Source: an uncultured Verrucomicrobiae bacterium
GTDB taxonomy: Bacteria; Verrucomicrobiota; Verrucomicrobiia; Limisphaerales; Palsa-1400
Reading direction: 5' to 3'
DNA length: 64,000 nucleotides
Assembly: GCA_963764165.1 (NCBI GenBank)
Contig: CAVXRD010000002.1
Location: 1,728,001-1,792,000, forward strand
In this document: one piece after another, positions 1 to 64,000 of the stretch
How the letters are laid out: the number at the start of each line of letters is the position of its first letter
Position numbering within the stretch: position 1 is the stretch's first letter
Translations under genes and position numbers: made by a program
Notes under the pieces: model-generated
Database searches by the model: none
What the model saw: only the letters and a program-made list of their open reading frames with translations
Told to the model about the DNA's origin: nothing

Positions 1-501
1 GCCTATTTGCTGAAAAACTGGATGGTAACGCGGCGCGAAGAAGAATGCAAAATTGTGCTCGCGCAGCGACCGCGCCGCCTGCTCGGGTGTCAAATTTATT
101 TTAATTCCGAGCGCCTCCAGCACATCGGCGCTGCCGGATTGGGAAGTGACGGCGCGATTGCCGTGCTTGGCCACTGGGACGCCCGCTGCCGCCACCACCA
201 GCGCCACCGTGGTGGAAATGTTAAACGTGTTCAAGCGGTCGCCGCCGGTGCCGCAGACATCGATGATTTGCCGCGCGCGAGTTTCGCTGTCGATGGGCGG
301 GACCACCGCAAGCTCGCGCAACTCCCGGGCGAAGCCGGCGATTTCCTCCGGCGTTTCGCCTTTCAGCGCGAGCGCGGTGAGAAATGCCGCCTTGATTTCG
401 ACGGTTGGAGCCGATCCCGCGAGAGCAGCCACGGCATCGCGCACCTGTTGATTGGTCAAAGGTTCGCGGCGCGAAAGTTGTTCAGCCAGGATATCGAGCA
501 C
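1..501 (-). CDS. trpD: Anthranilate phosphoribosyltransferase (N-terminal part; runs off window start)
   Basis: Manual minus-strand translation from GTG at 501: ...IIDVCGTGGDRLNTFNISTTVALVVAAAGVPVAKHGNRAVTSQSGSADVLEALG..., the TrpD PRPP-binding signatures (GTGGD, FNIST, KHGNR, SGSAD). Confidence 0.95.
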   Translation of the reverse strand, partial: MLDILAEQLSRREPLTNQQVRDAVAALAGSAPTVEIKAAFLTALALKGETPEEIAGFARELRELAVVPPIDSETRARQIIDVCGTGGDRLNTFNISTTVALVVAAAGVPVAKHGNRAVTSQSGSADVLEALGIKINLTPEQAARSLREHNFAFFFAPRYHPVFQQIG

Positions 502-570
502 ACTGGAATTGTAGGAAGAGAACAGGGATTTTGCCAGTGTCTTGAGCGTGGAGAGGCGCAGGGTCTCCGG

Positions 571-678
571 CGGAGCGCGACTGTGTCGAAGACCAGTCGC
601 AGCACGTTGAACGGAAGGCGCCCGCGTTGATCGCAGCGCTGCGGCTGATTCTTCGTCGCTTCGCTCCCGCGAACACAG
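571..678. repeat. Palindromic repeat family B (CGGAGCG-headed), degenerate copy
   Basis: cggagcgcgactgtgtcgaagaccagtcgcagc closely matches the left arm at 33596; the right arm (gctgcggctgattcttc...acacag) is interrupted. Confidence 0.75.
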
Positions 679-714
679 GTACCTCCGTTCAAGGTATATC
701 CGCTACCGCCACCA

Positions 715-3700
715 CTACCGCGCCGCGCGCGCGTGGCGCATGTCAAACGTGAACACCATTTCCCGATTTTTCTCCGGCGTGCGCAATTTCATCGCCCCGG
801 GTGTGTGGCCCTGGCGGAAGAATCGGGACAATCGGCGGCTCTCGGCTTCGTAGGCGTTGACGGGAAACGTGGTGTAACTGCGCCCGCCGGGGTGCATCAC
901 GTGGTAAGTGCAGCCTCCGATGCTGCGCTGGTTCCATTTATCGTAAATGTCGAATACCAAAGGCGTGTTCACACCGACTGTCGGGTGCAGGCAATTGGGC
1001 GGCTGCCATGCGCGATAACGGACGCCGCTGACGAACTCGCCGTTGGCCCCGGTCGGATGCAGCGGAATGGCCCAGCCTCCGACGGAGATAATGTGGCGCC
1101 CACCGGTCAATCCCTGCGCCTTGATTTGCAACCGTTCGGTCGAGGAATCCACGTAGCGCACGGTGCCGCCGGGGCCGGGTTCCTCGCCCAGGACATTCCA
1201 TGGCTCCAGCGCCTGGCGCAGCTCCAAATGAATATTGCTGACGTCGAGATCGCCGAATTGCGGGAAGCGGAATTCCATGTGCGGCCCGAACCATTCGGAG
1301 CGCATCGGGTAGCCGAACTCACGCAATTCCGCCAGCACCTCGCAAAAATCGTTCCAGACGAAATGCGGCAGCATCCAGCGGTCATGAATATCCGCCCCCC
1401 AGCGGACGAGCGATTGCGTGTAGGGCTTCTGCCAAAAACGGGAGACCAGCGCGCGCAGAAGAAGCTGCTGGGCCAGGCTCATGCGCGCGTGCGGCGGCAT
1501 TTCGAAGGAGCGCATTTCCAGCAAGCCGAGCCGACCGCTGGCGCTTTCCGGCGGATAGAGCTTGTCGATGGAAAATTCGGCGCGATGCGTGTTGCCGGTG
1601 GCGTCAATAAGAAGATTGCGGAACAGACGGTCGGTCAGCCACGGCGGAATGTATTTTCTGGCCGGCACCTGCTCAAAGGCCGCTTCCAATTCGTAAAGCG
1701 AATCATTGCGCGCCTCATCAACCCGCGGGCTTTGACTGGTCGGGCCGATGAACATGCCGCTGAACAAAAACGAGAGCGACGGATGATTCTGCCAATACGA
1801 CAAAAGCGAGCGCAGCAAATCCGGCCGGCGCAGCAATGGCGAATCCGCGGGAGTGGGTCCGCCGAGAACGATGTGGTTGCCGCCGCCCGTTCCCGCGTGA
1901 CGTCCGTCCTGCAAGAATTTCTCCGAGCCGAGGCGCGTTTGGAAGGCTTCTTCGTAAAGCGCCTCGGTGGTTTGCACCATTTCGTCCCAGGTGTTGAGCG
2001 GGTGCAGATTGACTTCAATCACGCCCGGGTCAGGCGTCACCTTGAGGACATTCAGGCGATGATCGCGCGGCGGCGTGTAGCCTTCGATGACTACTGGCGT
2101 GTCGAGTTGCTTCGCAGTTTCTTCGACGGCGGCAACGCACTCCAGATAATCCTCCAGCGCATGCACCGGCGGCATGAAAACGTGCAGGCGTCCCTCGCGC
2201 GGCTCGACGCACAGGGCCGTCCGCACCAGCCACCACGCCGATTGCCCCGGCGCGGGGGCGATGGTGGTGTCCGGCGGCGTAAAACGCGTCAACAATTGGC
2301 GGCGCGGCAGTTCTTTCTGCGGGGGGCGCGGCATTTGCGGTTGAAAATCCGGCTTCGGGCGAGTCGGAAGCTCCCCTCGTTCCTCCATCGGATCCTGCTC
2401 GTAAAGATACGGAAAATCGCCCGCCTTCGCCCACGGCAATGAATCGAGCGGCAAACGCAATCCCAACGGCGAATCGCCAGGAATGAGGAAGCAGCGTTCC
2501 GTGCGCAAAAACCACGGGCCAGTCGTCCAGCCGGATTTCTGGCCAGTCCAGCCGCGCTGCAAAGGAAGGACGTAGCCGACAACCTTATCCAATCCCTCCT
2601 CGAAAATGCGGGCCATGCGCGCCCGTTCCTCGGGATCCTTGAGATCGGATTTGAAGGGATCGACATTGGCCGGGAGGCGGCGCTCTTTCCACAGATAATA
2701 CCAAGTGTCCTCAAATGCCGGAAGGACGTGCTTGCCGCCGCAGCCAAGGCGCTGCGCCAGCGTCTGTATAAATTGCTCGGCTTCTTTTGCGCCGCGGCCA
2801 TAATTCTTTGCCTCGAGCGCGAACAATTCCTCATTCGCCCAAATCGGCTTGCCGTCTTTTCGCCAATACGCGGCAAAGGCCCAGCGCGGGAGAGGCTCGC
2901 CCGGATACCATTTCCCCTGGCCGTAATGCAGCAGCGCGCCCTTGGTGAAACGATTTTTCAGGCGGCGCATCAAATCGTCGGCCAGCTTTCGCTTGGTCGG
3001 GCCTTGCGCTGTCGTGTTCCATTCCGCGCCTTCGCGATCCGTCGTTGACACGAACGTCGGTTCGCCACCCATGGTAAGACGGCAATCGTGTTTGATTAAA
3101 TCCGCATCGACCTTGTGGCCTACCGTGACAATCTCGGCCCACTGCTCCTCGGTGTAAGGCTTCGTCACGCGCGGCGATTCGAACAGCCGCTTCACGGTCA
3201 TCTCAAATTTCAACTCACACTTGCTTTCATCAACCGCGCCGCTGATTGGCGCCGCGCTTTGCGGATCGGGAGTGGCCGCGAGGGGAATGTGACCTTCGCC
3301 AGCCATCAAGCCGGAGGTCGGATCGAGTCCGATCCAGCCCGCGCCGGGCAAATACGCTTCGCACCACGCGTGAAGATCAGTGAAATCAACTTGCGTCCCG
3401 CTGGGCCCGTCGAGCGCTTTGACATCCGGAGCCAATTGAATCAAATAGCCGCTGACAAAGCGCGATGCCAAACCGCAGTGCCGCAGCAATTGCGCCAGCA
3501 GCCATGCCGTATCACGGCACGAGCCGCTGCCTTTTTCGAGCGTTTCCGCCGGCGTCTGCACCCCCGGCTCGAGGCGGATGACGTATTTGATTTCGCGGCA
3601 AAGCTGCTGGTTGGCGGCGACTAAAAAATCAATCGTGCGTGGGCGATTTTCACCGGTGCGGCCTCCGATGATGCCGTTCATCCGATCGAGCGCGGCCTTG

Positions 3701-4080
3701 AACTTCGGCGTCAATTCGCACTTCAAATGGAACGGCTCCAATTCGTGCTTTAGCGAATCCGCATATTGAAATGGCATCCGTTCCGCTTCCGGCTCGAGGA
3801 AGAAATCGAACGGATTGAAGACCGCCATCTCCGCGACCACATCGACTTCGACTTCGAACTTGTCGGTTTTTTCCGGGAAGACGAGGCGAGCCAAATAGTT
3901 TGACTGCGGATCCTGCTGCCAGTTGATGAAATGTTTTTCGGGAAGGACGCGCAGCGAGTAGCTCAAGATCCGCGCGCGCGCATGCGGCGCGGGCCGCAGC
4001 CGCACCGTCTGCGGGCCGAGGTTCACCAGCCGGTCGTAGGTGTAGGTGGTGCGGTGGTGGATGGCAGCATGAATTGGCAT
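715..4080 (-). CDS. Large transglutaminase-like protein with C-terminal putative amidoligase (DUF2126-like) domain
   Basis: 1121 aa. N-terminal HRTTYTY...RLRP bacterial transglutaminase N-domain; catalytic GSCRD...LHAW...LDPT (Cys-His-Asp); then LTMGGEPTFV, TPDPGVIEVN, GTGGGNH and GNTHRAEF motifs. Confidence 0.9.
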   Translation of the reverse strand: MPIHAAIHHRTTYTYDRLVNLGPQTVRLRPAPHARARILSYSLRVLPEKHFINWQQDPQSNYLARLVFPEKTDKFEVEVDVVAEMAVFNPFDFFLEPEAERMPFQYADSLKHELEPFHLKCELTPKFKAALDRMNGIIGGRTGENRPRTIDFLVAANQQLCREIKYVIRLEPGVQTPAETLEKGSGSCRDTAWLLAQLLRHCGLASRFVSGYLIQLAPDVKALDGPSGTQVDFTDLHAWCEAYLPGAGWIGLDPTSGLMAGEGHIPLAATPDPQSAAPISGAVDESKCELKFEMTVKRLFESPRVTKPYTEEQWAEIVTVGHKVDADLIKHDCRLTMGGEPTFVSTTDREGAEWNTTAQGPTKRKLADDLMRRLKNRFTKGALLHYGQGKWYPGEPLPRWAFAAYWRKDGKPIWANEELFALEAKNYGRGAKEAEQFIQTLAQRLGCGGKHVLPAFEDTWYYLWKERRLPANVDPFKSDLKDPEERARMARIFEEGLDKVVGYVLPLQRGWTGQKSGWTTGPWFLRTERCFLIPGDSPLGLRLPLDSLPWAKAGDFPYLYEQDPMEERGELPTRPKPDFQPQMPRPPQKELPRRQLLTRFTPPDTTIAPAPGQSAWWLVRTALCVEPREGRLHVFMPPVHALEDYLECVAAVEETAKQLDTPVVIEGYTPPRDHRLNVLKVTPDPGVIEVNLHPLNTWDEMVQTTEALYEEAFQTRLGSEKFLQDGRHAGTGGGNHIVLGGPTPADSPLLRRPDLLRSLLSYWQNHPSLSFLFSGMFIGPTSQSPRVDEARNDSLYELEAAFEQVPARKYIPPWLTDRLFRNLLIDATGNTHRAEFSIDKLYPPESASGRLGLLEMRSFEMPPHARMSLAQQLLLRALVSRFWQKPYTQSLVRWGADIHDRWMLPHFVWNDFCEVLAELREFGYPMRSEWFGPHMEFRFPQFGDLDVSNIHLELRQALEPWNVLGEEPGPGGTVRYVDSSTERLQIKAQGLTGGRHIISVGGWAIPLHPTGANGEFVSGVRYRAWQPPNCLHPTVGVNTPLVFDIYDKWNQRSIGGCTYHVMHPGGRSYTTFPVNAYEAESRRLSRFFRQGHTPGAMKLRTPEKNREMVFTFDMRHARAAR

Positions 4081-4089
4081 GATGAGAGG

Positions 4090-5217
4090 TTACAAAGGTA
4101 GGGACGCCTCGCCGAGGCGTCCGGTTGCGTGTGTGTTCGCCCGCAGGTTGCGCATAATTGACGCCTCACCCCGGACGCCTCGGCGAGGCGTCCCTACCTT
4201 AATTTGCTGCTGCTGTTCTTCCTGTTGAATCATGATTTCGCCCGTGATGTTCGTGAAATCCTGGAAGATGTAAGCGTTGAAAGCCGCCTCGCCAATGGCG
4301 TTGAGCTTGCTTTGAAATTGATCGAGATAGGTGTGCAGACCGAGATCGAAAATTTCCTCGATGGTGCTGAATTGCAATTCGGCTTCCAACCGGCCTGCGA
4401 GTTTTTCGGCGTCGTTGCAAAATCTCCCGCTCGGCACGCCAGATATTTGGCGCAAAGCGCCGTTCAATTCCGCCACGCAAAAACGCGCCGACCGCGGGAA
4501 ATCCTCGTTGAAAAGCAAGAATTCCGCAACGTGCCTGGGATGAACATCCGCGCCGTGAATGGATTTGTATGCGTCCCACGCGCTGCACGAGCGCAACACC
4601 GCGGACCACCCCAGCGCCTCCGCCTGGCTCACGCTTTCCGGCAATCCTCGCTCCGGCAGGCTTTGATAGCGGACGTCAAGTATGCGGGACGTTTTGTCCG
4701 CCCGCTCAAGATATTGGCCGGCCATCGAAAACCACCAGCCTTCATTTCGCAAAATGGTGGCCCGGCCCAATCCGACCAGCAGCAATGAAGCGGATTTGAT
4801 TTGCTGAAAAAATTCGCTCGGGCTTTGCCGCCAGACTTTCCGCGCCTCATTCGAGCGAACGAAAAGATAGAGGCGGTTTAATTCCTCCCAGAATTCGATG
4901 GAAATCTGGTCGCGCACCATGCGGGCATTTTCGCGCGCCTGGCAGACGGAGGAGAAAATCGAATTCGCATTCTCCGGCTGGAAGACGAGAAATTCCGTCA
5001 CGGCATGGCCGGTCGCATTCTTGTGCAGCTCAAGGAACTGCTTTTCGTCACCCGTGCTCAGCAAAACAGGCATCCAGTATTGGGTCAGGCGCTCATCGTC
5101 CAGGCTGCGCATGTCCAGGATGAGTTGGAGATTCACATCGACGATGCGCGCGATGTTTTCGGCGCGCTCGATGTAGCGCGACATCCAGTAAAGGCAGTTG
5201 GCGACGCGGCTAAGCAT
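4090..5217 (-). CDS. Alpha-E domain protein (DUF403-like)
   Basis: MLSRVANCLYWMSRYIERAENIAR, ARENAR, GQYLERAD and FPRS motifs; sits directly downstream of the CP-ATP-grasp gene. The last ~36 codons run through a REP doublet. Confidence 0.9.
   Translation of the reverse strand: MLSRVANCLYWMSRYIERAENIARIVDVNLQLILDMRSLDDERLTQYWMPVLLSTGDEKQFLELHKNATGHAVTEFLVFQPENANSIFSSVCQARENARMVRDQISIEFWEELNRLYLFVRSNEARKVWRQSPSEFFQQIKSASLLLVGLGRATILRNEGWWFSMAGQYLERADKTSRILDVRYQSLPERGLPESVSQAEALGWSAVLRSCSAWDAYKSIHGADVHPRHVAEFLLFNEDFPRSARFCVAELNGALRQISGVPSGRFCNDAEKLAGRLEAELQFSTIEEIFDLGLHTYLDQFQSKLNAIGEAAFNAYIFQDFTNITGEIMIQQEEQQQQIKVGTPRRGVRGEASIMRNLRANTHATGRLGEASLPL
4095..4200. repeat. GTAG-REP doublet (REPIN-like), family A
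   Basis: aaggTAGGGACGCCTCGCCGAGGCGTCCgg ... ccGGACGCCTCGGCGAGGCGTCCCTACCtt: two inverted palindromic arms with a GTAG foot. Confidence 0.9.
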
Positions 5218-5219
5218 GT

Positions 5220-6659
5220 CTATTCATCTCCATACAAAACCCAGGTGTCCTTGCTCCCGCCGCCTTGCGACGAATTCACCACCAGCGAGCCTGCCCGCAG
5301 CGCCACGCGCGTCAATCCACCCGGCACCACCGTCGTTTTTTCGCCGCAAATAATGTAAGGACGCAGATCGATATGCCTCCCCTGAAAACCAGTCCCGTCC
5401 ACCATTGTCGGATGGCGTGAAAGCGAAATCATCGGTTGCGCGATGTAATTTCGCGGGTCGGCCTGAACACGCGCGCGGAAGGCCTCGATTTCCTCCGCCG
5501 TCGATTTCGGCCCCATCAACATTCCGTAGCCGCCGGATTCATTGGCGGCCTTCACCACCAGGTTGGAGAGATTTTCGAGGATGTATTTGCGATCCTCTTC
5601 TTCACTGGCGAGATAAGTCGGCACATTCGGAATGATCGGGTCCTGGCCGAGATAATATTTGATCATCCGCGGCACGAAATAATACATGACCTTGTCATCG
5701 GCGATTCCGGTGCCGATGGAATTGGCCAGCGAAACGTGGCCTGAGCGATACGCGTTGACGAGACCAGGAACGCCCAGCATGGAATCGCGGCGAAACACCG
5801 TCGGATCGAGAAAATCGTCGTCTATGCGCCGGTAAATCACATGCACCGGCTGCAAGCCTTTGGTCGTGCGCATGAACACGCGCGAATCGGTCACCAGCAG
5901 GTCGCGTCCCTCCACAATCTCGATTCCCATCTGCCGAGCGAGGTATGTGTGCTCGAAATAAGCGCTGTTGCAAGCGCCCGGTGTCAACAGCACAACCGTA
6001 GGATCCGCCACGCCCCGCGGCGCGATGTGCTGCAGCATCTTTAGCAATTCCTGCGGGTAATGATCGACCGGCCGCACGCCAATGCGCTCGAACAAGTCCG
6101 GAAAGCTTCGCTTCATCGCGCGCCGATTTTCCAGGACATAACTGACGCCGCTTGGGCAGCGTCCATTGTCCTCCAGCACCATGTAAGCGCCGTCCGACCC
6201 GCGAATCAGGTCCGTGCCGCACACATGGATGTAAATGTCCTTCGGCACATCGAACCCGACAAATTCGCGCCGGAAATGTTTTCCGGACAAAACGTAAAAC
6301 GACGGAATGACACCATCCTTCACAATCTTCTGCTCGTGATAAATGTCGTGCAGAAAAAGATTCAGCGCCGTGATGCGCTGGATCAAACCGCGTTCGAGAA
6401 ATTCCCATTCTTTGGCGGGAATCACGCGCGGGACGAGATCGAACGGAAAGATCCGCTCGGTTCCCTGGGAATCGCCATAGACATTGAACGTGATGCCCTG
6501 CCGCAAAAACGCGAGGTCGATGGAGTGGCGCTTCTCGGCGAATTCCTCAGGGCCGAGGCCCTGGAAAAGCGAAAAGAAGTGCTTGTAATGCGGGCGGATG
6601 TTGCCATCCAGATCCAGCATCTCGTCAAAAAAACTATCGTGATTGTAGCCGCGCAGCAT
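5220..6659 (-). CDS. Circularly permuted type 2 ATP-grasp protein (DUF404/407-like)
   Basis: 479 aa; [45 protein letters not shown] and [16 protein letters not shown] motifs. Confidence 0.93.
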
Positions 6660-6888
6660 CAGTCAAATAGTTCCAAATTAGCCAGCCTGCCCAATTTGCG
6701 CCTTATAAAAAGGTTCGCCATCGCGATGGAAAGATTAAACCTCCATCCCGTTTTCGCGCCAATCGCCTTGCGGGCAAGGGGGTTCCCCCAAGCTTTCGCC
6801 AATGCGGCACCGCACCGCATTTCCCGCATGGACATTGCATTGCCAGTATAGCAATCCCCTTGCCGAACTCTCGAATTCTGCCTCAGCT

Positions 6889-6993
6889 AGGTAGGGACGC
6901 CTCGCCGAGGCGTCCGGTTGCGCGGGATTAATTCCACGGTCTCCCGATAAACAACACCGCACCCCGGAACGCCTCGGCGAGGCGTCCCTGCCT
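6889..6993. repeat. GTAG-REP doublet, family A
   Basis: aggtagggacgcctcgccgaggcgtccgg...ccggaacgcctcggcgaggcgtccctgcct. Confidence 0.9.
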
Positions 6994-6997
6994 TGCT

Positions 6998-7858
6998 TCA
7001 TTTTTGATTGGCTTCAGGCGTTACTTTGTCGATGTTCGGCGTGACGTCCGCGTCCACCTGGCCGGTTGACCACTTCAATCCGCCGAGCAAAATCTGCTGA
7101 AACGTCGGATCCATCCAAACTTCAATGCGATGCCCCAAACTGGTGTAGAAGACGCGCCCTTTGCCGTACATTTGAGCCCAAGTGGAGGGATAATTTGGGC
7201 GGTTATATGGCCCAATTTTTCCCATCTTCGCAGTGTCGTGATAAAGCAAAACGTGGAGATTTGGCGAAAAATTCTTCATCGAATACCACTCTTCCTCCGG
7301 GCCGTAATCATCCGCGACAGAACTGAGGCCGGGAAAATTGCGATCAGCCACCACCAAATGCCCCGGCACCCAGTGCTCGTAGTGCGTTACGAACTCGCCG
7401 CCGATCATTTGAATGAATGGATCGACCGTGTTGCCCTTGCTGTGAAACGTGTCTGTTGCGCTGTGAATGCCAACAAATCCCTTGCCGCCGCGAATTGCCG
7501 CGAGAAAAGCCTCTTTGCCGCCTTTGGGCATCGGCGGGTCATGGTGTTCGCCGAGTTCTGTCAAATCACCAGTCGTGTAAAAACAGAACGCATCGAAACT
7601 GGCGATTTTTTCCGGCGTAAAAATCGAACCGTCCTTCGTGAAGGTGAACCGCAAATTATTTGGAGGCCCCAATTCAGCCAGGATGCGCTCGGCCTGGCTT
7701 GGCCCGCCATTTTCGGAGCGAATCATGTCGTGCTGATAGCCGGACGATTTGGAGAAAAAGAGAATTTTCTTTGGAGTATCGCCGGCGCGCGCCCGCGGGC
7801 AAATGATCACCGCCGCGGCAAAGACAGCGGAGCAAACGAAGCAGAGGAAGTTTTTCAT
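6998..7858 (-). CDS. Secreted ThuA-like (class I glutamine amidotransferase-fold) protein
   Basis: Signal peptide; ILFFSKSSGYQH, GKGFVGIHSATDT, EEWY and GKGRVFYTSLGH motifs. Confidence 0.85.
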   Translation of the reverse strand: MKNFLCFVCSAVFAAAVIICPRARAGDTPKKILFFSKSSGYQHDMIRSENGGPSQAERILAELGPPNNLRFTFTKDGSIFTPEKIASFDAFCFYTTGDLTELGEHHDPPMPKGGKEAFLAAIRGGKGFVGIHSATDTFHSKGNTVDPFIQMIGGEFVTHYEHWVPGHLVVADRNFPGLSSVADDYGPEEEWYSMKNFSPNLHVLLYHDTAKMGKIGPYNRPNYPSTWAQMYGKGRVFYTSLGHRIEVWMDPTFQQILLGGLKWSTGQVDADVTPNIDKVTPEANQK

Positions 7859-8047
7859 TGGATCATCATTTTCTCCATCCAGTTAACCCGCTGCCACTCG
7901 CATTTGCCAACAAAAAGGCAGGAATGCATCGGCGCCTTCCCAATACGTCTTATAAGTCCTATAGGTACTATAAGTCCCATTCCCACTGGCCGGAAACCCT
8001 CGCATTTTGTGCTCGATTTCCCGCCCGGTTTGCGCCAGCCATTTCTG

Positions 8048-10936
8048 GTGAACACTATTCGAGGAACTCGTGCCGTGCTTTCCCTTGCGGCGATTTTATT
8101 CATCACCATTGCGCCCGCGCGCGCGGCGGATTCGCCGCCCCGCGAGAAACTGCTGCTGGATTTTGGGTGGAAATTTCACCTTGGCGATGACTGGGGCAAG
8201 AGCGAACGCCTCGACAAGGCGGGCGTGAATCCCGGCCCGGCTGGGCGCTCGTTTAACGACGCCCGGTGGCGCACTGTCAACCTGCCGCACGACTGGGTTC
8301 CCGAGCTTCCATTCGACCAGCACGCTGCCACGGACCACGGTTTCAAACCTGTCGGGCCGGGCTTTCCCTCGAATAGCATCGCGTGGTACCGCCGGACATT
8401 TTCGCTGCCCGCCGAGGACAAGGGCCGCCGCCTGATGTTGGAATTCGACGGCGTTTATCGCAATGCGCGCATTTACGTGAATGGCTATTTCCTCGGCCAT
8501 CATGAGAGCGGCTACATGGGATTCCGCTATGACATCACCGATTTGGCGCGATTCGGCAGTGACAACACTATTTCCGTCCGGGTGGATGCTTCGCAATTTG
8601 AAGGATGGTTTTATGAGGGCGCGGGAATTTACCGGCACGTCTGGCTCACCAAGACCAGCCCGCTGCACGTCGCGCCGGACGGAACTTTTGTTTACAGCCA
8701 GTTTCCGAAGAACATTCCCGAGGGCGCCGCGCTGATTCACGTCGAGACCAGCCTGCAAAACGACCAGGACGCCGGCCAGTCCGCCGCCGTCGAATGCGAA
8801 ATTCTCGATCCTGCCGGAAAAGCCGTGGCCCATTTTCAACAATCAGTGCCGGTCGAAGCGTGTTCCACTAAGACCCTGACGCAACTCGCGCCCGTCCAAT
8901 CCCCCGCGCTCTGGTCGCCTGAAACTCCGAACCTCTACAAGCTTATCACCAAGGTTTCGGTTGACAGTAAGGAAGTGGATCGCACGGAAACAGAATTCGG
9001 CATTCGCACCCTGGAATTCGATGCCAATCGCGGCTTTCTCTTGAACGGAAAATTCTGCGAGATCAAAGGCACCTGCAATCACCAGGACCACGCTGGCGTC
9101 GGATCCGCGCTGCCGGATCGATTGCAATTTTTCCGTGTGAGCCGGTTGAAGGATATGGGTGATAATGGCATCCGCACCTCGCACAACGCGCCGACGCCGG
9201 AGCTGCTGGACGCGTGCGACCATCTCGGCATGATGGTCATGGACGAAAATCGCCTGCTCGGCAGCGACGCGCAAAATTTGGATTACCTCGCCGCGCAAAT
9301 CCGGCGCGACCGCAATCATCCGAGCGTCATCATTTGGTCGCTTTTCAATGAGGAAGACACGCAAACCAGCCCCACCGCGCGAAACATCGCCGCCACCATG
9401 CAGAGGGTCGTCCATGAGTTGGACCCGACGCGCCTCTGCACCGCGGCTGGAAATGTCGGCAATGTTTATCAGGGCGTGAACAGCGTCCTGGACGTGCGCG
9501 GCTGGAATTATTATCCGGACTCCGTCGATGGCTACCATCGCGACCATCCGAACCAGCCGGAAATCGGCACCGAGCAGGCCAGCGCCCTGAGCACGCGCGG
9601 CATTTACGCCAACGACAAAACGCGCGGCTACATGAGCGCCTATGACACCAACGCGCCGCCGTGGGCCACCACCTCCGAGCATTGGTGGAAGATTTTTGCG
9701 GCGCGCCCGTGGCTCTCAGGCGGATTCGTATGGACGGGTTTCGACTATCGCGGCGAGCCGACGCCTTACACCTGGCCGTGCATCAATTCGCATTTCGGAG
9801 TGCTGGACACCTGCGGATTCGCCAAGGATAATTTCTACTATTATCAGGCGTGGTGGAGCGACCGCGTCGTGCTCCATATCTTGCCGCATTGGAATTGGGC
9901 TGGCAAGGAAGGGCAGGATATTGACGTGCGCTGCTACAGCAATTGCGAGGAGGTTGAAATGTTCCTGAACGGCCAGAGCCTTGGCCGCCAGACGATGTCC
10001 ACCAATTCGCACCTCAAATGGAATGTCAAATACACGCCCGGAACGCTGCTGGCGAAGGGATACAAGAATGGCCAGGTCGTCGCGGAGGACAAAGTCGAAA
10101 CCACCGGGGCTCCCGTCGCTGTCAAATTAACCGCGGACCGCACAACGATCGACGCAAACGGCGAAGACCTCTCCATTATCACGGTCGCAGTGACGGACGC
10201 CGAAGGCCGGATAGTGCCGCTGGCCAGCAATGAAATTCAATTCACGCTGCAAGGAAACCTCAAAGATCCAGCCATCTCGCCCGGAAAAATCCTCGGCGTC
10301 GGCAATGGCGACCCGAGCTGCCACGAGCCGGATGTGTATGTCCCGAGTCAGCCGAGCCATTCAGTGGGATTGCACGACTGGCGCTACAAACGCGGGCCGC
10401 ATTCCGAAGCCATGAAGGAAACCACCGAGAATTTCGATATCGGCGATTGGGTTTCGGTGGACACCAGCCGCGAGACCGGCCCTCTAAGTCCGAATACGGA
10501 CGCTGTGTTCCGCACCACGTTCGATGCCACTCCCGCGATGTTGAGCGCAACGGGCGTCAATCTGAATTTCGGCATGATCGATGACGAGGGACTGGTTTAT
10601 GTCAACGGCCACAAGGTCGGCGAATCGCACAATTGGGAGGAGCAGCCATCTTTTGCGGTCGGAAAATATCTGCACGAAGGTGTCAATACTATCGCCGTCA
10701 GCGTGCAAAATCACGAGGGCTCAGGCGGCGTCAACAAAGGCGTCTCGCTGGAAATCCTGGACCCGCCTAGGCCAACGGTGTGGAAGCGCAGCGTCTTCAA
10801 CGGCCTTGCCCAAGTTATTGTGCAATCCAGCAAGGTGCCGGGATTATTGTCACTCAACGCGACTTCGGATGGGCTGAAAACGGGGGGGCTGCTAATTACA
10901 GCAGCCAGTGCGACACCACGCCCAAGCGCGCCATGA
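8048..10936 (+). CDS. Glycoside hydrolase family 2 (beta-galactosidase-like), secreted
   Basis: LPHDW, LEFDGVY, WFYEGAGIYRHVWL, FGIR, GTCNHQDHAGVG, IRTSHN, RDRNHPSVIIWSLFNEE and WTGFDYRGEP motifs. Start set at GTG 8048, ahead of a signal peptide; the 7130 start in the ORF track overlaps the ThuA gene. Confidence 0.92.
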   Translation: MNTIRGTRAVLSLAAILFITIAPARAADSPPREKLLLDFGWKFHLGDDWGKSERLDKAGVNPGPAGRSFNDARWRTVNLPHDWVPELPFDQHAATDHGFKPVGPGFPSNSIAWYRRTFSLPAEDKGRRLMLEFDGVYRNARIYVNGYFLGHHESGYMGFRYDITDLARFGSDNTISVRVDASQFEGWFYEGAGIYRHVWLTKTSPLHVAPDGTFVYSQFPKNIPEGAALIHVETSLQNDQDAGQSAAVECEILDPAGKAVAHFQQSVPVEACSTKTLTQLAPVQSPALWSPETPNLYKLITKVSVDSKEVDRTETEFGIRTLEFDANRGFLLNGKFCEIKGTCNHQDHAGVGSALPDRLQFFRVSRLKDMGDNGIRTSHNAPTPELLDACDHLGMMVMDENRLLGSDAQNLDYLAAQIRRDRNHPSVIIWSLFNEEDTQTSPTARNIAATMQRVVHELDPTRLCTAAGNVGNVYQGVNSVLDVRGWNYYPDSVDGYHRDHPNQPEIGTEQASALSTRGIYANDKTRGYMSAYDTNAPPWATTSEHWWKIFAARPWLSGGFVWTGFDYRGEPTPYTWPCINSHFGVLDTCGFAKDNFYYYQAWWSDRVVLHILPHWNWAGKEGQDIDVRCYSNCEEVEMFLNGQSLGRQTMSTNSHLKWNVKYTPGTLLAKGYKNGQVVAEDKVETTGAPVAVKLTADRTTIDANGEDLSIITVAVTDAEGRIVPLASNEIQFTLQGNLKDPAISPGKILGVGNGDPSCHEPDVYVPSQPSHSVGLHDWRYKRGPHSEAMKETTENFDIGDWVSVDTSRETGPLSPNTDAVFRTTFDATPAMLSATGVNLNFGMIDDEGLVYVNGHKVGESHNWEEQPSFAVGKYLHEGVNTIAVSVQNHEGSGGVNKGVSLEILDPPRPTVWKRSVFNGLAQVIVQSSKVPGLLSLNATSDGLKTGGLLITAASATPRPSAP

Positions 10937-10938
10937 GT

Positions 10939-11042
10939 TAAAGGTAGGGACGCCTCGCCGAGGCGTCCGGTTGCGCGTGAATAATGCAAGGGGTCCTCGC
11001 ATAAAGAGCGCCTCACCCCGGACGCCTCGGCGAGGCGTCCCT
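10939..11042. repeat. GTAG-REP doublet, family A; right arm interrupted by IS1111-type element (remainder at 12478-12486)
   Basis: Left arm taaaggtagggacgcctcgccgaggcgtcc. Right arm ggacgcctcggcgaggcgtccCT stops at 11042 and continues as CTaccttta at 12478-12486. Confidence 0.92.
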
Positions 11043-11119
11043 GCTATGAATATTGTCAAGTGACTAAACGGGTTCTACGTCATTTTCTTTTTTTGTTTAA
11101 ATGTTTTGATCTTATTTCG

Positions 11120-11310
11120 GAGCGTTTCCTCTTCTGGGTTCGACGGAATGCTTCCGTCGTCCAACCTGCTATCCGCACTTGTTTTTCACAGTGCCATATG
11201 ACGTTTTCGTGTCGGAAGAGGAACGAGCGCGCCCAATCTACCTTTCGGGTTCAGTTCAACTGACCCAAGGGACGGGCGGGCGCGCGCCGTTCCAAAATCT
11301 AATTTTGGGT
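11120..11310 (-). ncRNA. Putative bridge RNA / seekRNA of the IS1111-type element
   Basis: On the minus strand: 5' hairpin (11292-11308); target-binding internal loop with guides CGUCCCU and AAAGGUAG; donor-binding loop with AUAGCAG and a partial ACGUCAUAU match, closed by stems 11126-11134/11215-11223. The RNA ends are estimated. Confidence 0.8.
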
Positions 11311-11350
11311 CTTCATTTTAAATGCTGTCTTTGGTCTTCCTTTCCCCGGC

Positions 11351-12430
11351 TCAGGCCAGGTGCAGCACGGCGGCGGTGGCCCGCCCGGTTTCCATCCGCC
11401 AAATGTCGATGGCCAGCTTGCGCGCGATGGCCACGATGGCTTTCTTGCGCGCGCCCCGGTTTTGGGTTTGGCCCAGCACCTCCCGCCATCGCACCACCGG
11501 CCCGTAGCTGGGCTGGTAGCGAATGACTCGCCATGCCAGTTCAATCAGCAGCCGCCGCAATCGGGGATTGCCGTGCTTGGTGATGGAGCCCGAGATGCTG
11601 TGGCTGCCGCTGGCCTGCACTCCCGGACACAGGCCCGTCAAGCTGGCGACCTGGCGGCGATTGGCGAACCGGTTCCAGTCGAAGACTTCGCGGCGCAGCG
11701 TTTCGCTGGTCAGCAGTCCGACTCCTTTGGGCTGGGGCTTGGCCTGGCTTTGGATCTTGATGGTCACTTCTTGCAGCAGCTTGTCGGCGCCGGCTGCCAG
11801 CGCGCGCAGGATTTCCAAAATGGAGGACAGCCAGGCGGGCAGTTTGGCTTTGTGCTTCACCCATGCCCCCTCCTTCCACCATTGCCCGCTGACCCGGTGG
11901 CCATTGTAAAGCAAGAGGCTGCGTCCTTGGGCCTCATGGGTTTGCCGGTCCTTTTGCAGCTGCTCGCGCAGGCGGGTTTGGGCCCGGACTTGTTCCTGCT
12001 CGGGGGTGGGCACGGTGATGACGGCCAGGGCCTTGCGGTTGCCCTGCACATAGCGGTCCAGCCGCTGAACCATGGCCAGGGCGTCGGTCTTGTCAGTCTT
12101 TACCCCGCGGCCCAACTCATCCCAGTTCTGGGGGCGGACAACGATGTTCTTGACGCCCATTTTCAGCAGCGCTCGATGCAGGGCGTAACCGAAGGCCCCG
12201 GCTTCGTAGCAACTATGCACTTCCCCGGCCAGAGTCAGTTGCTTGGCGGCGAACTTCAGGAAGTCCTCCGGTGTCATTTTCTGGGCCGGCTGAGGCGTGG
12301 CGTCATCGATCTGGCGCACGACTCGGTAACTGTCCGCGTGCACATCCACGCCCAGTTTTATCCGGGTGTATTTGCACGGTGTTTGTGTTTTATTGTTCGC
12401 GTGGGTATTGGTAACGGTGTTCTTTTTCAT
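11351..12430 (-). CDS. IS110/IS1111 family transposase (DEDD RuvC-like recombinase)
   Basis: GVDVH, CYEAG and KTDKTDA (D-E-D-D); C-terminal domain with GVGLLTS, GLCPGVQASG (catalytic Ser) and ITKHGNPRLRRLLIELAW, ending KKAIVAIARKL. Confidence 0.95.
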   Translation of the reverse strand: MKKNTVTNTHANNKTQTPCKYTRIKLGVDVHADSYRVVRQIDDATPQPAQKMTPEDFLKFAAKQLTLAGEVHSCYEAGAFGYALHRALLKMGVKNIVVRPQNWDELGRGVKTDKTDALAMVQRLDRYVQGNRKALAVITVPTPEQEQVRAQTRLREQLQKDRQTHEAQGRSLLLYNGHRVSGQWWKEGAWVKHKAKLPAWLSSILEILRALAAGADKLLQEVTIKIQSQAKPQPKGVGLLTSETLRREVFDWNRFANRRQVASLTGLCPGVQASGSHSISGSITKHGNPRLRRLLIELAWRVIRYQPSYGPVVRWREVLGQTQNRGARKKAIVAIARKLAIDIWRMETGRATAAVLHLA

Positions 12431-12491
12431 ACCTTGGTGTAGCACCCGTTGTGCTCACCTGCCAATACCCATGCCATCTACCTTTATCGCC

Positions 12492-13028
12492 CTAGTCCAG
12501 CACTCGGTAGTAGTAACTTGCCGCGCAAAAACCGCCGTCGGGGAATAACGCGAAATTCGGAACATCGCCCACCCGGACCCAGCCGAGTTTTTCGTAAAGC
12601 CGCGCGCCGTCGCTTCCCGTCACTGTGTCAAGTGTGAGCAGCGTCCGACCGCATTCGCGCGCGGTTTGCTCGGCCGCGCGCATCAGGGCCGCGCCCAATC
12701 CGCGCCGCCGCGCCCGGCGATGGACGAGCATTTTCATAATTTCGGCGCGGTGCTGCTGGTTCTCCGGGCTGGCCAGGCCAAGTTGCACTGTTCCACAAAT
12801 TCCCTGTTCGTCCTCAGCTACAAAAAGTATGCGCTCGCCGGACACGACGCCGCTCGCGACTTTTCGCCAAAAGTCGATGGCCCTTTCTCGTGAAACCGGG
12901 TTCATGAAATGCACGCTCGCGCCGCCCTGCACGCAGTCGACAAGAACGTCCGCCAACTGGAGAAGGTGGCGCTCCTCAACAGCATCCAATTTGCGCGGAA
13001 CCAATGAGCATGGAGACGCATCTGACAC
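12492..13028 (-). CDS. GNAT family N-acetyltransferase
   Basis: GASVHF, GTVQL, NQQHRAEIMKMLVHRRARRRGLG and LTLDT...LYEKLGW motifs; start GTG 13028 is an estimate. Confidence 0.88.
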   Translation of the reverse strand: MSDASPCSLVPRKLDAVEERHLLQLADVLVDCVQGGASVHFMNPVSRERAIDFWRKVASGVVSGERILFVAEDEQGICGTVQLGLASPENQQHRAEIMKMLVHRRARRRGLGAALMRAAEQTARECGRTLLTLDTVTGSDGARLYEKLGWVRVGDVPNFALFPDGGFCAASYYYRVLD

Positions 13029-13100
13029 GACGGCGAGATACAACCATGCCGGCCTGCGCGTCAATTTCAAATCGACGCTCATCCGGAATCACAAATATTA

Positions 13101-13189
13101 AACAGGAGGAAGACCGAGAGCGCAGAGAAAAATGCCCAATTCGCCAAACAATCATTTTTGGCCTCCGCGCCCTCGGTCTTTCTCCTGTT
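13101..13189. repeat. Long imperfect inverted repeat (family D)
   Basis: aacaggaggaagaccgagagcgcagag versus the reverse complement of 13163-13189: 24/27 match. Confidence 0.7.
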
Positions 13190-13268
13190 CAAATTCTTAA
13201 TGGATGAACTTCGCTGCATTTATCGCATTGGCAAACGTCGCCTCGCAAGTTACAAAAAGGGGGCTTAA

Positions 13269-15827
13269 ATGAGCCAGACCGTCATCGAAACGGAGCCACC
13301 AATCTCTGCTGATTTGCTCGCGGATTATCCGCGCGGAGGAGGATTTGACGAGGCCTTTTCAACCGGCAAGGAATTGCTCCCCCACTATGCGCCGTTCATT
13401 GCGGCCGCGCAAAAACTGGGCGCGGCGGAATTGAAGCGGCGCCGCGAAACCTGCCGCCGCCTCCTGCACGAGCAAGGGATCACTTACAATATTTCCTCCG
13501 GCGCCAAGGAGCCGACGATGCAGCAGCCGTGGCAGCTTGATCCCGTTCCGCTGATCATCGCGCCGGACGAATGGCGCGCGCTGGAAGAGGCGCTGATCCA
13601 GCGGGCCACGCTTATCAATTCCGTGCTGGCCGATTGCTACGGGCCGCAGGAATTGATTCGCACCCGCCGCCTGCCGCCCGCGCTCGTTTTTGCCCAGCCG
13701 GATTTTCTGCGCCCCTGCCGCAACGTCCGCCCGCAGAATGATGCCTATCTCAATTTTTACGCGGCGGATTTGGGCCGCTCGCCTGATGGGCAATGGTGGG
13801 TCGTCTCGGACCGCACGCAAGTTCCCACCGGCGCCGGTTATGCCCTGGCGAATCGATTGGTGACCTCCCGTGCTTTGCCCGAGCCATTCCGAAGCTGTCA
13901 AGTGAATCGACTGGCGGGCTTCTTCCGCGACATGCAGATTTCGCTGGCCAGCCTCGCCCCGCGCCAATCGGATAATCCGCGCATCGTCTTCTTGACGCCC
14001 GGTCCTTACAGCGAGACGTATTGCGAGCAAAGCTATCTCGCGCGTTATCTCGGCTACATGCTCGTTGAGGGCCAGGATTTGACGGTGCGCGACGACAAGG
14101 TCTATCTGAAAACCCTGAGCGGCCTTGAGCAAGTCGATGTGATTTTTCGCCGGGTCGATGATGATTTTTGCGATCCGCTGGAATTGCGCAACGATTCCAT
14201 TCTCGGCGTGCCCGGATTGCTGGAAGCCTTGCGGGCGGGCAACGTCGCGGTGGCCAATTCGCTCGGGGCGGGCCTGCTGCAAAGTCCGGCGGTGATGGCC
14301 TTTTTGCCGGGGCTCTGCCAGCACCTGCTGGGAGAGGATTTGAAAATGCCCTCGGTGGCGACGTGGTGGTGCGGGCAGGAAGAGGCGCGAAAATACGTGC
14401 TGGAAAGCCTCGACCAGCTTCCCGTCCGTTCAGCCTTCCGGCTTGACGCTCCCGAGCGCGAGGGCCGATTGAAATTAAGCGCGGCCCAGCGCGAGGCGCT
14501 GAAGCGGCGCATCGAATTCCAGCCGCATCTTTTCGCCGCGCAAGAGGAATTGAAACTTTCGACTGCGCCGTCGTGGGTCTCGGGCGAAATTCTGCCGCGT
14601 CCCGTGTCCCTTCGCGTTTATTTGGTGGCCATCGGCGGCACTTACAAAATGATGGCCGGCGGCCTCACTCGCGTGGCGGCGGCGACGCAGTGGCACACGC
14701 TCTCGATGCATCACGGCGGCGTGAGCAAGGACACCTGGGTCTTGAGCCATCAACCCGTCGAAGCCGTCACGCTGCTTCACCCGGCCGAAGGAGCGATTGA
14801 ATTGCGGCGGGTGGGAAATAATTTGCCGTCGCGCCTGGCGGACAATTTCTTCTGGCTGGGCCGGTATGAGGAGCGGGCGGATGCGACGGCGCGTTTGCTG
14901 CGAAGCGCCTTCGCCCGGTTCGGCCCGGAAAATCTCGGCGGAGCGCAGCCGCAACTGTGGCCCATCTTGCAGGCGCTCAAATTGCCGCGCAGAACTAATG
15001 AACCCGAATCCGAAGCTGACGCGGAGGCGCCGCCACCCGTGACGGAATTGGATTTGTGGGCCTTGATTTTCGATCCCGGCATGCCCGGCAGCCTTCGCGA
15101 TACGGCGGCAAATTTGCAGCGCCTGGCCGTATTTCTGCGCGAGCGGACGTCCAACGATTTGTGGCAGGTGCTGAGCTCGCTGGCCGACCGGCTCGCCATG
15201 CCGGCGGGAACAATGGGTTCGCTGGCGGGGGATGCAGCCGGATTGCTGAGCCAGGTTCTCAGCAGCCTGGCGGCATTCCGCGGCCTGGCCCGCGAGAACA
15301 TGACACGCGCCCACGGCTGGCGTTTTCTTGACATGGGCCAGCGCATCGAGCGCGCGATTCATCTCTGCGCCTTTTTGGACCATGCTCTGGCTTCGCCCGA
15401 GGCGGACAATCCCAGCGTGCTCGAAGCGGTGCTGGAAGTGGCCGACAGTTCGATCACCTACCGCGGCCGCTACAATCTGCTGCCGAACATTGCGACGGTG
15501 TATGATTTAGTCTTGCTCGATGACACCAATCCGCGTTCGCTGTTGTTCCAATTGAACCAACTGGTCAAACATTTCGAGCGGCTGCCGGGCGAACGCGAGA
15601 GCGCGCTGCCCAGCGCGGGCAACCGCATTTTAATCGAATGTTTGACAGAAGTGCGCCTGCTGGACCCGCGCGATTTGAACAAGCTCAAGGGCGGCTGGCA
15701 GGAGAGCGCGGCCGGGCGCGTCATCCAGGATGTGCTGCGCCAGATGCCGCTGCTTTCGGATGCGATTGCGGCGAGTTATTTTGCGCACTCCGCGATTTCC
15801 CGCGCCGGCGGGAGCGACATGCGCTGA
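13269..15827 (+). CDS. Circularly permuted ATP-grasp fused to alpha-E domain
   Basis: GITYN, WQLDPVP, YAADLGRSPDGQWWVVSDRTQVPTGAGY, RRVDDDFCDPLEL and SKDTWV, followed by LPSRLADNFFWLGRYEERAD and GWRFLDMGQRIERA. Confidence 0.92.
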   Translation: MSQTVIETEPPISADLLADYPRGGGFDEAFSTGKELLPHYAPFIAAAQKLGAAELKRRRETCRRLLHEQGITYNISSGAKEPTMQQPWQLDPVPLIIAPDEWRALEEALIQRATLINSVLADCYGPQELIRTRRLPPALVFAQPDFLRPCRNVRPQNDAYLNFYAADLGRSPDGQWWVVSDRTQVPTGAGYALANRLVTSRALPEPFRSCQVNRLAGFFRDMQISLASLAPRQSDNPRIVFLTPGPYSETYCEQSYLARYLGYMLVEGQDLTVRDDKVYLKTLSGLEQVDVIFRRVDDDFCDPLELRNDSILGVPGLLEALRAGNVAVANSLGAGLLQSPAVMAFLPGLCQHLLGEDLKMPSVATWWCGQEEARKYVLESLDQLPVRSAFRLDAPEREGRLKLSAAQREALKRRIEFQPHLFAAQEELKLSTAPSWVSGEILPRPVSLRVYLVAIGGTYKMMAGGLTRVAAATQWHTLSMHHGGVSKDTWVLSHQPVEAVTLLHPAEGAIELRRVGNNLPSRLADNFFWLGRYEERADATARLLRSAFARFGPENLGGAQPQLWPILQALKLPRRTNEPESEADAEAPPPVTELDLWALIFDPGMPGSLRDTAANLQRLAVFLRERTSNDLWQVLSSLADRLAMPAGTMGSLAGDAAGLLSQVLSSLAAFRGLARENMTRAHGWRFLDMGQRIERAIHLCAFLDHALASPEADNPSVLEAVLEVADSSITYRGRYNLLPNIATVYDLVLLDDTNPRSLLFQLNQLVKHFERLPGERESALPSAGNRILIECLTEVRLLDPRDLNKLKGGWQESAAGRVIQDVLRQMPLLSDAIAASYFAHSAISRAGGSDMR

Positions 15828-15833
15828 AGTGTT

Positions 15834-16706
15834 ATGACATTTGACGTCACCCATCGCACCACGTATCGCTACAGCCAGCCGGTGACGGTGTCGCAGCATG
15901 CGGCCCGCGTCGAGCCACGCGATTTTCCCGGGCAAATCCTGGAGAGTTTTTCGTTGAGCATCGATCCGCCGCCGCCCATCCGCAAAACGCGCAATGATTA
16001 CTTTGGCAACCACGTCTGTTTTTTCAGCATCCAGGAAGTCCATTCGGAATTGGAAATCGTGGCCCGCAGCCGGTTGACGGTGGCATCGGCCACCCAGCCC
16101 GCGCTGCTGCTTTCGCCGGCGTGGGAGCGCGTGGTGGGGCTGTTCACGGATCCCGTTTCGCCGGAGGTGGTCGAGCCTTATGAATTTGTATTTGACTCTC
16201 CCTTCGTACGCGCTTCGCCGGCCTTGGCGGCTTACGCGAAGGCGAGTTTTCCAGCGGGCGCGCCGCTGCTTTCCGCCGTGCTTGATTTGAATCGCCGCAT
16301 TTTCAGCGATTTCAAATACGACCAGATTGCGACCACCGTGGCAACTCCGCTGGAGGAGGTCATGGAAAAAAGGCGCGGCGTCTGCCAGGATTTCGCGCAT
16401 GTGGCGATTGCCTCGCTGCGCTCGCTGGGACTGGCGGCGCGATATGTCAGCGGCTATTTGCGCACGCGCCCGGCTGAGGGCAAACCGCAGCTCATCGGCG
16501 CCGACGCCTCGCATGCGTGGTTCTCGGTTTTCTGCCCCGATCTCGGATGGGTCGATTTCGATCCCACCAACAACGTCATGCCGGACACCGAACATCTGAC
16601 GCTCGCCTACGGGCGCGATTTCGGCGATGTCAGTCCCATCAGCGGCATCCTTACGGGAGGCGGCGCGCACGAAGTGAAAGTGGCAGTGACGGTGAGCGCA
16701 GTATGA
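15834..16706 (+). CDS. Transglutaminase-like protein
   Basis: HRTTYRY N-domain; GVCQDFAH, YVSGY, SHAW and DFDPTN triad; GRDFGDVSP. Confidence 0.93.
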   Translation: MTFDVTHRTTYRYSQPVTVSQHAARVEPRDFPGQILESFSLSIDPPPPIRKTRNDYFGNHVCFFSIQEVHSELEIVARSRLTVASATQPALLLSPAWERVVGLFTDPVSPEVVEPYEFVFDSPFVRASPALAAYAKASFPAGAPLLSAVLDLNRRIFSDFKYDQIATTVATPLEEVMEKRRGVCQDFAHVAIASLRSLGLAARYVSGYLRTRPAEGKPQLIGADASHAWFSVFCPDLGWVDFDPTNNVMPDTEHLTLAYGRDFGDVSPISGILTGGGAHEVKVAVTVSAV

Positions 16707-17551
16707 ATGAAGTCCGCTGGCGGGTTCAACACCGCACCTCCTACCTCTACGCCGCCGCCGCCCGGGACAGTTTCAATGACGTCCGGCTTCGGCCGCCGAC
16801 CAACGAGCGGCAGTCCGTCGAATCCTTCGAGTTGATCGTGAAGCCGGAAGTTCCCGTCACGTTCTACCGCGATTTTTATTCCAACTGGGTGCATCATTTT
16901 GAACTTGCCGCGCCGCATGCCGAACTGACGATTGAAAGCCGCAGCGTTGTTCACGTTCATCCGCCACCGATGCTGTCGCCAGAGGCCGTTACCGCGCCGC
17001 TGACCGCGATGCCGGAGCTGATCAAAACAGTGGAATGCTTTGATTATCTTGGAGCGAGCCGGTTTGTGGAGATCGAGCCGGACATCTGGCGCATGGCTAT
17101 CGATGCGACCATGGGCGTCACCGACACATGGCAGGCGGCCCAGGCGATCATGCGCTTCGTGCATGGACATCTGGCTTATGCGCCCGAGTCAACGAATGTT
17201 CATACGCCGGTGCGGGACGTTCTGATTCAGCGAAGGGGTGTATGCCAGGATTTCGCGCATGTCATGGTGGGGCTTTGCCGCGCGATCCGAATTCCCGCGC
17301 GCTACGTCAGCGGTTATCTCGCGGTGCAGGAGGCCCGGGCGACTCACGCATGGGTGGAAATTTGGATTCCCCGCCGCGGATGGCTCGCGGTGGACCCGAC
17401 CCACAGCCGGCAGATAGACGAGACTTACATTAAAATCGCGGTGGGCCGCGATTATTCGGACGTGCCGCCAGTGGCCGGCACCTATCGGGGCTCAGTTGAT
17501 CGCAAGATGGAAATTGACGTTCAGATTGATCGTGTCAAGGCCGGTGAATGA
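16703..17551 (+). CDS. Transglutaminase-like protein (second paralog)
   Basis: ATG 16703 overlaps the upstream TGA (ATGA); GVCQDFAH, YVSGY, THAWVE, VDPT and GRDYSDVPP motifs. Confidence 0.92.
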   Translation: MNEVRWRVQHRTSYLYAAAARDSFNDVRLRPPTNERQSVESFELIVKPEVPVTFYRDFYSNWVHHFELAAPHAELTIESRSVVHVHPPPMLSPEAVTAPLTAMPELIKTVECFDYLGASRFVEIEPDIWRMAIDATMGVTDTWQAAQAIMRFVHGHLAYAPESTNVHTPVRDVLIQRRGVCQDFAHVMVGLCRAIRIPARYVSGYLAVQEARATHAWVEIWIPRRGWLAVDPTHSRQIDETYIKIAVGRDYSDVPPVAGTYRGSVDRKMEIDVQIDRVKAGE

Positions 17552-17711
17552 CGAAGGAAAGGCCGAGCATTTCATATGTCCCATTAGTCCTCTAGGTCCC
17601 GTCTCATGCGACTGATAGGAATCATAGGACGGCTCGGCAGGAGCATCGCCCTGCCGCGCCTCACCGATGAATAAATTTTCCTCTTCAAAATTATTTGCTT
17701 GCATTAAATAT

Positions 17712-17731
17712 TAAACGATAGTAAACGATAG
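17712..17731. promoter_or_regulatory. Tandem 10-bp direct repeat, possible operator
   Basis: taaacgatag x2 in an AT-rich region upstream of the 17794 gene; an inverted half-copy (atgactatcg) overlaps the start codon. Confidence 0.4.
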
Positions 17732-17793
17732 TCAATGAATCCAAGCCCGCGAATGAAGAAACGCGCCGGGCTTGGCCAACAAAAGGAGAACGT

Positions 17794-19545
17794 ATGACTA
17801 TCGATTCTGGTTCGGATTCTGGTCCCATTCCAACTCCAACTCCACCTCCGCCTCCAAACACGCCGCTGCCTGAGATTCCGCCGGCGATTTTTGCCGCCAC
17901 TCCGCCGATTGATGATCCGCCGTTGAACTTCAGGTCGGATGTTTTGTCTCTGCTGCGCGCGCTGCTGGCCCGCAATCCATTTTACATCATCAGCGCCATG
18001 CTGCTGCTCTGGAGCATGCGCGAGCTTTCGCTTGATTCACGGATTTTTCCCGAGGAATTTCCGCAGCTTATTTTTAACTTTTCCGCCTTTCAGGTTTACG
18101 AGTGGCTTCTCGTGGGAACCGCCATGCTTCTCGCCCGGCGGAGGGTTTGGTACGATTCGGGGCTGCTGGTGGCCTTGGAGAATCTGTTTATTTGCGTGCC
18201 ATTTCTCCTCGTGAGCCAGGCGCTGCTGCTTGAAAACTCGGTGGCGGCCGCCTTTTGCATATCCGGCGGGGCGCTGGCGGCGGTGAGGGTCAGCGGCTTG
18301 CGGCGCCGATTGAAGGAAATGAACCTTTCTCGTACCTGGTTGTGGGCGGGTGGCGCGCTGCTCGCCCTGAATTTTGCCTGGCCGGTGCTCGTTCGAACTC
18401 TGCATAAGGAGGTCGATATCCCGATATGGGATAAGCGAGGGTTATTGTTGACGGCGGTGGAATGGAATTGGCTGGTTCCCGTGGCGGTTGTGTTTGCCGC
18501 GCTGCTGCCGATGCGCGAATTCACCTGCGGCTTGCGCGAGGGCGAAGAGCGGCCCTTTTACGCGTGGCGCATTTTTCCGGTCGTGGTGCTGCTGATGTGG
18601 ATCGCTGGAACTTCCGTGCATCTTTACAGCGTCAGTTACGTCTATGGATTGCCGTGGCGCTGGGCCTATCTTGCGCCGACCGTGTGGGTTCTCACATGGG
18701 TTGTGTGGCGGCGATGGAGTGAGTTGTTCCCCGAAAAATGGCGCGTGGCGGAGCGCTTCTTATTTCTTCAACCGGCGCTGGCAATCTTGCTTGACGCGCG
18801 GGCGGGCCGGCCGGCGATGTGTTTGACTTTGGCGTTGCTGAGCGCCGCTGTTTACGGAGTCATGGCTTTCGTTCGGCGCGACGCGCTGGCGAAGTATGCC
18901 GCCGCATTTTCAACTCTGGTTGCGATCTACTTTATGCCGCTCCATGCAGGAATTGGCCGTGGCTTGTCACTGGTCGAGTTCCTCGGGGGCGGCACGTTGA
19001 TTTTTCTGATGGGCTGGGCACTGATTTCCCGGCGGGCCGTTGTGGGATTGATGGGAGGGATTTGTCTTGGACTTGGAATGGCGGTTCTTCTGCCCTCCAC
19101 AGCCACAATGATGAACATCGCGGCGCAAGCGGGTTTGATCTTCGTCATGCTCCACAGCATGCGCTGGGATTTAGAGTCGGCGGAGGCCTCGAAGGCGCGC
19201 ATTTTCTGCGGCATTTGCTGGATTCTTCACACCGCAGTTTGGAACGTCTGCGGATCTGTTGAGTCGTCCCTCTGCACCACCGTTTTCGGTGTGTCGGTGT
19301 CGATGGTTCTCATCTGCGCGCGATTCATCACCGGGCGCTGGCCCTCCTTGACGATTGCGGTGTGCGCGGCGGTAGTTGGGTGGTTTGGCTATGTTTATTT
19401 CCTGCTTGAGCGTTTTGCGTATGCGCCGAGGGGATTGCAATCGTTGGTCGGCAGTTTCGCGCTGTTTGGCCTTGGCACGCTCGCGGCGCTGATGAAATCG
19501 AAATGGATGCTAAAACGCGCGGCGGAATCACCTCAGGCGCAATAG
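17794..19545 (+). CDS. Hypothetical polytopic membrane protein with Pro-rich N-terminus
   Basis: 583 aa ORF with an AGGAG RBS and many hydrophobic segments; no family recognised. Confidence 0.75.
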   Translation: MTIDSGSDSGPIPTPTPPPPPNTPLPEIPPAIFAATPPIDDPPLNFRSDVLSLLRALLARNPFYIISAMLLLWSMRELSLDSRIFPEEFPQLIFNFSAFQVYEWLLVGTAMLLARRRVWYDSGLLVALENLFICVPFLLVSQALLLENSVAAAFCISGGALAAVRVSGLRRRLKEMNLSRTWLWAGGALLALNFAWPVLVRTLHKEVDIPIWDKRGLLLTAVEWNWLVPVAVVFAALLPMREFTCGLREGEERPFYAWRIFPVVVLLMWIAGTSVHLYSVSYVYGLPWRWAYLAPTVWVLTWVVWRRWSELFPEKWRVAERFLFLQPALAILLDARAGRPAMCLTLALLSAAVYGVMAFVRRDALAKYAAAFSTLVAIYFMPLHAGIGRGLSLVEFLGGGTLIFLMGWALISRRAVVGLMGGICLGLGMAVLLPSTATMMNIAAQAGLIFVMLHSMRWDLESAEASKARIFCGICWILHTAVWNVCGSVESSLCTTVFGVSVSMVLICARFITGRWPSLTIAVCAAVVGWFGYVYFLLERFAYAPRGLQSLVGSFALFGLGTLAALMKSKWMLKRAAESPQAQ

Positions 19546-19658
19546 CATGCGGCCAACGTGACTGTGAAGGCTTCTTTGACAGGATGAACCGGATTTACAG
19601 GATAAAGACAGATTTGCGAAGTGGAGATTGGGCGCGAAATCAATTCTGCTGAAATCAC

Positions 19659-19702
19659 AAAACAAAAAGGCCCGCTCGATGCAACCAATCACCGAACGGG
19701 CC
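19659..19702 (-). terminator. Intrinsic terminator on the minus strand (downstream of rnc)
   Basis: Minus strand ggcccgttcg...cgagcgggcc followed by tttttgtttt. Confidence 0.65.
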
Positions 19703-19894
19703 ATTTATCCCCCAAACAACGATGTCAGCATACACGAAGTTTAAGAGCTGAACATCGGGGCAGTCCCCGGAAGTGGCATCGGAAAAGCCCCTATTCGATG
19801 TATGTTTTACTCAGGCCGAATCTCGGTGCGGGCGAGACTCTGTCGAGCCCATTATAGATTTCCAGCATTTGTAACCGTCGGCGCTAAAATCGAG

Positions 19895-20635
19895 TCACGG
19901 CTCGACGGAGTCGCGCCCCACCTCAGTGGACTCGGCGTCCGCAGCCGGGCGAAGCATCTTGAGCGCGGCAATAGCCGCCTCGCTTTCGGCGGCTTTTTTG
20001 CTTTTGCCGATGCCGCGGCCCAATTCGACGCCGAGATGGGAAACGACGCATTCAAAATCCCGATCATGGTCGGGGCCGGTCGCGCGAACCATTTCGTATT
20101 GAGGCGCCTCGGGAGATTTTGCCTGCAAGATTTCCTGCAGCTCGCCTTTGGGATTGTCGAGGGTGGGAATGTCCGTCAGCTCGCCGAAGGCGCGGCGGAA
20201 CGACCGCAGCACAAATCCCCGCGCTTCCTCAAATCCGCCGTCCAGAAAAACGGCGCCGATCAGCGCCTCGAAGCCATCGGCCAGCGCCGAGGCGCGATGG
20301 CGGCCCTCGTTTGCTTCCTCGCCGCGGCTGAGAATGAGATAATTTTGGAGCGAAATCTGGCGGGCCTGATCCGCCAGCGTGCGGCGGTTGATCATTTGCG
20401 CCCGCGCCTTGGTGAGCGGCCCTTCGCTCACGCCCGGGAATTTCTCATAAAGCTCCCGTGTCAGCACCAAGCCAAGCACGGCGTCGCCCAGAAATTCCAA
20501 TCGTTGATTGTGCTGCACGGCGCGCCCTTGCTCATGAGCGACAGACGGGTGCGTGAGGGCGAGAACCAACAGCGAAAGGTCCCGAAATTGATATTGGATT
20601 TCCGCTTGAAGAAGACTGTTGTCCGACGGGATCAT
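19895..20635 (-). CDS. rnc: Ribonuclease III
   Basis: ALTHPS, NQRLEFLGDAVL and ADGFEALIGAVFLDGG motifs; dsRBD NPKGELQE...GKSKKAAE. Confidence 0.97.
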   Translation of the reverse strand: MIPSDNSLLQAEIQYQFRDLSLLVLALTHPSVAHEQGRAVQHNQRLEFLGDAVLGLVLTRELYEKFPGVSEGPLTKARAQMINRRTLADQARQISLQNYLILSRGEEANEGRHRASALADGFEALIGAVFLDGGFEEARGFVLRSFRRAFGELTDIPTLDNPKGELQEILQAKSPEAPQYEMVRATGPDHDRDFECVVSHLGVELGRGIGKSKKAAESEAAIAALKMLRPAADAESTEVGRDSVEP

Positions 20636-21300
20636 GGCACTGTGGAAGTTGTGCCTGCCCCCGGCGCCGGAGCGGATTCTGGAGCCGGAACAGGCGCCGA
20701 TCCTGGCGCGAGCGAAGTTTCGGACGAGGGGGCGGCTGATTCAGGATTCGGCGCAGGAGGGGCGGGCGCCTCGCCACTCGGCGCGCCGGGATTCAATCCG
20801 TGCGCCAGCAAGTCAGCTGTGTTGCGCTGCACTTCCTCCAGCTGGTCCAATTGCAAGTCGGGATCGGCGATGGTGAATACGTCGCCAGATTTGGCGTGCT
20901 CATAAATAAAGACGCGTCCGTTAGGCCCTTTGATTTGTTCCTTCACCTTCAAGATGCGCTTGCGTTCGAGCATCACGGCAAGGATGTAACAAACCGGCCC
21001 GTATTTCGGATTGTTCGTCTCGATCAATTTGCGCAGCAGCGTCTCGGCGGATTCCTTTTGAATGGCCTCGGCCGGGGCGGCGGGCGGCGCGTGATAAACA
21101 CCCTGCCATTGGGAGATGAAACCTTTGCGATCGCTCGCCCCTTCGCGGTATTGGGCGTCCCAGCAAGGCTGGCAAATATCGAGGCGGCGGTACTCCTGTT
21201 TTTCCTCCAGGAGCACGGTGTGGTAAGGCTGCTTGTCGGCAAACGGCTTCTCGCACGCCTGGCAGCCGCGGGAGCGAGATTGAATATTCCAATCGATCAT
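20632..21300 (-). CDS. Hypothetical protein with N-terminal CxxC...CxxC zinc-binding motif
   Basis: CQAC...CQPC; stop overlaps the rnc start by 4 nt; Pro/Ala-rich tail. Confidence 0.75.
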   Translation of the reverse strand: MIDWNIQSRSRGCQACEKPFADKQPYHTVLLEEKQEYRRLDICQPCWDAQYREGASDRKGFISQWQGVYHAPPAAPAEAIQKESAETLLRKLIETNNPKYGPVCYILAVMLERKRILKVKEQIKGPNGRVFIYEHAKSGDVFTIADPDLQLDQLEEVQRNTADLLAHGLNPGAPSGEAPAPPAPNPESAAPSSETSLAPGSAPVPAPESAPAPGAGTTSTVP

Positions 21301-21434
21301 CAGTGCTTCCTTATTATTGCCGCCAACGCCTCAACTGCAATGGGAAAAGAAAATCCGGATCGTGGAAACCCTGAGTGTTGACTCTTTTGCCGGTTGCTCT
21401 TGCAGTTGACGCAGGACGCTTTTATTTTCGGAGC

Positions 21435-22145
21435 ATGAAACGAGTTTTCATCTTGACCGCCATTTCCGCTTTGCTTTCAACGAGCAGTTTCGCCGCACCC
21501 GATGCGTCCGGGCCAACGAACAGCGGCGCTGTCCTCACCGATCCCGCGCCGACGGCCGCCTCCATCGCCGCGCAGCAAGCCGCCGATGAGCGCTACAAGC
21601 GCATGACCGCCGACATCGAAGCGCTTCAAGCAGACAACGAATCCTTGAAAGCCAAAATCAACACGCTCGAACAAAAAATCGAGGAACTCCGCCAATTGCA
21701 AGCCGCCGCCGCTGCCAGCCAGAGTGGCGTGCAGGCGGATTTGAGACGCCTTGCGGAAAGCATTTCCGCCGTCGATAAGCGGCGCGAGGAAGACAAAGTT
21801 GCCATCTCCGAGCAGATTCGGTCGTCAATCGCGAATTTGGAGAAGGCGCTGGCCGCTGCGCCGCCGCCGCGCATTCATGAAGCGCCGCCGCCCAAGGTTC
21901 ATCAGGAGACAGACGGCGATGGGAATCTTGCTCCCGCCCCAGTGACCGCCGAAACGGGTTACACCTACACGGTGCTCGAGGGGCAGAATCTCTACACTAT
22001 CGTCAAAGCCTACAACGAGGAATTCAAAAACAAGGGATGGAAACCCATTACGCTCAAGCAGGCCATGGCGGCGAATCCGAAAGTGGATTTTAATCGGCTC
22101 ACGGTTGGGCAGAAGATCATTATTCCGAAGCCGGAGGCGCAGTAA
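21435..22145 (+). CDS. Secreted coiled-coil protein with C-terminal LysM domain
   Basis: Signal peptide, coiled coil, then YTVLEGQNLYTIVKAY...ANP...LTVGQKIIIP. Confidence 0.85.
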   Translation: MKRVFILTAISALLSTSSFAAPDASGPTNSGAVLTDPAPTAASIAAQQAADERYKRMTADIEALQADNESLKAKINTLEQKIEELRQLQAAAAASQSGVQADLRRLAESISAVDKRREEDKVAISEQIRSSIANLEKALAAAPPPRIHEAPPPKVHQETDGDGNLAPAPVTAETGYTYTVLEGQNLYTIVKAYNEEFKNKGWKPITLKQAMAANPKVDFNRLTVGQKIIIPKPEAQ

Positions 22146-22217
22146 CGCCCATTTTCCATCACCGGTTAAGAACGTCGGCGAAAAGCTGTTTTAGAACCGT
22201 ATTCTGGCCAGGCTTCT

Positions 22218-25097
22218 ATGCAAAAAGATCCACCCGGCGGCGGGCGAAAACGGTTTGACGGCGGCTTCGCTCTGCTGTTGCTGCTGCTGGGAGGGACGCT
22301 GGCGGTTTTGTGCCGCGAGGGCTTTGCACCGTACCAGGTCTTTTGGGCCAACGATCTTCCGCTGGGCGTGCTGATGGGCGAGTCGCAGAAGCTGCCCAGC
22401 GCGCTGTTCGCCTGCTGGGCGGATTATTACTGGCTCGGCTCGCCGGGGGTGGTGTCCCTCAACCTCACCAATCTCGGCATGGCAGTATTCTCGCCTGAGA
22501 TTCAACTTAAGTTTTATCCGCCTGCGACGATGTTTTTCCTCGGTTTCGGCGCGTGGTTCTTCTTCCGGCAATTGCGGTTCTCGCGGGCCGTTTGCGCGCT
22601 CGGCGGGCTGGGCGCGGGCCTCAACATGCACTTTTTCTCCAACGCCTGCTGGGGGCTCGGCTGGTGGAATGTCTGCTGCGGAATGATTTTTATCGCGTTG
22701 GGAATTCTCGTCAGCCGGGACATCCGCCCGCTGTGGCTCAAGGCGGTGCTGGCGGGGTTCTCCACCGGCATGGCGGTGATGGAGGGCTTCGATGTCGGCG
22801 CGATCCTCAGCATTTATGTCGGAATATTTCTGGCCTATATATATTTGACGCAACCGGAGAAATTCACGGTGCGCGCGGGCAAAACGGCGCTCGCCGGCGC
22901 GCTGGTGGTCGGGGCGGCGGCATTTATTTCCCTGAGCACAATTTACACGCTCGTTTTCACGCAAATCAAAGGGACCTCTGCCGACGGCGCCGCCGCGCCC
23001 GTTGTTCAAACGGAGCAGGACAAACGGGACCGCTGGGAATTCACCACCCAATGGAGCATTCCGAAAGTGGAATCGTGGCGCGTCCTGATTCCAGGTTTAT
23101 TCGGCTACCGCATGCAGGAGTTCACGACTTCGACGAACAAGGCGGGATCGTATTGGGGCAGCATCGCGGAGGATCCGCACATCCAGGATTTGGAAAGCAG
23201 CGACGCTCAATTGCGCACGAATTCCGCGGCCGAACTTGGGATTCCGCAGCCAGTGCTGGAGGTGTTCGCGGGAAACGACATGATCGCGCGGAACGGCTAT
23301 TTGGGCTCCATCAAGAGCCAGTTGCAGCGACGCCACACCGGCAATGGCGAATATGCCGGGCTCCTGGTTTGTTTGCTGGCGGCGTTCGGGCTTGCCAACG
23401 CGGGGCGCAAGACCGATTCGCCTTTTTCCGCCGAAGAAAAACGCATCGTCTGGTTTTGGGGCGCGGCGGCGGTTTTCTCGCTGATGGCGGCGTGGGGGCG
23501 TTATGGATTTGTCTACCGGCTTATTTACCAACTGCCGTTTCTGACCAACATCCGGAGCCCGATGAAGTTCATGCACGCGCTGAATATCTGCCTGATCATT
23601 CTCTCGGGTTATGGGCTGGAAGTTCTGCATCGCTGCTATCTTGCGAAACCTTTCGACAAAGGGCGTTCTTTGTTCGGCAGGTGGTCTTCCTGGTGGAGGG
23701 GCGCCAGCGGGTTTGAAATGAAATGGGTCATCGGCTCGACGGCTGCATTCGTGGCGGCGCTGATCGCCTATTGGGCCATGGCCGGAAGCAAGCAGGACAT
23801 CGTGGAACACCTCAAGAGCAATGGCTTTGAGGATAAGGCATTGGCGTCGCAAATTGCCGATTTCTCCATCGGAGAAGTCGGATGGTTTGCGCTTTATTTA
23901 TTCATTTCGCTTGTGGTGCTTCACCTGGTCTTCAGCGGCTTCTGCGCCGGGAGGCGGGCCGCTTGGGGATGGGCGCTGCTGGCCGCCATCATGATCTGCG
24001 ATCTTTACCGGGCGGATGATCCTTGGGTGCGCTACTACAATTACCGCGAGAAAATGAGCCCCAACGCTATTATTGACATTCTGAAGGACAAGCCGTGGGA
24101 GCACCGCGTGGTGTCGCGGCTCTCCCCTATTGGCCCGTATGATCTGGGTGAGACGAATGTGAATTTCGGCGGCTTGAGCCATTGGTGGCTGGAGAACGAC
24201 TTCCCGCTCCACAACATTGAATCGCTCGAAATCGACCAGGCCCCACGCATGCCCGCGCTTGACAGCAATTATCTGGCGCGGTTTTCAGCTTCGGCCGCCA
24301 ACCCGGCTCCCGCCGCGCGCCTGTGGCAGTTGTCAAATACTCGATATATTTTCGCCCATCCAGATTGGGAGCAGCGCTTGAACGCCTTGGGATGGCCGCC
24401 CGGCAGCTTTCGAACTGTGGCGCGGGTGGATATTGCCCCCAAAACAGATTATTTGCATGTGCAGGACGCCGGGGACCTCACGGTGCAAACGAACGCGCAC
24501 GGCGCTTTAGCCCTGATCGAATTCACGCGCGCTCTGCCACGGGCGAAACTTTATTCCAACTGGAAGATGATGCAGGACACGAATGCATGGAACGAATTGA
24601 TGTCGCCCTCGTTCGATCCGGAGAAATCTGTGATCGTCGCCACCGACACGCCCATTTCAGACAAGCCCTCCGCGCCTGCCAGCGATCCAGGGGAGGTGCA
24701 AATTTCGCACTACGAATCCAAGCATCTTCTGCTGGATGCGGACGCAAAAACGCCCGCTGTGCTTCTTTTGAATGATCACACCGGCGACTATTGGAATGCC
24801 TGGATTGACCAAAAACCCGCCGCCATGCTCCGCTGCAATTACATCATGCGGGGAGTTTTTCTGCCTCCTGGCAAACACACGGTTGAATTCAAATACCAGC
24901 CGCCGCAAAAATTATTGCATGCGAGCCTGGCTGCGTTTGCGTTGGGCGTCCTGCTGGGTGGGTATGCCTTTGTCTCGCATTTCGCGCGCCAGCCGGAGGC
25001 AAGTCTGCCACCGGCCAGCGCGCCGAAATCAACTTCGCCGGATTCGCCAACTCCGGCCGCGCCCAAAGCCAGGCAAAAAAAGGGCCGGGCGCGATGA
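22218..25097 (+). CDS. YfhO-like membrane protein (putative GT-C glycosyltransferase)
   Basis: 959 aa, multi-TM N-terminal region; C-terminal LPRA...LLLND...WNAWID...CNYIMRGVFLPPGKHTVEFKY signature. Confidence 0.75.
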   Translation: MQKDPPGGGRKRFDGGFALLLLLLGGTLAVLCREGFAPYQVFWANDLPLGVLMGESQKLPSALFACWADYYWLGSPGVVSLNLTNLGMAVFSPEIQLKFYPPATMFFLGFGAWFFFRQLRFSRAVCALGGLGAGLNMHFFSNACWGLGWWNVCCGMIFIALGILVSRDIRPLWLKAVLAGFSTGMAVMEGFDVGAILSIYVGIFLAYIYLTQPEKFTVRAGKTALAGALVVGAAAFISLSTIYTLVFTQIKGTSADGAAAPVVQTEQDKRDRWEFTTQWSIPKVESWRVLIPGLFGYRMQEFTTSTNKAGSYWGSIAEDPHIQDLESSDAQLRTNSAAELGIPQPVLEVFAGNDMIARNGYLGSIKSQLQRRHTGNGEYAGLLVCLLAAFGLANAGRKTDSPFSAEEKRIVWFWGAAAVFSLMAAWGRYGFVYRLIYQLPFLTNIRSPMKFMHALNICLIILSGYGLEVLHRCYLAKPFDKGRSLFGRWSSWWRGASGFEMKWVIGSTAAFVAALIAYWAMAGSKQDIVEHLKSNGFEDKALASQIADFSIGEVGWFALYLFISLVVLHLVFSGFCAGRRAAWGWALLAAIMICDLYRADDPWVRYYNYREKMSPNAIIDILKDKPWEHRVVSRLSPIGPYDLGETNVNFGGLSHWWLENDFPLHNIESLEIDQAPRMPALDSNYLARFSASAANPAPAARLWQLSNTRYIFAHPDWEQRLNALGWPPGSFRTVARVDIAPKTDYLHVQDAGDLTVQTNAHGALALIEFTRALPRAKLYSNWKMMQDTNAWNELMSPSFDPEKSVIVATDTPISDKPSAPASDPGEVQISHYESKHLLLDADAKTPAVLLLNDHTGDYWNAWIDQKPAAMLRCNYIMRGVFLPPGKHTVEFKYQPPQKLLHASLAAFALGVLLGGYAFVSHFARQPEASLPPASAPKSTSPDSPTPAAPKARQKKGRAR

Positions 25098-25104
25098 GGC
25101 GAAT

Positions 25105-25446
25105 TCAAGCCTTTGCGGCGGCGCGGGAACGGGCGCGGCGCGCGCTCCCAAGGCTCACTGTTCTGCCGCCGCGCTTGCGCGAGTGGCTCTGCTTTTCAAG
25201 CACGTAGCTCGCGGAATTGCGGAGACGGCGGCGATATTTCAATTTCTTCCTCATGCGCTCGCGGGCGGCGATGGTGTGTTTGAGGCAGTAAACGCCGATG
25301 GCCGGCTCACCGCATGTCAAACAAAGGCCTGCCGCTTTTTTCCGCAGCATGTGAATCTGCTGGCGCGACATGGGCGTTCCGTCCGCCTTCAGCGTGCCTG
25401 TAAATTCATCCGTAATTTTTTTTCTGCTCCATTTTTTTGCTTTCAT
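25105..25446 (-). CDS. Small basic hypothetical protein with CxxC...CxxH motif
   Basis: Very Lys/Arg-rich ORF containing CLTCGEPAIGVYCLKH; start uncertain. Confidence 0.55.
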   Translation of the reverse strand: MKAKKWSRKKITDEFTGTLKADGTPMSRQQIHMLRKKAAGLCLTCGEPAIGVYCLKHTIAARERMRKKLKYRRRLRNSASYVLEKQSHSRKRGGRTVSLGSARRARSRAAAKA

Positions 25447-25585
25447 AATTTTAAAATCTGATCTGTGTTTAGTATACACCTGTATTCACGTCAAAGCGAG
25501 GGGTGAGTCAATTATTTTCCCATTTTACCGAAAAATCAGGAAATCCCTCATGGGCACTGTCGCGTATTCAATTACGTTTTGTCAA

Positions 25586-26425
25586 TTACGTAGCGGGAAT
25601 GGAACGCTGGAGCAGCAGTGCGGCTGCGAACGCAGCGGGGAAAAACATGAGCCACGGGTCGGTGGTGCTCGCCACCGCCAGCAAATCCACCAGGGCAATT
25701 CCCGCCAGCAATCGCGAAACGGTGCATCCGATGTTCGGTTGGATCTGCGCAATGCTTCGGCTCAATGCCGCCAGCGCCCACGCGCCCAGGAGGATCGAGT
25801 ATAAAGCGGCGGGTTTCCAGGATGGGCCGTCATCGATGACTGCCGCAAAAACAACGGGTGCCGCCAGCAGAAGACTCGGCCAAAAATTAATCCGCACCCG
25901 CGCGCTCTCCTTGCGCGCGAGATAACTGATGCCGACGATATAGGCCGCCAGCGCAATTCCTTTCCAGACGATTTCTCCAGTGATTCCATCGCTCGCTGAA
26001 GCAGCCACGAAATAAACGCACAGCCGGCACGCCCCCATGACAAAGGGCGCAAACGGAACCCATTTGTGAATCGCGTTGTAAAGCAAAATGCATATGCATA
26101 ATGCAACGGCCCACCAGAGCACTTGGCCGCCAATCCACGCCACGACGGCGAGGCCCAAAATGAGCCAAAGGAAACCCCATCGCCACACTTCGGCCTCTTT
26201 GATCGCGCCGGAGGGAATCGGCCGGTCGCGACGGTGATGGCTGTCAAACACGCTGTCAAACGCATCGTTCAAAAACATGCCGCCCACATAGAGAAAGCTG
26301 CATGCCGCCATGACGCCCGCCAGCGCTGCGGGAGATCCGCGGCCGGCCAGGCACCACGCCGCAAGGCAATCCGTCCAGACCGTGGGCAGGTTCGAAACCC
26401 GCCCCAGGATCAGGAGGGTTCGCAT
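25586..26425 (-). CDS. UbiA family prenyltransferase (EboC-like)
   Basis: RVSNLPT, GMFLNDAFD...RRDRPIPSG, YNAIHK and MGACR motifs. Confidence 0.85.
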   Translation of the reverse strand: MRTLLILGRVSNLPTVWTDCLAAWCLAGRGSPAALAGVMAACSFLYVGGMFLNDAFDSVFDSHHRRDRPIPSGAIKEAEVWRWGFLWLILGLAVVAWIGGQVLWWAVALCICILLYNAIHKWVPFAPFVMGACRLCVYFVAASASDGITGEIVWKGIALAAYIVGISYLARKESARVRINFWPSLLLAAPVVFAAVIDDGPSWKPAALYSILLGAWALAALSRSIAQIQPNIGCTVSRLLAGIALVDLLAVASTTDPWLMFFPAAFAAALLLQRSIPAT

Positions 26426-26494
26426 TTTGGTTGGGCGGTTTCCGAATTTCAAATCGTCCCGCAGTTTATGCGGCGCGGGACGGCTCGCAAACTT

Positions 26495-27616
26495 TTAACG
26501 CCGCGGCAAAGAGGAACCCGCCGTTTCCGCGGACAATTTCGCCAGCCATCGCGCCGCGCGGGCTTGGGCGTTCTTTTGACTGGTGAGATCCGTCAGCGCG
26601 CGGGCCTTGGTGAACAAACGGCTCTTCTTGACAGACGCATCCATCATTCCAGCGAAGCCCACACACGGGACGCCCTCTTTGCGGCAAAGCCGGGCGATTT
26701 GCCCGACGCCTTTGCCCATGCTTGTTTGCTGATCCATCGCGCCTTCCGCTGTGATGACCAAATCGGCCGCGCGAATGCGTTTCTGCAAGCGCGCATTTTT
26801 TGCGAAGAAATCGAAGCCGGACAAAATTTTGCCTCCGGCAAATGCGGCGATGCCGAATCCCAATCCGCCAGCGGCGCCGGCCCCCGGTTCCTTGGCGTTT
26901 CCGCGGTGAAGCTGCTTCCGCAGCACTTCCGCCAATCGAGCCAGGCACTTGTCCGCAAAATGAAAATCCTCTTGACGCAGGCCTTTTTGCGGGCCGTAGA
27001 TGCGGGAACATCCGTGCTTTCCAAGCAATGGATTGTAAACGTCCACCGCAATGACAATGGACATATCGAGCGGCGAAGGCGGCGGGAGAATCTCCGCAAG
27101 TTCAAAAAGCTGCCACCATTCCGCAAGTTCCGTCCCGCTTTTGCCGGTGAATTTCCAGCCCAGCGCCCGCGCCAGCCCGAAACCGCCGTCGTTGGTGGCG
27201 CTGCCGCCGACGCCGGTGATGCATTTGACAGCTCCCGCCCTGGCGGCGGCGCGGAGAACGTTCCCGAGGCCGAAGGTATCCAATTGAAACGGGTGGCGTT
27301 TTTTTCCGGCCATCATGGCAAGGCCGTTGACCCGGGCGGATTCGACGATGGCCACGCGAGTATTCGCGTTCCACCACCAGACACATGGAATCGGTTCATG
27401 CGCCGCGTTTACGGTGGTGATGCGGCGCGGCTGGGCTCCCATCAATCCGGCAAGAACACCGCCAAAACCGTCGCCGCCATCGCTCATGGGAAGAATGTCC
27501 AGATCGTCGCCGGGCCGCGATTTTCGCCAGCCGGACGCAATGGCTTCCGCCACCTCGGGAGCGGTGAGGCTCCCTTTGAATTTGTCCGGCACTATGAGAA
27601 CGCGAGCCGGCTGCAT
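26495..27616 (-). CDS. glxK: Glycerate kinase (GlxK/GarK family)
   Basis: PDKFKGSLTA, PMSDGGDG, GGSATNDGG, YGPQKG, GAGAAGGLG and TAEG motifs. Confidence 0.93.
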   Translation of the reverse strand: MQPARVLIVPDKFKGSLTAPEVAEAIASGWRKSRPGDDLDILPMSDGGDGFGGVLAGLMGAQPRRITTVNAAHEPIPCVWWWNANTRVAIVESARVNGLAMMAGKKRHPFQLDTFGLGNVLRAAARAGAVKCITGVGGSATNDGGFGLARALGWKFTGKSGTELAEWWQLFELAEILPPPSPLDMSIVIAVDVYNPLLGKHGCSRIYGPQKGLRQEDFHFADKCLARLAEVLRKQLHRGNAKEPGAGAAGGLGFGIAAFAGGKILSGFDFFAKNARLQKRIRAADLVITAEGAMDQQTSMGKGVGQIARLCRKEGVPCVGFAGMMDASVKKSRLFTKARALTDLTSQKNAQARAARWLAKLSAETAGSSLPRR

Positions 27617-27619
27617 CGA

Positions 27620-28690
27620 TCAGATTTTGACTTTGAATTCCTCGCCCTTCTTGAGCGAGCGCGCGAAGGCCGCCATCAAGACGGGAATCTGCGCGAGGTC
27701 TTTGAGATTCACCACTTCCACCGGAGAATGCATGTAGCGATTCGGAAGGCTGATCAGCGCGCTGGGGATGCCGCCGCGCGTCCAGAAAATGACATCCGTA
27801 TCCGTGCCGGTGTTGTTCGAAGTTGCTTCGTGCTGGAGCTTGATTTTTTGCGTTTTCGCAACAGCTTCCAGCCGCCCCACCACCTCGGGATGATTGCAGC
27901 CGCCGTGGGTCAGGCTCGGGCCTTTGCCGAGGCGGATATCCCCATGCTGGGTTTGACTCACAGTCGGATAATCAGTGGCATGCGTGACGTCCACCACGAG
28001 GGCAACGTCTGGCTTGAGAGTGTAGGCAATCTGCCGCGCCCCCAGCAACCCGACCTCCTCCATGATGTTCGACACCGCCAGAATTTCCGCGTTCAGCTTC
28101 TTGCGGTCCTCGCTCAATTGCCGCAGCGCCTCGGCCACCGCAAACGTGCCGACGCGATTGTCGAACGCCCTCGCCACGGCCAAATCGCCGCGCAGCAGAT
28201 CAAAAGAATTGCTCAAGGTGATGGGGTCGCCCACGCGAACGAGCTTCTCCGCCTCCTTGCGGCTGTCGACGCCGATGTCGATGAACAAGTCCTCCATCTT
28301 CGGCACTTTGCGCTCGCCCTCACTCTTGGTCAGGTGCGGGGCGACGTTGCCGACGACGCCCTTCACGGGGCCTTCCTTGGTGTGAACAATGACGCGCTGG
28401 GCTTTGGTGATGGCGGGGTCGACACCTCCCATTTTGCGAACGTAAATGTAGCCCTGCTTGTTAATATAATTGACGACCATCGAAATTTCGTCGGCGTGGG
28501 CGGCCAGCATGACGCGCGGGGAACCGCCTTTGTTCAACACGGCGACCGTGTTTCCGTAGGCATCGCTGAAAGTCTCATCCGCGAAGGGGCTGACGAAATC
28601 AAGCCAGACCCGCTGGCCTCGTGCTTCGTGGCCGGAAGGGCTTGGGGTGTTCACCAGTTTCTCCAGAAATTGGATCGATTCGTCGCGCAT
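27620..28690 (-). CDS. M42 family metallopeptidase
   Basis: SPSGHE, AAHADEI, LFIDIG, AFDNRVG, EEVGLLGA, DVTHA, GTD and RYMHSP motifs. Confidence 0.93.
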   Translation of the reverse strand: MRDESIQFLEKLVNTPSPSGHEARGQRVWLDFVSPFADETFSDAYGNTVAVLNKGGSPRVMLAAHADEISMVVNYINKQGYIYVRKMGGVDPAITKAQRVIVHTKEGPVKGVVGNVAPHLTKSEGERKVPKMEDLFIDIGVDSRKEAEKLVRVGDPITLSNSFDLLRGDLAVARAFDNRVGTFAVAEALRQLSEDRKKLNAEILAVSNIMEEVGLLGARQIAYTLKPDVALVVDVTHATDYPTVSQTQHGDIRLGKGPSLTHGGCNHPEVVGRLEAVAKTQKIKLQHEATSNNTGTDTDVIFWTRGGIPSALISLPNRYMHSPVEVVNLKDLAQIPVLMAAFARSLKKGEEFKVKI

Positions 28691-28743
28691 GCTTCGAAAT
28701 TAACGACACGCCCCTCGCTTGTCGATACTTCTGGAGTGGCCCA

Positions 28744-28846
28744 AAGGCAGGGACGCCTCGCCGAGGCGTCCGGGGGCTCTCACAAGTCCGAACGCGTTCG
28801 AAAAACGCCACAGCCTCGGACGCCCCCGGCGAGGCGTCCCTGCCTT
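28744..28846. repeat. REP doublet, family A (GCAG-foot variant)
   Basis: aaggcagggacgcctcgccgaggcgtcc...ggacgcccccggcgaggcgtccctgcctt. Confidence 0.88.
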
Positions 28847-28849
28847 GCT

Positions 28850-29062
28850 TCAGCAGCGGCAGCGTCTCCAACCGAGCAACCTCGCTGGCAGAAATAGAAT
28901 GGCGGAGATGAGCGCAAACATGGCGCGAATTGTCACAAAGAGAAGCCCGAACGGGAGCGAGACTAACAAGACGAACGGAGCCGCGATGAGCGCCGCAATC
29001 GCCAGCGGCCACGCCAGGACCAGAAGAACGCACCAAAGAAAAAATAATATGAGCACTTTCAT
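28850..29062 (-). CDS. Small hydrophobic membrane protein
   Basis: 70 aa, almost entirely hydrophobic (WCVLLVLAWP...LFLPARLLG); GGAAAGG-like RBS. Confidence 0.65.
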   Translation of the reverse strand: MKVLILFFLWCVLLVLAWPLAIAALIAAPFVLLVSLPFGLLFVTIRAMFALISAILFLPARLLGWRRCRC

Positions 29063-29151
29063 ATTGCCTTTCCGACAACGCCGCCATCGGCTCCTTCAAT
29101 AAACCATCGGGGCTCATTGATGTCAATTACAGCCATAACAATCGCGTGTGC

Positions 29152-30591
29152 TTACGCGGGTTTTGCTGCCAGGGACCGCTCGCGCAGGAATGCGCTCAAG
29201 CTAAGGAGTGGACCGGTCATGCCGGTGGTCACCAGCGCCATAATAATGAGCATCGTAAAGATGCGCGCGGAGAGAATCCCAAGGTCGTAGCCGATGTTCA
29301 ACGCAATCAACTCCACCAATCCGCGCGTGTTCATCAAGGCGCCAAGCGCGAAGGAATCGATCCAGCTTACTCCCGTCATTTGCGCCGTCAGCATCGAGCC
29401 GCCCAATTTCCCGACCGTCGCGATGGCGATTAAAATGGCGCACAAAGCCCATCCGCCCGAATCGCTGACCAACCCGATTTGCGTCCTCAATCCTGTGAAT
29501 GCGAAAAACAGCGGCAGCAAAAATACCGAGCTGAAATTCTCCAGCCGCAGTTTGAGGAAGTCGCGCAATTCGCCTTGCGTGGGCATCATCGTGCCCGCCA
29601 AAAACGCGCCGAATAGCGCGTGAATCCCCATCACATCCGTCGCCAGCGCGGAGGCGAACACGAAAACAACGACGCCCGCCGTCACGCCTTTCCCCGGAGC
29701 GGAGCCGCCACGCGTGGCCGAACCAAGAATTCGCGGCAACAGCGGTTTGATCCAAAACAACATTACCAGGACGAAGGCCACCACCAATCCGATATTGAAA
29801 GCTGCGGATGCGATGTTGGCGGCTTTCGCGATGGCAACCACCAGCGCAAGAATGACCCAGGCCATCACGTCGTTGGTGGCCGCGCAAATCAGGGCCGTGC
29901 TGCCGAGGGGCGTCTTGGTCAGGCCGCGTTCCTCGAGAATGCGCGCCAGCACAGGAAAAGCCGTGATGCTCATTGAAATTCCCACAAACAGCGCGAACGC
30001 GGCGAACGTCGTGTGCGGCCCCGCCAGTGACGTGTAGAGAAAAAACGCGCTCACGACTCCCAGCGCGTAGGGAAACAAGATGCTCATCTGGCTGATCAGC
30101 ACCGCCCGCCCAGCCTGCTGTTTCAATTCAGCGACGTCCAGCTCCATTCCGACCACGAACATGAAAAGGCATACGCCGATTTGGCTCAGCAGCCGCAGCG
30201 GCCCGAGGGAAGGCGCGGAGAAAATGAGATTGAACAAGCTCGGCGACAGCCAGCCAAGCAGGGACGGCCCCAGCAAAATTCCCGCAATCATTTCGCCAAC
30301 GACGCTGGGCTGACCCGCCTTCGCCGCCAGCCAGCCGCAGGCTCGCGCCGCCATGACGATCAATATCAATTGAAGAAACAGGCGGGTGAGAGGATCTTTG
30401 AAATTCTCGCGCAGATTCGCCAGCAGGGACGTTGACTGCGTTGAAGCTGCCGCCGCCGCGCTATTGGAGCCGGCCGGCGAGACATTGGCAGCGCTCGCGG
30501 GCGCAGGCAGTTTGCGCCCCGCCTCCAGAGTGAGGGCGATGCAAAGGCCAAACAGAACCAGCCCAAGAAAACAAAGTGCCAGGCGCTTCAT
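29152..30591 (-). CDS. Cation:proton antiporter (CPA2/Kef-type)
   Basis: GQPSVVGEMIAGILLGPS, GMELD, SITAFPVLARILEE, FGAFLAG, LPLFFAFTGLRT and MNTRGL motifs; start estimated. Confidence 0.9.
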   Translation of the reverse strand: MKRLALCFLGLVLFGLCIALTLEAGRKLPAPASAANVSPAGSNSAAAAASTQSTSLLANLRENFKDPLTRLFLQLILIVMAARACGWLAAKAGQPSVVGEMIAGILLGPSLLGWLSPSLFNLIFSAPSLGPLRLLSQIGVCLFMFVVGMELDVAELKQQAGRAVLISQMSILFPYALGVVSAFFLYTSLAGPHTTFAAFALFVGISMSITAFPVLARILEERGLTKTPLGSTALICAATNDVMAWVILALVVAIAKAANIASAAFNIGLVVAFVLVMLFWIKPLLPRILGSATRGGSAPGKGVTAGVVVFVFASALATDVMGIHALFGAFLAGTMMPTQGELRDFLKLRLENFSSVFLLPLFFAFTGLRTQIGLVSDSGGWALCAILIAIATVGKLGGSMLTAQMTGVSWIDSFALGALMNTRGLVELIALNIGYDLGILSARIFTMLIIMALVTTGMTGPLLSLSAFLRERSLAAKPA

Positions 30592-30614
30592 CCAAACGCT
30601 GCAAGTAGGCCACA

Positions 30615-33041
30615 TCAGGGCGCGGTTGTCACGGTTTGAGCCGTCGAAACCGGCTGGCCGTCGGCGGCTCGAAGCGAGCAGCCGTTTTGTGTCAACTGCA
30701 ACGTCAACGCCCCGGTGTCGCGCTCGAAAATGACGGCGGCGCCGCGTCGCCGCAGACGTTCGCGCAATTTCGGGGGGGCGCGCTTGGTGGCGGGAAATGC
30801 CGCATCCGCGATGATGATCATCTTCGGGCGAAGTTGATCGAGCAGCGGTTCGCACAAGGGCTCGTCGCGGGCGGGCAAACCTGCTATTACAATGTCCGCC
30901 CGCGCTTCCGGATGGCGGCGCATCAACGCGTCCTGGCCGTCCCGGCCCAGAGACGGGAGGAGCACAATGGATTGGCCGTTGAGCTCGCGCCTCAGCGCGA
31001 GGGCGTTGTCGTCGGCTTGGGCAAACTTTTCGTTCGCCCCAGGGTGAAGAACCGTCCAGCCGCCGATGATATCGCCGTCCGAAACGCCGCGCCAGCGGTC
31101 AGCCCGGCGCAAATCCGAAATCAGCGATTGATAAGCAGCCGAGCGGTTTGGAACCGCCGACGCAAATATTCCGTCGGCTGCAAAATCATTCAGGATGCGT
31201 TTCGCGCCGCCAAAATATTCCAGTCGCCCGACCGCGAGGCAGACGCCCGTCATGCGATTGACACCATGGGCGCACAGAAACGGTTTGACCAGATTGGCGG
31301 CGGATTCGTCATTGCCGCAGTCAACCAGAAATTTCCGTTCCAGCCCCGGCGGCGAAACCACGATGACCGGCGCGCCGCCAGCGGGAAGAATATCCAGGCG
31401 CGCGATGCGCCAGCTTAGAATCCAATGTGACGCGATGACGATGGCCGCGCTCGTCAGCGCCGCCGCGACCGGCCACTTGAATCGCGAACGAAAAATCAAG
31501 CCACTCACCACCACAAGAAGCAGGAGGTAAAGATAGATGCATGTCGAAGCGGAGGGTGCGGCAACGTTGGCGTGGCCCCCCGGCCAGCGCGAGGCGCATC
31601 CGCTGAACCAGATGATAAACTTCATCAGCAGCCAGGTGGAATTATTGAATAATTCGGCCAGGCTAGGAAACCAGCCGCCCGTCAAGAGACTGCCCGCTCC
31701 GCTCATGACCGCCAGCGCGACCGCAGGCACGACCACGCAATTCGCGGGGATGCTGGCCGGAGTGAACAAATGGAAGTAGTAGGCCGAAAGAGGAATTGAC
31801 CCAATCCATGCCGCAATGGACATCGCAACTGTGTCAATCAAGTAAATGGCGGCCGTGTAAAGCCATTCTGGCCAGCGTTTTTGCAGGGAATCAGGCAGGA
31901 ATGGGTCGCGCGCAAAAATCCATCCGCGCAATGCGGCCCGCACACGCGGCAGCACGAAGCCAATGCAGAGCGCGACGACAAAGGACAATTGAAAGCCGGG
32001 CTGAAATAATTGGGCCGGATTCCACAGCAATACGATCACGGCCGCCGCAAACAGCGAGTTGATCAAATCAACGGGCCTTCGGCAGACCCAGCCAAAGATC
32101 AGCACTGTCGCCATGATGGCCGCGCGAATGGCCGAGGCTGGCCAGCCCATTAATCCCGCGTAAGCCCACAAAGCTGGCAGCACGATCAGACCACACCACT
32201 GCCGTGGAATGCGGAGCAATCGAAGCAATCCCAATTCAATGGCCGCGATCATGCCGATGCGCAAGCCGTCCACCGCAAATATATGGTAGGTGCCCGCCTG
32301 GAGAAACGGCTCTTCCACCGCATCCGTCAGCGGCGCCTTCCAATCGAGCATCAGCGTCCATGTCAGGCGAAGCGGCTCGTCTTCTTCCGGCAATCCGAGC
32401 GCGAGTGTCGTTCTCGCCCACTGCCGGAATCGCTCCGAAATGGGAAGCGGCAGGTTCGCCGCCTGCCAGTCGCCCGGTTCCGAAGTTTGCAGGACGAAGA
32501 AAACTCCTTCGCGCCTGTAGAATGAGCGCGGGTCGAACAACCCATCCGCCACCGGCCCGCGCGGCGGCTGAAGCAGGCCGGTGACATCCACCGTTTGGCC
32601 CTCGAAAATGTTTGTGGGCAAAATCCCGGAAGCGCCAGCCACAATGCGTCCAACGGCCGGGTGCCATTCGCCATTGGTGGAAATTTCCAGGGCGTCAATC
32701 AGCGCAGACGAATGCCAGAACTCGCGCTGTTCGCGTTCAAAAATGCGCTGGGAAGGGGGGGCGCGCACCACGCCGCGCAGCGTGACGAATTGCGGGCGCT
32801 CCCCGAACGCGGCTCGAAGATCATTTGGAGAAAGGATAGCCGAGTGCCAGCAGGCGTTTGTCCAGCCCGTCATGAATAATGCCACGGCCAGCAGCCACGG
32901 GCGCGCGCGGCTCCATGCCAGCGCCAGCGCCACCGCCACAAACGAAACTGCAAACAGCCAGGCCAGTGGCGGGCGAGCCAGCTCTCCGCATAAAATGCCC
33001 GCGATCAAACAGCACGCTACCGGAAGCAGCGGGCGCTTCAT
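30615..33041 (-). CDS. comEC: ComEC/Rec2 competence protein
   Basis: OB-like N-domain; competence domain (GTYHIFAVDGLR, SAIRA, PGFQLSF); C-terminal degenerate beta-lactamase-like domain (LVDCG). Confidence 0.88.
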   Translation of the reverse strand: MKRPLLPVACCLIAGILCGELARPPLAWLFAVSFVAVALALAWSRARPWLLAVALFMTGWTNACWHSAILSPNDLRAAFGERPQFVTLRGVVRAPPSQRIFEREQREFWHSSALIDALEISTNGEWHPAVGRIVAGASGILPTNIFEGQTVDVTGLLQPPRGPVADGLFDPRSFYRREGVFFVLQTSEPGDWQAANLPLPISERFRQWARTTLALGLPEEDEPLRLTWTLMLDWKAPLTDAVEEPFLQAGTYHIFAVDGLRIGMIAAIELGLLRLLRIPRQWCGLIVLPALWAYAGLMGWPASAIRAAIMATVLIFGWVCRRPVDLINSLFAAAVIVLLWNPAQLFQPGFQLSFVVALCIGFVLPRVRAALRGWIFARDPFLPDSLQKRWPEWLYTAAIYLIDTVAMSIAAWIGSIPLSAYYFHLFTPASIPANCVVVPAVALAVMSGAGSLLTGGWFPSLAELFNNSTWLLMKFIIWFSGCASRWPGGHANVAAPSASTCIYLYLLLLVVVSGLIFRSRFKWPVAAALTSAAIVIASHWILSWRIARLDILPAGGAPVIVVSPPGLERKFLVDCGNDESAANLVKPFLCAHGVNRMTGVCLAVGRLEYFGGAKRILNDFAADGIFASAVPNRSAAYQSLISDLRRADRWRGVSDGDIIGGWTVLHPGANEKFAQADDNALALRRELNGQSIVLLPSLGRDGQDALMRRHPEARADIVIAGLPARDEPLCEPLLDQLRPKMIIIADAAFPATKRAPPKLRERLRRRGAAVIFERDTGALTLQLTQNGCSLRAADGQPVSTAQTVTTAP

Positions 33042-33043
33042 GG

Positions 33044-33508
33044 TCAGGCCTTTTTGGCCGGGGTTCGCCAGACCGCCCGGCTTATGCCCCACGCCAGCGC
33101 CAGTCCGCAGGCCGCCCCGCTTGTGTCAATCATAACATCCGTCACCGCCGGCTGGCGGCCCGGAACGTAGCGCTGGTGAAATTCATCCGAAGACGCGTAG
33201 AGCGCGCAAAATATCAGCGCATAACAGAATTGACGCCCGGGCGGGCAACCGCTGAAGATGGGATCCTTGCGCACCAAACGCCACGCGAGAATTCCCAGAA
33301 TCGAATACTCGGTGAAGTGCGCCATCTTTCGGACAAAATGATGGAAACCCTCCAGTGTATCCGCCGAGGCATGGGGCATCAGCCACCGCAGGAAGGGTAT
33401 GATGAATCTTGACGTATTATGCGGGCCGCCCATCGAAGTCGACGCGCCAAAGATCACGCACATCCATAAGAGCAGCGGGAGCCAATATTTGCAGATTCTG
33501 CCTAACAC
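33044..33508 (-). CDS. VanZ family membrane protein
   Basis: RKMAHFTEYSILG and YASSDEFHQRYVPGR...DVMID motifs. Confidence 0.9.
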   Translation of the reverse strand: MLGRICKYWLPLLLWMCVIFGASTSMGGPHNTSRFIIPFLRWLMPHASADTLEGFHHFVRKMAHFTEYSILGILAWRLVRKDPIFSGCPPGRQFCYALIFCALYASSDEFHQRYVPGRQPAVTDVMIDTSGAACGLALAWGISRAVWRTPAKKA

Positions 33509-33595
33509 GGCGAAAAAAGACTACGGCGGCAGTTCAATTGCAATGGGAAAAACAACCCGCGCCAGCAAAGGTGTGATGCGCGAACGCAATTTAGC

Positions 33596-33697
33596 CGGAG
33601 CGCCGCTGTGTCGAAGACCAGCCGCAGCAACGTTGAATGGCTGGCGCCCGTGGCGGTGCAACGCGCTGCGGCTGGTCTTCGACACAGCCGCGCCCCG
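33596..33697. repeat. Palindromic repeat family B, intact copy
   Basis: Perfect 24-bp inverted repeat gctgtgtcgaagaccagccgcagc (33605-33628) / 33665-33688. Confidence 0.88.
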
Positions 33698-33803
33698 GGC
33701 AACAGGTTGCGCCCTCATGCAATTTCAAGTGAGCCGGGCAGCCCATTGTTCCGCAATTTGTTGCCGACAAAACGGCGCGGGTGGCATAAGCTGCAGCCAT
33801 TCT

Positions 33804-35012
33804 ATGAAGCCATCCATCGTCAGCATTTCGATTGGCCTCGCGATTGCATGTTTGACACAATTGCCGGGAACCACATTCGCCCAGCAAAAGCGCGAACAGC
33901 ACGTCAGCCATCCAACTGATCCGGGGACGCCACCGTTGATCGCCGCCGGGCCGGACGCGGAACACCTGGCACAAGTGGCGTTGAAGAATTCGCCCGCGGA
34001 AAATCCGTCCGCCAACCCGACCAGTGGCGCGCCAGGTGTCAATCCGCCATCGGACGTCGATGGCAATTTTATCATCGGACCAATTTACAAGGCCGCGCCG
34101 GAATTGACGGTGGTTCCCGGTGTGCCGCAGGGGCGCGTGCAGCAATTCACGATTGCTTCGACGGAGAGCCCATTGTTCCCCGGCGTGATGCGCAGAGCCA
34201 ACGGCAAAGTTGATCCGGCTAATCCCAAGACGCTGATTGTCGACACATATCCCACGAACTACACGCGGACAATCACCGTCTATGTGCCGCATCAATACGT
34301 GCCCGGCACAGCCGCGCCCTTCATCGTCACGCATGATGGCCCGGGCATGGGAAATCCGGACATGACCTGGCCGCATGTGCTTGACAATATGATCGCCCAG
34401 CATCGTCTTCCGGCCATGGCGGCCGTGATGGTCGGCAACGGCGGCGGCGATGCCCAAGGCTGCGAGCGCGGCATTGAATACGACACGATGTCGGGGAAAT
34501 ACGCGGAATACATTGAGACTGTCGTGCTCCCAAGGGTTGAGAAGGAGTGCAGTGTCAAGTTGACAAAAGATCCCGAAGGGCGCGCCGTTTCGGGCGGCAG
34601 CTCCGGCGGTTCGGCGGCGTTGGAAATGGCGTGGTATCATCCCGAATGGTATCATCGCGTTCTGGCCTACTCGGGCACGTTCGTGAACCAGCAATGGCCG
34701 TTCAATCCCGAGACGCCGGGCGGCGCGTGGGATTTTCATGAAACGCTGATACCGCAAAGCCCCGTGAAGCCGATCCGCCTCTGGCTCGAAGTGGGCGACC
34801 GCGATCTGTATAACCCGAATTCGATGCGCGATGGAATGCACGATTGGGTGGAGGCAAATAATCACATGGCAAAAGCGCTCCGCGCAAAAGGCTACCACTA
34901 CCAATATGTGTATGCCGTCAACGCCGGACATGTGGACCGCAATGTCCGAAATCAAACGCTGCCTGAAGCGCTCGAATGGCTTTGGAAAGGCTACCCCATC
35001 CCGGCCCAGTAA
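33804..35012 (+). CDS. Secreted alpha/beta hydrolase (enterochelin esterase-like)
   Basis: Signal peptide; ITVYVP, ERGIEYD and GGSSGG nucleophile elbow; AGH near the C-terminus. Confidence 0.85.
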   Translation: MKPSIVSISIGLAIACLTQLPGTTFAQQKREQHVSHPTDPGTPPLIAAGPDAEHLAQVALKNSPAENPSANPTSGAPGVNPPSDVDGNFIIGPIYKAAPELTVVPGVPQGRVQQFTIASTESPLFPGVMRRANGKVDPANPKTLIVDTYPTNYTRTITVYVPHQYVPGTAAPFIVTHDGPGMGNPDMTWPHVLDNMIAQHRLPAMAAVMVGNGGGDAQGCERGIEYDTMSGKYAEYIETVVLPRVEKECSVKLTKDPEGRAVSGGSSGGSAALEMAWYHPEWYHRVLAYSGTFVNQQWPFNPETPGGAWDFHETLIPQSPVKPIRLWLEVGDRDLYNPNSMRDGMHDWVEANNHMAKALRAKGYHYQYVYAVNAGHVDRNVRNQTLPEALEWLWKGYPIPAQ

Positions 35013-35052
35013 ACTAAGGGACCGGTGCCCGTCCGGGAATGATTCAGTTGCC

Positions 35053-35180
35053 TTGGGCGCGCGGTCGTCTCGCCGAAAACCTGTGGAGCGCCGGCGGTTC
35101 GCCAATCGGTCTTGGTAGAGTCATCGTAAGACCTGCCTGCGAGCAGCCGGCCAGAGCGGACGGGACGGTCGCGCTCCCAA
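35053..35180. repeat. Palindromic repeat family C (TTGGGAGCGCGACCGTC-like arms)
   Basis: ttgggcgcgcggtcgtctc ... gggacggtcgcgctcccaa, imperfect inverted arms between convergent genes. Confidence 0.6.
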
Positions 35181-35201
35181 TACCAACTGATTCGTTCCGG
35201 C

Positions 35202-37031
35202 TCAGGCCGCTTCCTGCGCGGAATTTTTCGTTTTCGCGGCGGCCATCGGGCGGTCAAGGCATTCGCGCACCACTTTTAGCAGAGTCGCTGGCCGATATGG
35301 TTTGGCCAGGAAATTATGCTCATCGATGCTCTCAAGATGCGTGCCCGGAAGCCCCGCCGCGTAACCGCTGGTGAAAATAACCTTCAGGCGCGGATCTTCG
35401 GCGGTAAGCTGGCCGGCAAGCTTCTGGCCCGTGACGCCATCGGGCATGACGATGTCTGTCAATAATAAATGAATGTCGCCCGCGCGCCGGCCCCATTTCT
35501 CCAGGGCCTCTCGCCCGGAGTTGGCGGAGATGACTTTGTATCCCCCGCTGGAGAGCACATGCGCGACGAGGTCCTGCAGATCCGGCTCGTCGTCAACGAC
35601 AAGGATGGTTTCATGCCCGGCCACGGGCTTGGTCCCGGGCGCGGATGCCGCCAACGGAGCTGAAATCGGACCCGGCAAGGCCTGCGATTCTTTCATTGCG
35701 ATCGCGGGCAGGTAAACGCGGAACGCGGTGCCGCGATCCACTTTGCTCTGCACATCCACCCAGCCATGATGCTGTTTGATGATTCCGTAGACCGTCGAAA
35801 GCCCCAGGCCGGCGCTGTGCTCGGGCCCCTTGGTGGTGAAAAATGGCTCGAAGATGCGGGGCAAATCTTCCGGCTCGATCCCAATCCCGGTGTCACTGAC
35901 TGTCAAACGCACGAAGTCGCCTGGCCGCGCGTCTGGATTTGCCGGCAGCTCCCCGGCGGAAAGAGTCACCGGGGCGGCTGCCAGAGAGAGAATCCCGCCG
36001 TTCGGCATCGCTTCGCGCGCGTTGGCCGCGAGATTCATCAGCAGCGTTTCCATCATTTGACCGTCGGCGTTGACCATCGGGAGGCCGGGCGCGATATGCA
36101 CATCAAGCTTGATTTCCGGCGTCTGGGCGCGCGGCAGCCGGGCGGCGGCTGCTTCCAGCGAATCGCGCAATTGCGTCGGGCGCAGCTCCACAATTTGCTG
36201 GCGGCAAAACGTCAGCAATTTCCCGACCAGCTTCGCCCCGCGGTCGGCAACTGTCCGAATATTTTCCAGCGACCGGAAATCCGGCGAATCGGGAGTGGTT
36301 GCCGAAAGGAGAAGAGCCGTGTTGCCCTGCACCACCGTGAGCATGTTGTTGAAATCGTGGGCGATGCCAGCGGCCAATTGCCCGACGGCTTCCATTTTCT
36401 GGGCCTGGCGCAATTGGCCCGCCAGGCGGATGTGTTCGGAGATTTCCTTTTTGAGTTTTTCGTTGGTCTGCTGCAGATCGCGCGTCCGTTGCGCCACGAG
36501 GCGATCCAGGTCGCGAAGACGGCCGCTGACCTCGTGAGTCAGGCTCCATTTTTGGGTGAGCGCGTTGGCTAATTGCAGAACTTCAATGCTATCGAAAGGC
36601 TTTCTAAGAATGAGCAGGCTATCCGAGCGCGTGATGACCCGAATCAACTTCTCCCATGAATGATCGGATTGGGCCGTGCAGAGAACGACTTGCAAATCGG
36701 GAAACCGTTGGACAAGCCTGGCCACCGTGTCCATCGAGTCGGGACCGGCGGGCGAGCGGACATCGATGAACGCGACCGCGAAAGGCCGCCCCGCAATCTG
36801 CGCCTCCTCGATCATGTGCAGCCCCTCGTCGCCGTGCCCGGACGATTCCACTTCAAATGTCAGCGAATCTGGAATGGGCGCCGGATCGCCGAACAGATCA
36901 TGCTCATTGTTGTTGACTGCCGAAGAACCCGGATTCTGGCAGCGCAGAATGCGCCGCATATCCGGGCTGATCGAGCGATTATAGTCGATCACCAGGATGC
37001 GGTTGTTCCGAACTTGAGTAGGGACATTCAT
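35202..37031 (-). CDS. Cytoplasmic hybrid histidine kinase (REC-HisKA-HATPase-REC)
   Basis: [21 protein letters not shown]-box, [19 protein letters not shown] and GLGLS; C-terminal receiver ILVVDDE...LLTDIVMP...KPY; N-terminal receiver-like domain. Confidence 0.93.
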
Positions 37032-37229
37032 ATGTCAAACCGCCGGCTGCGGCGGGTGCGTTCCCGACGGAAAAGCGTGTTCCTTTGGCGCGCTCTCACC
37101 AATCCGCCAAAGATAAAAGCCCTGATTTGCTCGAATCATAAATAAGCTTGCGGCAGCAGGGCGTGAGCATGGTGCTTCTGTGTCCTGCTGTTTAATCCGA
37201 CTCGCCTTAACCGTCATGCGACATCTCTG

Positions 37230-37258
37230 TTATCGGCGGCGCCCGCAAAAGACTTTAG
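37230..37258 (-). promoter_or_regulatory. Sigma-28 (FliA)-like promoter
   Basis: Minus strand cTAAAgtcttttgcgggcgccGCCGATAA = TAAA-N16-GCCGATAA, about 200 bp upstream of the hybrid kinase. Confidence 0.65.
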
Positions 37259-37746
37259 CGGCAAGTGAAAGCGGACGCCGCGGCTTGCGCAAGCCGTTGT
37301 GAGTCAAATACTACAAGAGGGCTGTTTCTTTGGGGGGAGCTTGGCGTATTTGTCAAAGCCAGAATCGGCGGCAGGTCATGGCGAGCTTGAGCCATTGGCG
37401 ACCATGTTTTGGAAGACCACCAGTCAACAGAAATGTCCTGCACGAAATCCGATACCGCCAGCAAACGGCGGGCCGGTATCCGCGTCGGCAAAGGAGGCAG
37501 GCGCTGCGGTCAGCCGCAGGGCGATTTCTATGGGTGGGTTTGCGTGGCATTGGCGATGACCTTGTTTACACGATTGATTTCAACTCTATGGTTTCCAACT
37601 CATTCATTCACCGCTCGTTACACTGGATTACATCGGAAAGCCTCACTGAAACTTTAGGAGCGCTACGCAGCGGTTTCCAGAAAGCTGGGCAGGATTCTTC
37701 TCCTTCGCCAAAAAAGATTTGAACAAACGGCAACCCGGCGCGTCTT

Positions 37747-37763
37747 ACTTTGTATTGCAAAGT
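37747..37763. promoter_or_regulatory. Palindromic operator-like site
   Basis: ACTTTG-tattg-CAAAGT, about 25 bp upstream of the 37788 start. Confidence 0.5.
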
Positions 37764-37787
37764 GAAGTTTGTTTTTGAAAGGAAAGT

Positions 37788-38492
37788 GTGAACGACAAGA
37801 AGCGATGGGTCATTGTCTGCATCTACGCCGTGGCGATGGCGTGGGTGGAATCGGCGGTGGTTTATTATTTGCGCACGATGGTGCATCGGCTGGAGCCTTA
37901 TCAGCCCGATCCGTTTCCAGTCGTCGGAGCGATGGCGCAGGTGGAAATTGTGCGGGAGGCCGCGACGCTGATCATGTTATTTACAGTCGGAATGCTGGCG
38001 GGCCGGAATTGGCGAAGCTGCCTGGGCTACTCCGCCATCGCCTTCGGTGTGTGGGACATTTTTTATTATGTGTTTTTGAAAGTCATGTACGGCTGGCCGC
38101 ATTCGGTGATGGATTGGGATATTTTATTTCTGATCCCGCTGCCGTGGTGGGGTCCCGTGCTGGCGCCGGTGCTCATTTCCGTGCTGCTGATTCTCTGGGG
38201 AACGCTCGGCAGCCAATTCGCCCATGCGCCGGCGCGGTTTCGGGCGCGGCTGACTGCGCTGGCACTGGGAGCATTCGGTGTGGTGGCGGCCCTGTGTGTG
38301 TTCATGGCTGACACCATGGCCGCGGCTTCCCGCGGCCCGGTTGCCGTGCGAAATGCGCTGCCGAAATCATTCAACTGGCTGGCCTTCGCCGGCGCTCTTC
38401 TGTTGATGTCCGCGCCCATCATCCATCACGCGTGGCTGCTGTGGAGGCAGCAGCGCGATTCCCTCAATATTTCGACAAATACGGCTCGATGA
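37788..38492 (+). CDS. Conserved-looking hypothetical membrane protein
   Basis: AMAWVESAVVYYLR, REAATLIML, FGVWDIFYY and DWDILFLIPLPWWGPVLAP segments; AAGGAAAG RBS with GTG start. Confidence 0.75.
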   Translation: MNDKKRWVIVCIYAVAMAWVESAVVYYLRTMVHRLEPYQPDPFPVVGAMAQVEIVREAATLIMLFTVGMLAGRNWRSCLGYSAIAFGVWDIFYYVFLKVMYGWPHSVMDWDILFLIPLPWWGPVLAPVLISVLLILWGTLGSQFAHAPARFRARLTALALGAFGVVAALCVFMADTMAAASRGPVAVRNALPKSFNWLAFAGALLLMSAPIIHHAWLLWRQQRDSLNISTNTAR

Positions 38493-39126
38493 CTTTTTTC
38501 AGAATGGCGTATCCCTTCAAGTTCGGGTGCAGCCGGTCCGCAAGGAAATAATCTGAATTCGCTTTTCCATCCGGTCCCAGCAATGAAGGGAAGGCGTCGA
38601 TGAAAATCAATTTGTCGTCGTGATCAATATAATCGCGGATCAACTTGTTCGCCGTCTTGACCTTGTCGATTTGCAACGAGCGAACGGGCGTCGTCAAAAT
38701 GGAAACGAAGGCGAGCCGGGCATTGGGCAATTTCTCATGCATCTTGGCCACGAAAATTTTGAAACCCTCAAACACCTGCTCGGGCGATTTGCGGTCATTG
38801 ATGTCATTGGATCCCTCGTAAAGCACGATCAACGCTGGATGATAAGGCGCGACGATTGTGTCAAAATAATAGTTGGCATCGCTCATCTGCGATCCGCCAA
38901 AGCCGCGGTTGATCGCCTTGTGCTCCGCAAAATCTTTCTCAAGCGAATTCCAAAGCCGGAACGTCGAGCTGCCAATGAAAAGGACAGCGTCCCTGGGCGG
39001 CGGATGCGCGGCGTCAGCCGTCGTGAAAGCTTCAATGTCTTTCTCGAAGCGCTTGGGATCCTGGGCTAAGGCGGAAAAGGTCATTGCCAGGAGAGCTGTC
39101 AATACTAGTATTGGATTTGGTTTCAT
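38464..39126 (-). CDS. Secreted SGNH/GDSL hydrolase
   Basis: FIGSST, NRGFGGS, YEGSND and DRLHPN motifs. Confidence 0.9.
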   Translation of the reverse strand: MKPNPILVLTALLAMTFSALAQDPKRFEKDIEAFTTADAAHPPPRDAVLFIGSSTFRLWNSLEKDFAEHKAINRGFGGSQMSDANYYFDTIVAPYHPALIVLYEGSNDINDRKSPEQVFEGFKIFVAKMHEKLPNARLAFVSILTTPVRSLQIDKVKTANKLIRDYIDHDDKLIFIDAFPSLLGPDGKANSDYFLADRLHPNLKGYAILKKVIEPYLSKY

Positions 39127-40421
39127 CGGAGCCAGGCGGGAATTTTTTCATCCGCCCAAAGCTGCTCGAGGCGCTGGCGCGGGCGGATCAATGCAGTCCG
39201 GGAGCCGTGGACCAGGACCTCGGCGGCCATCGCGCGGGTGTTGTAATTGGATGCCATGGTGAACCCATACGCCCCCGCGCTCATCAGCGCAAGAAAATCG
39301 CCCTCGCGCGCCTTGGGGAGCGGGCGGTTTTTGCAGAAGAAATCGCCTGATTCGCATACAGGCCCAACCACATCCGACGAAACCAATTCGCCCGCGCGTT
39401 TCCGCACCGGCACAATTTCGTGGTAGGCGTCATACATGGCGGGGCGGATCAAGTCATTCATCGCCGCGTCAACAATGACAAAGGTCTTGGCGCCGGTATG
39501 TTTGACAAATTCAACGCGGGTGACAAGCACGCCGGAATTGCCGGCAATGAAGCGGCCGGGTTCGAGCAGAATCTTCACCCCCATTTGCGCGAACAGCGGC
39601 TTGAGCCGTTCGGCGTAGCGGCTCGGCGTGAGCAATTTCGATCCCGCCGGGGATGCCCACCAGGCGTCCGGGCCGCTCTCGAGGGCGGGGTTGTAGACAA
39701 TTCCCAATCCGCCCCCGATGCTGAAAAATTCCAGCCCGTATTTATCCTTCAGCGCCGCCACCAGCGGCGACAGCTTTTTGACCGCGGTCTCGAAAGGCGT
39801 GACATCTGTCAGTTGGGAGCCAATGTGCGTCTGCAAACCGCGCCACCGCAAATTCTTCAATTTCGTCGCGCGCGCATAAACGGCTTCGATCTCCTCGAAC
39901 GGAATGCCGAATTTGTTCTCGTAAGTGCCCGTGGTGATTTTGGCGTGCGTGTGCGCGTCGACGTTCGGATTAACGCGGATGGCGACGGGGGCGATTTTCT
40001 TGCACTTGCCCGCCACTCGATTGATGCGGGCAAGTTCTGGCTCGCTCTCGACATTGAAGCAATACACGCCGCGATAAAGCGCGAATTCGATTTCGCGATC
40101 CGTCTTGCCGACGCCCGCGAAAACGCATTTGGCCGGGTCGCCGCCCGCAGCAAGGACGCGGCGAAGCTCGCCTTCGCTCACGATATCGAAACCCGCGCCA
40201 AGCTGCGCCAAAACGCGAAGAATGGCGACGTTGGAATTCGCTTTGACAGCGTAGCAGATTTGGTGGTCGAGGGGCTGGAGCGCCGAGTCCAAATCATTGA
40301 AGCGCCGGGTCAGCGTCTCCTGCGAATAAACGTAGAGCGGCGTGCCGTGGCGAGCGGCGAGTTCTTTGATAGGCGTTTTTTCGCAAAACAATTCATTCTT
40401 GCGGTAGAAAAAAGAATGCAT
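39123..40421 (-). CDS. lysA: Diaminopimelate decarboxylase
   Basis: TPLYVYS, YAVKAN, HIGSQ, GGGLG, EPGRF, VGPVCESGD and AGAYGFTMASNYN motifs. Confidence 0.97.
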   Translation of the reverse strand: MHSFFYRKNELFCEKTPIKELAARHGTPLYVYSQETLTRRFNDLDSALQPLDHQICYAVKANSNVAILRVLAQLGAGFDIVSEGELRRVLAAGGDPAKCVFAGVGKTDREIEFALYRGVYCFNVESEPELARINRVAGKCKKIAPVAIRVNPNVDAHTHAKITTGTYENKFGIPFEEIEAVYARATKLKNLRWRGLQTHIGSQLTDVTPFETAVKKLSPLVAALKDKYGLEFFSIGGGLGIVYNPALESGPDAWWASPAGSKLLTPSRYAERLKPLFAQMGVKILLEPGRFIAGNSGVLVTRVEFVKHTGAKTFVIVDAAMNDLIRPAMYDAYHEIVPVRKRAGELVSSDVVGPVCESGDFFCKNRPLPKAREGDFLALMSAGAYGFTMASNYNTRAMAAEVLVHGSRTALIRPRQRLEQLWADEKIPAWLR

Positions 40422-40451
40422 GGTCAGTTCAAAGCATGGCGCACTATCAAT

Positions 40452-40486
40452 AAAATGAAAACCCCGCCGGCGGTCGCACCGGCGGG
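40452..40486 (-). terminator. Intrinsic terminator between the K/A-rich gene and lysA
   Basis: Stem cccgccgg (40463-40470)/ccggcggg (40479-40486), followed on the minus strand by gttttcatttt. Confidence 0.6.
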
Positions 40487-40503
40487 TCAAAGGAGCGAAT
40501 CCG

Positions 40504-41472
40504 TTATGGTTCAGCCAGAATTTTGGCGCGGGCCGTGTGATACTCCATCGGCGTAATCTGGTCCGCTTGGTACTTTCGGAGAAGGTCAGCCAGGCGCTGC
40601 TCTTTCGTCGGCGGCCCCGAGGCGGCGGCCATGGCGGTGGGGCCGGATTTGGCCGTGCCCGTTTTTGCAGTGGACGTCTTGGAAGCCGACACAGAAGCGG
40701 CAGGCACTTGCTTATTCAGCTTTTCGAGATTGGCGGCGGTTTCCTGCTGGGCTTTTTTGCGTTTCGCGGCGGCTTCGGCGTCAGCGAGCTTCTTCTTCTC
40801 CTGATCTTTCTTCATTTTGGCGTCGTTCTCAGCCTTGAGCTTGGCGGCGCGATCCTTGTCGGCAGCCATCTTCTTGGAGTCCTGGTCCGCCTTCAGCTTC
40901 GCGGCTTCCGCCTTGGCTTTTTCGTCGCGGGCTTTCGCATCGGCGGCCGCCTTTGTGGCGGTGGCATTTGCCATGTCTTTTTTGCGCTGTTCCTCCGCCT
41001 TCAGCTTGGCATCGGCTTCTTCGCGCTTCTTCTTCTCGTCAAATTTTGCCTGCTCGTCCTTGAGCCGAGCGTCGGCTTTGGCTTTGGCTTCCGCGTCCTT
41101 CTTCGCTTGCTCGGCGGCTTTTGCCCTGGCTTTGGCTTCCTTGATGGCAGCTTCCTTCTGCGCTTCGGCGGCTTTTTCCTTTTCCTTTTCCACGCGCTTG
41201 GCTTCGCGTTCCGCGGCGAGGCGTTCGGCCTTCTGCTGTTTCTCCGTCGCCTCGGCTTGCTTTTTCGGAGCTTCCGCTTGCTTCTTGGCGGTGACGGGCT
41301 GGGCTTTGGCGGCCATCGGCGGCTGGTTGGTCTCGGCGGCCTTTTCCGCGTCATGGAGCGCCTGGAGCATCTTGGCGGTATCGGGGTTCTCCGGGGCTGG
41401 CTGGCCTTGGGCCGCAAATCCCATGGCGGTGGCAATGGTACACGCCATGAAGCAAGTTTTTAGGTATGTCAT
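40504..41472 (-). CDS. Secreted Lys/Ala/Glu-rich coiled-coil protein (TolA-like composition)
   Basis: Signal peptide, long low-complexity helix, and a short C-terminal module KEQRLADLLRKYQADQITPMEYHTARAKIL. Confidence 0.75.
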   Translation of the reverse strand: MTYLKTCFMACTIATAMGFAAQGQPAPENPDTAKMLQALHDAEKAAETNQPPMAAKAQPVTAKKQAEAPKKQAEATEKQQKAERLAAEREAKRVEKEKEKAAEAQKEAAIKEAKARAKAAEQAKKDAEAKAKADARLKDEQAKFDEKKKREEADAKLKAEEQRKKDMANATATKAAADAKARDEKAKAEAAKLKADQDSKKMAADKDRAAKLKAENDAKMKKDQEKKKLADAEAAAKRKKAQQETAANLEKLNKQVPAASVSASKTSTAKTGTAKSGPTAMAAASGPPTKEQRLADLLRKYQADQITPMEYHTARAKILAEP

Positions 41473-41485
41473 AACTCTTTTTTAC

Positions 41486-42514
41486 TTATTTAGAGGAAAC
41501 ACTGAATGGAAGCAACTCCAATTCTTTCTGAAATTGCGCATGCCACGCGCCGCGAAACGGAAGCAGGAAAATCGTGCGCAGCAATATCGCGCGGATTTCC
41601 GGCCGTGTCACTTTGATGCGCTTCGTTGCGTCAAGCACATTTCCCGCCCGCAGCTTTTGCAGCGTGCGCGCGCCGATCAACACCGGCCATGCGCAGCCTA
41701 ATCGCAGCCGCATTTGTTTTCTCGGCAGGGCTTGAACGTACTGCCAACCCGCTGCCAAATGTCCCTGCGCCATGTCAAGCAGAGGGTCGTAAACAGCGCG
41801 GAATTTCACCCCGTTTTCTGTCAACAGAAGGTCGTTTTGGCTCATTCCGATGAACTTTAACGATTGCGCTGGCATATAACACCGGCCCTGCCGCAAGTCC
41901 TTTGGGATGTCCCGCAGAATGTTGACGAGCTGCAATCCTTTGCCAAACCGGATGCCGTCGCGGAGGAGCGCCGCACGGTCGGCCTCAGCCTCGCGCCACA
42001 AATGCTCCGCGCAGAGTTCCGTCCAGAATTCTCCCACGCAACCGGCTACGCGGTAAGTGTAATCGTCCAATTCCGCCGGCGAATCCAACGCGACGATGTT
42101 CGTCTCGCTGGCGCCGCCGAATCTTTGCAAATCCAATTCCTGCCCGCTAATGATGACATCGAGAACTTTCCGCACGAGTTGGCGGTCGCGTTCTTCCAAT
42201 TCACCAAGCCATTTCAAACTGTCCTCGGAACGTTCCAGCAGGACGCGCTCGGCAACCAATCCCTGGTTTTCCCGCAATTTCGCCAGCGGCAATGGCTCGC
42301 TGCTTTGTCCAAGAATGCGCCGGCGCAACGCCGTCAGCGCGGAAAGCCGGGAGGCAACGTCCACCAGCTCGGTGTCGGCGATGGTGTCGGTGGCGCGCGC
42401 CAGAAGGTAAGCGAGGCTGATTTGCCGCCGGACGCCGCCCGGCAGGACGCGCATCGTCAAGTAGAACGACCGGGAAACATCGCGCAGCAGGGATGTCAAC
42501 AATTCGTCAGCCAC
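41486..42514 (-). CDS. Squalene/phytoene synthase family protein (squalene synthase-like)
   Basis: VSRSFYLT, YLLARATDTIAD, YTYRVAGCVG and GLQLVNILRDIPKD...GRCY motifs. Confidence 0.88.
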   Translation of the reverse strand: MADELLTSLLRDVSRSFYLTMRVLPGGVRRQISLAYLLARATDTIADTELVDVASRLSALTALRRRILGQSSEPLPLAKLRENQGLVAERVLLERSEDSLKWLGELEERDRQLVRKVLDVIISGQELDLQRFGGASETNIVALDSPAELDDYTYRVAGCVGEFWTELCAEHLWREAEADRAALLRDGIRFGKGLQLVNILRDIPKDLRQGRCYMPAQSLKFIGMSQNDLLLTENGVKFRAVYDPLLDMAQGHLAAGWQYVQALPRKQMRLRLGCAWPVLIGARTLQKLRAGNVLDATKRIKVTRPEIRAILLRTIFLLPFRGAWHAQFQKELELLPFSVSSK

Positions 42515-42517
42515 ACA

Positions 42518-42602
42518 AAGGTAGGGACGCCTCGCCGAGGCGTCCGCGCTTACGCGTGAATCGCGCCGCGACCCGGACGCCTCGGCGAGGCGTCCCTGCC
42601 TT
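42518..42602. repeat. GTAG-REP doublet, family A
   Basis: aaggtagggacgcctcgccgaggcgtcc...ggacgcctcggcgaggcgtccctgcctt. Confidence 0.9.
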
Positions 42603-42640
42603 CGCTGGCGCTTTGCCGCGCCGTGAGATGTCTCGCGCAG

Positions 42641-44047
42641 TCATGCTCCGGCCTGGATTTTTCGCCAGCGGGCCAGTTGCTTGGTGATTTGCTGCGGGCT
42701 GGGCGCGCCGACCAGATTGCGCTTGGCGAGAGCCTTCTTCAGGTCAAAAACTTCCAGCACGCTTTCGTCGAAGGCGACATTGATTTCCTTCCATTCCTGA
42801 ATCGTAAGCTGGTCGAGCGGCCGGCCCAATTTCGCCGCCACCGCGACGGCTGTGCCGACGACCTGATGCGCCACGCGGAACGCCATCCCCTTGCGAACCA
42901 GCGCGTCCGCCAGGTCGGTGGCCAGGAGCGACGCGTCGGCCGCGGCGGCAGTGCATTGCGCGGCCCGGATGGTGGTGTTCGCCACCATGCCGGCCATGAG
43001 GCGGACGGCGTTGCGGACGGTATCGGCGGAATCGAAAAGCGGCTCCTTGTCCTCCTGCATGTCCCGGTTGTAGGTCATCGGGAGGCCCTTGAGAATCGTC
43101 AGCAGCGCCACCAAATTCCCATAAACGCGCCCCGATTTTCCGCGCGTCAATTCGGCGACGTCCGGATTTTTCTTTTGCGGCATCAGCGATGAGCCGGTGG
43201 TGTAGGCGTCCGAGATGGTGATGAAATTAAACTCCGCCGTGGCCCACAAAATCCAATCCTCCGCCAGGCGCGACAAATGCGCCGCGATAATCGCTGCCGC
43301 CGCGCAAAATTCCACCGCAAAATCCCGGTCGCTGACGGCATCCATCGAATTTTGCGTCAATCGCGGGCGGCCCTTGTGATCCACAAAGCCCAGCATGGTG
43401 GCAACCATTTCGCGATCAAGCGTCAAGGTGGAACCCGCAATCGCGCCGCTGCCGAGGGGACAAACATTGGCGCGATGAAAGCAATCGACAAGGCGCCCGG
43501 CGTCGCGCTCGAACATTTCCATGTAAGCCATCAAATGATGCGCGACAAAAACCGGCTGCGCCCGCTGCATATGGGTGTAACCGGGCAAAACCACATCGGA
43601 ATTTTCCTCCGCCAGCTTCAGCAGCGCGCCTTGGAGCAAACGCAACCCGCCACTCAAATCCACAATCTCGTCCCGCAGCCACATCCGCATATCGAGCGCG
43701 ACCTGGTCGTTGCGCGAGCGGGCGGTGTGGAGCTTGGCCCCGGCAGGCGTGCGGCGGGTCAATTCGGCCTCGATGTTCATGTGGACATCTTCGAGAGCCG
43801 GATTCCACGGGAATTTATCCTCGCAGATTTCCTGGGCGATATCGTTCATGGCGGTCTCGATTTCGAGCAGTTCGCCCTTGGTCAAAATGCCGATTTTTTC
43901 CAACATGGCGGCATGGGCCAGCGAGCCCAGAATGTCCTGCTCCCACAGCCGCCAATCGAACGAAACGGACTCAGTGTAATGGGCGACATCGGCCTCTGGA
44001 CCTTCCGAGAACCGGCCGCTGCGAGAAACTGGAGAATCGTGATTCAC
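42641..44047 (-). CDS. argH: Argininosuccinate lyase
   Basis: EDVHMNIE, LHTARSRNDQV, PGYTHMQRAQP and TGSSLMPQKKNPD motifs. Confidence 0.97.
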   Translation of the reverse strand: MNHDSPVSRSGRFSEGPEADVAHYTESVSFDWRLWEQDILGSLAHAAMLEKIGILTKGELLEIETAMNDIAQEICEDKFPWNPALEDVHMNIEAELTRRTPAGAKLHTARSRNDQVALDMRMWLRDEIVDLSGGLRLLQGALLKLAEENSDVVLPGYTHMQRAQPVFVAHHLMAYMEMFERDAGRLVDCFHRANVCPLGSGAIAGSTLTLDREMVATMLGFVDHKGRPRLTQNSMDAVSDRDFAVEFCAAAAIIAAHLSRLAEDWILWATAEFNFITISDAYTTGSSLMPQKKNPDVAELTRGKSGRVYGNLVALLTILKGLPMTYNRDMQEDKEPLFDSADTVRNAVRLMAGMVANTTIRAAQCTAAAADASLLATDLADALVRKGMAFRVAHQVVGTAVAVAAKLGRPLDQLTIQEWKEINVAFDESVLEVFDLKKALAKRNLVGAPSPQQITKQLARWRKIQAGA

Positions 44048-44497
44048 CTTGGACGCACTGTGGGGTTTGACCGCGTGAAAGTCACGCAGAAAGGGTGGGC
44101 GCAGCCATCCTGCGGCATTCCGCCGGACGCTTTGAGCATCGAGTTCATTTGTGATTTTTCAAAAAACAGGTGCGATTTGGTGCGACTAGCTGCGATTAGG
44201 TGATACTGGAGTGAGATTGAGTATTCCATGACACGCGCCACTCGCCGGGTTCCCAAAAACAAACGGTGGGTTGGCAAAAGACGCCCGCGCGAGAGTGCGC
44301 GCGCATCCCGAAAAGCGTGTGCGCAGCCCCCGCCACTCCACTGAAAACGTGGAGGAACCTGTTGGCGCTTTTTCAGAGATTATATTGCAATTGACCCTCG
44401 AAACACAGAAACGTGGAATGCGCATGAAGAATTCCAGCCCTGCAACTGCGCGACCGATGCGCATTGACCGCTCCATCCGCAACGCGTATCTTGCGGC

Positions 44498-44890
44498 ATG
44501 ATCGCTGGCAAACCTGCCGCCGCCAACACCGCTCCGTCCGCCAGTTTCCGAATTGGCGATGAACGGCTGATCAAGGTTTGTCCCGCGGCGGCCAAAAAAG
44601 TGACGTCCCTGCTGCAACGCCAGGGCCGGCCCCAAGGCGTTTTGCGCGTGGCTGTGGTCGGCGGCGGATGTTCCGGGCTGCAATACAAAATGGATCTGCA
44701 GGACCAGCCGGCCAATCGCGACATCATGGTGGAAAGCGGCGGCATCCGCGTTGTCGTCGATCCCAAGAGCGCCCTCTATGTGACGGGAAGCGAATTGGAC
44801 TTTGTCGATGCGCTGCAAGATGGCGGGTTCAAAGTGCGCAATCCCAATGCCGCCAGTTCCTGCTCCTGCGGCGAGAGTTTCAGCGCTTAA
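44498..44890 (+). CDS. iscA: A-type Fe-S cluster carrier (IscA/HesB family)
   Basis: GGGCSGLQY and NPNAASSCSCGESF motifs. Confidence 0.93.
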   Translation: MIAGKPAAANTAPSASFRIGDERLIKVCPAAAKKVTSLLQRQGRPQGVLRVAVVGGGCSGLQYKMDLQDQPANRDIMVESGGIRVVVDPKSALYVTGSELDFVDALQDGGFKVRNPNAASSCSCGESFSA

Positions 44891-44902
44891 AAATATTCTC
44901 CG

Positions 44903-45529
44903 GTGGCCGCGACCGATTATTTTGCATTGCTCGGCCAGCCCCGCCTGCCATGGCTGGAGCCCGACGCGCTCAAAGCGGTTTTTCTCGAACTTTCGTCCAA
45001 GTGGCACCCTGACCGAGTCCACACCGAAAGGGCAGACGGGCAATCCGCCGCCACCGCAAAATTCGCCGAGATCAACGCGGCCTATAATTGCCTTCGCGAA
45101 CCGAAGGATCGTGTGCTTCATTTATTCGCGCTGGAAACGGGAGCCCCTCCCGCCAGCGTCCAGAGCATTCCGGGTGATTCGATGGATTTGTTCATGGAAT
45201 GCGGACAGCTTTGCCGCGAGGTGGATCAATTCCTCACCGCGAAAGCCCGCGCCACTTCACCGCTGATCCAAGCGCAGTTGTTTGAACAATCGCTGGATTG
45301 GACGGCAAAGCTCATGGCGCTGCAGCAACGAATCGAGTTGCGGCGCGATGGGCTTTTGGCAGAATTGCGCGCAATGAACGCAGCCTGGGAATCCGCCCCC
45401 GCCGCACCGCCGGAAGCCCGCTCCTCCGCATTGCCGCTGCGGCGGCTGGAAGAGGCCGGCCGGACATTGAGCTACATCACCCGCTGCGCCAGCCAGGCGC
45501 AAGAACGCCTCGCTCAACTTTCTTTTTGA
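44903..45529 (+). CDS. HscB-like J-domain co-chaperone
   Basis: DYFALLG, WHPDR and INAAYNCLREP...R motifs; follows iscA. Confidence 0.8.
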   Translation: MAATDYFALLGQPRLPWLEPDALKAVFLELSSKWHPDRVHTERADGQSAATAKFAEINAAYNCLREPKDRVLHLFALETGAPPASVQSIPGDSMDLFMECGQLCREVDQFLTAKARATSPLIQAQLFEQSLDWTAKLMALQQRIELRRDGLLAELRAMNAAWESAPAAPPEARSSALPLRRLEEAGRTLSYITRCASQAQERLAQLSF

Positions 45530-45531
45530 CA

Positions 45532-46266
45532 ATGATTCGCCACATCAAAATCTCCATACTCGGATTCGTTGCCTTCGCCGCCGCCTTCATTGGCCGCGCG
45601 CAAGCCCAGCCTTCGTGGCAGCAGGAATTCGCAAAAATGCCGCTAGTCGAAAGCGTGACGAACATCGACCGTTTCAATTTCGCCCGCGTCATGCTCAACT
45701 CGTTCAAGAAGAACGACGCCGTGAAGGCCCTCATATTCATGCCCGGAGCGACAGACGAATTCTATTTCTTCCACCGCGCCCACGCGGACATTACGAACGC
45801 AAATCCAACGCTTCTGGACGCTGTCGCCGCCCTGACCAACCATACCTACCTTCACGCCACGGTTGTCGCGCCGTTTCTTGTCATTCACACGACAGAAGAC
45901 CCGCTGGAACCGATCATCATCGTCAAAGACCAGCACACGGCGGACAGGATTCGGCACAAGCATTTCGAGAAGCGCGCGTTGTTCAACGACACAGATTGGG
46001 ACGGAGTCCGCCGGACCCTCGCCATTGATCTCAACACCCGCGCTGCGCCGCCCGAAGGGTCGCACGCTTCCTATCACTTTTTCCGGCATAGCCTTGCCGC
46101 TTACGATTTGGAGGGCTGGGACGCCATTCGCGCGTTGGAGATGGCAGGCAAAACCCAATGCATCATCAAGAAGAATTTGCTGGAATTCGTCGGCGACGAC
46201 CGCTTCCTCGGCGCCCCGGTGCCACCGGATAGTTTTATGCTGAAGGATGCGGGGCTGGTAAAATGA
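45532..46266 (+). CDS. Hypothetical secreted protein
   Basis: ATG 3 nt after the hscB-like stop; signal peptide ending AQA; no family recognised. Confidence 0.7.
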   Translation: MIRHIKISILGFVAFAAAFIGRAQAQPSWQQEFAKMPLVESVTNIDRFNFARVMLNSFKKNDAVKALIFMPGATDEFYFFHRAHADITNANPTLLDAVAALTNHTYLHATVVAPFLVIHTTEDPLEPIIIVKDQHTADRIRHKHFEKRALFNDTDWDGVRRTLAIDLNTRAAPPEGSHASYHFFRHSLAAYDLEGWDAIRALEMAGKTQCIIKKNLLEFVGDDRFLGAPVPPDSFMLKDAGLVK

Positions 46267-46347
46267 CTTGTCGGATCAGCACAAACCGGTCGGTTACGAG
46301 GTGAATCTCCTTGACACCGATGGCTTTTTCAGAAGTAGTTATCGGCC

Positions 46348-49300
46348 ATGACGACCAAGGCCTCCAGCTTGGCTGGGCGATTAGTTCTCTGGCTCCTGTA
46401 TTCTTCCTTGCGTTTCGCACAAGCGCAGCCGGTTATCACCAATCAGCCCGCGAGCCAACTGGCTGCGGTCGGGAGTTCGGTCAGCTTTTCGGTCGGGGTG
46501 ACGGACACCAATCCTGTGACCTACACATGGCAATTGAACGGCACGAATCTGCCGGGCGCGATCCTCACAGTGGCAGGCGGCGGAACGGGCGCGCTGGGCG
46601 ATAACGGCAAAGCCACAAATGCGTTCATCACGAATGCGTATGCCATCGCAGTCGATTCAGCAGGCACCCTTTACATAGCTGATACCGGGAATAACCGCAT
46701 TCGCAAGGTCACGAATGGGATCATTAGCACCATTGCCGGCAACGGCAATCCGTCCTACAGCGGCGACAAAGGCGCGGCCACCAGCGCGGCGCTCAACAAT
46801 CCGTCCGGCGTCGCCGTTGATGGAGCGGGACAGGTCTACATCGCGGACACCAGAAATAATCGAATTCGAAAAATCGATACCAACGGCATTATTACCACGA
46901 TTATCGGCACTGGAACCGCCGGGTATAACGGGGATGGCTTCGCCCCGGCCAGCACCGAGATCAGTTCCCCAATGGGACTCGCATTGGACATTGCCACGAA
47001 CATCTACTTTATCGACCTCGGAAACCAACGGGTCAGAAGGACCTTTGCTGGCTCGGTGTATACGATCGAAGGCACCGGAACTGCCGGAAGCGCTGACACC
47101 GGTTATACGCCGGTTCAACTCCACAATCCCACGGGGGTCGCGGTGGATTTTATGGGTGACGTGATTATTGCCGACTGGCTCAACGGACGTGTGATCGCGA
47201 CCTCCAACAGCATGACAATCGACGTGGCGGGAAAGGGAGGTGGCGGATTTGCCGGTGATGGCGGCCCGGGCCCACAGGCCACGCTCTTGGCAGCTCGCGG
47301 CGTGGCGGTAGATTTTAATCTCAATATTTATATCGCTGATACCGGAAATAATCGGATTCGAATGGTTGGGCCGAATTCGATCATCACCAATAAATCGCCC
47401 ATCGCGCCTACGACCTACAGCACATTTCTGAGCGGAACAATCTCGACATACGCCGGGAATGGTGCGGCGGGGTTTGGCGGAGACGGCTATATCGCCACGG
47501 GAGCCAGTCTCAATTTCCCATACGCCGTTGCCGTCGATTCCAAGGGCGATCTCTTCATCTCGGACATGGGAAATGGCCGCATCCGGGAAGTGCTCCCCTA
47601 CCAACTCAGCCCGACGTTGACCCTCAGCAACCTCACCTTCACCAACGCCGGAAACTACACGGTGGTAGTGAGCGACAGCACAGGCAGTGTCACGAGCAGC
47701 GTGGCTGCCTTGACCGTCGGCCTGCCGCCAGCCATCACATCCACCCCAACAAATCAGTATGTTTTGGCCGGCGGAAGCATCAGCCTTTCGGTCGGTGCGA
47801 CAGGAACGGGGCCGCTTTATTACGAATGGTTCCAAGACGGAACGAATCTGGTGGAAGCCGGCTTGTCCAGCACGCTGACATTGACCAACGCCACCTTGGA
47901 CGAAAGTGGCAGCTATTCGGTTGTTGTGACCAATTCATTTTCGAGCGCCGAGGGATTAGTTTCACTGCTCACCGTAGGGGTGCCGCCCACAATTGTCACC
48001 CAGACAATTAGCAGCCTCGTTTTGCCGGGTAGCAACGCAAATCTCAGCGTTACAGTCAGCGGAACAGGCCCATTTACTTATACATGGCAATTGAACGGGA
48101 CCAACTTGCCCAACAACATCATTGGCACCATTGCGGGGCAAGGAACGAATTTTTATCCAAACGGCGTTCCGTCCACTAATGCCATTATATATTGCACCGG
48201 CTTGTGCAGCGACCTGGCCGGAAACGTCTATTTGGCTGATCAGAATTCGCGTAGTGTCCTAAGGATTGATTCCAGTGGATTGATCTGGAACTTCGCAGGG
48301 AACATAAACTCCCCAAACCCTCCCGGCGGATTCCAAGCCACCAACACGGCGTTTCCGTCCGTGGAGTCAGTCGGAGCGGACCTGTTCGGCAACATATACA
48401 TCGGCGGGCTTGGAAAGCTATGGAAGGTTGCTCCGAACGGAATTGTGAGCACCGTAGCTGGCACAACAAAGGCCGGCTTTAGCGGGGATGGCGGTGCGGC
48501 CTCGTCGGCCCAAGTAAGCCTCATCACGGGTATTGCTTGTGATCCGGTCGGCAACGTCTACATATCCGATGAGACCAATAATAGGGTTCGAATGATCAAT
48601 GCGGCCGGAATCATCAACACGATCCTTGGGGACGGCGGCTCGTTCGGAGCCTTCGGAACGAACAACGCAGGGACAAATTTCGGCATCACCAGCCCTCAAG
48701 GACTCGCGCTGGATTCGATCGGAAATGCCTACGTGGCGACGGAAAACTACGTTATAAAACTCGCCACAAATGGGCTTGCCTCGAGCGCGGCGGGGAACGG
48801 CGGAGTCGGTTTTGCAGGTGATGGAGGTCGCGCGACGAATGCTTTGCTCTTCGTGCCTTTCGGAGTCGCTTTCGATGCAATCGGAAATCTCTATATGAGC
48901 GAGTATATGGGCAGTCGAATTCGCATCGTCGGCACCAATGGCATTATCCAGACAGCCGCAGGCTCCACGAACGGTGTGGCAAACTACTCTGGCGACGGCG
49001 GGCCAGCCACTGCGGCCAGGCTAAGCCAGCCGCGAAGCATTTGCACCGACCCTTTCGGGAATCTGTTTATCGCCGACCAGCAATCCAGATACCTCCGTGA
49101 AATTTTTTACTCCGGTTTGCCAAGTTTGACCATCACTAACGCATCGGCCAGCGCCGCTGGAAATTACACTGTGGTGATTTCAAGCCCGTTCGGAAGCGTG
49201 ACGAGCAGCATTGTCCCGCTTGAATTAGCAGTCGCGCCTTCCATCTCACAGATTACAGTTCAATCGAACGGCTGGCGGACAATCAGTTTTACCGGCACTC

Positions 49301-49467
49301 CGACGGCTCAGCATCAGCTTTTATTTACGACCAATCTCGCTCCGCCCGTGGCGTGGGTGCCGGTCGCGACAAACTCTGCGGATCTAAACGGCAACGGAAC
49401 TTTGACAGACACGAACGCTCCAGAAGATGACGGATTTTATGAAGTCATGCTGCCGATCTCGCCGTAA
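46348..49467 (+). CDS. Secreted Ig-like + NHL-repeat protein
   Basis: Signal peptide; Ig motifs (ITNQPAS...YTWQLNG...AGNYTVVVS); many P.GVAVD..G..YIAD..N.RIR repeats with GDGG.A spacers. Confidence 0.9.
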   Translation: MTTKASSLAGRLVLWLLYSSLRFAQAQPVITNQPASQLAAVGSSVSFSVGVTDTNPVTYTWQLNGTNLPGAILTVAGGGTGALGDNGKATNAFITNAYAIAVDSAGTLYIADTGNNRIRKVTNGIISTIAGNGNPSYSGDKGAATSAALNNPSGVAVDGAGQVYIADTRNNRIRKIDTNGIITTIIGTGTAGYNGDGFAPASTEISSPMGLALDIATNIYFIDLGNQRVRRTFAGSVYTIEGTGTAGSADTGYTPVQLHNPTGVAVDFMGDVIIADWLNGRVIATSNSMTIDVAGKGGGGFAGDGGPGPQATLLAARGVAVDFNLNIYIADTGNNRIRMVGPNSIITNKSPIAPTTYSTFLSGTISTYAGNGAAGFGGDGYIATGASLNFPYAVAVDSKGDLFISDMGNGRIREVLPYQLSPTLTLSNLTFTNAGNYTVVVSDSTGSVTSSVAALTVGLPPAITSTPTNQYVLAGGSISLSVGATGTGPLYYEWFQDGTNLVEAGLSSTLTLTNATLDESGSYSVVVTNSFSSAEGLVSLLTVGVPPTIVTQTISSLVLPGSNANLSVTVSGTGPFTYTWQLNGTNLPNNIIGTIAGQGTNFYPNGVPSTNAIIYCTGLCSDLAGNVYLADQNSRSVLRIDSSGLIWNFAGNINSPNPPGGFQATNTAFPSVESVGADLFGNIYIGGLGKLWKVAPNGIVSTVAGTTKAGFSGDGGAASSAQVSLITGIACDPVGNVYISDETNNRVRMINAAGIINTILGDGGSFGAFGTNNAGTNFGITSPQGLALDSIGNAYVATENYVIKLATNGLASSAAGNGGVGFAGDGGRATNALLFVPFGVAFDAIGNLYMSEYMGSRIRIVGTNGIIQTAAGSTNGVANYSGDGGPATAARLSQPRSICTDPFGNLFIADQQSRYLREIFYSGLPSLTITNASASAAGNYTVVISSPFGSVTSSIVPLELAVAPSISQITVQSNGWRTISFTGTPTAQHQLLFTTNLAPPVAWVPVATNSADLNGNGTLTDTNAPEDDGFYEVMLPISP

Positions 49468-49502
49468 TGCGAAGCACATGCGCCTGTAGAATGCCTCACT
49501 CG

Positions 49503-49523
49503 GGACGCCCCGGCGAGGCGTCC
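49503..49523. repeat. Single REP palindrome, family A
   Basis: ggacgccccggcgaggcgtcc between convergent genes. Confidence 0.75.
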
Positions 49524-49528
49524 AAACC

Positions 49529-51550
<2,022 letters not shown>

Positions 51551-51581
51551 GGGCGGAGACAGACGGGCAAAATTTAATTAT

Positions 51582-51911
51582 TCAGGCAGCTTCACCGATA
51601 TTGAAAACAATACCGTAAGGGTCGCGCACATAGCAACGGGGGACCTCAGGATTCTCTTCCAAAACGACGCAGCCCGCCGCCACCAATTTCTTTTTCGCCG
51701 CCTGCACGCCGGGCACGAGAAATTCAAACACGGGCCCGTGATCTTTCCCCTCCTCTACATACAAACAAAAAGATCCCGTCTCAAAGCCCATCATCGTTTT
51801 GCTTTTCATGGTGACCGGCAGCCCGAGAATGGTCTTATAAAATTTTGCCGCCTCCTTCAAATTGCCTGTCCGGATGATGATATCGCGAGAAGAATGAAAT
51901 TTCCTTTTCAT
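51582..51911 (-). CDS. VOC/glyoxalase family protein
   Basis: AAKFYKTILGL and YVRDPYGIVFNI motifs. Confidence 0.8.
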   Translation of the reverse strand: MKRKFHSSRDIIIRTGNLKEAAKFYKTILGLPVTMKSKTMMGFETGSFCLYVEEGKDHGPVFEFLVPGVQAAKKKLVAAGCVVLEENPEVPRCYVRDPYGIVFNIGEAA

Positions 51912-52071
51912 GGCCAAGGAAATTGCCTCGTCGATTGAAGCAATGCAAAAAATATCGGCAAGGCAGAAGCGCCTCGCCGGGGCGCTCCTGCCTTTCGCCC
52001 AGCGAGAAAAAGCCATCTCAATTTTTTCGTGACAATGGCTGGAAGGTGTTTATATTGCACGGTTCTTAGCC

Positions 52072-52146
52072 GACCCTGTCGTCTAGCGGTTAGGACACTG
52101 CCCTTTCACGGCGGTAGCAGGGGTTCGATTCCCCTCAGGGTCGCCA
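52072..52146 (+). tRNA. tRNA-Glu (anticodon TTC)
   Basis: Acceptor stem GACCCTG/CAGGGTC, anticodon loop CTTTCAC, GGTTCGATT T-loop, encoded CCA. Confidence 0.97.
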
Positions 52147-52215
52147 TGTTTTTCCACTCGCTCGTTCCTGAAAACATCCCTCAAATTTTCCCTGTTTCCA
52201 TGACCGCCCGCTGGG

Positions 52216-52656
52216 TCAGGCTGCGCCAATAATCTCGAAATCCACGTTCACATTCCCGCGCGTTGCGTGAGAATAGGGGCAGATTTTTTCATGCGCTTCG
52301 TTGACCAGGGCGGCGAGGTCGGCTTGGGGAATCGCTGATTCCTCGACCCGCATTTTGACGGCCAGCCCAAATCCCCCGCCTTCGCGCGGGCCAATGCTGA
52401 CAGCGCATGTGACTTTGGCTTTGCTGGCGTTCGTGTGCTTCAATTTCGCAACGTAGTCCAGCGCGCCGCCGAAACAGGCCGCGTAACCCGCCGCAAAGAG
52501 ATGTTCCGGCGTGGCTGTCCCTGGTTTTCCAGGTCCGCCCATTTCCTTCGGAACAGAAAGGTCGGCTTTGACAATGCCGTCGCTGGTTTCAGTGTGCCCG
52601 TTGCGTCCGCCGGCGGCGGTCGCTGTCGCCGTGTAAAGTGGGGTAATCTTGTCCAT
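52216..52656 (-). CDS. ohr: Organic hydroperoxide resistance protein
   Basis: GGRNG, PKEMGG, TPEHLFAAGYAACF and AHEKICPYSHATRGN motifs. Confidence 0.95.
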   Translation of the reverse strand: MDKITPLYTATATAAGGRNGHTETSDGIVKADLSVPKEMGGPGKPGTATPEHLFAAGYAACFGGALDYVAKLKHTNASKAKVTCAVSIGPREGGGFGLAVKMRVEESAIPQADLAALVNEAHEKICPYSHATRGNVNVDFEIIGAA

Positions 52657-52826
52657 GGTTAATTTGTTTCTCCATCAGTAATTCGATTTCCGAAGAAGGG
52701 CAAGTGGCAATCATATACGCGGATCGACGGCAAGACGCGCCGGAAAGCCCGTTTCCTAGGCCTCCCGAATTGAGATTGATCGAGATTGATTTGCATTTTC
52801 GCGGGATGTCTGTCCAAACTTAAAAT

Positions 52827-53633
52827 ATGCACAAAGCTTTCGTAATCTGCCTCACTTTCGCGAGCGCGATCGCTCTCCAATCCCATGCAGAGCCCGTCCT
52901 CGGTTACACAGACACTCCGATGCTTCCGTCCGGCAAGTGGCACGTCCATGATCCGGACCGGCCCAGGCCGCTCGTGGTGAAGCCCGCCGCGACATTCAGC
53001 GATGGCGCAAAAGCGCCAGGCGATGCCATTGTGTTGTTTGACGGCACCGATTTCTCGAAATGGGAAAGCGACAAAGGCGGCGGCGAAGTGCCTTGGTCCA
53101 TCAAGGAAAATTTCATGGAGTGCAAGCCCGACAGCGGCGGCATTCACACGAAGGAAAAATTTGGCGATTTCCAATTGCATGTGGAATTTGCGGAACCGCC
53201 ACCGCAAGGCGACAGCCAGGAGCGCGGGAACAGCGGCGTCTTTTTGCAGGGCGTCTACGAAATTCAGGTTTTGGATTGCTACAATAACCTGACGTATCCA
53301 GACGGCCAATGCGGCGCAATTTACGGCCAGACTCCGCCGCTGGTCAACGCCTGCAAGCCCCCTGGCGAATGGCAGACTTACGATATTATTTTCGAAGCGG
53401 CCCGCTGGAACGAGAACCACGAACTCACCCGCCCGGCGAGTGTGACTGTCATTCAAAACGGAATGGTGATTCACCATCGCCAGCCGATTCTCGGGCCGAC
53501 TGGCCACAAAACCCTGGCTAATTACAAGAAGGAGCTGCCCGAGAAAGGACCCATCGCGCTGCAAGACCACGGAAACCATGTGCGCTTCCGCAACATTTGG
53601 ATCCGCAATATTCAAGACGAAGAAACGCCTTGA
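52827..53633 (+). CDS. Secreted DUF1080 (3-keto-disaccharide hydrolase-like) protein
   Basis: IVLFDG, FGDFQLHVEF, GNSGVFL, YEIQVLD and LQDHGNHVRFRNIWIR motifs. Confidence 0.9.
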   Translation: MHKAFVICLTFASAIALQSHAEPVLGYTDTPMLPSGKWHVHDPDRPRPLVVKPAATFSDGAKAPGDAIVLFDGTDFSKWESDKGGGEVPWSIKENFMECKPDSGGIHTKEKFGDFQLHVEFAEPPPQGDSQERGNSGVFLQGVYEIQVLDCYNNLTYPDGQCGAIYGQTPPLVNACKPPGEWQTYDIIFEAARWNENHELTRPASVTVIQNGMVIHHRQPILGPTGHKTLANYKKELPEKGPIALQDHGNHVRFRNIWIRNIQDEETP

Positions 53634-53647
53634 TTTGAGATCCGCAG

Positions 53648-53682
53648 AAGGCCGGGACGCCTCGCCGCGGCGTCCCGGCCTT
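53648..53682. repeat. Single REP-derived hairpin, family A-like
   Basis: aaggccgggacgcc tcgccgc ggcgtcccggcctt right after the DUF1080 stop; may also act as a terminator. Confidence 0.7.
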
Positions 53683-53784
53683 TGGGAAGAGCGCGGAGCG
53701 CATTAAGCCGTGACAAATGCAGTCGAAATTGGGGAGCGCCGTCGTCTAGATCGACGTCTTCGGCGTCCCGCCGAAGACATCTTA

Positions 53785-54885
53785 TTGATCTCTGCATAAT
53801 ATAGTGACACATTATTGTTTTTATGCTAATTTTTGGGCATGGGAAATCCTAAAGGCGTAAAACGCGATTTGGCGCAGTTTGCACGACTGGAACGGCGGCG
53901 CATGAAAGCCGTCAAACTTTTCGACCGAGGCTTGAGCCAGGCCGAGGTCGCCCGCCAAGTTGGCGTCCACCGGCAATCGGTCAGCCGCTGGCATAAGGCT
54001 TGGCAGGACCATGGCGCGCCCTCTCTCAAAAAGGCTGGGCGAGCCGGGCGCAAGCCCCGCCTGACCGACGAGAACTTCCGCCAGTTGGAACGGGCCCTCA
54101 AACAGGGACCCGAAGCCCATGACTTTGGCACCCAGCTTTGGACCACCCGGCGGGTGGCCGCCGTTATCCAACGGTTGACGGGCGTCCAATACCACGAGGA
54201 CCATGTTTGCCGGCTTCTGCAAAAGCTGGGTTGGAGCTGCCAGCGGCCCACCACCCAGGCTCGGCAGCGCCATGAGCGGGAGATCACCCGCTGGCGCAAA
54301 GTGCGCTGGCCGCAGCTTAAAAAAAAGCCCTCCGCGAGAGGCGAATCGTGGTTTTCATCGACGAGAGCGGATTGAGCCAGAAGCCGCACCGGGTTCGCAC
54401 TTGGGCGCCGCGCGGCCAGACCCCGGTATTGCAGTTCGACTTCAACTGGAAAAAGCTTTCGATCATCGCTGGCGTGACGGTCTGGAACTTTTACTTCCGG
54501 CTTTACCCCGGCACCATCAAAGGCCCGCAGGTGATCGAATTCTTGAAACATCTGCAACGCCACATCCCGGGCAAGCTTCTGGTCATTTGGGACGGTGGCC
54601 CCATCCACCGCAGCCGGCTGGTGCGGGACTATGTGGATCAACTGAAAGGCAAAATCTGGGTGGAACGACTGCCTGCCTATGCGCCCGAACTCAATCCCAC
54701 CGAGTATGTCTGGGGTTACTTCAAGCAGCACGAGTTGCCCAATCTTTGCGCGGCCGACCTGGCGAAGTTGAGTCATTGCGGGCGCAAGGCCCTGAGCCGG
54801 ATGCGGCGCAGACCCAAATTGGTCACTGCCTTCTGGAAGCAAGCCGAGCTTTGGTGATATTGTCACTATATTATACAGAGATCAA
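53785..54885 (+). mobile_element. IS630 family insertion sequence (1101 bp)
   Basis: Terminal inverted repeats 53785-53809 and 54861-54885 (24/25 match), flanked by duplicated TA (53783-84 and 54886-87). Confidence 0.95.
53833..54857 (+). CDS. IS630 transposase in two ORFs joined by a probable -1 frameshift
   Basis: OrfA HTH (SQAEVARQVGVHRQSVSRW, WTTRRV); OrfB DDE (FIDESG, IWDG, LPAYAPELNPTEYVW) in the -1 frame; A8G slippery run at 54319-54327. Confidence 0.92.
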
Positions 54886-55003
54886 TAAGTTTCTGATAAA
54901 TCACCGAAAGGTGGATCCGCATTTTCCGCCAGAGCCAGTCGGCGGGACACCGACTGGAGGCGGCCGAACGGTCGCGCTAGCCTTCTCAACTGCATCGATG
55001 CGG

Positions 55004-55561
55004 CTAAGCCCGCTCCATGTATTTGCCGGTGCGGGTATCTACTTTGATTTTCTCACCCGTCTTGATGAACAACGGGGCTTGAACCGTGATGCCCGTTTCC
55101 AAGGTGATCGGCTTCTGGACGTTGTTGGAAGAATCGCCGCGAATTCCATCCGGAGCATCCGTCACTGTCAAAATCACACTCGAAGGCAATTCGATCGTAA
55201 CGGGTTTCTCGTTGACGTAGGTGATTGTAACCATCGCGTTCTCGACCAAATAGTTCTTGGCATCGCCCACGATTTCGGGTCCAACGGTCGTCGTCTCGAA
55301 CGTTTCCGGGTCGGAAAAAACATAGTCGTCGCCATCTTTGTAGCTGAAGTCCACCTTGCGCGTCATCATTGGGATGACTTCGATTTTTTCGGTGGAACTG
55401 AAGCGGACGTCCGAGGTTTTGCCGGTCTTGATGCTGCGGAGAGAGGCTTGCACGAAGGCGCGCAGGTTGCCGGGCGTCCGGTGCTGGGTGTCCAAGACGA
55501 CTGTGACGTCGCCATTATGAATGATCGCCATCCCTTTGCGTAAATCGTTTGCTGATGCCAT
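55004..55561 (-). CDS. efp: Translation elongation factor P
   Basis: ANDLRKG, YVFSDPETFE, KPITLETG and PLFIKTGEKIKVDTRTGKYMER motifs. Confidence 0.96.
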   Translation of the reverse strand: MASANDLRKGMAIIHNGDVTVVLDTQHRTPGNLRAFVQASLRSIKTGKTSDVRFSSTEKIEVIPMMTRKVDFSYKDGDDYVFSDPETFETTTVGPEIVGDAKNYLVENAMVTITYVNEKPVTIELPSSVILTVTDAPDGIRGDSSNNVQKPITLETGITVQAPLFIKTGEKIKVDTRTGKYMERA

Positions 55562-55652
55562 AAATAAATGTAAATTCGCCTCCGCCGATTGTTCGGACGG
55601 TGGAACGTCGAACATACGTATAAAGCGGTGAAAAGCAAGGAATTTCTAAGCC

Positions 55653-56859
55653 ATGTTATCGCTCGAAGAAGCGCTCGCCAGAATTCTTGACGCAGCCCAC
55701 CCGCTGCCGCCGGAATCGGTGCGGCTGGACTATGCGTTCGGGCGGTTTCTCGCCGCGCCGGTGGTTTCTGGAATCGCGCTTCCACCCGCCGACAACTCCT
55801 CCATGGATGGCTACGCCGTCCGTTCCGACGATTTGAAACTGGCCACGGCTGAGTCGCCCGCAACGCTGCGAATCACCGGCCATGCCCCGGCCGGAGTTCT
55901 TATTGACACCTGTGTGGTGCCGGGAACCTGCGTTCGAAATTTTCACGGGTTCCGTCCTGCCTGCGGGCGCGGATGCGGTGGTGATGCAGGAAGATGTTGT
56001 GGTGGACGCCGGTTCGCCGGAACTCGTGAGCTTCCGAGAGAAAGTCGCGCCTTGGGAGAATGTCCGGTTCCGCGGAGAAGACGTCAAGCAGGGTGACACG
56101 CTGGTTGAAGCGGGGGAAAAATTAACCGAGCCGCGGCTAAGCCTGCTGGCTGCGGCCGGTCATGGCATCGTGACGACGACGCGCCAACCGATCGCCGGTT
56201 TCATCGCCACGGGCAATGAACTGCAGGAGGGCGGAAATCCGCTGGCGCCGGGCGCGATTTACGAAAGCAACCGAATCGGCCTGGCGGCCTTGGCGCGTCG
56301 GGCCGGCGCCATCGCAAAAATCTATCCCATCGTGCGCGACGATTTTGCGGCCACACGCGAAGCGCTGGAACTCGCCTTTTCAGAGTGCGACCTCGTTGTC
56401 AGCACGGGCGGCGTTTCGGTTGGCGATTTGGATTGGGTCAAGCCGGCCTTCGAGGCGATGGCGGGCAAATTGGAATTTTGGAAAGTGGCGATTCGACCGG
56501 GCAAACCGTTTGCGTTCGGCCATTGGCAGGGGAAATTCTTTTTTGGCCTGCCGGGAAATCCGGTTTCGGCGATGGTGACCTTCACGCTGCTGGTTCGCCC
56601 CGCGCTATTGCGGCTTCAAGGCGCGCGGGAAGTGGGTCCGCGCCCGATTCAAGCCGAGCTCGCCGAGCCGCTGAATAATCCCACCGACCGGCGGCACTTC
56701 ATGCGCGTGGCGCTTGACGCCGGGGGCAAGGCTCGGCTGGCGGGCGCCCAGGCTTCGCATATCTTGAGCGGATTGTCCCGGGCGGACGGATTGGTGAGTG
56801 TCAGCCCGAAATCAACGCTGCCGTTTGGAACCATTGTCGACGTGATTCCGTGGAGTTAG
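55653..56859 (+). pseudogene. moeA: Molybdopterin molybdenumtransferase, frameshifted (pseudogene or sequencing error)
   Basis: SSMDGYAV in one frame; IFTGSVLPAGADAVVMQED, TGNEL, TGGVSVGDLD and GLPGNPVS in the next. One extra A at 55937-55939 breaks CVRIFTG. Confidence 0.85.
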
Positions 56860-56996
56860 CCAGCCGTTCCACACTTGATTTTGGATCAATTCGCCAGCTT
56901 CATTGTCGGATTCATTTGCAGGCTTGGCCTTTTTTGTGTCAAAATAACGCGTGGCGTCCAAAAGAATTCCAAGCCCATTCAGAATACAAATTTGAT

Positions 56997-59900
56997 ATGC
57001 GTAAATTTGCCATGAAATTGAAGTTTTATTTGATTGCGGCAGTTATGTTGACAGACGCCTTGGTATCTGTGGCTGACGCTCAAACTTCGCCGACTTTGTA
57101 TTGGACAAACCCCGCTCCCATTATGTACGGGACGCCTCTAAATTCCAACCAGTTGGACGCTACGGCAAGCGTGCCAGGCTCCTTTGCCTACAACCCGACA
57201 AATGGCACATTGCTCAACACAGGCACTAATTCGCTTGCGGTTATCTTCACACCCTCCGACACGGTAGATTACGGCAGCGTCACCGATTCAGTGAGCCTGG
57301 TTGTTACTCCGTTGCCGTTGCAAGTGACGGCGTCCAACGCCAGCCGCCAAGTGAGCGCGGCCAATCCAGCTTTCAAGGGATCCATCAAAGGTTTGACCAA
57401 TGGCGATAATATAACGGCAACTTACACTACCACCGCCACGGCGGGCTCACCGGCAGGAACCTATCCCATCACGCCCACGCTGGCAGACACGAACAACCGC
57501 CAAACCAACTACACCGTCACTCTGGTGAATGGCACACTAACCGTAACGAACGCCTCCAGTTACGTCTCTCCCTACACCTTCGCGACACTGGCCGGCCAAC
57601 CCGGCGTTTCAGGCACCAACGATGGGACAGGCGCCGCCGCTCTTATGAGTCATCCCAACGGGGTTGCCTTGGATAGCGCGGGTAACATCTACATCACGGA
57701 TATAGACAACGAGATCATACGGCTGGTCACACCTGAGGGAATGGTAACGACGCTGGCCGGACGGGACGGCGTGGCTGGCACCAATGACGGGGCGGGCAGC
57801 GCGGCGCTTTTTCATACGCCGTTGGGGGTGGTGGTGGACAGTGCCACCAACCTCTATGTATCGGACTATAGCAGTGACACCATTCGAAAAGCAAGTCCGG
57901 TGGGAACGAATTGGGTGGTGACGACGTTTGCCGGGCAGCCGGGCGTTGCAGGCACCAATGACGGATTGGGAAGCGCCGCGCAATTCTCAAACCCCAACGA
58001 ATTGGCGATGGACAGCGCGGGCAACATTTATGTGGCGGACGAAGGCAACGAGACGATCCGGCGAATCACACCCGCTGGGATGGTCTCAACCCTGGCCGGA
58101 AATCCGGGCATTGCCGGCAACTCAAATGGAATTGGGAGCGCGGCGCTCTTTCGCACTCCGTCCGGAGTGGCGGTGGACAGCGCTGGAAATGTGTACGTTG
58201 CAGATTGGGGCAACGACATGATACGAAAGCTCGCGCCTTCAGGGACAAATTGGGTGGTCTCGACACTGGCGGGCCTCGCAGGCACGACTGGCAGCGCGGA
58301 TGGGACGAACACCGGGGCGCGATTTTATGAGCCGAATGACATTGCTGTGGACGGTGCGTCCAACCTCTACGTATCGGATTACCTTAACAACTCAATCAGG
58401 AGGATCGAGCCGGTTGGAACTAACTGGGTGGTGACGACGATCGGAGGATTGCCGGGCGTTTACGGCACCAACGATGGGACGGGCAGCGCCGCGCGGTTTG
58501 ATGAACCGGCTGGTTTGGCAGTGGATGTTAATGGAGTCCTTTACGTCGCGGACCCATCCAGCGATACAATCCGGAAAGGGTACTTGCCGCCCTTCATCAC
58601 CGCTTCTCCGGCGTCTGAGACGGTCGCCGCGGGCTACAATTTGACCTTGAGCGTGACGGCGGGCGGCACTGGTCCATTGAGTTACCAATGGCTCTTCGAT
58701 GGGACAAATCTCAACGGCGCAACCAGCTCTGAACTCACCGTGAGCAACGTTCAACAAATCGATGCGGGCGATTATCAAGTGATTGTTTCCAGTCCCTACG
58801 GCTCGATTACAAACGCAGCACCCGCCATCCTGGTCGTCGAGCCCGCCTTGGCGGTCTACACTTTTGCGGGGCTTCCCGGAACCAACGGGGCGGGCTCCGG
58901 TGTCGGCACCAATGCGCAATTCTACTATCCGACAACCCTGGCGATGGATGCGTCGGAGAATTTATATATAGCCGATGCCGACAATAACGAAATTCGTTAC
59001 ATGACGCCCGCAGGAGTGGTGAGCGTCCTGGCAGGCTTGGCAGGCGTCAGCGGGACAAATGACGGCGTTGGCTCCGCTGCGCGGTTTTCGGGACCCAATG
59101 GAGTGGCGGTGGACGGCTCGGGGCATGTCTTTGTGGCCGACACCGGAAACAACACCATCCGTGAAATCATGCTCGTCGGCACAAACTGGGTGGTCAGCAC
59201 CATCGCCGGATCGGCCGGGCTCACCGGCACGAACGACGGAGCGGGACATGCGGCGAGGTTTAATACCACCAAGGGCGTGGCCGTGGACAGTGGGGGCAAT
59301 GTCTATGTGGCGGATCAAATCAATAACACCATTCGGAAACTCGTGCCAAGCGGGACGAACTGGACGGTCAGCACGCTGGCCGGGTCGCCGACAGTCAGCG
59401 GCAGCGCCAACGGAACGGGCGCCGCCGCGCGGTTTAACTCTCCCCGCAACGTGGCCACGGACGCCGCGAGCAATGTTTACGTGGCAGACTGGAACAATTA
59501 TACGGTGCGCAAGGTGACGCCCGCCGGAGTCGTGAGCACCCTGGCCGGATTGGCTGGCAATGCCGGAAGTGCGGATGGCATCGGCGGGGCCGCCCGATTT
59601 TACTCTCCTCATGGGATGGCCGTGGACAAGGCGACCAATGTCTATGTGGCCGATTTTTATAACTCAACAATTCGGAAAATCACTCCTGCAGGCGTTGTTA
59701 CCACGGTGGCCGGACTTCCCGGAAGCCCTGGCAGCGTCGATGGGATCGGCATCAGCGCGCAACTCAACGATCCCTGCTCGTTGTGTTGCGACAAGGCTGG
59801 CAGCAACTTTTTCATCGCCGACACCAGCAACCATGCGATTCGCAAAGCGGTGTATGATTATGGCGAACCGATCGTTTTGCAGGAACCGCAGAGCATCACG

Positions 59901-60626
59901 GCTGCCGTTGGTGGCGCAGTCTCATTCAGCGCGATCGCCTCCAATTCGCTGTCTGCCTCCTACCAATGGTTTTTTGATGGAACAAACTTTGCCGACAGCG
60001 ATAACCCCCTCTTCACTGTCTCCAACACGCAGTTCAGCAACGCGGGCAACTATGGCCTCATTGCCTCCAATGGGGTCGGAGCAACCACAAACCCAATTGT
60101 GACACTTGCCGTGGTTCCCCTCATCATCAATCCGCAACCCGCCAGTCTGACTGCCGTTGCCGGCTCAAACGCTGCCTTTTCAGTGGGCGTGTCGGGTTTG
60201 GGCCCATTCAGCTATCAGTGGCAGATGGGAGGAACAAACCTGGCGGACAATTCTCGCATCAACGGTTCGCAATCGAATGAGCTTGCCATTTCGAATCTGG
60301 CTGTTGCCGATGCCGGTTCCTACCAAGTCATAGTCACGAACGCTTACGGCGCCGTAACAAGCACGGTTGCCACCCTGGGTCTTTTGGGAACGCCAGTGGC
60401 ATTTGCCACTAATCCGGGCAGCATCTACTACGCCCATGGGTTGCTCACGCTGCAACTGACGAACCTGGCCGGTCAAGGAGCCATTCTGATCGAGGCGTCA
60501 ACGAATTTAACCGCGTGGGTTCCCATTCATACCAACCCCGCGAGCTTCGGCGCGATCCAGTTTACCGATTCCGGCGCAAGCAACTATTCGCAACGCTATT
60601 ATCGCGCCGTAGTTTCGCCACAGTGA
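56997..60626 (+). CDS. Secreted MBG-like + NHL-repeat + Ig-like protein
   Basis: Signal peptide; WTNPAPIMYGTPL and VTASNASR...NGTLTV modules; two NHL blocks (GTNDG.G.AA.F..P.GVAVD); three Ig-like domains. Confidence 0.9.
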   Translation: MRKFAMKLKFYLIAAVMLTDALVSVADAQTSPTLYWTNPAPIMYGTPLNSNQLDATASVPGSFAYNPTNGTLLNTGTNSLAVIFTPSDTVDYGSVTDSVSLVVTPLPLQVTASNASRQVSAANPAFKGSIKGLTNGDNITATYTTTATAGSPAGTYPITPTLADTNNRQTNYTVTLVNGTLTVTNASSYVSPYTFATLAGQPGVSGTNDGTGAAALMSHPNGVALDSAGNIYITDIDNEIIRLVTPEGMVTTLAGRDGVAGTNDGAGSAALFHTPLGVVVDSATNLYVSDYSSDTIRKASPVGTNWVVTTFAGQPGVAGTNDGLGSAAQFSNPNELAMDSAGNIYVADEGNETIRRITPAGMVSTLAGNPGIAGNSNGIGSAALFRTPSGVAVDSAGNVYVADWGNDMIRKLAPSGTNWVVSTLAGLAGTTGSADGTNTGARFYEPNDIAVDGASNLYVSDYLNNSIRRIEPVGTNWVVTTIGGLPGVYGTNDGTGSAARFDEPAGLAVDVNGVLYVADPSSDTIRKGYLPPFITASPASETVAAGYNLTLSVTAGGTGPLSYQWLFDGTNLNGATSSELTVSNVQQIDAGDYQVIVSSPYGSITNAAPAILVVEPALAVYTFAGLPGTNGAGSGVGTNAQFYYPTTLAMDASENLYIADADNNEIRYMTPAGVVSVLAGLAGVSGTNDGVGSAARFSGPNGVAVDGSGHVFVADTGNNTIREIMLVGTNWVVSTIAGSAGLTGTNDGAGHAARFNTTKGVAVDSGGNVYVADQINNTIRKLVPSGTNWTVSTLAGSPTVSGSANGTGAAARFNSPRNVATDAASNVYVADWNNYTVRKVTPAGVVSTLAGLAGNAGSADGIGGAARFYSPHGMAVDKATNVYVADFYNSTIRKITPAGVVTTVAGLPGSPGSVDGIGISAQLNDPCSLCCDKAGSNFFIADTSNHAIRKAVYDYGEPIVLQEPQSITAAVGGAVSFSAIASNSLSASYQWFFDGTNFADSDNPLFTVSNTQFSNAGNYGLIASNGVGATTNPIVTLAVVPLIINPQPASLTAVAGSNAAFSVGVSGLGPFSYQWQMGGTNLADNSRINGSQSNELAISNLAVADAGSYQVIVTNAYGAVTSTVATLGLLGTPVAFATNPGSIYYAHGLLTLQLTNLAGQGAILIEASTNLTAWVPIHTNPASFGAIQFTDSGASNYSQRYYRAVVSPQ

Positions 60627-60670
60627 AGACGCAATGGCGCCAGACGGCATTGAAGCTGCCTTTCCAAATT

Positions 60671-61993
60671 TCAATAAATCGAAACCATGGCGATGGCATT
60701 TTCGACGGTCTTCACCGCATTGTCCGTGCGCATGCCGGGTGAACCAAGATTCAGCCCCTTGACCGATTGCAACAGGCGCAAGGCGTGCAGCGATTTCACC
60801 GCGTAGTTGACATTCTGCGGAACGACACCGGAAGTTTCGAGCATCGCCATGTCGTTCATGCGCGCCACCACCACGCCGACGACCTGGCCTTGAATGTCGC
60901 AGAGCGGGCCGCCGGAATTTCCCGGCTGCACCGGGACGCTGATTTGATATTCGCTCGCGTCATCCTGCATGCCGGCGAGGCTGCTGATTTTGCCGTCCGT
61001 GTATTTTGGCTCGACGCCCTGAATTTGGATGTTCGGAAAACCGATCGTAAAGACTTCCTGCCCGAGATCGGCGGTTTCCTTGCGCGAAATCGCCAGCGGC
61101 TCAAATGTTCCCTGACCATCCACTTTCAAGAGCGCCAGATCATTGGTCAAATCCTCCACCACGACTTTGGCCGGAAATGTTTTGCGTGAAGGAAACACAG
61201 TGACTTCGATTTTCACCGCGTCTTTGACAACGTGATGATTCGTCAGCAAGTAGCCATCGCGCGTCACAAAAAATCCCGAGCCAATCGCGTGGACATGCTT
61301 ATGATCCGGCAGGGCGGAAAATGAGTGGCGGTGCGCTTCTTTGGGTGGGTTCAATGAAGGCGCGAAAGCGATTCCGTCTTGGAGAATTTGCGTTGGCACC
61401 TCGCTGCGCGCGCAGGCGCGGCCCGCATCGTAGCTGCGAACGGTGCGCTCCCCGGAGCGGCTGGTGATGACCATGGGCCCCAAAGCCTTCACATAAACGG
61501 ACACCCTATCGCCATCCGCATAGACCGTCGGCAGGTTATGAATCACGACGTAGATGGGAGACGCCGCCGTGGTGCTGGCCAATTCCGCCAGCGCGCCCTC
61601 GGGGGTCACCGACAAAAGCTTTGCATTGTTGAGCTTGACCCAATTGGCCTGGGGCTTCCGCAAATCGTAAACCACGCCCTCCACTTCGCGGAACATCCCG
61701 TTGCGCACAGCGTCCTCGAATTCCTGCGTTTTGTGCCGGAGCGCCTGGGCGGCGGCTTCGGTGATTTCCGCCTGGCTGATGCCCCAGGAGTCGAGAAAGG
61801 CTTTCGAGAGTTTTGAAGCCGGCACCGTCGCGCCGCCGGCTGGATACGTCAGCACCACGCGCCCGCCGCCGATGATGTGCGCGTCCTGAATATCCACATA
61901 CGAGGTGCCATCCACGGTGACGGCGGTGATTTTCGGGCCCGCCCAGCACGGCAACACGAAGGCGGCAAGCAGCAACGCGGCCAGAAATCTCAT
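60671..61993 (-). CDS. Secreted trypsin-like (S1C) serine protease without PDZ
   Basis: GSGFFV...LLTNHHVV, DLALLKV and VQPGNSGGP triad; unrecognised N-terminal domain. Confidence 0.9.
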   Translation of the reverse strand: MRFLAALLLAAFVLPCWAGPKITAVTVDGTSYVDIQDAHIIGGGRVVLTYPAGGATVPASKLSKAFLDSWGISQAEITEAAAQALRHKTQEFEDAVRNGMFREVEGVVYDLRKPQANWVKLNNAKLLSVTPEGALAELASTTAASPIYVVIHNLPTVYADGDRVSVYVKALGPMVITSRSGERTVRSYDAGRACARSEVPTQILQDGIAFAPSLNPPKEAHRHSFSALPDHKHVHAIGSGFFVTRDGYLLTNHHVVKDAVKIEVTVFPSRKTFPAKVVVEDLTNDLALLKVDGQGTFEPLAISRKETADLGQEVFTIGFPNIQIQGVEPKYTDGKISSLAGMQDDASEYQISVPVQPGNSGGPLCDIQGQVVGVVVARMNDMAMLETSGVVPQNVNYAVKSLHALRLLQSVKGLNLGSPGMRTDNAVKTVENAIAMVSIY

Positions 61994-62390
61994 GGCGCAA
62001 ATATCACACAGATGCAGCGTGCTTTCAACTGCATGGTTGCGCTGCTTGCGAGTTCCGCCCGGGATCCCATATAGCATCAACTTGACAACGGGCCAACCGG
62101 GGGGGCAGCGTCGAGCTAATGCGCGGACTTCACGGATGATCCGCAAGTAGGGCAATTGCAATGAACGCGCCGGACGTTCGCCGGACCGCCTTTATTTTGA
62201 TCGAGTTGACCCAGCTCCGCTCCGCTCACAGCGAAATCGCGCGCCTCACCCACTTTCAATCACACCCCTCCACTGTGTTTTTGAATTCCGTAGCAGACTT
62301 TGAGGAAGCATCGTGCTATGGTGTCATCAGTTTGCTGAATCCAAACCAGGCGCCGTTTGGCCGCCAGCGGGTGAGCCGGAACATGCAACG

Positions 62391-63125
62391 ATGAGCAGCG
62401 TCATTTTAGAATCCGCCAGTCAATTCGCCACCACCCGGTGGAGCGTGGTGCTGCTGGCAGGCCAGGAAATATCGCCGGGCAGCGAGGCGGCGCTGGAGAA
62501 GCTGTGCCGCGGTTACTGGCATCCCGTGTGCGCTTTTGCCCGGCGGAAAGGCTGGAACGAGGAGGATGCCAAGGATTTAACCCAGCAATTCTTTGCCAGC
62601 CTTCTGCGGCGGAAGGACATCAGCGGACTTGATCCCAGAAAGGGAAAATTTCGCACGTTCCTGCTGACCGCCTTCACCCATTTTCTGGCCAATGAATATG
62701 ATCGCGCCACCGCCCAGAAACGGGGTGGAGGCTGCACGATGCTTTCGTTGGATTATCTTCCCGCCGATGCCTTGGGAGGGCTTTCCCGGGCGGAGGATGT
62801 CGCGCCCGACACGGTTTACGACATGCGCTGGGCGCAAACGATTCTGCAAGCCGCGCTGCGCCAGTTGAAAGAGGAAATGTCCAGGGCCAACAAGCAAGAC
62901 CAGTTCGACGAATTGAAACCGTTCCTGACGGCCAATGCCGCCGCGGGCGAGTACTCGCAGGTCGCACAAAAGCTGGGAGTGGCGGCTTCGGCGGCGCCCG
63001 TGCTGGTGCATCGGCTGCGCCAGCGATACCGGGAATTGGTGCGCGCTGAAGTGGCGCAGACTGTCTGCGGCCCCCTGGAATTGGAGGAGGAAATGCGCTA
63101 TTTGTTTTCGGTGCTGAACCAGTAG
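62391..63125 (+). CDS. ECF-type sigma factor (kinase-associated type)
   Basis: FATTRWSVV, ALEKLCRGYWHP, AKDLTQQFF, KGKFRTFLL, AQKRGGG and VHRLRQRYRELVR motifs. Confidence 0.9.
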   Translation: MSSVILESASQFATTRWSVVLLAGQEISPGSEAALEKLCRGYWHPVCAFARRKGWNEEDAKDLTQQFFASLLRRKDISGLDPRKGKFRTFLLTAFTHFLANEYDRATAQKRGGGCTMLSLDYLPADALGGLSRAEDVAPDTVYDMRWAQTILQAALRQLKEEMSRANKQDQFDELKPFLTANAAAGEYSQVAQKLGVAASAAPVLVHRLRQRYRELVRAEVAQTVCGPLELEEEMRYLFSVLNQ

Positions 63126-63254
63126 CCGGCGGGCTTCAGGGCTGGCGCGATGTTGACACCCTATACCAAGGCATAGCGGCGGGAAGCCTTTTTTTCTGTA
63201 ATCGCCATCGGCTTTTCCTTCTTAGAGAGGTATATAAGACCGGACTCTCAACCT

Positions 63255-64000
63255 TTGAGCACGCAGCCAAAATGTCCAACGTGCGGATCGGAAATACCCG
63301 AAGACGCGGAGGACGGCTTGTGCCTCAAATGCCTCGGGCGGCTGGGATTTGTGGCGGACACCGGCGGTCCCCAGGACGGCGGTTTGCCGCGGCTGGGGGA
63401 TTACGAACTGTTGGAGGAAATCGCGCGCGGCGGCATGGGAGTGGTGTATCGGGCGCGGCAGGTGAGCCTCAACCGCATTGTCGCGTTGAAAGTGCTGCTG
63501 CACGGCCCGTTTTCCAGCGAGGATTTTGTCCGGCGCTTTCGCCAGGAGGCGCAGGTGGTCGCTTCCTTGCGGCACCCGAACATCGTGGCCATTTACGAAG
63601 TCGGCGAACAGAACGGCAGCCATTTTCTATCGCTGGAATTCGTGGAAGGGCGAAGCTTCGCCGAACTGACCAAAGGGCAGCTTCTGCCGGCCCGGCGCGC
63701 GGCCGAATACGCCAAGACCATTGCCGAGGCGGTCGAACACGCCCATTCTCGCGGCGTGCTCCACCGCGATTTGAAGCCGTCGAACATTCTGCTCGATATC
63801 TTTGATCAGCCGCGCGTGACAGATTTTGGCCTGGCCAAAGTGGCGAACCATGACGCGGAATTGACCGACACGGGTCATGTGATGGGGACGCCCAGCTATA
63901 TGCCTCCCGAGCAGGCCGGAGGAATGCCATCCAGCAGCGCGCCGCAGTCGGATGTCTATTCAATGGGGGCCATCCTGTATGAATTGCTGACCGGACGGCC
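63255..64000 (+). CDS. Hanks-type Ser/Thr protein kinase (runs off window end)
   Basis: Manual translation from TTG 63255: CPTC...[63 protein letters not shown]. Confidence 0.95.

Follow-up and report, generated by a model that had tools for sequence, protein, structure and literature searches.

A REP-inserted IS110-family element of the Limisphaerales with a predicted bridge RNA downstream of its recombinase gene

The 64,000-nucleotide stretch of DNA analysed here (the window) contains an IS110-family element of 1,437 bp, plus one CT core, inside one arm of an inverted GTAG-type REP doublet that lies between a GH2 glycosidase gene and a convergent GNAT gene (Table 1). Two CT dinucleotides bracket an intact, stop-free gene for a DEDD/Ser recombinase, as an initial annotation of this DNA had described, and deletion of 11043-12479 leaves a sequence that is exactly the reverse complement of 10939-10970, bearing out its statement that a copy complementary to the partner REP arm is restored. 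The long non-coding region that it placed downstream of the transposase is likewise present, with 308 nt downstream of the gene against 47 nt upstream. Its account of the sub-terminal repeats held for their offsets from the core, 3 nt at the right end and 5 nt at the left (7 with the core), but the repeats themselves are imperfect, with 9 matches over the first 12 positions and 14 over 18, only 3 of them uninterrupted from the outer end. They are more degenerate than those of most relatives; runs of 9-10 are found in 14 of the 37 relatives compared, and the longest uninterrupted run is at most 10 in all 37. The GH2 reading frame is listed at window positions 7130-10936, and as its first domain begins only at residue 346, far downstream of the listed start, translation probably begins near 8100.

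Table 1. Positions in the window of the element, its predicted RNA parts and the flanking features.
Feature	Position	Strand	Remarks
Intact REP arm A, partner of the interrupted arm	10939..10970	+	GTAG tag 10944-10947; hairpin 10948-10968
REP arm B hairpin = left target (LT), CT-strand convention	11018..11040	-	25-nt perfect inverted repeat with arm A
CT core, right (RNA-side) end	11041-11042	+	Empty-site rebuild
Right sub-terminal inverted repeat, 3 nt from core	11046..11063	-	Contains TTGACA (11059-11054)
Predicted bridge RNA, ~180 nt	11115..11295	-	Target-binding loop, then multi-branch donor-binding loop
Right donor guide (predicted)	11166..11172	-	5 nt + core; handshake GT 11165-11164 after
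Left donor guide, short (predicted)	11198..11202	-	4/5 identical + one U-G wobble; no core pairing
Right target guide (predicted)	11238..11245	-	6 nt + core matched; ~4 nt + core backed by covariation; handshake AT 11237-11236 after
Left target guide (predicted)	11268..11274	-	5 nt + core matched; pairs with transposase-sense strand
IS110-family recombinase, 359 aa	11351..12430	-	D29, E76, D113, D116, S274; PF01548 + PF02371
Left sub-terminal inverted repeat	12455..12472	-	5 nt from core (7 with it)
CT core, left (promoter-side) end	12478-12479	+	Empty-site rebuild
Remainder of REP arm B = right target (RT)	12480..12486	+	Empty-site rebuild
GNAT acetyltransferase gene	12492..13082	-	Ends 12 nt from left core, same direction as transposase

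The interrupted repeat carries the marks of a GTAG-type REP, namely the GTAG tag, a short palindrome, high copy number and an arrangement in inverted doublets, and GTAG repeats have been reported from Verrucomicrobia (PMC3733652). GTAGGGACG occurs at 282 sites genome-wide, with 50 inverted REP doublets, and the 11-mer AGGTAGGGACG at 226 sites where 4.5 are expected. No RAYT gene flanked by the target REP was found, as 0 of 10 Y1_Tnp matches have this REP within 800 nt. Further copies of the target REP lie elsewhere in the window, as an empty doublet (4098-4197) and two single arms (6891 and 42521), and a second type of palindromic repeat with 30-nt arms (87%) occupies 13098-13192; short motifs related to the latter number 91 and 106 in the genome, versus 22 and 28 in reversed controls. 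The element itself is single-copy in this 7.0-Mb genome, despite the 226 matching target sites, and searches of the same genome by blastn, tblastn and motif scans returned no further copies, orphan ends or orphan RNA. The only other IS110 match in the genome is a second, distant transposase (G000:C1:193293-193619; 30% identity along 112 aa) within a 386-aa open frame. Searches of 4 other genus members (completeness 85-95%) gave no empty allele of the locus.

The recombinase scores 166.9 bits against NF033542 (cut-off 140) and combines an N-terminal DEDD RuvC domain with a C-terminal Tnp domain carrying the catalytic Ser, the composition that defines the IS110 family. In 62 aligned relatives D29, E76, D113 and D116 never vary, and S274 almost never does. 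An alignment-based model of the protein reached pLDDT 89.4 (only 39 for a single-sequence model), and its best Foldseek matches are IS621 (E 5e-12) and ISCro4 (E 1.7e-11), at a TM of about 0.6 (0.61) and 19-21% identity. A phmmer search of the PDB gave 0 hits, while a profile search reached both IS621 and ISCro4 at E ~6e-6. Related proteins are plentiful, with 2,761 at E <= 1e-30 among 8,000 scored.

The 308-nt downstream region folds stably (z = -4.63, with 1 of 200 shuffles equally stable) and is predicted to contain a bridge RNA, whose ends as given in Table 1 were set from fold and conservation. In an alignment of 29 relatives, hand-picked from the 85 with RNA, four helices are 98.9% paired and show two-sided change at 15 of 26 pairs, the donor-loop helices being rich in such changes; 0 of 500 shuffles reach these two-sided changes and slid controls gave 33-62%, kin sharing some of the changes. 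The guides, which the initial annotation had not placed, were located in the present analysis. Both target guides sit in the internal loop of the first hairpin, one with a 7-nt match to one flank and the core, the other with an 8-nt match to the other. Of 20,000 dinucleotide shuffles, 1 equalled the two target matches jointly, 86 the right-donor match and none all three. The handshake letters AT and GT are those of wild-type IS621, A81/U82 and G166/U167 (PMC11208158). A search of Rfam returned only mir-4888 (E 0.6, a chance match), and no RNA run is among the matches listed for sequencing runs carrying the element. With all four guides placed, the earlier claim that enzyme, guide RNA, donor and target can be read from one locus holds, and guide matches, fold and covariation all point, at the level of sequence, to the bridge-type RNA programmed for the host REP that had been proposed.

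Relatives at E <= 1e-40 are carried by 34 of 301 genomes of the order, and the relatives' records bear Limisphaerales (Verrucomicrobiota) titles; a motif scan of metagenomes gave at least 120 loci. Among the matches listed, 154 loci were considered; 69 short, divergent or unrelated ones were set aside, leaving 85 in which both RNA anchors are present. Of these 85, 82 allowed the left target guide to be parsed, 65 of them with the right flank, and 40 have the left flank. Because the search motifs for loci and ends themselves contained the core, handshake AT and end sequences, the invariance of these letters is partly built in. The left target guide is identical to its own flank at positions -1 to -6 in fractions of 0.95, 0.95, 0.92, 0.89, 0.82 and 0.60 of the 65 relatives (shuffled 0.42, 0.69, 0.61, 0.50, 0.38 and 0.29). 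For the right target guide the corresponding values at -1 to -4 are 1.0, 1.0, 0.93 and 0.62 in 40 relatives (shuffled 0.48, 0.63, 0.43 and 0.33), with no signal past -4, and at each of these positions, left and right, 0 of 10,000 shuffles matched the observed identity. Since kinship inflates plain covariation tests, close relatives with different guides were also paired. In this comparison the left target guide favoured its own site in 24 of 29 pairs (2 swapped, 3 ties; p 1e-5) and the right target guide in 9 of 12 (0 swapped, 3 ties; p 0.004). Tree-based tests on independent pairs yielded 1-4 supported pairs among the rows listed, too few for significance.

All five of five guide positions match in 46 of 65 relatives, spanning 19 different 5-mers, and it is this natural reprogramming that backs the assignment of the guides. 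Covariation supports target recognition over about 6 + 2 + 4 nt, a site somewhat shorter than the one first predicted for the element. All 5 copies in one genome (G285) share a single site motif. A contig of 1,785 nt from run X4 (~90% identical) begins in the same REP arm, with the element at the same position, extends 4 nt beyond the far core and then passes into a different locus. Among the differences listed, one falls in the right target guide of the X4 element, at a position other than the four that covary. A 217-nt left-end piece with 2 differences is present in runs X1 and X2.

We dropped the idea that all relatives target high-copy repeats, as exact rebuilt sites are high-copy in just 1 of 4 relatives tested: 48 copies against 6 in controls for G253, 8 against 9 for G226, 3 against 0 for G027 and 0 against 1 for G264, counted with patterns that included variable flank. 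The target in G253 (L009, L162, L163) is a GGAG-tagged palindromic repeat, several of whose 48 copies are in doublets; it is a family that is REP-like but tagged differently from the GTAG type. A few loci depart from the common pattern. Two of 65 right ends (L043, L142) have an extra CAG between the right-end core and the resumed target, resembling a 3-nt slipped or duplicated insertion, and at L083 the left flank fits the guide while the right flank does not match at all, possibly through a later rearrangement or as an off-target product. At L001 (approximately 2700-2900) a tandem duplication of ~69 nt affects the 3' part of the RNA region, as compared with a sister copy, L003, in the same genome.

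A donor-binding loop with left and right guides is also predicted, with weaker support than the target guides have. Within the clade the right end and the right donor guide are constant, which follows from the construction of the search. One position of the left donor guide tracks the left end throughout the 41 rows (35 C/C and 6 T/T; shuffled mean 30.7), the six T/T rows deriving from at most two sub-branches and so counting as no more than two independent changes. Better evidence is provided by two distant elements that the search motifs did not select, ISRel9 (30% identity) and one on a Cupriavidus plasmid (36%). Both ends of each are unlike those of the window element, and in each the right donor guide fits over 7 nt, and the left over 5 and 4 nt respectively, at the expected places. 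The left target guide of ISRel9 fits poorly (4 nt). Ends could not be parsed from two G053 copies or from ISSso6, nor the right end from the ISEc45 copy. Covariation of the donor-loop handshake with the target was considered and is unsupported; it fits in the window element but pairs in just 36 of 67 relatives. The Cupriavidus locus (L177, Cupriavidus necator pBB2) has the same architecture and, as its left neighbour, a gene for a group II intron reverse transcriptase.

We estimate a probability of roughly 0.9 that this is an intact insertion sequence of the ISVsp10/ISRel9/ISEc45 branch functioning as a bridge recombinase that targets the host REP. If it behaves as IS621 and ISEc11 do, the transposase mRNA and the downstream ~180-nt RNA would be co-transcribed, through read-through or from a promoter formed at the circle junction, and the RNA would be bound by the DEDD/Ser enzyme. 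The element would circularise, its ends joined through one CT core. The target loop would then pair with both REP strands around the CT of the CTAC (GTAG) tag, over ~6 nt towards the hairpin and ~4 nt towards the tag, while the donor loop would pair with the right end (5 nt and the core) and with ~4 nt of the left end. Strand exchange at CT would leave one core on each side. As to expression, where this model is weakest, the TTGACA at the right end is a candidate -35 for a circle-junction promoter, although the hexamer 17 nt on misfits the -10 consensus; in one sub-branch 5 of 6 rows have a good -10 at this spacing. A promoter scan of 10900-13300 gave 0 sites, and no terminator-like site is listed between the GNAT gene and the transposase. 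It is a reasonable inference that the GNAT gene may supply read-through into the transposase, and we propose this for the window element because read-through drives excision of IS621 (PMC13626964).

Other accounts of the locus differ in what they ask of the RNA. That the protein recognises the REP hairpin, the matches in the non-coding end being chance or captured flank, is favoured by the many relatives whose targets adjoin palindromes; yet shuffles exclude chance (1 of 20,000), the guides follow 19 different targets in register at fixed loop positions, and exact rebuilt sites were high-copy in a single one of the four relatives counted, so that we give this account hardly any credence. A seekRNA variant, in which the ~70-nt target hairpin alone does the work, the protein reads the ends via the sub-terminal repeats and the donor loop is dispensable, fits the ISEc11 result, where an 82-nt short RNA alone supported movement (PMC11187229), and suits a left donor guide of merely ~4 nt that does not pair with the core and a target hairpin that forms a separable module. 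It accords poorly with the many two-sided changes in the donor-loop helices, with the way in which both donor guides of ISRel9 and the Cupriavidus element vary along with their ends, and with sub-terminal repeats as short and imperfect as these, and we consider it unlikely.

A working bridge recombinase remains our preferred reading of the locus, and two further alternatives concern its history and its products. That the element was once active and is now silent or immobile in the present genome would account for a single copy among 226 matching sites, and for degenerate repeats and a poor junction -10, but its reading frame, catalytic residues, four guides and both cores are all intact, and the left-end piece in X1 and X2 and the ~90% copy at another locus in X4 also speak against it; we think this improbable to about the same degree as a seekRNA. 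Somewhat less doubtful, though still short of even odds, is RNA-guided copy-out or direct top-strand transfer in place of reciprocal cut-out and paste-in. Such transfer has been reported for CazIS110-1 (bioRxiv 10.1101/2025.10.25.684509), and a rejoined empty site was undetected for ISEc11 (PMC11187229); IS621, against this, yields both a circle and a rejoined site (PMC13626964), and nothing in the sequence at hand separates copy-out from cut-out and paste-in.

A 31-row tree, built without IS1111, ISEc11, ISPa11, IS621, ISEc21, ISVsp10 and ISCARN28, joins the clade of the window element to ISSso6/ISEc45 and ISRel9/Cupriavidus (support 99/97) and places IS4321, ISEc66, ISKpn2, IS1492 and ISShdy1 in a separate clade (100/99). 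We take these five to be core IS1111 from their place in the first block of Siddiquee's source matrix. Together, the branch of the window element and the core clade stand apart from the IS110-type and four unnamed rows (98/97, under a midpoint root), and forcing the clade to group with the core five was rejected at AU p 0.014, for a set fixed after the tree had been seen. The name IS1111 given by the initial annotation is therefore apt in one of its two senses. In the broad sense of ISfinder and Durrant 2024 it applies, the element having a short left end, a long RNA-bearing right end and sub-terminal repeats of the 7-17 bp class. In the strict sense of Partridge & Hall and Siddiquee 2024 we refuse it: the 7 and 3 bp extensions and a top-strand guide 5' of the bottom-strand guide are present, but the repeats, usually 11-13 bp and perfect or nearly so, match here at 9 of 12 positions, and the transposase falls outside the tight IS1111 clade.

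Comparison with individual elements gives a similarly mixed picture. ISRel9 shares with the window element an AG-oriented core, a 3' RNA, offsets of 7 and 3 and four guides, and ISEc45 the left end and the right target guide, but the ISRel9/ISEc45/ISSso6/ISCARN28 branch differs in its targets and ends and in sequence (27-30% identity). ISCARN28, for which a bridge RNA is predicted in Fig. 6d of Durrant et al. (PMC11208160), sits between ISSso6 and ISEc45 in Siddiquee's matrix (PMC11187229). The likeness to IS621 and ISCro4 (IS622) covers the fold, DEDD + Ser, the CT core, the handshake letters and insertion at the CT of the REP's CTAC; the IS621 RNA, at 177 nt, is of similar length, and its target-loop layout in the template of the Durrant supplement looks similar by eye. 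In the window element, unlike these two, the RNA lies downstream of the gene, and with the core as reference both are on the other strand; its donor loop is multi-branched, its left donor guide is short and its sub-terminal repeats are longer, and the identity is 19-21%. Among core IS1111 elements with a tested seekRNA, ISEc11, ISKpn4, ISPst6 and ISPa11 share the 3' non-coding RNA, the 7/3 extensions and the guide order, and ISPa11, like the window element, targets REPs; the window element lacks the 11-13 bp near-perfect repeats of that group and is 24-28% identical over full length to ISKpn2, IS4321 and ISEc66. ISPpu9 of Pseudomonas putida likewise inserts at AG in REP doublets, its circles being reported to form no new promoter, but it belongs to the IS110 group and, by its paper's account, has no inverted repeats. 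Short imperfect repeats together with a 3' non-coding region are also described for some IS110-type elements (Siddiquee et al., PMC11187229).

The element is a clean further example of the RNA-guided system described in 2024, of which both the principle and the targeting of REPs, published for IS621, ISPa11 and ISPpu9, were already known; a bridge RNA is predicted in 93% of IS1111-group elements (Durrant et al., PMC11208160), and a set of 72 orthologs is given in bioRxiv 10.1101/2025.05.14.653916. More tentatively, and with odds we place below even, the clade may constitute a distinct lineage of bridge recombinases that combines an IS1111-like orientation with an IS621-like target loop and handshake and a real, asymmetric donor loop, re-aimed in nature at no fewer than 19 targets around a fixed core. 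If so, it would offer a direct test of whether elements with a downstream RNA bridge donor and target or merely seek the target, a disagreement on which the donor-guide covariation bears, and a scaffold orthogonal to IS621 and ISCro4. Its set of enzyme, RNA, donor and target is fully readable, in a branch that shares about 20% identity with two engineered enzymes, IS621 and ISCro4, and the relatives form a natural table for guide design over the recognised target.

The description of the element as apparently uncharacterised is right in that no experimental test of the ISVsp10/ISRel9/ISEc45 branch was found in the literature outside subscription papers. Literature searches for IS110 with Verrucomicrobia and bridge RNA, or with Limisphaerales, gave no match, nor did ISVsp10 in main texts. 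Among 18 papers listed for ISEc45, ISSso6, ISCARN28, ISRel9 and ISAzs32, the titles point to mechanism only for the Durrant paper and its preprint. The description needs amending in that a near, unnamed relative is already present in Supplementary Table 1 of Durrant 2024, a Verrucomicrobia protein (163717cc305e97b209) from the clade of the window element that, by eye, has the motifs of the window recombinase through both domains. ISVsp10, the Verrucomicrobia entry in ISfinder, was compared, like that protein, by domain alignments alone, and by eye matches a sister sub-branch (L023/L024/L030) 36-37% identical to the window recombinase. Several of the loci L023-L034 belong to this ISVsp10-like sub-branch, at 35-38% identity, and have a different conserved downstream RNA.

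Follow-up and report, generated by a model that had tools for sequence, protein, structure and literature searches.

The question raised by this locus was whether a structured loop in the non-coding end of an insertion sequence acts as the guide with which the element selects its insertion site. The window analysed is a stretch of 64,000 nt; coordinates throughout are positions within it, and the strand is given for each feature. The IS110-family element occupies 11043-12479 (1,437 bp counting one CT core) and is single-copy in the 7.0-Mb genome, in which no further or non-autonomous copies were found. Its transposase (359 aa, 11351-12430, minus strand) scored above the cut-offs of PF01548, PF02371 and NF033542, the last at 166.8 bits against a cut-off of 140. 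The DEDD residues (D29, E76, D113 and D116) were invariant in 41/41 relatives and S274 was kept in 40 of the 41. The predicted protein has a RuvC-like DEDD domain and a Tnp domain with a putative catalytic serine, the combination that defines the IS110 family. The gene is flanked within the element by a non-coding stretch of 308 nt downstream and 49 nt upstream. An Rfam search of 10900-12600 gave no score near the gathering threshold, and in a search of sequencing runs none of the four matches listed (shares below 0.1) was an RNA run holding the element. A second, distant IS110-family transposase (∼30% over 112 aa) is located at ∼192600-194600 of G000:C1.

The element is inserted within the tail of the second member of an inverted pair of REP-like repeats (10940-11042, 21-nt cores at 10948-10968 and 11020-11040). 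In transposase orientation the CT core of the right end lies at 11041-11042 and that of the left end at 12478-12479 (both plus strand); the displaced REP tail ACCTTT, forming the right target flank, follows at 12480-12485 (plus strand). A paralogous REP pair that lacks the element, at 4102-4193, continues CCCTACCTT and so reads through across one CT. These boundaries are consistent with recombination at the core, without terminal inverted repeats and with duplication limited to the core, as in other IS110 elements. When 30 relatives were searched for an element-free locus, the gene and REP matches were separate and no continuous empty allele was found; the empty-site evidence therefore rests on the paralogous REPs. 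The genome contains 335 such REP ends, of which one is occupied by the element, and the commonest 6-nt tail (51/335) is the one matched by the 3′ guide described below. The 13-mer target occurs 57 times in the genome against 0.21 expected; a site that matches all 9 nt of the 5′ guide and is followed by ACC is absent from the genome. The host's ∼335 REP ends would offer intergenic landing sites. The exact 21-nt REP core occurs eight times in the window (4102, 4173, 6895, 10948, 11020, 28751, 42525 and 42575). An unrelated pair of 30-nt inverted repeats, whose core occurs four times in the genome, is found at 13098-13192 between an acetyltransferase gene and the next gene.

The candidate target-binding loop was assigned to 11227-11285 (minus strand) from the sequence, the fold, a 49-sequence consensus and stem conservation. 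A preliminary description of this DNA had proposed an outer stem, 11227-11234/11278-11285, around two guides for opposite strands of the insertion site, and the stem is present at these positions with the letters given. CGUCCCU (11274-11268) is identical to the left flank plus core (11036-11042), and AAAGGUAG (11245-11238) is the reverse complement of core plus right flank (12478-12485), both as had been read. The inner hairpin is also present, but its proposed 9/10 split was replaced by an 8-bp stem that carries a bulged A and a loop of 3 nt. The 5′ target guide has a 9-nt register including the core (11268-11276, minus strand) and thus extends 7 nt beyond the core; 7 of its nucleotides match the REP-side flank and core, and the outer two mismatch the host REP. 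The 3′ target guide (11238-11245, minus strand) matches at 8/8 positions and is followed by the target-loop handshake dinucleotide AU (11236-11237, minus strand), which agrees with the opening 2 nt of the element's left end. The outer stem is extendable by six pairs, GGAACG/CGUUCC (11293-11288/11225-11220); stem conservation supports GGAACG (11288-11293, minus strand) as the 5′ partner that lengthens it.

Folding of 11100-11350, the check that had been suggested, gave z = −3.95, with 0/200 shuffles as stable. Part of the two guides paired with each other in the single-sequence MFE, and both guides were left open in the consensus fold of 49 sequences. The named stems were 91.7% paired in these 49 sequences, against 35-53% for slid controls, and 23/34 stem pairs showed changes on both sides.

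Guides and insertion flanks were then compared among relatives. Loci were taken from genome contigs (4), from 55 of the order's 401 genomes (30 loci, with a further 20 regions) and from at least 120 metagenome stretches; the last were fetched with a left-end pattern, so that donor-side conservation is partly built in. Members of the clade derive from Limisphaerales-related genomes and from soil or peat metagenome contigs. Of the 174 loci gathered, including the metagenome stretches, 69 gave both loops by pattern, with the flanks unused; most of the others appeared to be contigs ending inside the element. L006 (a duplicate of L001) and L035 (without a flank) were left out, and the 3′ guides of L052 and L054 were re-parsed. 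Counts were made on one element per guide set, with core columns excluded and the window's own element included.

The 5′ guide agreed with the reverse complement of the right flank (transposase orientation) at 296/423 positions over 47 pairs, where 10,000 permutations gave a mean of 146.8 and a maximum of 185. The match outward from the core was 0.98, 1.00, 0.98, 0.85, 0.83, 0.62 and 0.51, then chance. The 3′ guide agreed with the left flank at 170/294 positions over 42 pairs (permutation mean 102.9, maximum 130), with 0.93, 0.88, 0.71, 0.52 and 0.43 outward from the core (positions 4 and 5 to be compared with 0.35 and 0.26), then chance. Controls with the wrong flank did not exceed chance (50/280 and 53/294). 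Within the closest subclade alone the counts were 189/261 against 109.8 permuted and 118/210 against 76.3. Disjoint sister pairs were drawn from a tree of 41 transposases, 46-74% identical to that of the window, elements without a recognised full protein being excluded. The 5′ guide fitted its own flank better than the swapped flank in 14/18 pairs (1 reversed, 2 ties, 1 with the same guide); for the proximal three positions of the 3′ guide this held in 7/18 (1 reversed, 1 tie, 9 with the same guide). In multi-copy relatives the three proximal bases are constant and the sequence varies further out.

The guides therefore change with the insertion flanks, and homologs with other targets carry other loop sequences, as the preliminary description had expected of a guide. 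This pattern argues for a target loop with two opposite-strand guides that covary with the insertion site, one of the traits by which bridge RNAs are recognised. For matches as short as 7 and 8 nt in a GC-rich region, coincidence might be entertained, as might a hairpin resembling a terminator behind the transposase gene. Both matches arose together in only 6/20,000 dinucleotide shuffles of the 308-nt right end, with either strand allowed, none of the 10,000 permutations reached the observed covariation, and no terminator-like site was found on the minus strand; this reading is refuted by the covariation tests, and its probability is negligible. It is also very improbable that the protein recognises the REP hairpin and that the RNA match is secondary or one of two requirements. 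The site does lie at the base of a palindromic REP, and for ISPpu10 the target stem-loop is described as an added determinant in the portion of the literature consulted, but guides that fit their own flanks are found in relatives whose flanks are unrelated, and recognition by the protein could not by itself account for this. A structural gate in addition to the guides is conceivable. The preferred reading is that the loop is, almost certainly, the target-binding module of a bridge RNA, and that this RNA is encoded by the right end of an IS110-family element whose layout is of the IS1111 type.

The two guides had been proposed to specify a 13-bp target. Both matches are present, but strict 13-bp specificity was rejected because the signal in sister pairs was weak at the three outermost positions of the 3′ guide (n = 17: 7 own, 2 swapped, 4 ties, 4 the same). 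Across relatives the 3′ guide was obeyed strongly in the core and for 3 nt past it, and weakly for 2 more. The enforced target would be about 5 + 2 + 3 nt, with a weaker reach to 7 + 2 + 5. L082, L108 and L111 sit in the same REP end, or in a near-identical one, and differ in their outer guide bases, which suggests that mismatch is tolerated at these outer positions. The 5′ target guides of L008, L052, L057, L101 and L106 end in CA rather than CU, the second core base being mismatched.

A donor-binding multiloop was assigned to 11123-11225 (minus strand), closed by 11225-11215 with 11134-11123. Its 5′ donor guide, GUCAU(AU) (11196-11202, minus strand), fits the donor flank at the left end, one position being a G-U wobble, and has variable core positions, which are often mismatched in relatives; the guide becomes GUUUU in 3/3 elements with a different left end. 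The 3′ donor guide, AUAGCAG (11166-11172, minus strand), repeats exactly the terminal 7 nt of the right end, core included. This identity held in 49/49 elements, four of which had changed both together; the search pattern admitted two variants, and only the four-element switch is informative. Guides to the joined ends in a predicted donor loop are a further trait of bridge RNAs. The 3′ donor guide is followed by the donor-loop handshake dinucleotide GU (11164-11165, minus strand), and the AU and GU that follow the two 3′ guides are the wild-type handshake values reported for IS621 in the parts of that work used here. In the window's element one handshake pair is predicted before strand exchange and three after it. 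The number of pairs rises on exchange in 43/43 relatives, a count to be read with the kinship of these elements, which are not independent, and with a donor end common by descent and by the fetch pattern. The handshake dinucleotides thus appear to favour the exchanged state, as in bridge RNAs. Covariation of the handshake with the target was considered and dropped, as the donor-loop handshake does not track the target position by position.

Two unusual donor loops were observed. At L020:1273-1394 the target loop is intact with matching flanks and most of the donor loop is deleted; this locus encodes either a natural target-only RNA or a decayed copy. At L001:2770-2890, in one of the two copies of that genome, the 3′ donor guide and closing strand are tandemly duplicated, which may be an assembly error.

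The two loops share a hexamer, CGUUCC (11220-11225, minus strand), that can pair upstream in the target loop or downstream in the donor loop. Pairing of 11225-11220 with 11293-11288 was intact in 99.7% of cells, and the alternative, with 11129-11123 in the donor stem, in 97.4% over an 11-pair helix. Both pairings were kept through concerted changes in several lineages. The forced alternative folds were 1.3 kcal/mol apart in the window's element and within 2 kcal/mol in 32/49; with the other partner blocked, the hexamer formed at least five pairs upstream in 48/49 and downstream in 41/49. In this clade the hexamer can thus close the target loop or the donor loop, and never both. It is conceivable, though doubtful, that the RNA is for this reason a switch, each molecule serving as target or donor module, or that its processing into target-only and donor-only RNAs is set by the pairing, and that insertion versus excision is controlled in this way. 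A more economical interpretation is that a closed stem is needed in both RNA forms, target-only and full-length. A literature search for alternative folds of bridge RNAs returned nothing on point; it was made at title level and is not proof of novelty. If true, an either/or helix would account for target and donor loops working in separate RNA molecules, and would matter for the engineering of split bridge RNAs.

The bridge-RNA reading is drawn from the ends and CT core, the intact DEDD and serine transposase, the guide covariation, the donor match and the handshake pattern. The reaction itself is modelled on IS621 and seekRNA work. The RNA would be transcribed with or after the transposase and would bind it, and the element would leave as a circle with its ends joined at one core. 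Each guide, 5′ and 3′, would pair with a different strand of a REP end, and the donor loop would hold the circle junction. The element would be inserted by serine-linked cleavage together with strand exchange at the core, with duplication limited to the core, and the increase from one handshake pair to three on exchange would bias the reaction toward insertion. RNA binding, circle formation, serine-linked exchange and insertion bias are described in the sections drawn on from PMC11208160, PMC11208158 and PMC13626964. Equally compatible is a copy-out or direct-transfer mechanism of the kind described for CazIS110-1 in the part of that study used.

In a variant of this reading, rather than a denial of it, the target loop acts mainly as a separate processed seekRNA, the ends are recognised by the protein at sub-terminal repeats and the donor loop is accessory. 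For IS1111-type elements short RNAs of 70-100 nt are given as the main species in the sections consulted of PMC11187229, and target-loop-only RNA made up 90.4% of transcripts for CazIS110-1 in the portion of that report used. Here the target loop alone folds into a closed 74-nt hairpin, and L020 retains it without most of the donor loop. The donor loop is nevertheless conserved through compensatory changes, its guides and the ends vary together, and excision and integration of CazIS110-1 needed the full-length RNA according to the same portion; this variant is judged unlikely, and a full bridge RNA with both loops is preferred.

The arrangement of left guide then right guide around a shared core had been likened to IS621. 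On the CT strand the topology is as claimed; relative to the transposase the likeness fails, in that the RNA lies downstream and the top-strand match comes first. Top-strand match first is the order of IS1111-type seekRNAs, and it is reversed in the IS110 type (PMC11187229, as far as its text was used). The window's element has two features of the IS1111 type, a long downstream non-coding region and a top-strand match 5′ of the bottom-strand match. The narrow IS110 group, IS621-like with a left-end RNA and the bottom-strand match first, was rejected since the RNA is in the right end and the order is reversed. The layout is called IS1111-type and clade membership is left aside, because the transposase is closer to ISRel9, ISSso6 and ISEc45 (75-88 bits) than to ISKpn4 (37 bits), a comparison with five references.

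Likeness to IS621 includes target and donor loops, a 9-nt 5′ guide with the core, a short 3′ guide (PMC11208160; PMC11208158; PMC13626964, in the sections used), a CT core, AU/GU handshake rising from one to three pairs, a REP target and DEDD plus serine. S274 aligns with the IS621 serine loop, although the two transposases are weakly similar (E = 0.016). The RNA of IS621 lies upstream of its transposase, whereas here it lies downstream, the CT core is on the strand opposite to the transposase and the donor loop is a multiloop. The seekRNA elements ISEc11, ISKpn4, ISPa11 and ISPst6 (Siddiquee 2024, PMC11187229, in the sections consulted) share with the window's element a long downstream non-coding region, the top-strand match 5′ of the bottom-strand match and terminal extensions of 7 and 3 nt, and ISPa11 also targets REPs. 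Near-perfect sub-terminal repeats of 11-13 bp with extensions of 7 and 3 nt are a criterion for IS1111, and the repeats here are imperfect (11/15). The closest named transposase among the five references is that of ISRel9 (Rhizobium; L183; 88 bits), and the closest plasmid-borne one that of an IS110 element of Cupriavidus necator N-1 pBB2 (L185; 150 bits). By eye, both of these proteobacterial plasmid elements carry an equivalent pair of guides in the downstream region, with an AG core and an AU handshake that fit the respective flanks; they differ from the window's element in ∼28-36% identity over the aligned part and in their targets. No paper naming ISRel9 with IS110 in its main text was found, and ISRel9 is in a supplementary table of PMC11208160.

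Bridge RNAs are predicted in most catalogued IS110 and IS1111 elements according to the part of PMC11208160 used. The system is therefore of an already known kind and the element a further member; Supplementary Table 5 of that paper, which gives the RNA location per element, may list relatives of this clade already. No paper combining IS110, Verrucomicrobi- and bridge RNA was found. The clade provides a natural reprogramming series of ∼40 guide sets, from which guide lengths and mismatch tolerance can be estimated for a system with IS1111 layout, and indicates that the IS621 handshake rule holds in a distant, inverted layout.

The right sub-terminal inverted repeat (11046-11060, plus strand) lies 3 nt from the core and has an outward TTGACA on the minus strand; the left repeat (12458-12472, minus strand), which it matches at 11/15 positions, lies 7 nt from the end counting the core. 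The modal match in 57 loci was likewise 11/15 (range 5-13). The offsets of 7 and 3 in the window's element are those given for IS1111 elements. A circular intermediate with abutted ends is a trait of the IS110 family, and joined ends were seen in one relative. L035 is a closed 1,702-bp contig with a 127-bp terminal repeat, in which the ends are joined at one core with the junction near 1230; it represents a circle or a tandem array, which could look alike. The right end of L035 is ∼250 nt longer than that of the window's element. A junction promoter created by circularisation is a criterion for the IS1111 group; by eye, the end TTGACA has no consensus −10 box at a distance of 17 nt when the ends are joined, and a promoter scan of the linear element found none.

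ISPpu9 and ISPpu10 of Pseudomonas putida (PMC12288879; bioRxiv 10.64898/2026.03.19.712850) insert into REPs at an AG dinucleotide and have a structured 5′ region able to repress transposase translation. They belong to the IS110 group without sub-terminal repeats, ISPpu9 forms circles without a junction promoter, and its downstream small RNA is dispensable and not a guide, all within the sections of these two sources that were used. In the window's element a predicted hairpin (12402-12471, minus strand) pairs the left end with the beginning of the transposase gene and encloses the ribosome site and start codon. It probably damps transposase translation, and pairing between the left end and the first codons was found at 9/10 pairs or better in 29/60 loci.

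Follow-up and report, generated by a model that had tools for sequence, protein, structure and literature searches.

Does the non-coding DNA behind an IS110-family recombinase gene of an uncultured Verrucomicrobiae bacterium encode an RNA loop that reads the ends of the very element that carries it? The window, that is, the whole stretch of DNA analysed (64,000 nucleotides), contains such a gene, and the initial annotation had proposed a donor-binding loop at positions 11126-11223, with an extra hairpin and an imperfect left guide. We conclude that an IS110-family element very probably encodes here an IS1111-type bridge RNA of which this segment is the donor-binding loop, and thus part of a known kind of RNA-guided system. 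The element and its surroundings comprise the following features.

11041-12479, minus strand: IS110-family recombinase element with IS1111-type layout
11351..12430, minus strand: IS110-family recombinase, 359 aa, open frame, with DEDD residues D29/E76/D113/D116 and S274 conserved
11041..11047, plus strand: core CT and right donor, the right end of the element in transposase orientation, equal to the right guide at 7/7
12471..12479, plus strand: left donor (7 bp) and second core CT
12480-85: target right half, directly after the second core CT
10943..11042: REP-like palindrome with arms at 10943-68 and 11020-42, the right arm ending in the target left half and core CT
11046..11064, minus strand: subterminal inverted repeat, imperfect, 3 bp inside the core, matching the repeat of the other end at 14/19 positions
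12454..12472, minus strand: left-end subterminal inverted repeat, lying 7 bp in from the end with the core counted
7130-10936: flanking gene for a family 2 glycoside hydrolase
12492-13082, minus strand: flanking gene for a GNAT acetyltransferase

The recombinase carries the domains PF01548 and PF02371, scores 166.9 bits against NF033542 (cut-off 140) and, as is characteristic of the IS110 family, combines a RuvC-like DEDD domain with a Tnp domain bearing a conserved serine. Across 56 homologues D29, E76, D113 and D116 were invariant and S274 was retained in at least 90%; by analogy, these residues would have the catalytic roles. The closest named elements by recombinase were ISSso6, ISEc45 and ISRel9, at 27-30% identity, and the three closest genome matches reached 67-70%. 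No named element in the plasmid collection exceeded 36% identity to the recombinase, a single-protein search of solved structures returned no match for it, and the IS621 protein is remote (profile E 0.0009). The element extends about 310 bp beyond the recombinase stop codon compared with 49 bp ahead of its start, and a long downstream non-coding region is a trait of the IS1111 group.

The element runs from the core CT at 11041-42 to the core CT at 12478-79; this two-base core is present at both ends and the insertion shows no further duplication, as in other members of the IS110 family. The inverted repeats lie 7 and 3 bp inside the ends, the spacing of the IS1111 group, and their imperfect identity in the window element (14/19) is accompanied by a median of 9 identical positions of the inner 12 among homologues (n=64). 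A genome search showed the element to be single-copy in the 7.0-Mb genome, in which the REP-like palindrome is abundant (at least 150 blastn matches). Since 114 of 400 genomic copies of the REP arm end run on with the same five bases that are found after the other end of the element, its removal restores a usual REP end. The GNAT acetyltransferase and glycoside hydrolase genes converge on this REP. In a public sequencing run, one contig that is about 90% identical covers 11018-12483 and then departs into a different flank.

Several related sequences bear on the ends and their junctions. In a metagenome contig of a 69% relative (L026:593), the right end, core and left end are directly joined and the contig end repeats its first bases; this contig is a circle or a collapsed tandem. 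No RNA run was among the sequencing runs listed as containing the sequence, no joint was found in four contig sets from sequencing runs, and viral contigs contained only one partial homologous locus. A hexamer resembling a -35 box lies at 11054-59, within the right-end inverted repeat, and is a putative promoter element, a promoter made by joining the two ends being a trait of the IS1111 group; its spacing to the core differs between homologues, and a promoter scan of the natural joined-end junction of L026 returned 0 consensus promoters. Another terminal-repeat contig (L056, positions 1-120 and its end) has a junction without three bases, as if crossover had occurred at an earlier AG, representing either a genuine mis-cut circle or an assembly artefact. 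Downstream of the gene in L091, the right end of the element is joined in inverted orientation, precisely at CT, to the DNA that encodes the element's left target guide, a joint that looks like self-targeting half-match recombination. In the window's genome, near position 1230405 of contig C1 (minus strand; G000), a second REP copy ends in CT, after which come the eight bases found at the element right end, with no element behind them, possibly a scar, or chance. Finally, copies on contigs C41 and C50 of genome G995 (L161-L163) are flanked by repeated target words, with two copies in tandem.

The non-coding region behind the gene would encode a bridge RNA with two loops, made up as follows.

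11117..11295, minus strand: predicted bridge RNA of about 180 nt, closed by pairing of 11288-95 with 11117-24, with modelled ends
11227..11287, minus strand: target-binding loop, with a left target guide at 11268-76 and a right target guide at 11238-45, a hairpin between them at 11247-67, and handshake bases at 11236-37
11126..11223, minus strand: donor-binding domain, its outer helix closing a multi-branch loop, with 8 pairs counted in 31 homologues
11196..11204, minus strand: left donor guide, with the constrained part at 11199-11202 (positions 3-6) and the strict part at 11199-11200
11175..11194, minus strand: inner hairpin between both donor guides, from RNAalifold
11166..11172, minus strand: right donor guide of 7 nt, matching 11041-47 at 7/7
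11164..11165, minus strand: putative donor-loop handshake bases (GU), which follow the right guide as in IS621
11141..11159, minus strand: extra hairpin lying 3' of the right guide, whose place and shape are conserved and whose sequence is not

The target-binding loop behaves as expected of a bridge RNA in that it covaries with many different flanks. The left target guide matched the element's own flank at a mean of 7.8/9 in 60 homologues, compared with 4.4 for shuffled pairings and a shuffled maximum of 5.1, and positions 8-14 of the right target guide matched in 62, 62, 59, 57, 45, 32 and 21 of 62. In agreement with the IS1111 group, the guide order is reversed relative to the IS110 group, the first guide of each loop reading as the strand opposite the gene. 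The plus-strand fold of the domain was also considered and rejected, being weaker and not in the coding sense. The handshake rule is only partly kept in this family: complementarity between the target-loop handshake bases and donor positions 7 and 6 was seen in 44/65, and Watson-Crick complementarity between the first donor-loop handshake base and target position 7 in 64/96.

We collected homologues in two steps, 98 loci first and 75 more afterwards. A right guide was recognisable in 83 of the 97 first-set loci having a protein match, 77 of them distinct, and the second set added 48 distinct loops, giving a total of 125 distinct loops at 32-73% protein identity. Excluded were duplicates, loci without a recognisable right guide (14/97 in the first set, 7/75 in the second), L052 and L082 for a left end that is one base shorter, L141 for a deletion, and L145 and L173 for an unclear left register. 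The register or the ends were set by hand for L009, L012, L014-L017, L021, L116, L128, L134, L147 and L151. In the first set, the hairpin arm was picked by a score that uses guide letters 3, 5 and 6, and first-set matches are therefore favoured at these letters. The second set was anchored on a motif upstream of the left guide, with two guides set by hand, so that its register is mostly independent of the guide letters. Paired changes are parsimony counts on a FastTree tree; a quick tree was also used.

Two kinds of altered RNA were seen among these loci. Behind the RNA of L001, about 50 bases comprising the right guide, extra hairpin and outer-helix arm are duplicated, and the sister copy L003 is without the duplication. 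The RNAs of L135, L141 and L144 are damaged, each in one of three ways: by an interruption that follows the left target guide, by loss of the donor loop's left half, or by loss of part of the right guide.

The right donor guide proved correct as proposed. It equals the element end at all seven positions, where the chance expectation for this 7-mer in the 290-nt non-coding region is 0.04, and guide and end agreed at 7/7 in 103 of 104 elements with the end present, the single exception being L080, which has an unpaired guide change. Because the search patterns for guides and ends fixed most letters, invariance elsewhere is partly built in and right positions 10-11 alone are a fair test. Six end sequences occur among homologues, with all four bases at position 10. 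Eight guide and eight donor changes were counted at position 10 and two of each at position 11, all on the same branches. The covariation with donor ends that had been named as a check is seen in homologues, as 10 paired changes on the right and six at left positions 5-6; these numbers are small because the donor ends are nearly invariant. With the agreement in 103 of 104 elements, the 10 right-hand changes uphold the donor-loop assignment.

For the left donor guide, the letters of the window are as described in the initial annotation: against 12471-79 it matches at 6/9 (positions 1, 3, 5, 6, 7 and 9), with a wobble at position 4 and mismatches at position 2 and at the core position 8, which corresponds to 11197. 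The register is supported too, as it gave the best match anywhere in the RNA across 74 homologues, with a mean of 5.5/9 compared with a median of 3.2 at other offsets; a search of the same 74 RNAs found no better left guide elsewhere. It is also the register of IS621. Over 105 homologues the mean was 5.6/9, and positions 1-9 matched exactly in 75, 14, 84, 54, 105, 104, 61, 48 and 44. Positions 5 and 6 had 4 and 2 paired changes, and in the second set both matched in 33/33. Position 4 had 29/105 plain mismatches, and most of its 20 donor changes were unpaired, while positions 2, 7, 8 and 9 had 26-35 guide changes against 0-2 donor changes, a drift that extends to near-identical multi-copy elements. 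Donor positions 1-2 are fixed in the DNA and position 2 is unmatched in the RNA, which may be because they lie inside the inverted repeat. In L052 and L082, where the left end is 6 bp, one base shorter, and the inverted-repeat spacing is 6 and 3, the left guide matches six bases including the core.

Such a weak match invites the reading that DNA pairing is confined to the right guide, the left strand being structural and the left end being read by the protein through the inverted repeat together with the target-loop handshake bases. We regard this as unlikely. In its favour, the mean of 5.6/9 falls short of the 7.8/9 of the left target guide (n=60), 47 of 121 left strands match neither core base, in about 20 related elements no more than 4-5 positions match, and the available part of PMC11187229 points to inverted repeats for end recognition. 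One flexible rule applied to both loops likewise gave 7.8/9 for the left target guide (n=60) and 5.5/9 for the left donor guide (n=74), with the two core bases matched in 57 and 52 of the former and 40 and 28 of the latter. A purely structural strand is, however, at odds with the paired changes at positions 5 and 6, which occur in L099, in L115, in the group of L111, L123, L146, L148 and L170, and in the L048 group, and with the lack of any unpaired change at position 5. We therefore retain the left strand as a guide.

Whether the window copy is partly or wholly inactive, with a decayed left guide, is a separate matter and seems improbable. It is the sole copy in its genome, and it has no match at core position 8, where the majority of its closest relatives have one. 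Yet 6/9 is the commonest score (41/105), the same position-8 base occurs in 30/105, and the recombinase reading frame is open. Moreover, the position-8 match is absent from the multi-copy elements of G054 (five copies with 0-1 differences at different flanks) and from the near-identical copies of G911 (five) and G995 (four of five checked); where an element has several such copies, each in its own flank, we took this to indicate recent movement. On the homologous sequences, the weak left guide is a family-wide rule and not a defect of the window copy.

The initial annotation had also offered tgccat (11192-97) as an alternative pairing. The stretch is present, and in the window copy it is an exact 6-nt complement that could base-pair with the left donor's top strand. 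Only the window element has the exact match (1/105), the chance expectation for exact left-donor 6-mers in the 98-nt domain is 0.17, and half of the stretch lies inside the conserved inner hairpin. This pairing is refuted as a family feature, and that it reads the left donor here is very improbable.

The fold of the domain was then compared with the structure first drawn. Its letters are all in place, namely the 9-bp outer helix 11126-34/11215-23, gcact/agtgc and the 8-bp hairpin 11141-59. The 111-nt domain folds with z = -3.1 (0/200 shuffles as good), and within a 201-nt RNA the pairing probabilities were 0.46-0.98 for the outer helix, 0.56-1.0 for the extra hairpin and 0.97 for the gcact hairpin, with 0.53 for its fifth pair. 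In 31 homologues the outer helix was paired in 100% of cells, with 8 pairs counted and 2 pairs changed on both sides; the best outer helix reached at least 8 bp in 108/121 sequences (median 9 vs 6.9 shuffled). The inner hairpin had changes on both sides at three pairs, in 3, 14 and 15 of the 31 sequences. The outer helix and the extra hairpin occurred together in 89 of 121 full-length ensembles. The ccaac/gtcgg helix fared differently: the letters are there, with one G-U on the minus-strand RNA, but the helix is not supported, having a probability of 0.01. No pair of it changed on both sides in the 31 close homologues, the full 5-bp version is possible in 9/77, and it would also consume both handshake bases; base 11215, moreover, had been assigned to the outer and the inner helix at once.

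In the 31 close homologues RNAalifold paired the middle segment with the 5' leader, not with the 3' tail; a conserved two-state switch was rejected, as it did not rise above shuffles across 121 sequences (median 7 vs 6.7). A column-wise test of the whole structure first proposed did no better than shuffles (36-404 of 500), partly because the extra hairpin cannot be aligned, and we therefore folded the extra hairpin sequence by sequence. Lying between the handshake bases and the outer helix, it folded in 75 of 77 homologues compared with 16 of 76 downstream control segments, and in 48/48 of the second set, a set without control, by a criterion of at least 4 bp and -3 kcal/mol. The median energy was -9.1 kcal/mol and the median z -2.1 for a median segment of 28 nt, with p ≤ 0.05 in 43/77. 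The extra hairpin is thus real, and since it retains a shape but no particular sequence, it is probably a scaffold or a protein contact. Both features noticed in the window copy, hairpin and weak left guide, stand, but their implied peculiarity does not, as they are common to the family.

The mechanism that we propose is as follows. The bridge RNA would be read out of the non-coding DNA that follows the recombinase gene, in the direction of that gene; its first loop would select the REP-like target, and its second, donor, loop would recognise the joined ends of the excised element. The right guide would pair with the core and five right-end bases. The left guide would pair mainly with left-donor positions 3-6, which lie in the short spacer separating the core from the inverted repeat, and core pairing would not be required. 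The extra hairpin would make the loop a multi-branch junction. Strand exchange, established at the CT core for IS621, would take place at the same core here. Sequences, boundaries and covariation are observed; the window's bridge RNA would itself be transcribed and pair in the complex, with the single copy presumably active.

We tentatively suggest, with more doubt than belief, that this is a variant donor loop in which reading by RNA is limited to the short non-palindromic spacer that separates the repeats (strictly 2-4 bases on the left and 7 on the right) with no left core pairing, the protein reads the rest of the left end, and the extra hairpin is an essential docking arm. If so, the junction on the RNA-gene side would be held by two long guides and the gene-start junction by two short ones. 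The reaction could then be ordered, one end first, which would explain why IS1111 elements keep inverted repeats.

Among known systems, ISEc45 (L174) shares about 30% protein identity and a similar right-guide motif and hairpin behind the gene; its right end was not found with the pattern used. An Rfam search returned no relevant family, only one microRNA-family match on the REP (E 0.91). IS621, in the available parts of PMC11208160 and PMC11208158, resembles the window element in having the target loop before the donor loop, a CT core, a REP-like target, 7-nt right guides followed by two handshake bases, and a left donor guide that ends three bases before the inner hairpin. It differs in that its RNA lies upstream of the gene and its donor loop is a simple internal loop. 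As described there, the IS621 left donor guide is 8 nt long, takes in the first core base but not the second and, position 7 apart, tolerates mismatches poorly, the ninth position not being a guide position. In the window's family positions 2 and 8 are also free (14/105 and 48/105 matched) and the right guide is without a bulge; with its multi-branch loop, the family thus departs from the IS621 type of left guide.

The IS1111 group (ISEc11, ISPa11 and ISKpn4) is closer. By the descriptions available from PMC11187229 and PMC11208160, it shares the RNA behind the gene, the subterminal-repeat spacing, the reversed guide order, the multi-branch donor loop and the absence of extra target bases. PMC11187229, in the part available, places the subterminal inverted repeats 7 and 3 bp in from the ends, with 6 and 3 also allowed, and describes them as near-perfect over 11-13 bp, unlike the imperfect repeat of the window (14/19). 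It also reports that ISEc11 moved with an 82-nt target-only RNA; the donor loop may therefore be dispensable in some assays. The portion available of PMC11208160 places the donor-binding bases in a multi-loop in many IS1111 orthologues. The surprise implied by the initial annotation was therefore overstated too, given this layout and the non-guide ninth position of IS621.

As far as these texts go, two research groups disagree on whether IS1111-type ends are recognised via RNA or via protein and inverted repeats. The paired changes favour RNA reading of both ends, but in a lopsided way, and single out right positions 10-11, and left positions 5-6 as against 2, 7, 8 and 9. For genome engineering, the prediction is that the family's donors can be programmed fully at the right end but only in part at the left. 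No statement on short, core-free IS1111 left donor guides was found in the available text of PMC11208160, PMC11208158, PMC11187229, PMC13626964 and PMC13604230, or in that of bioRxiv 10.1101/2025.10.25.684509, 10.1101/2025.05.14.653916, 10.1101/2024.01.24.577089 and 10.64898/2026.08.31.748434; a short left guide may be visible in Extended Data Fig. 10c of PMC11208160, which gives the guides of three IS1111 elements. The extra hairpin fits the layout already described and the donor loop is of a known kind, so that the apparently short, core-free left guide of the window's family is the sole point that may go beyond it.
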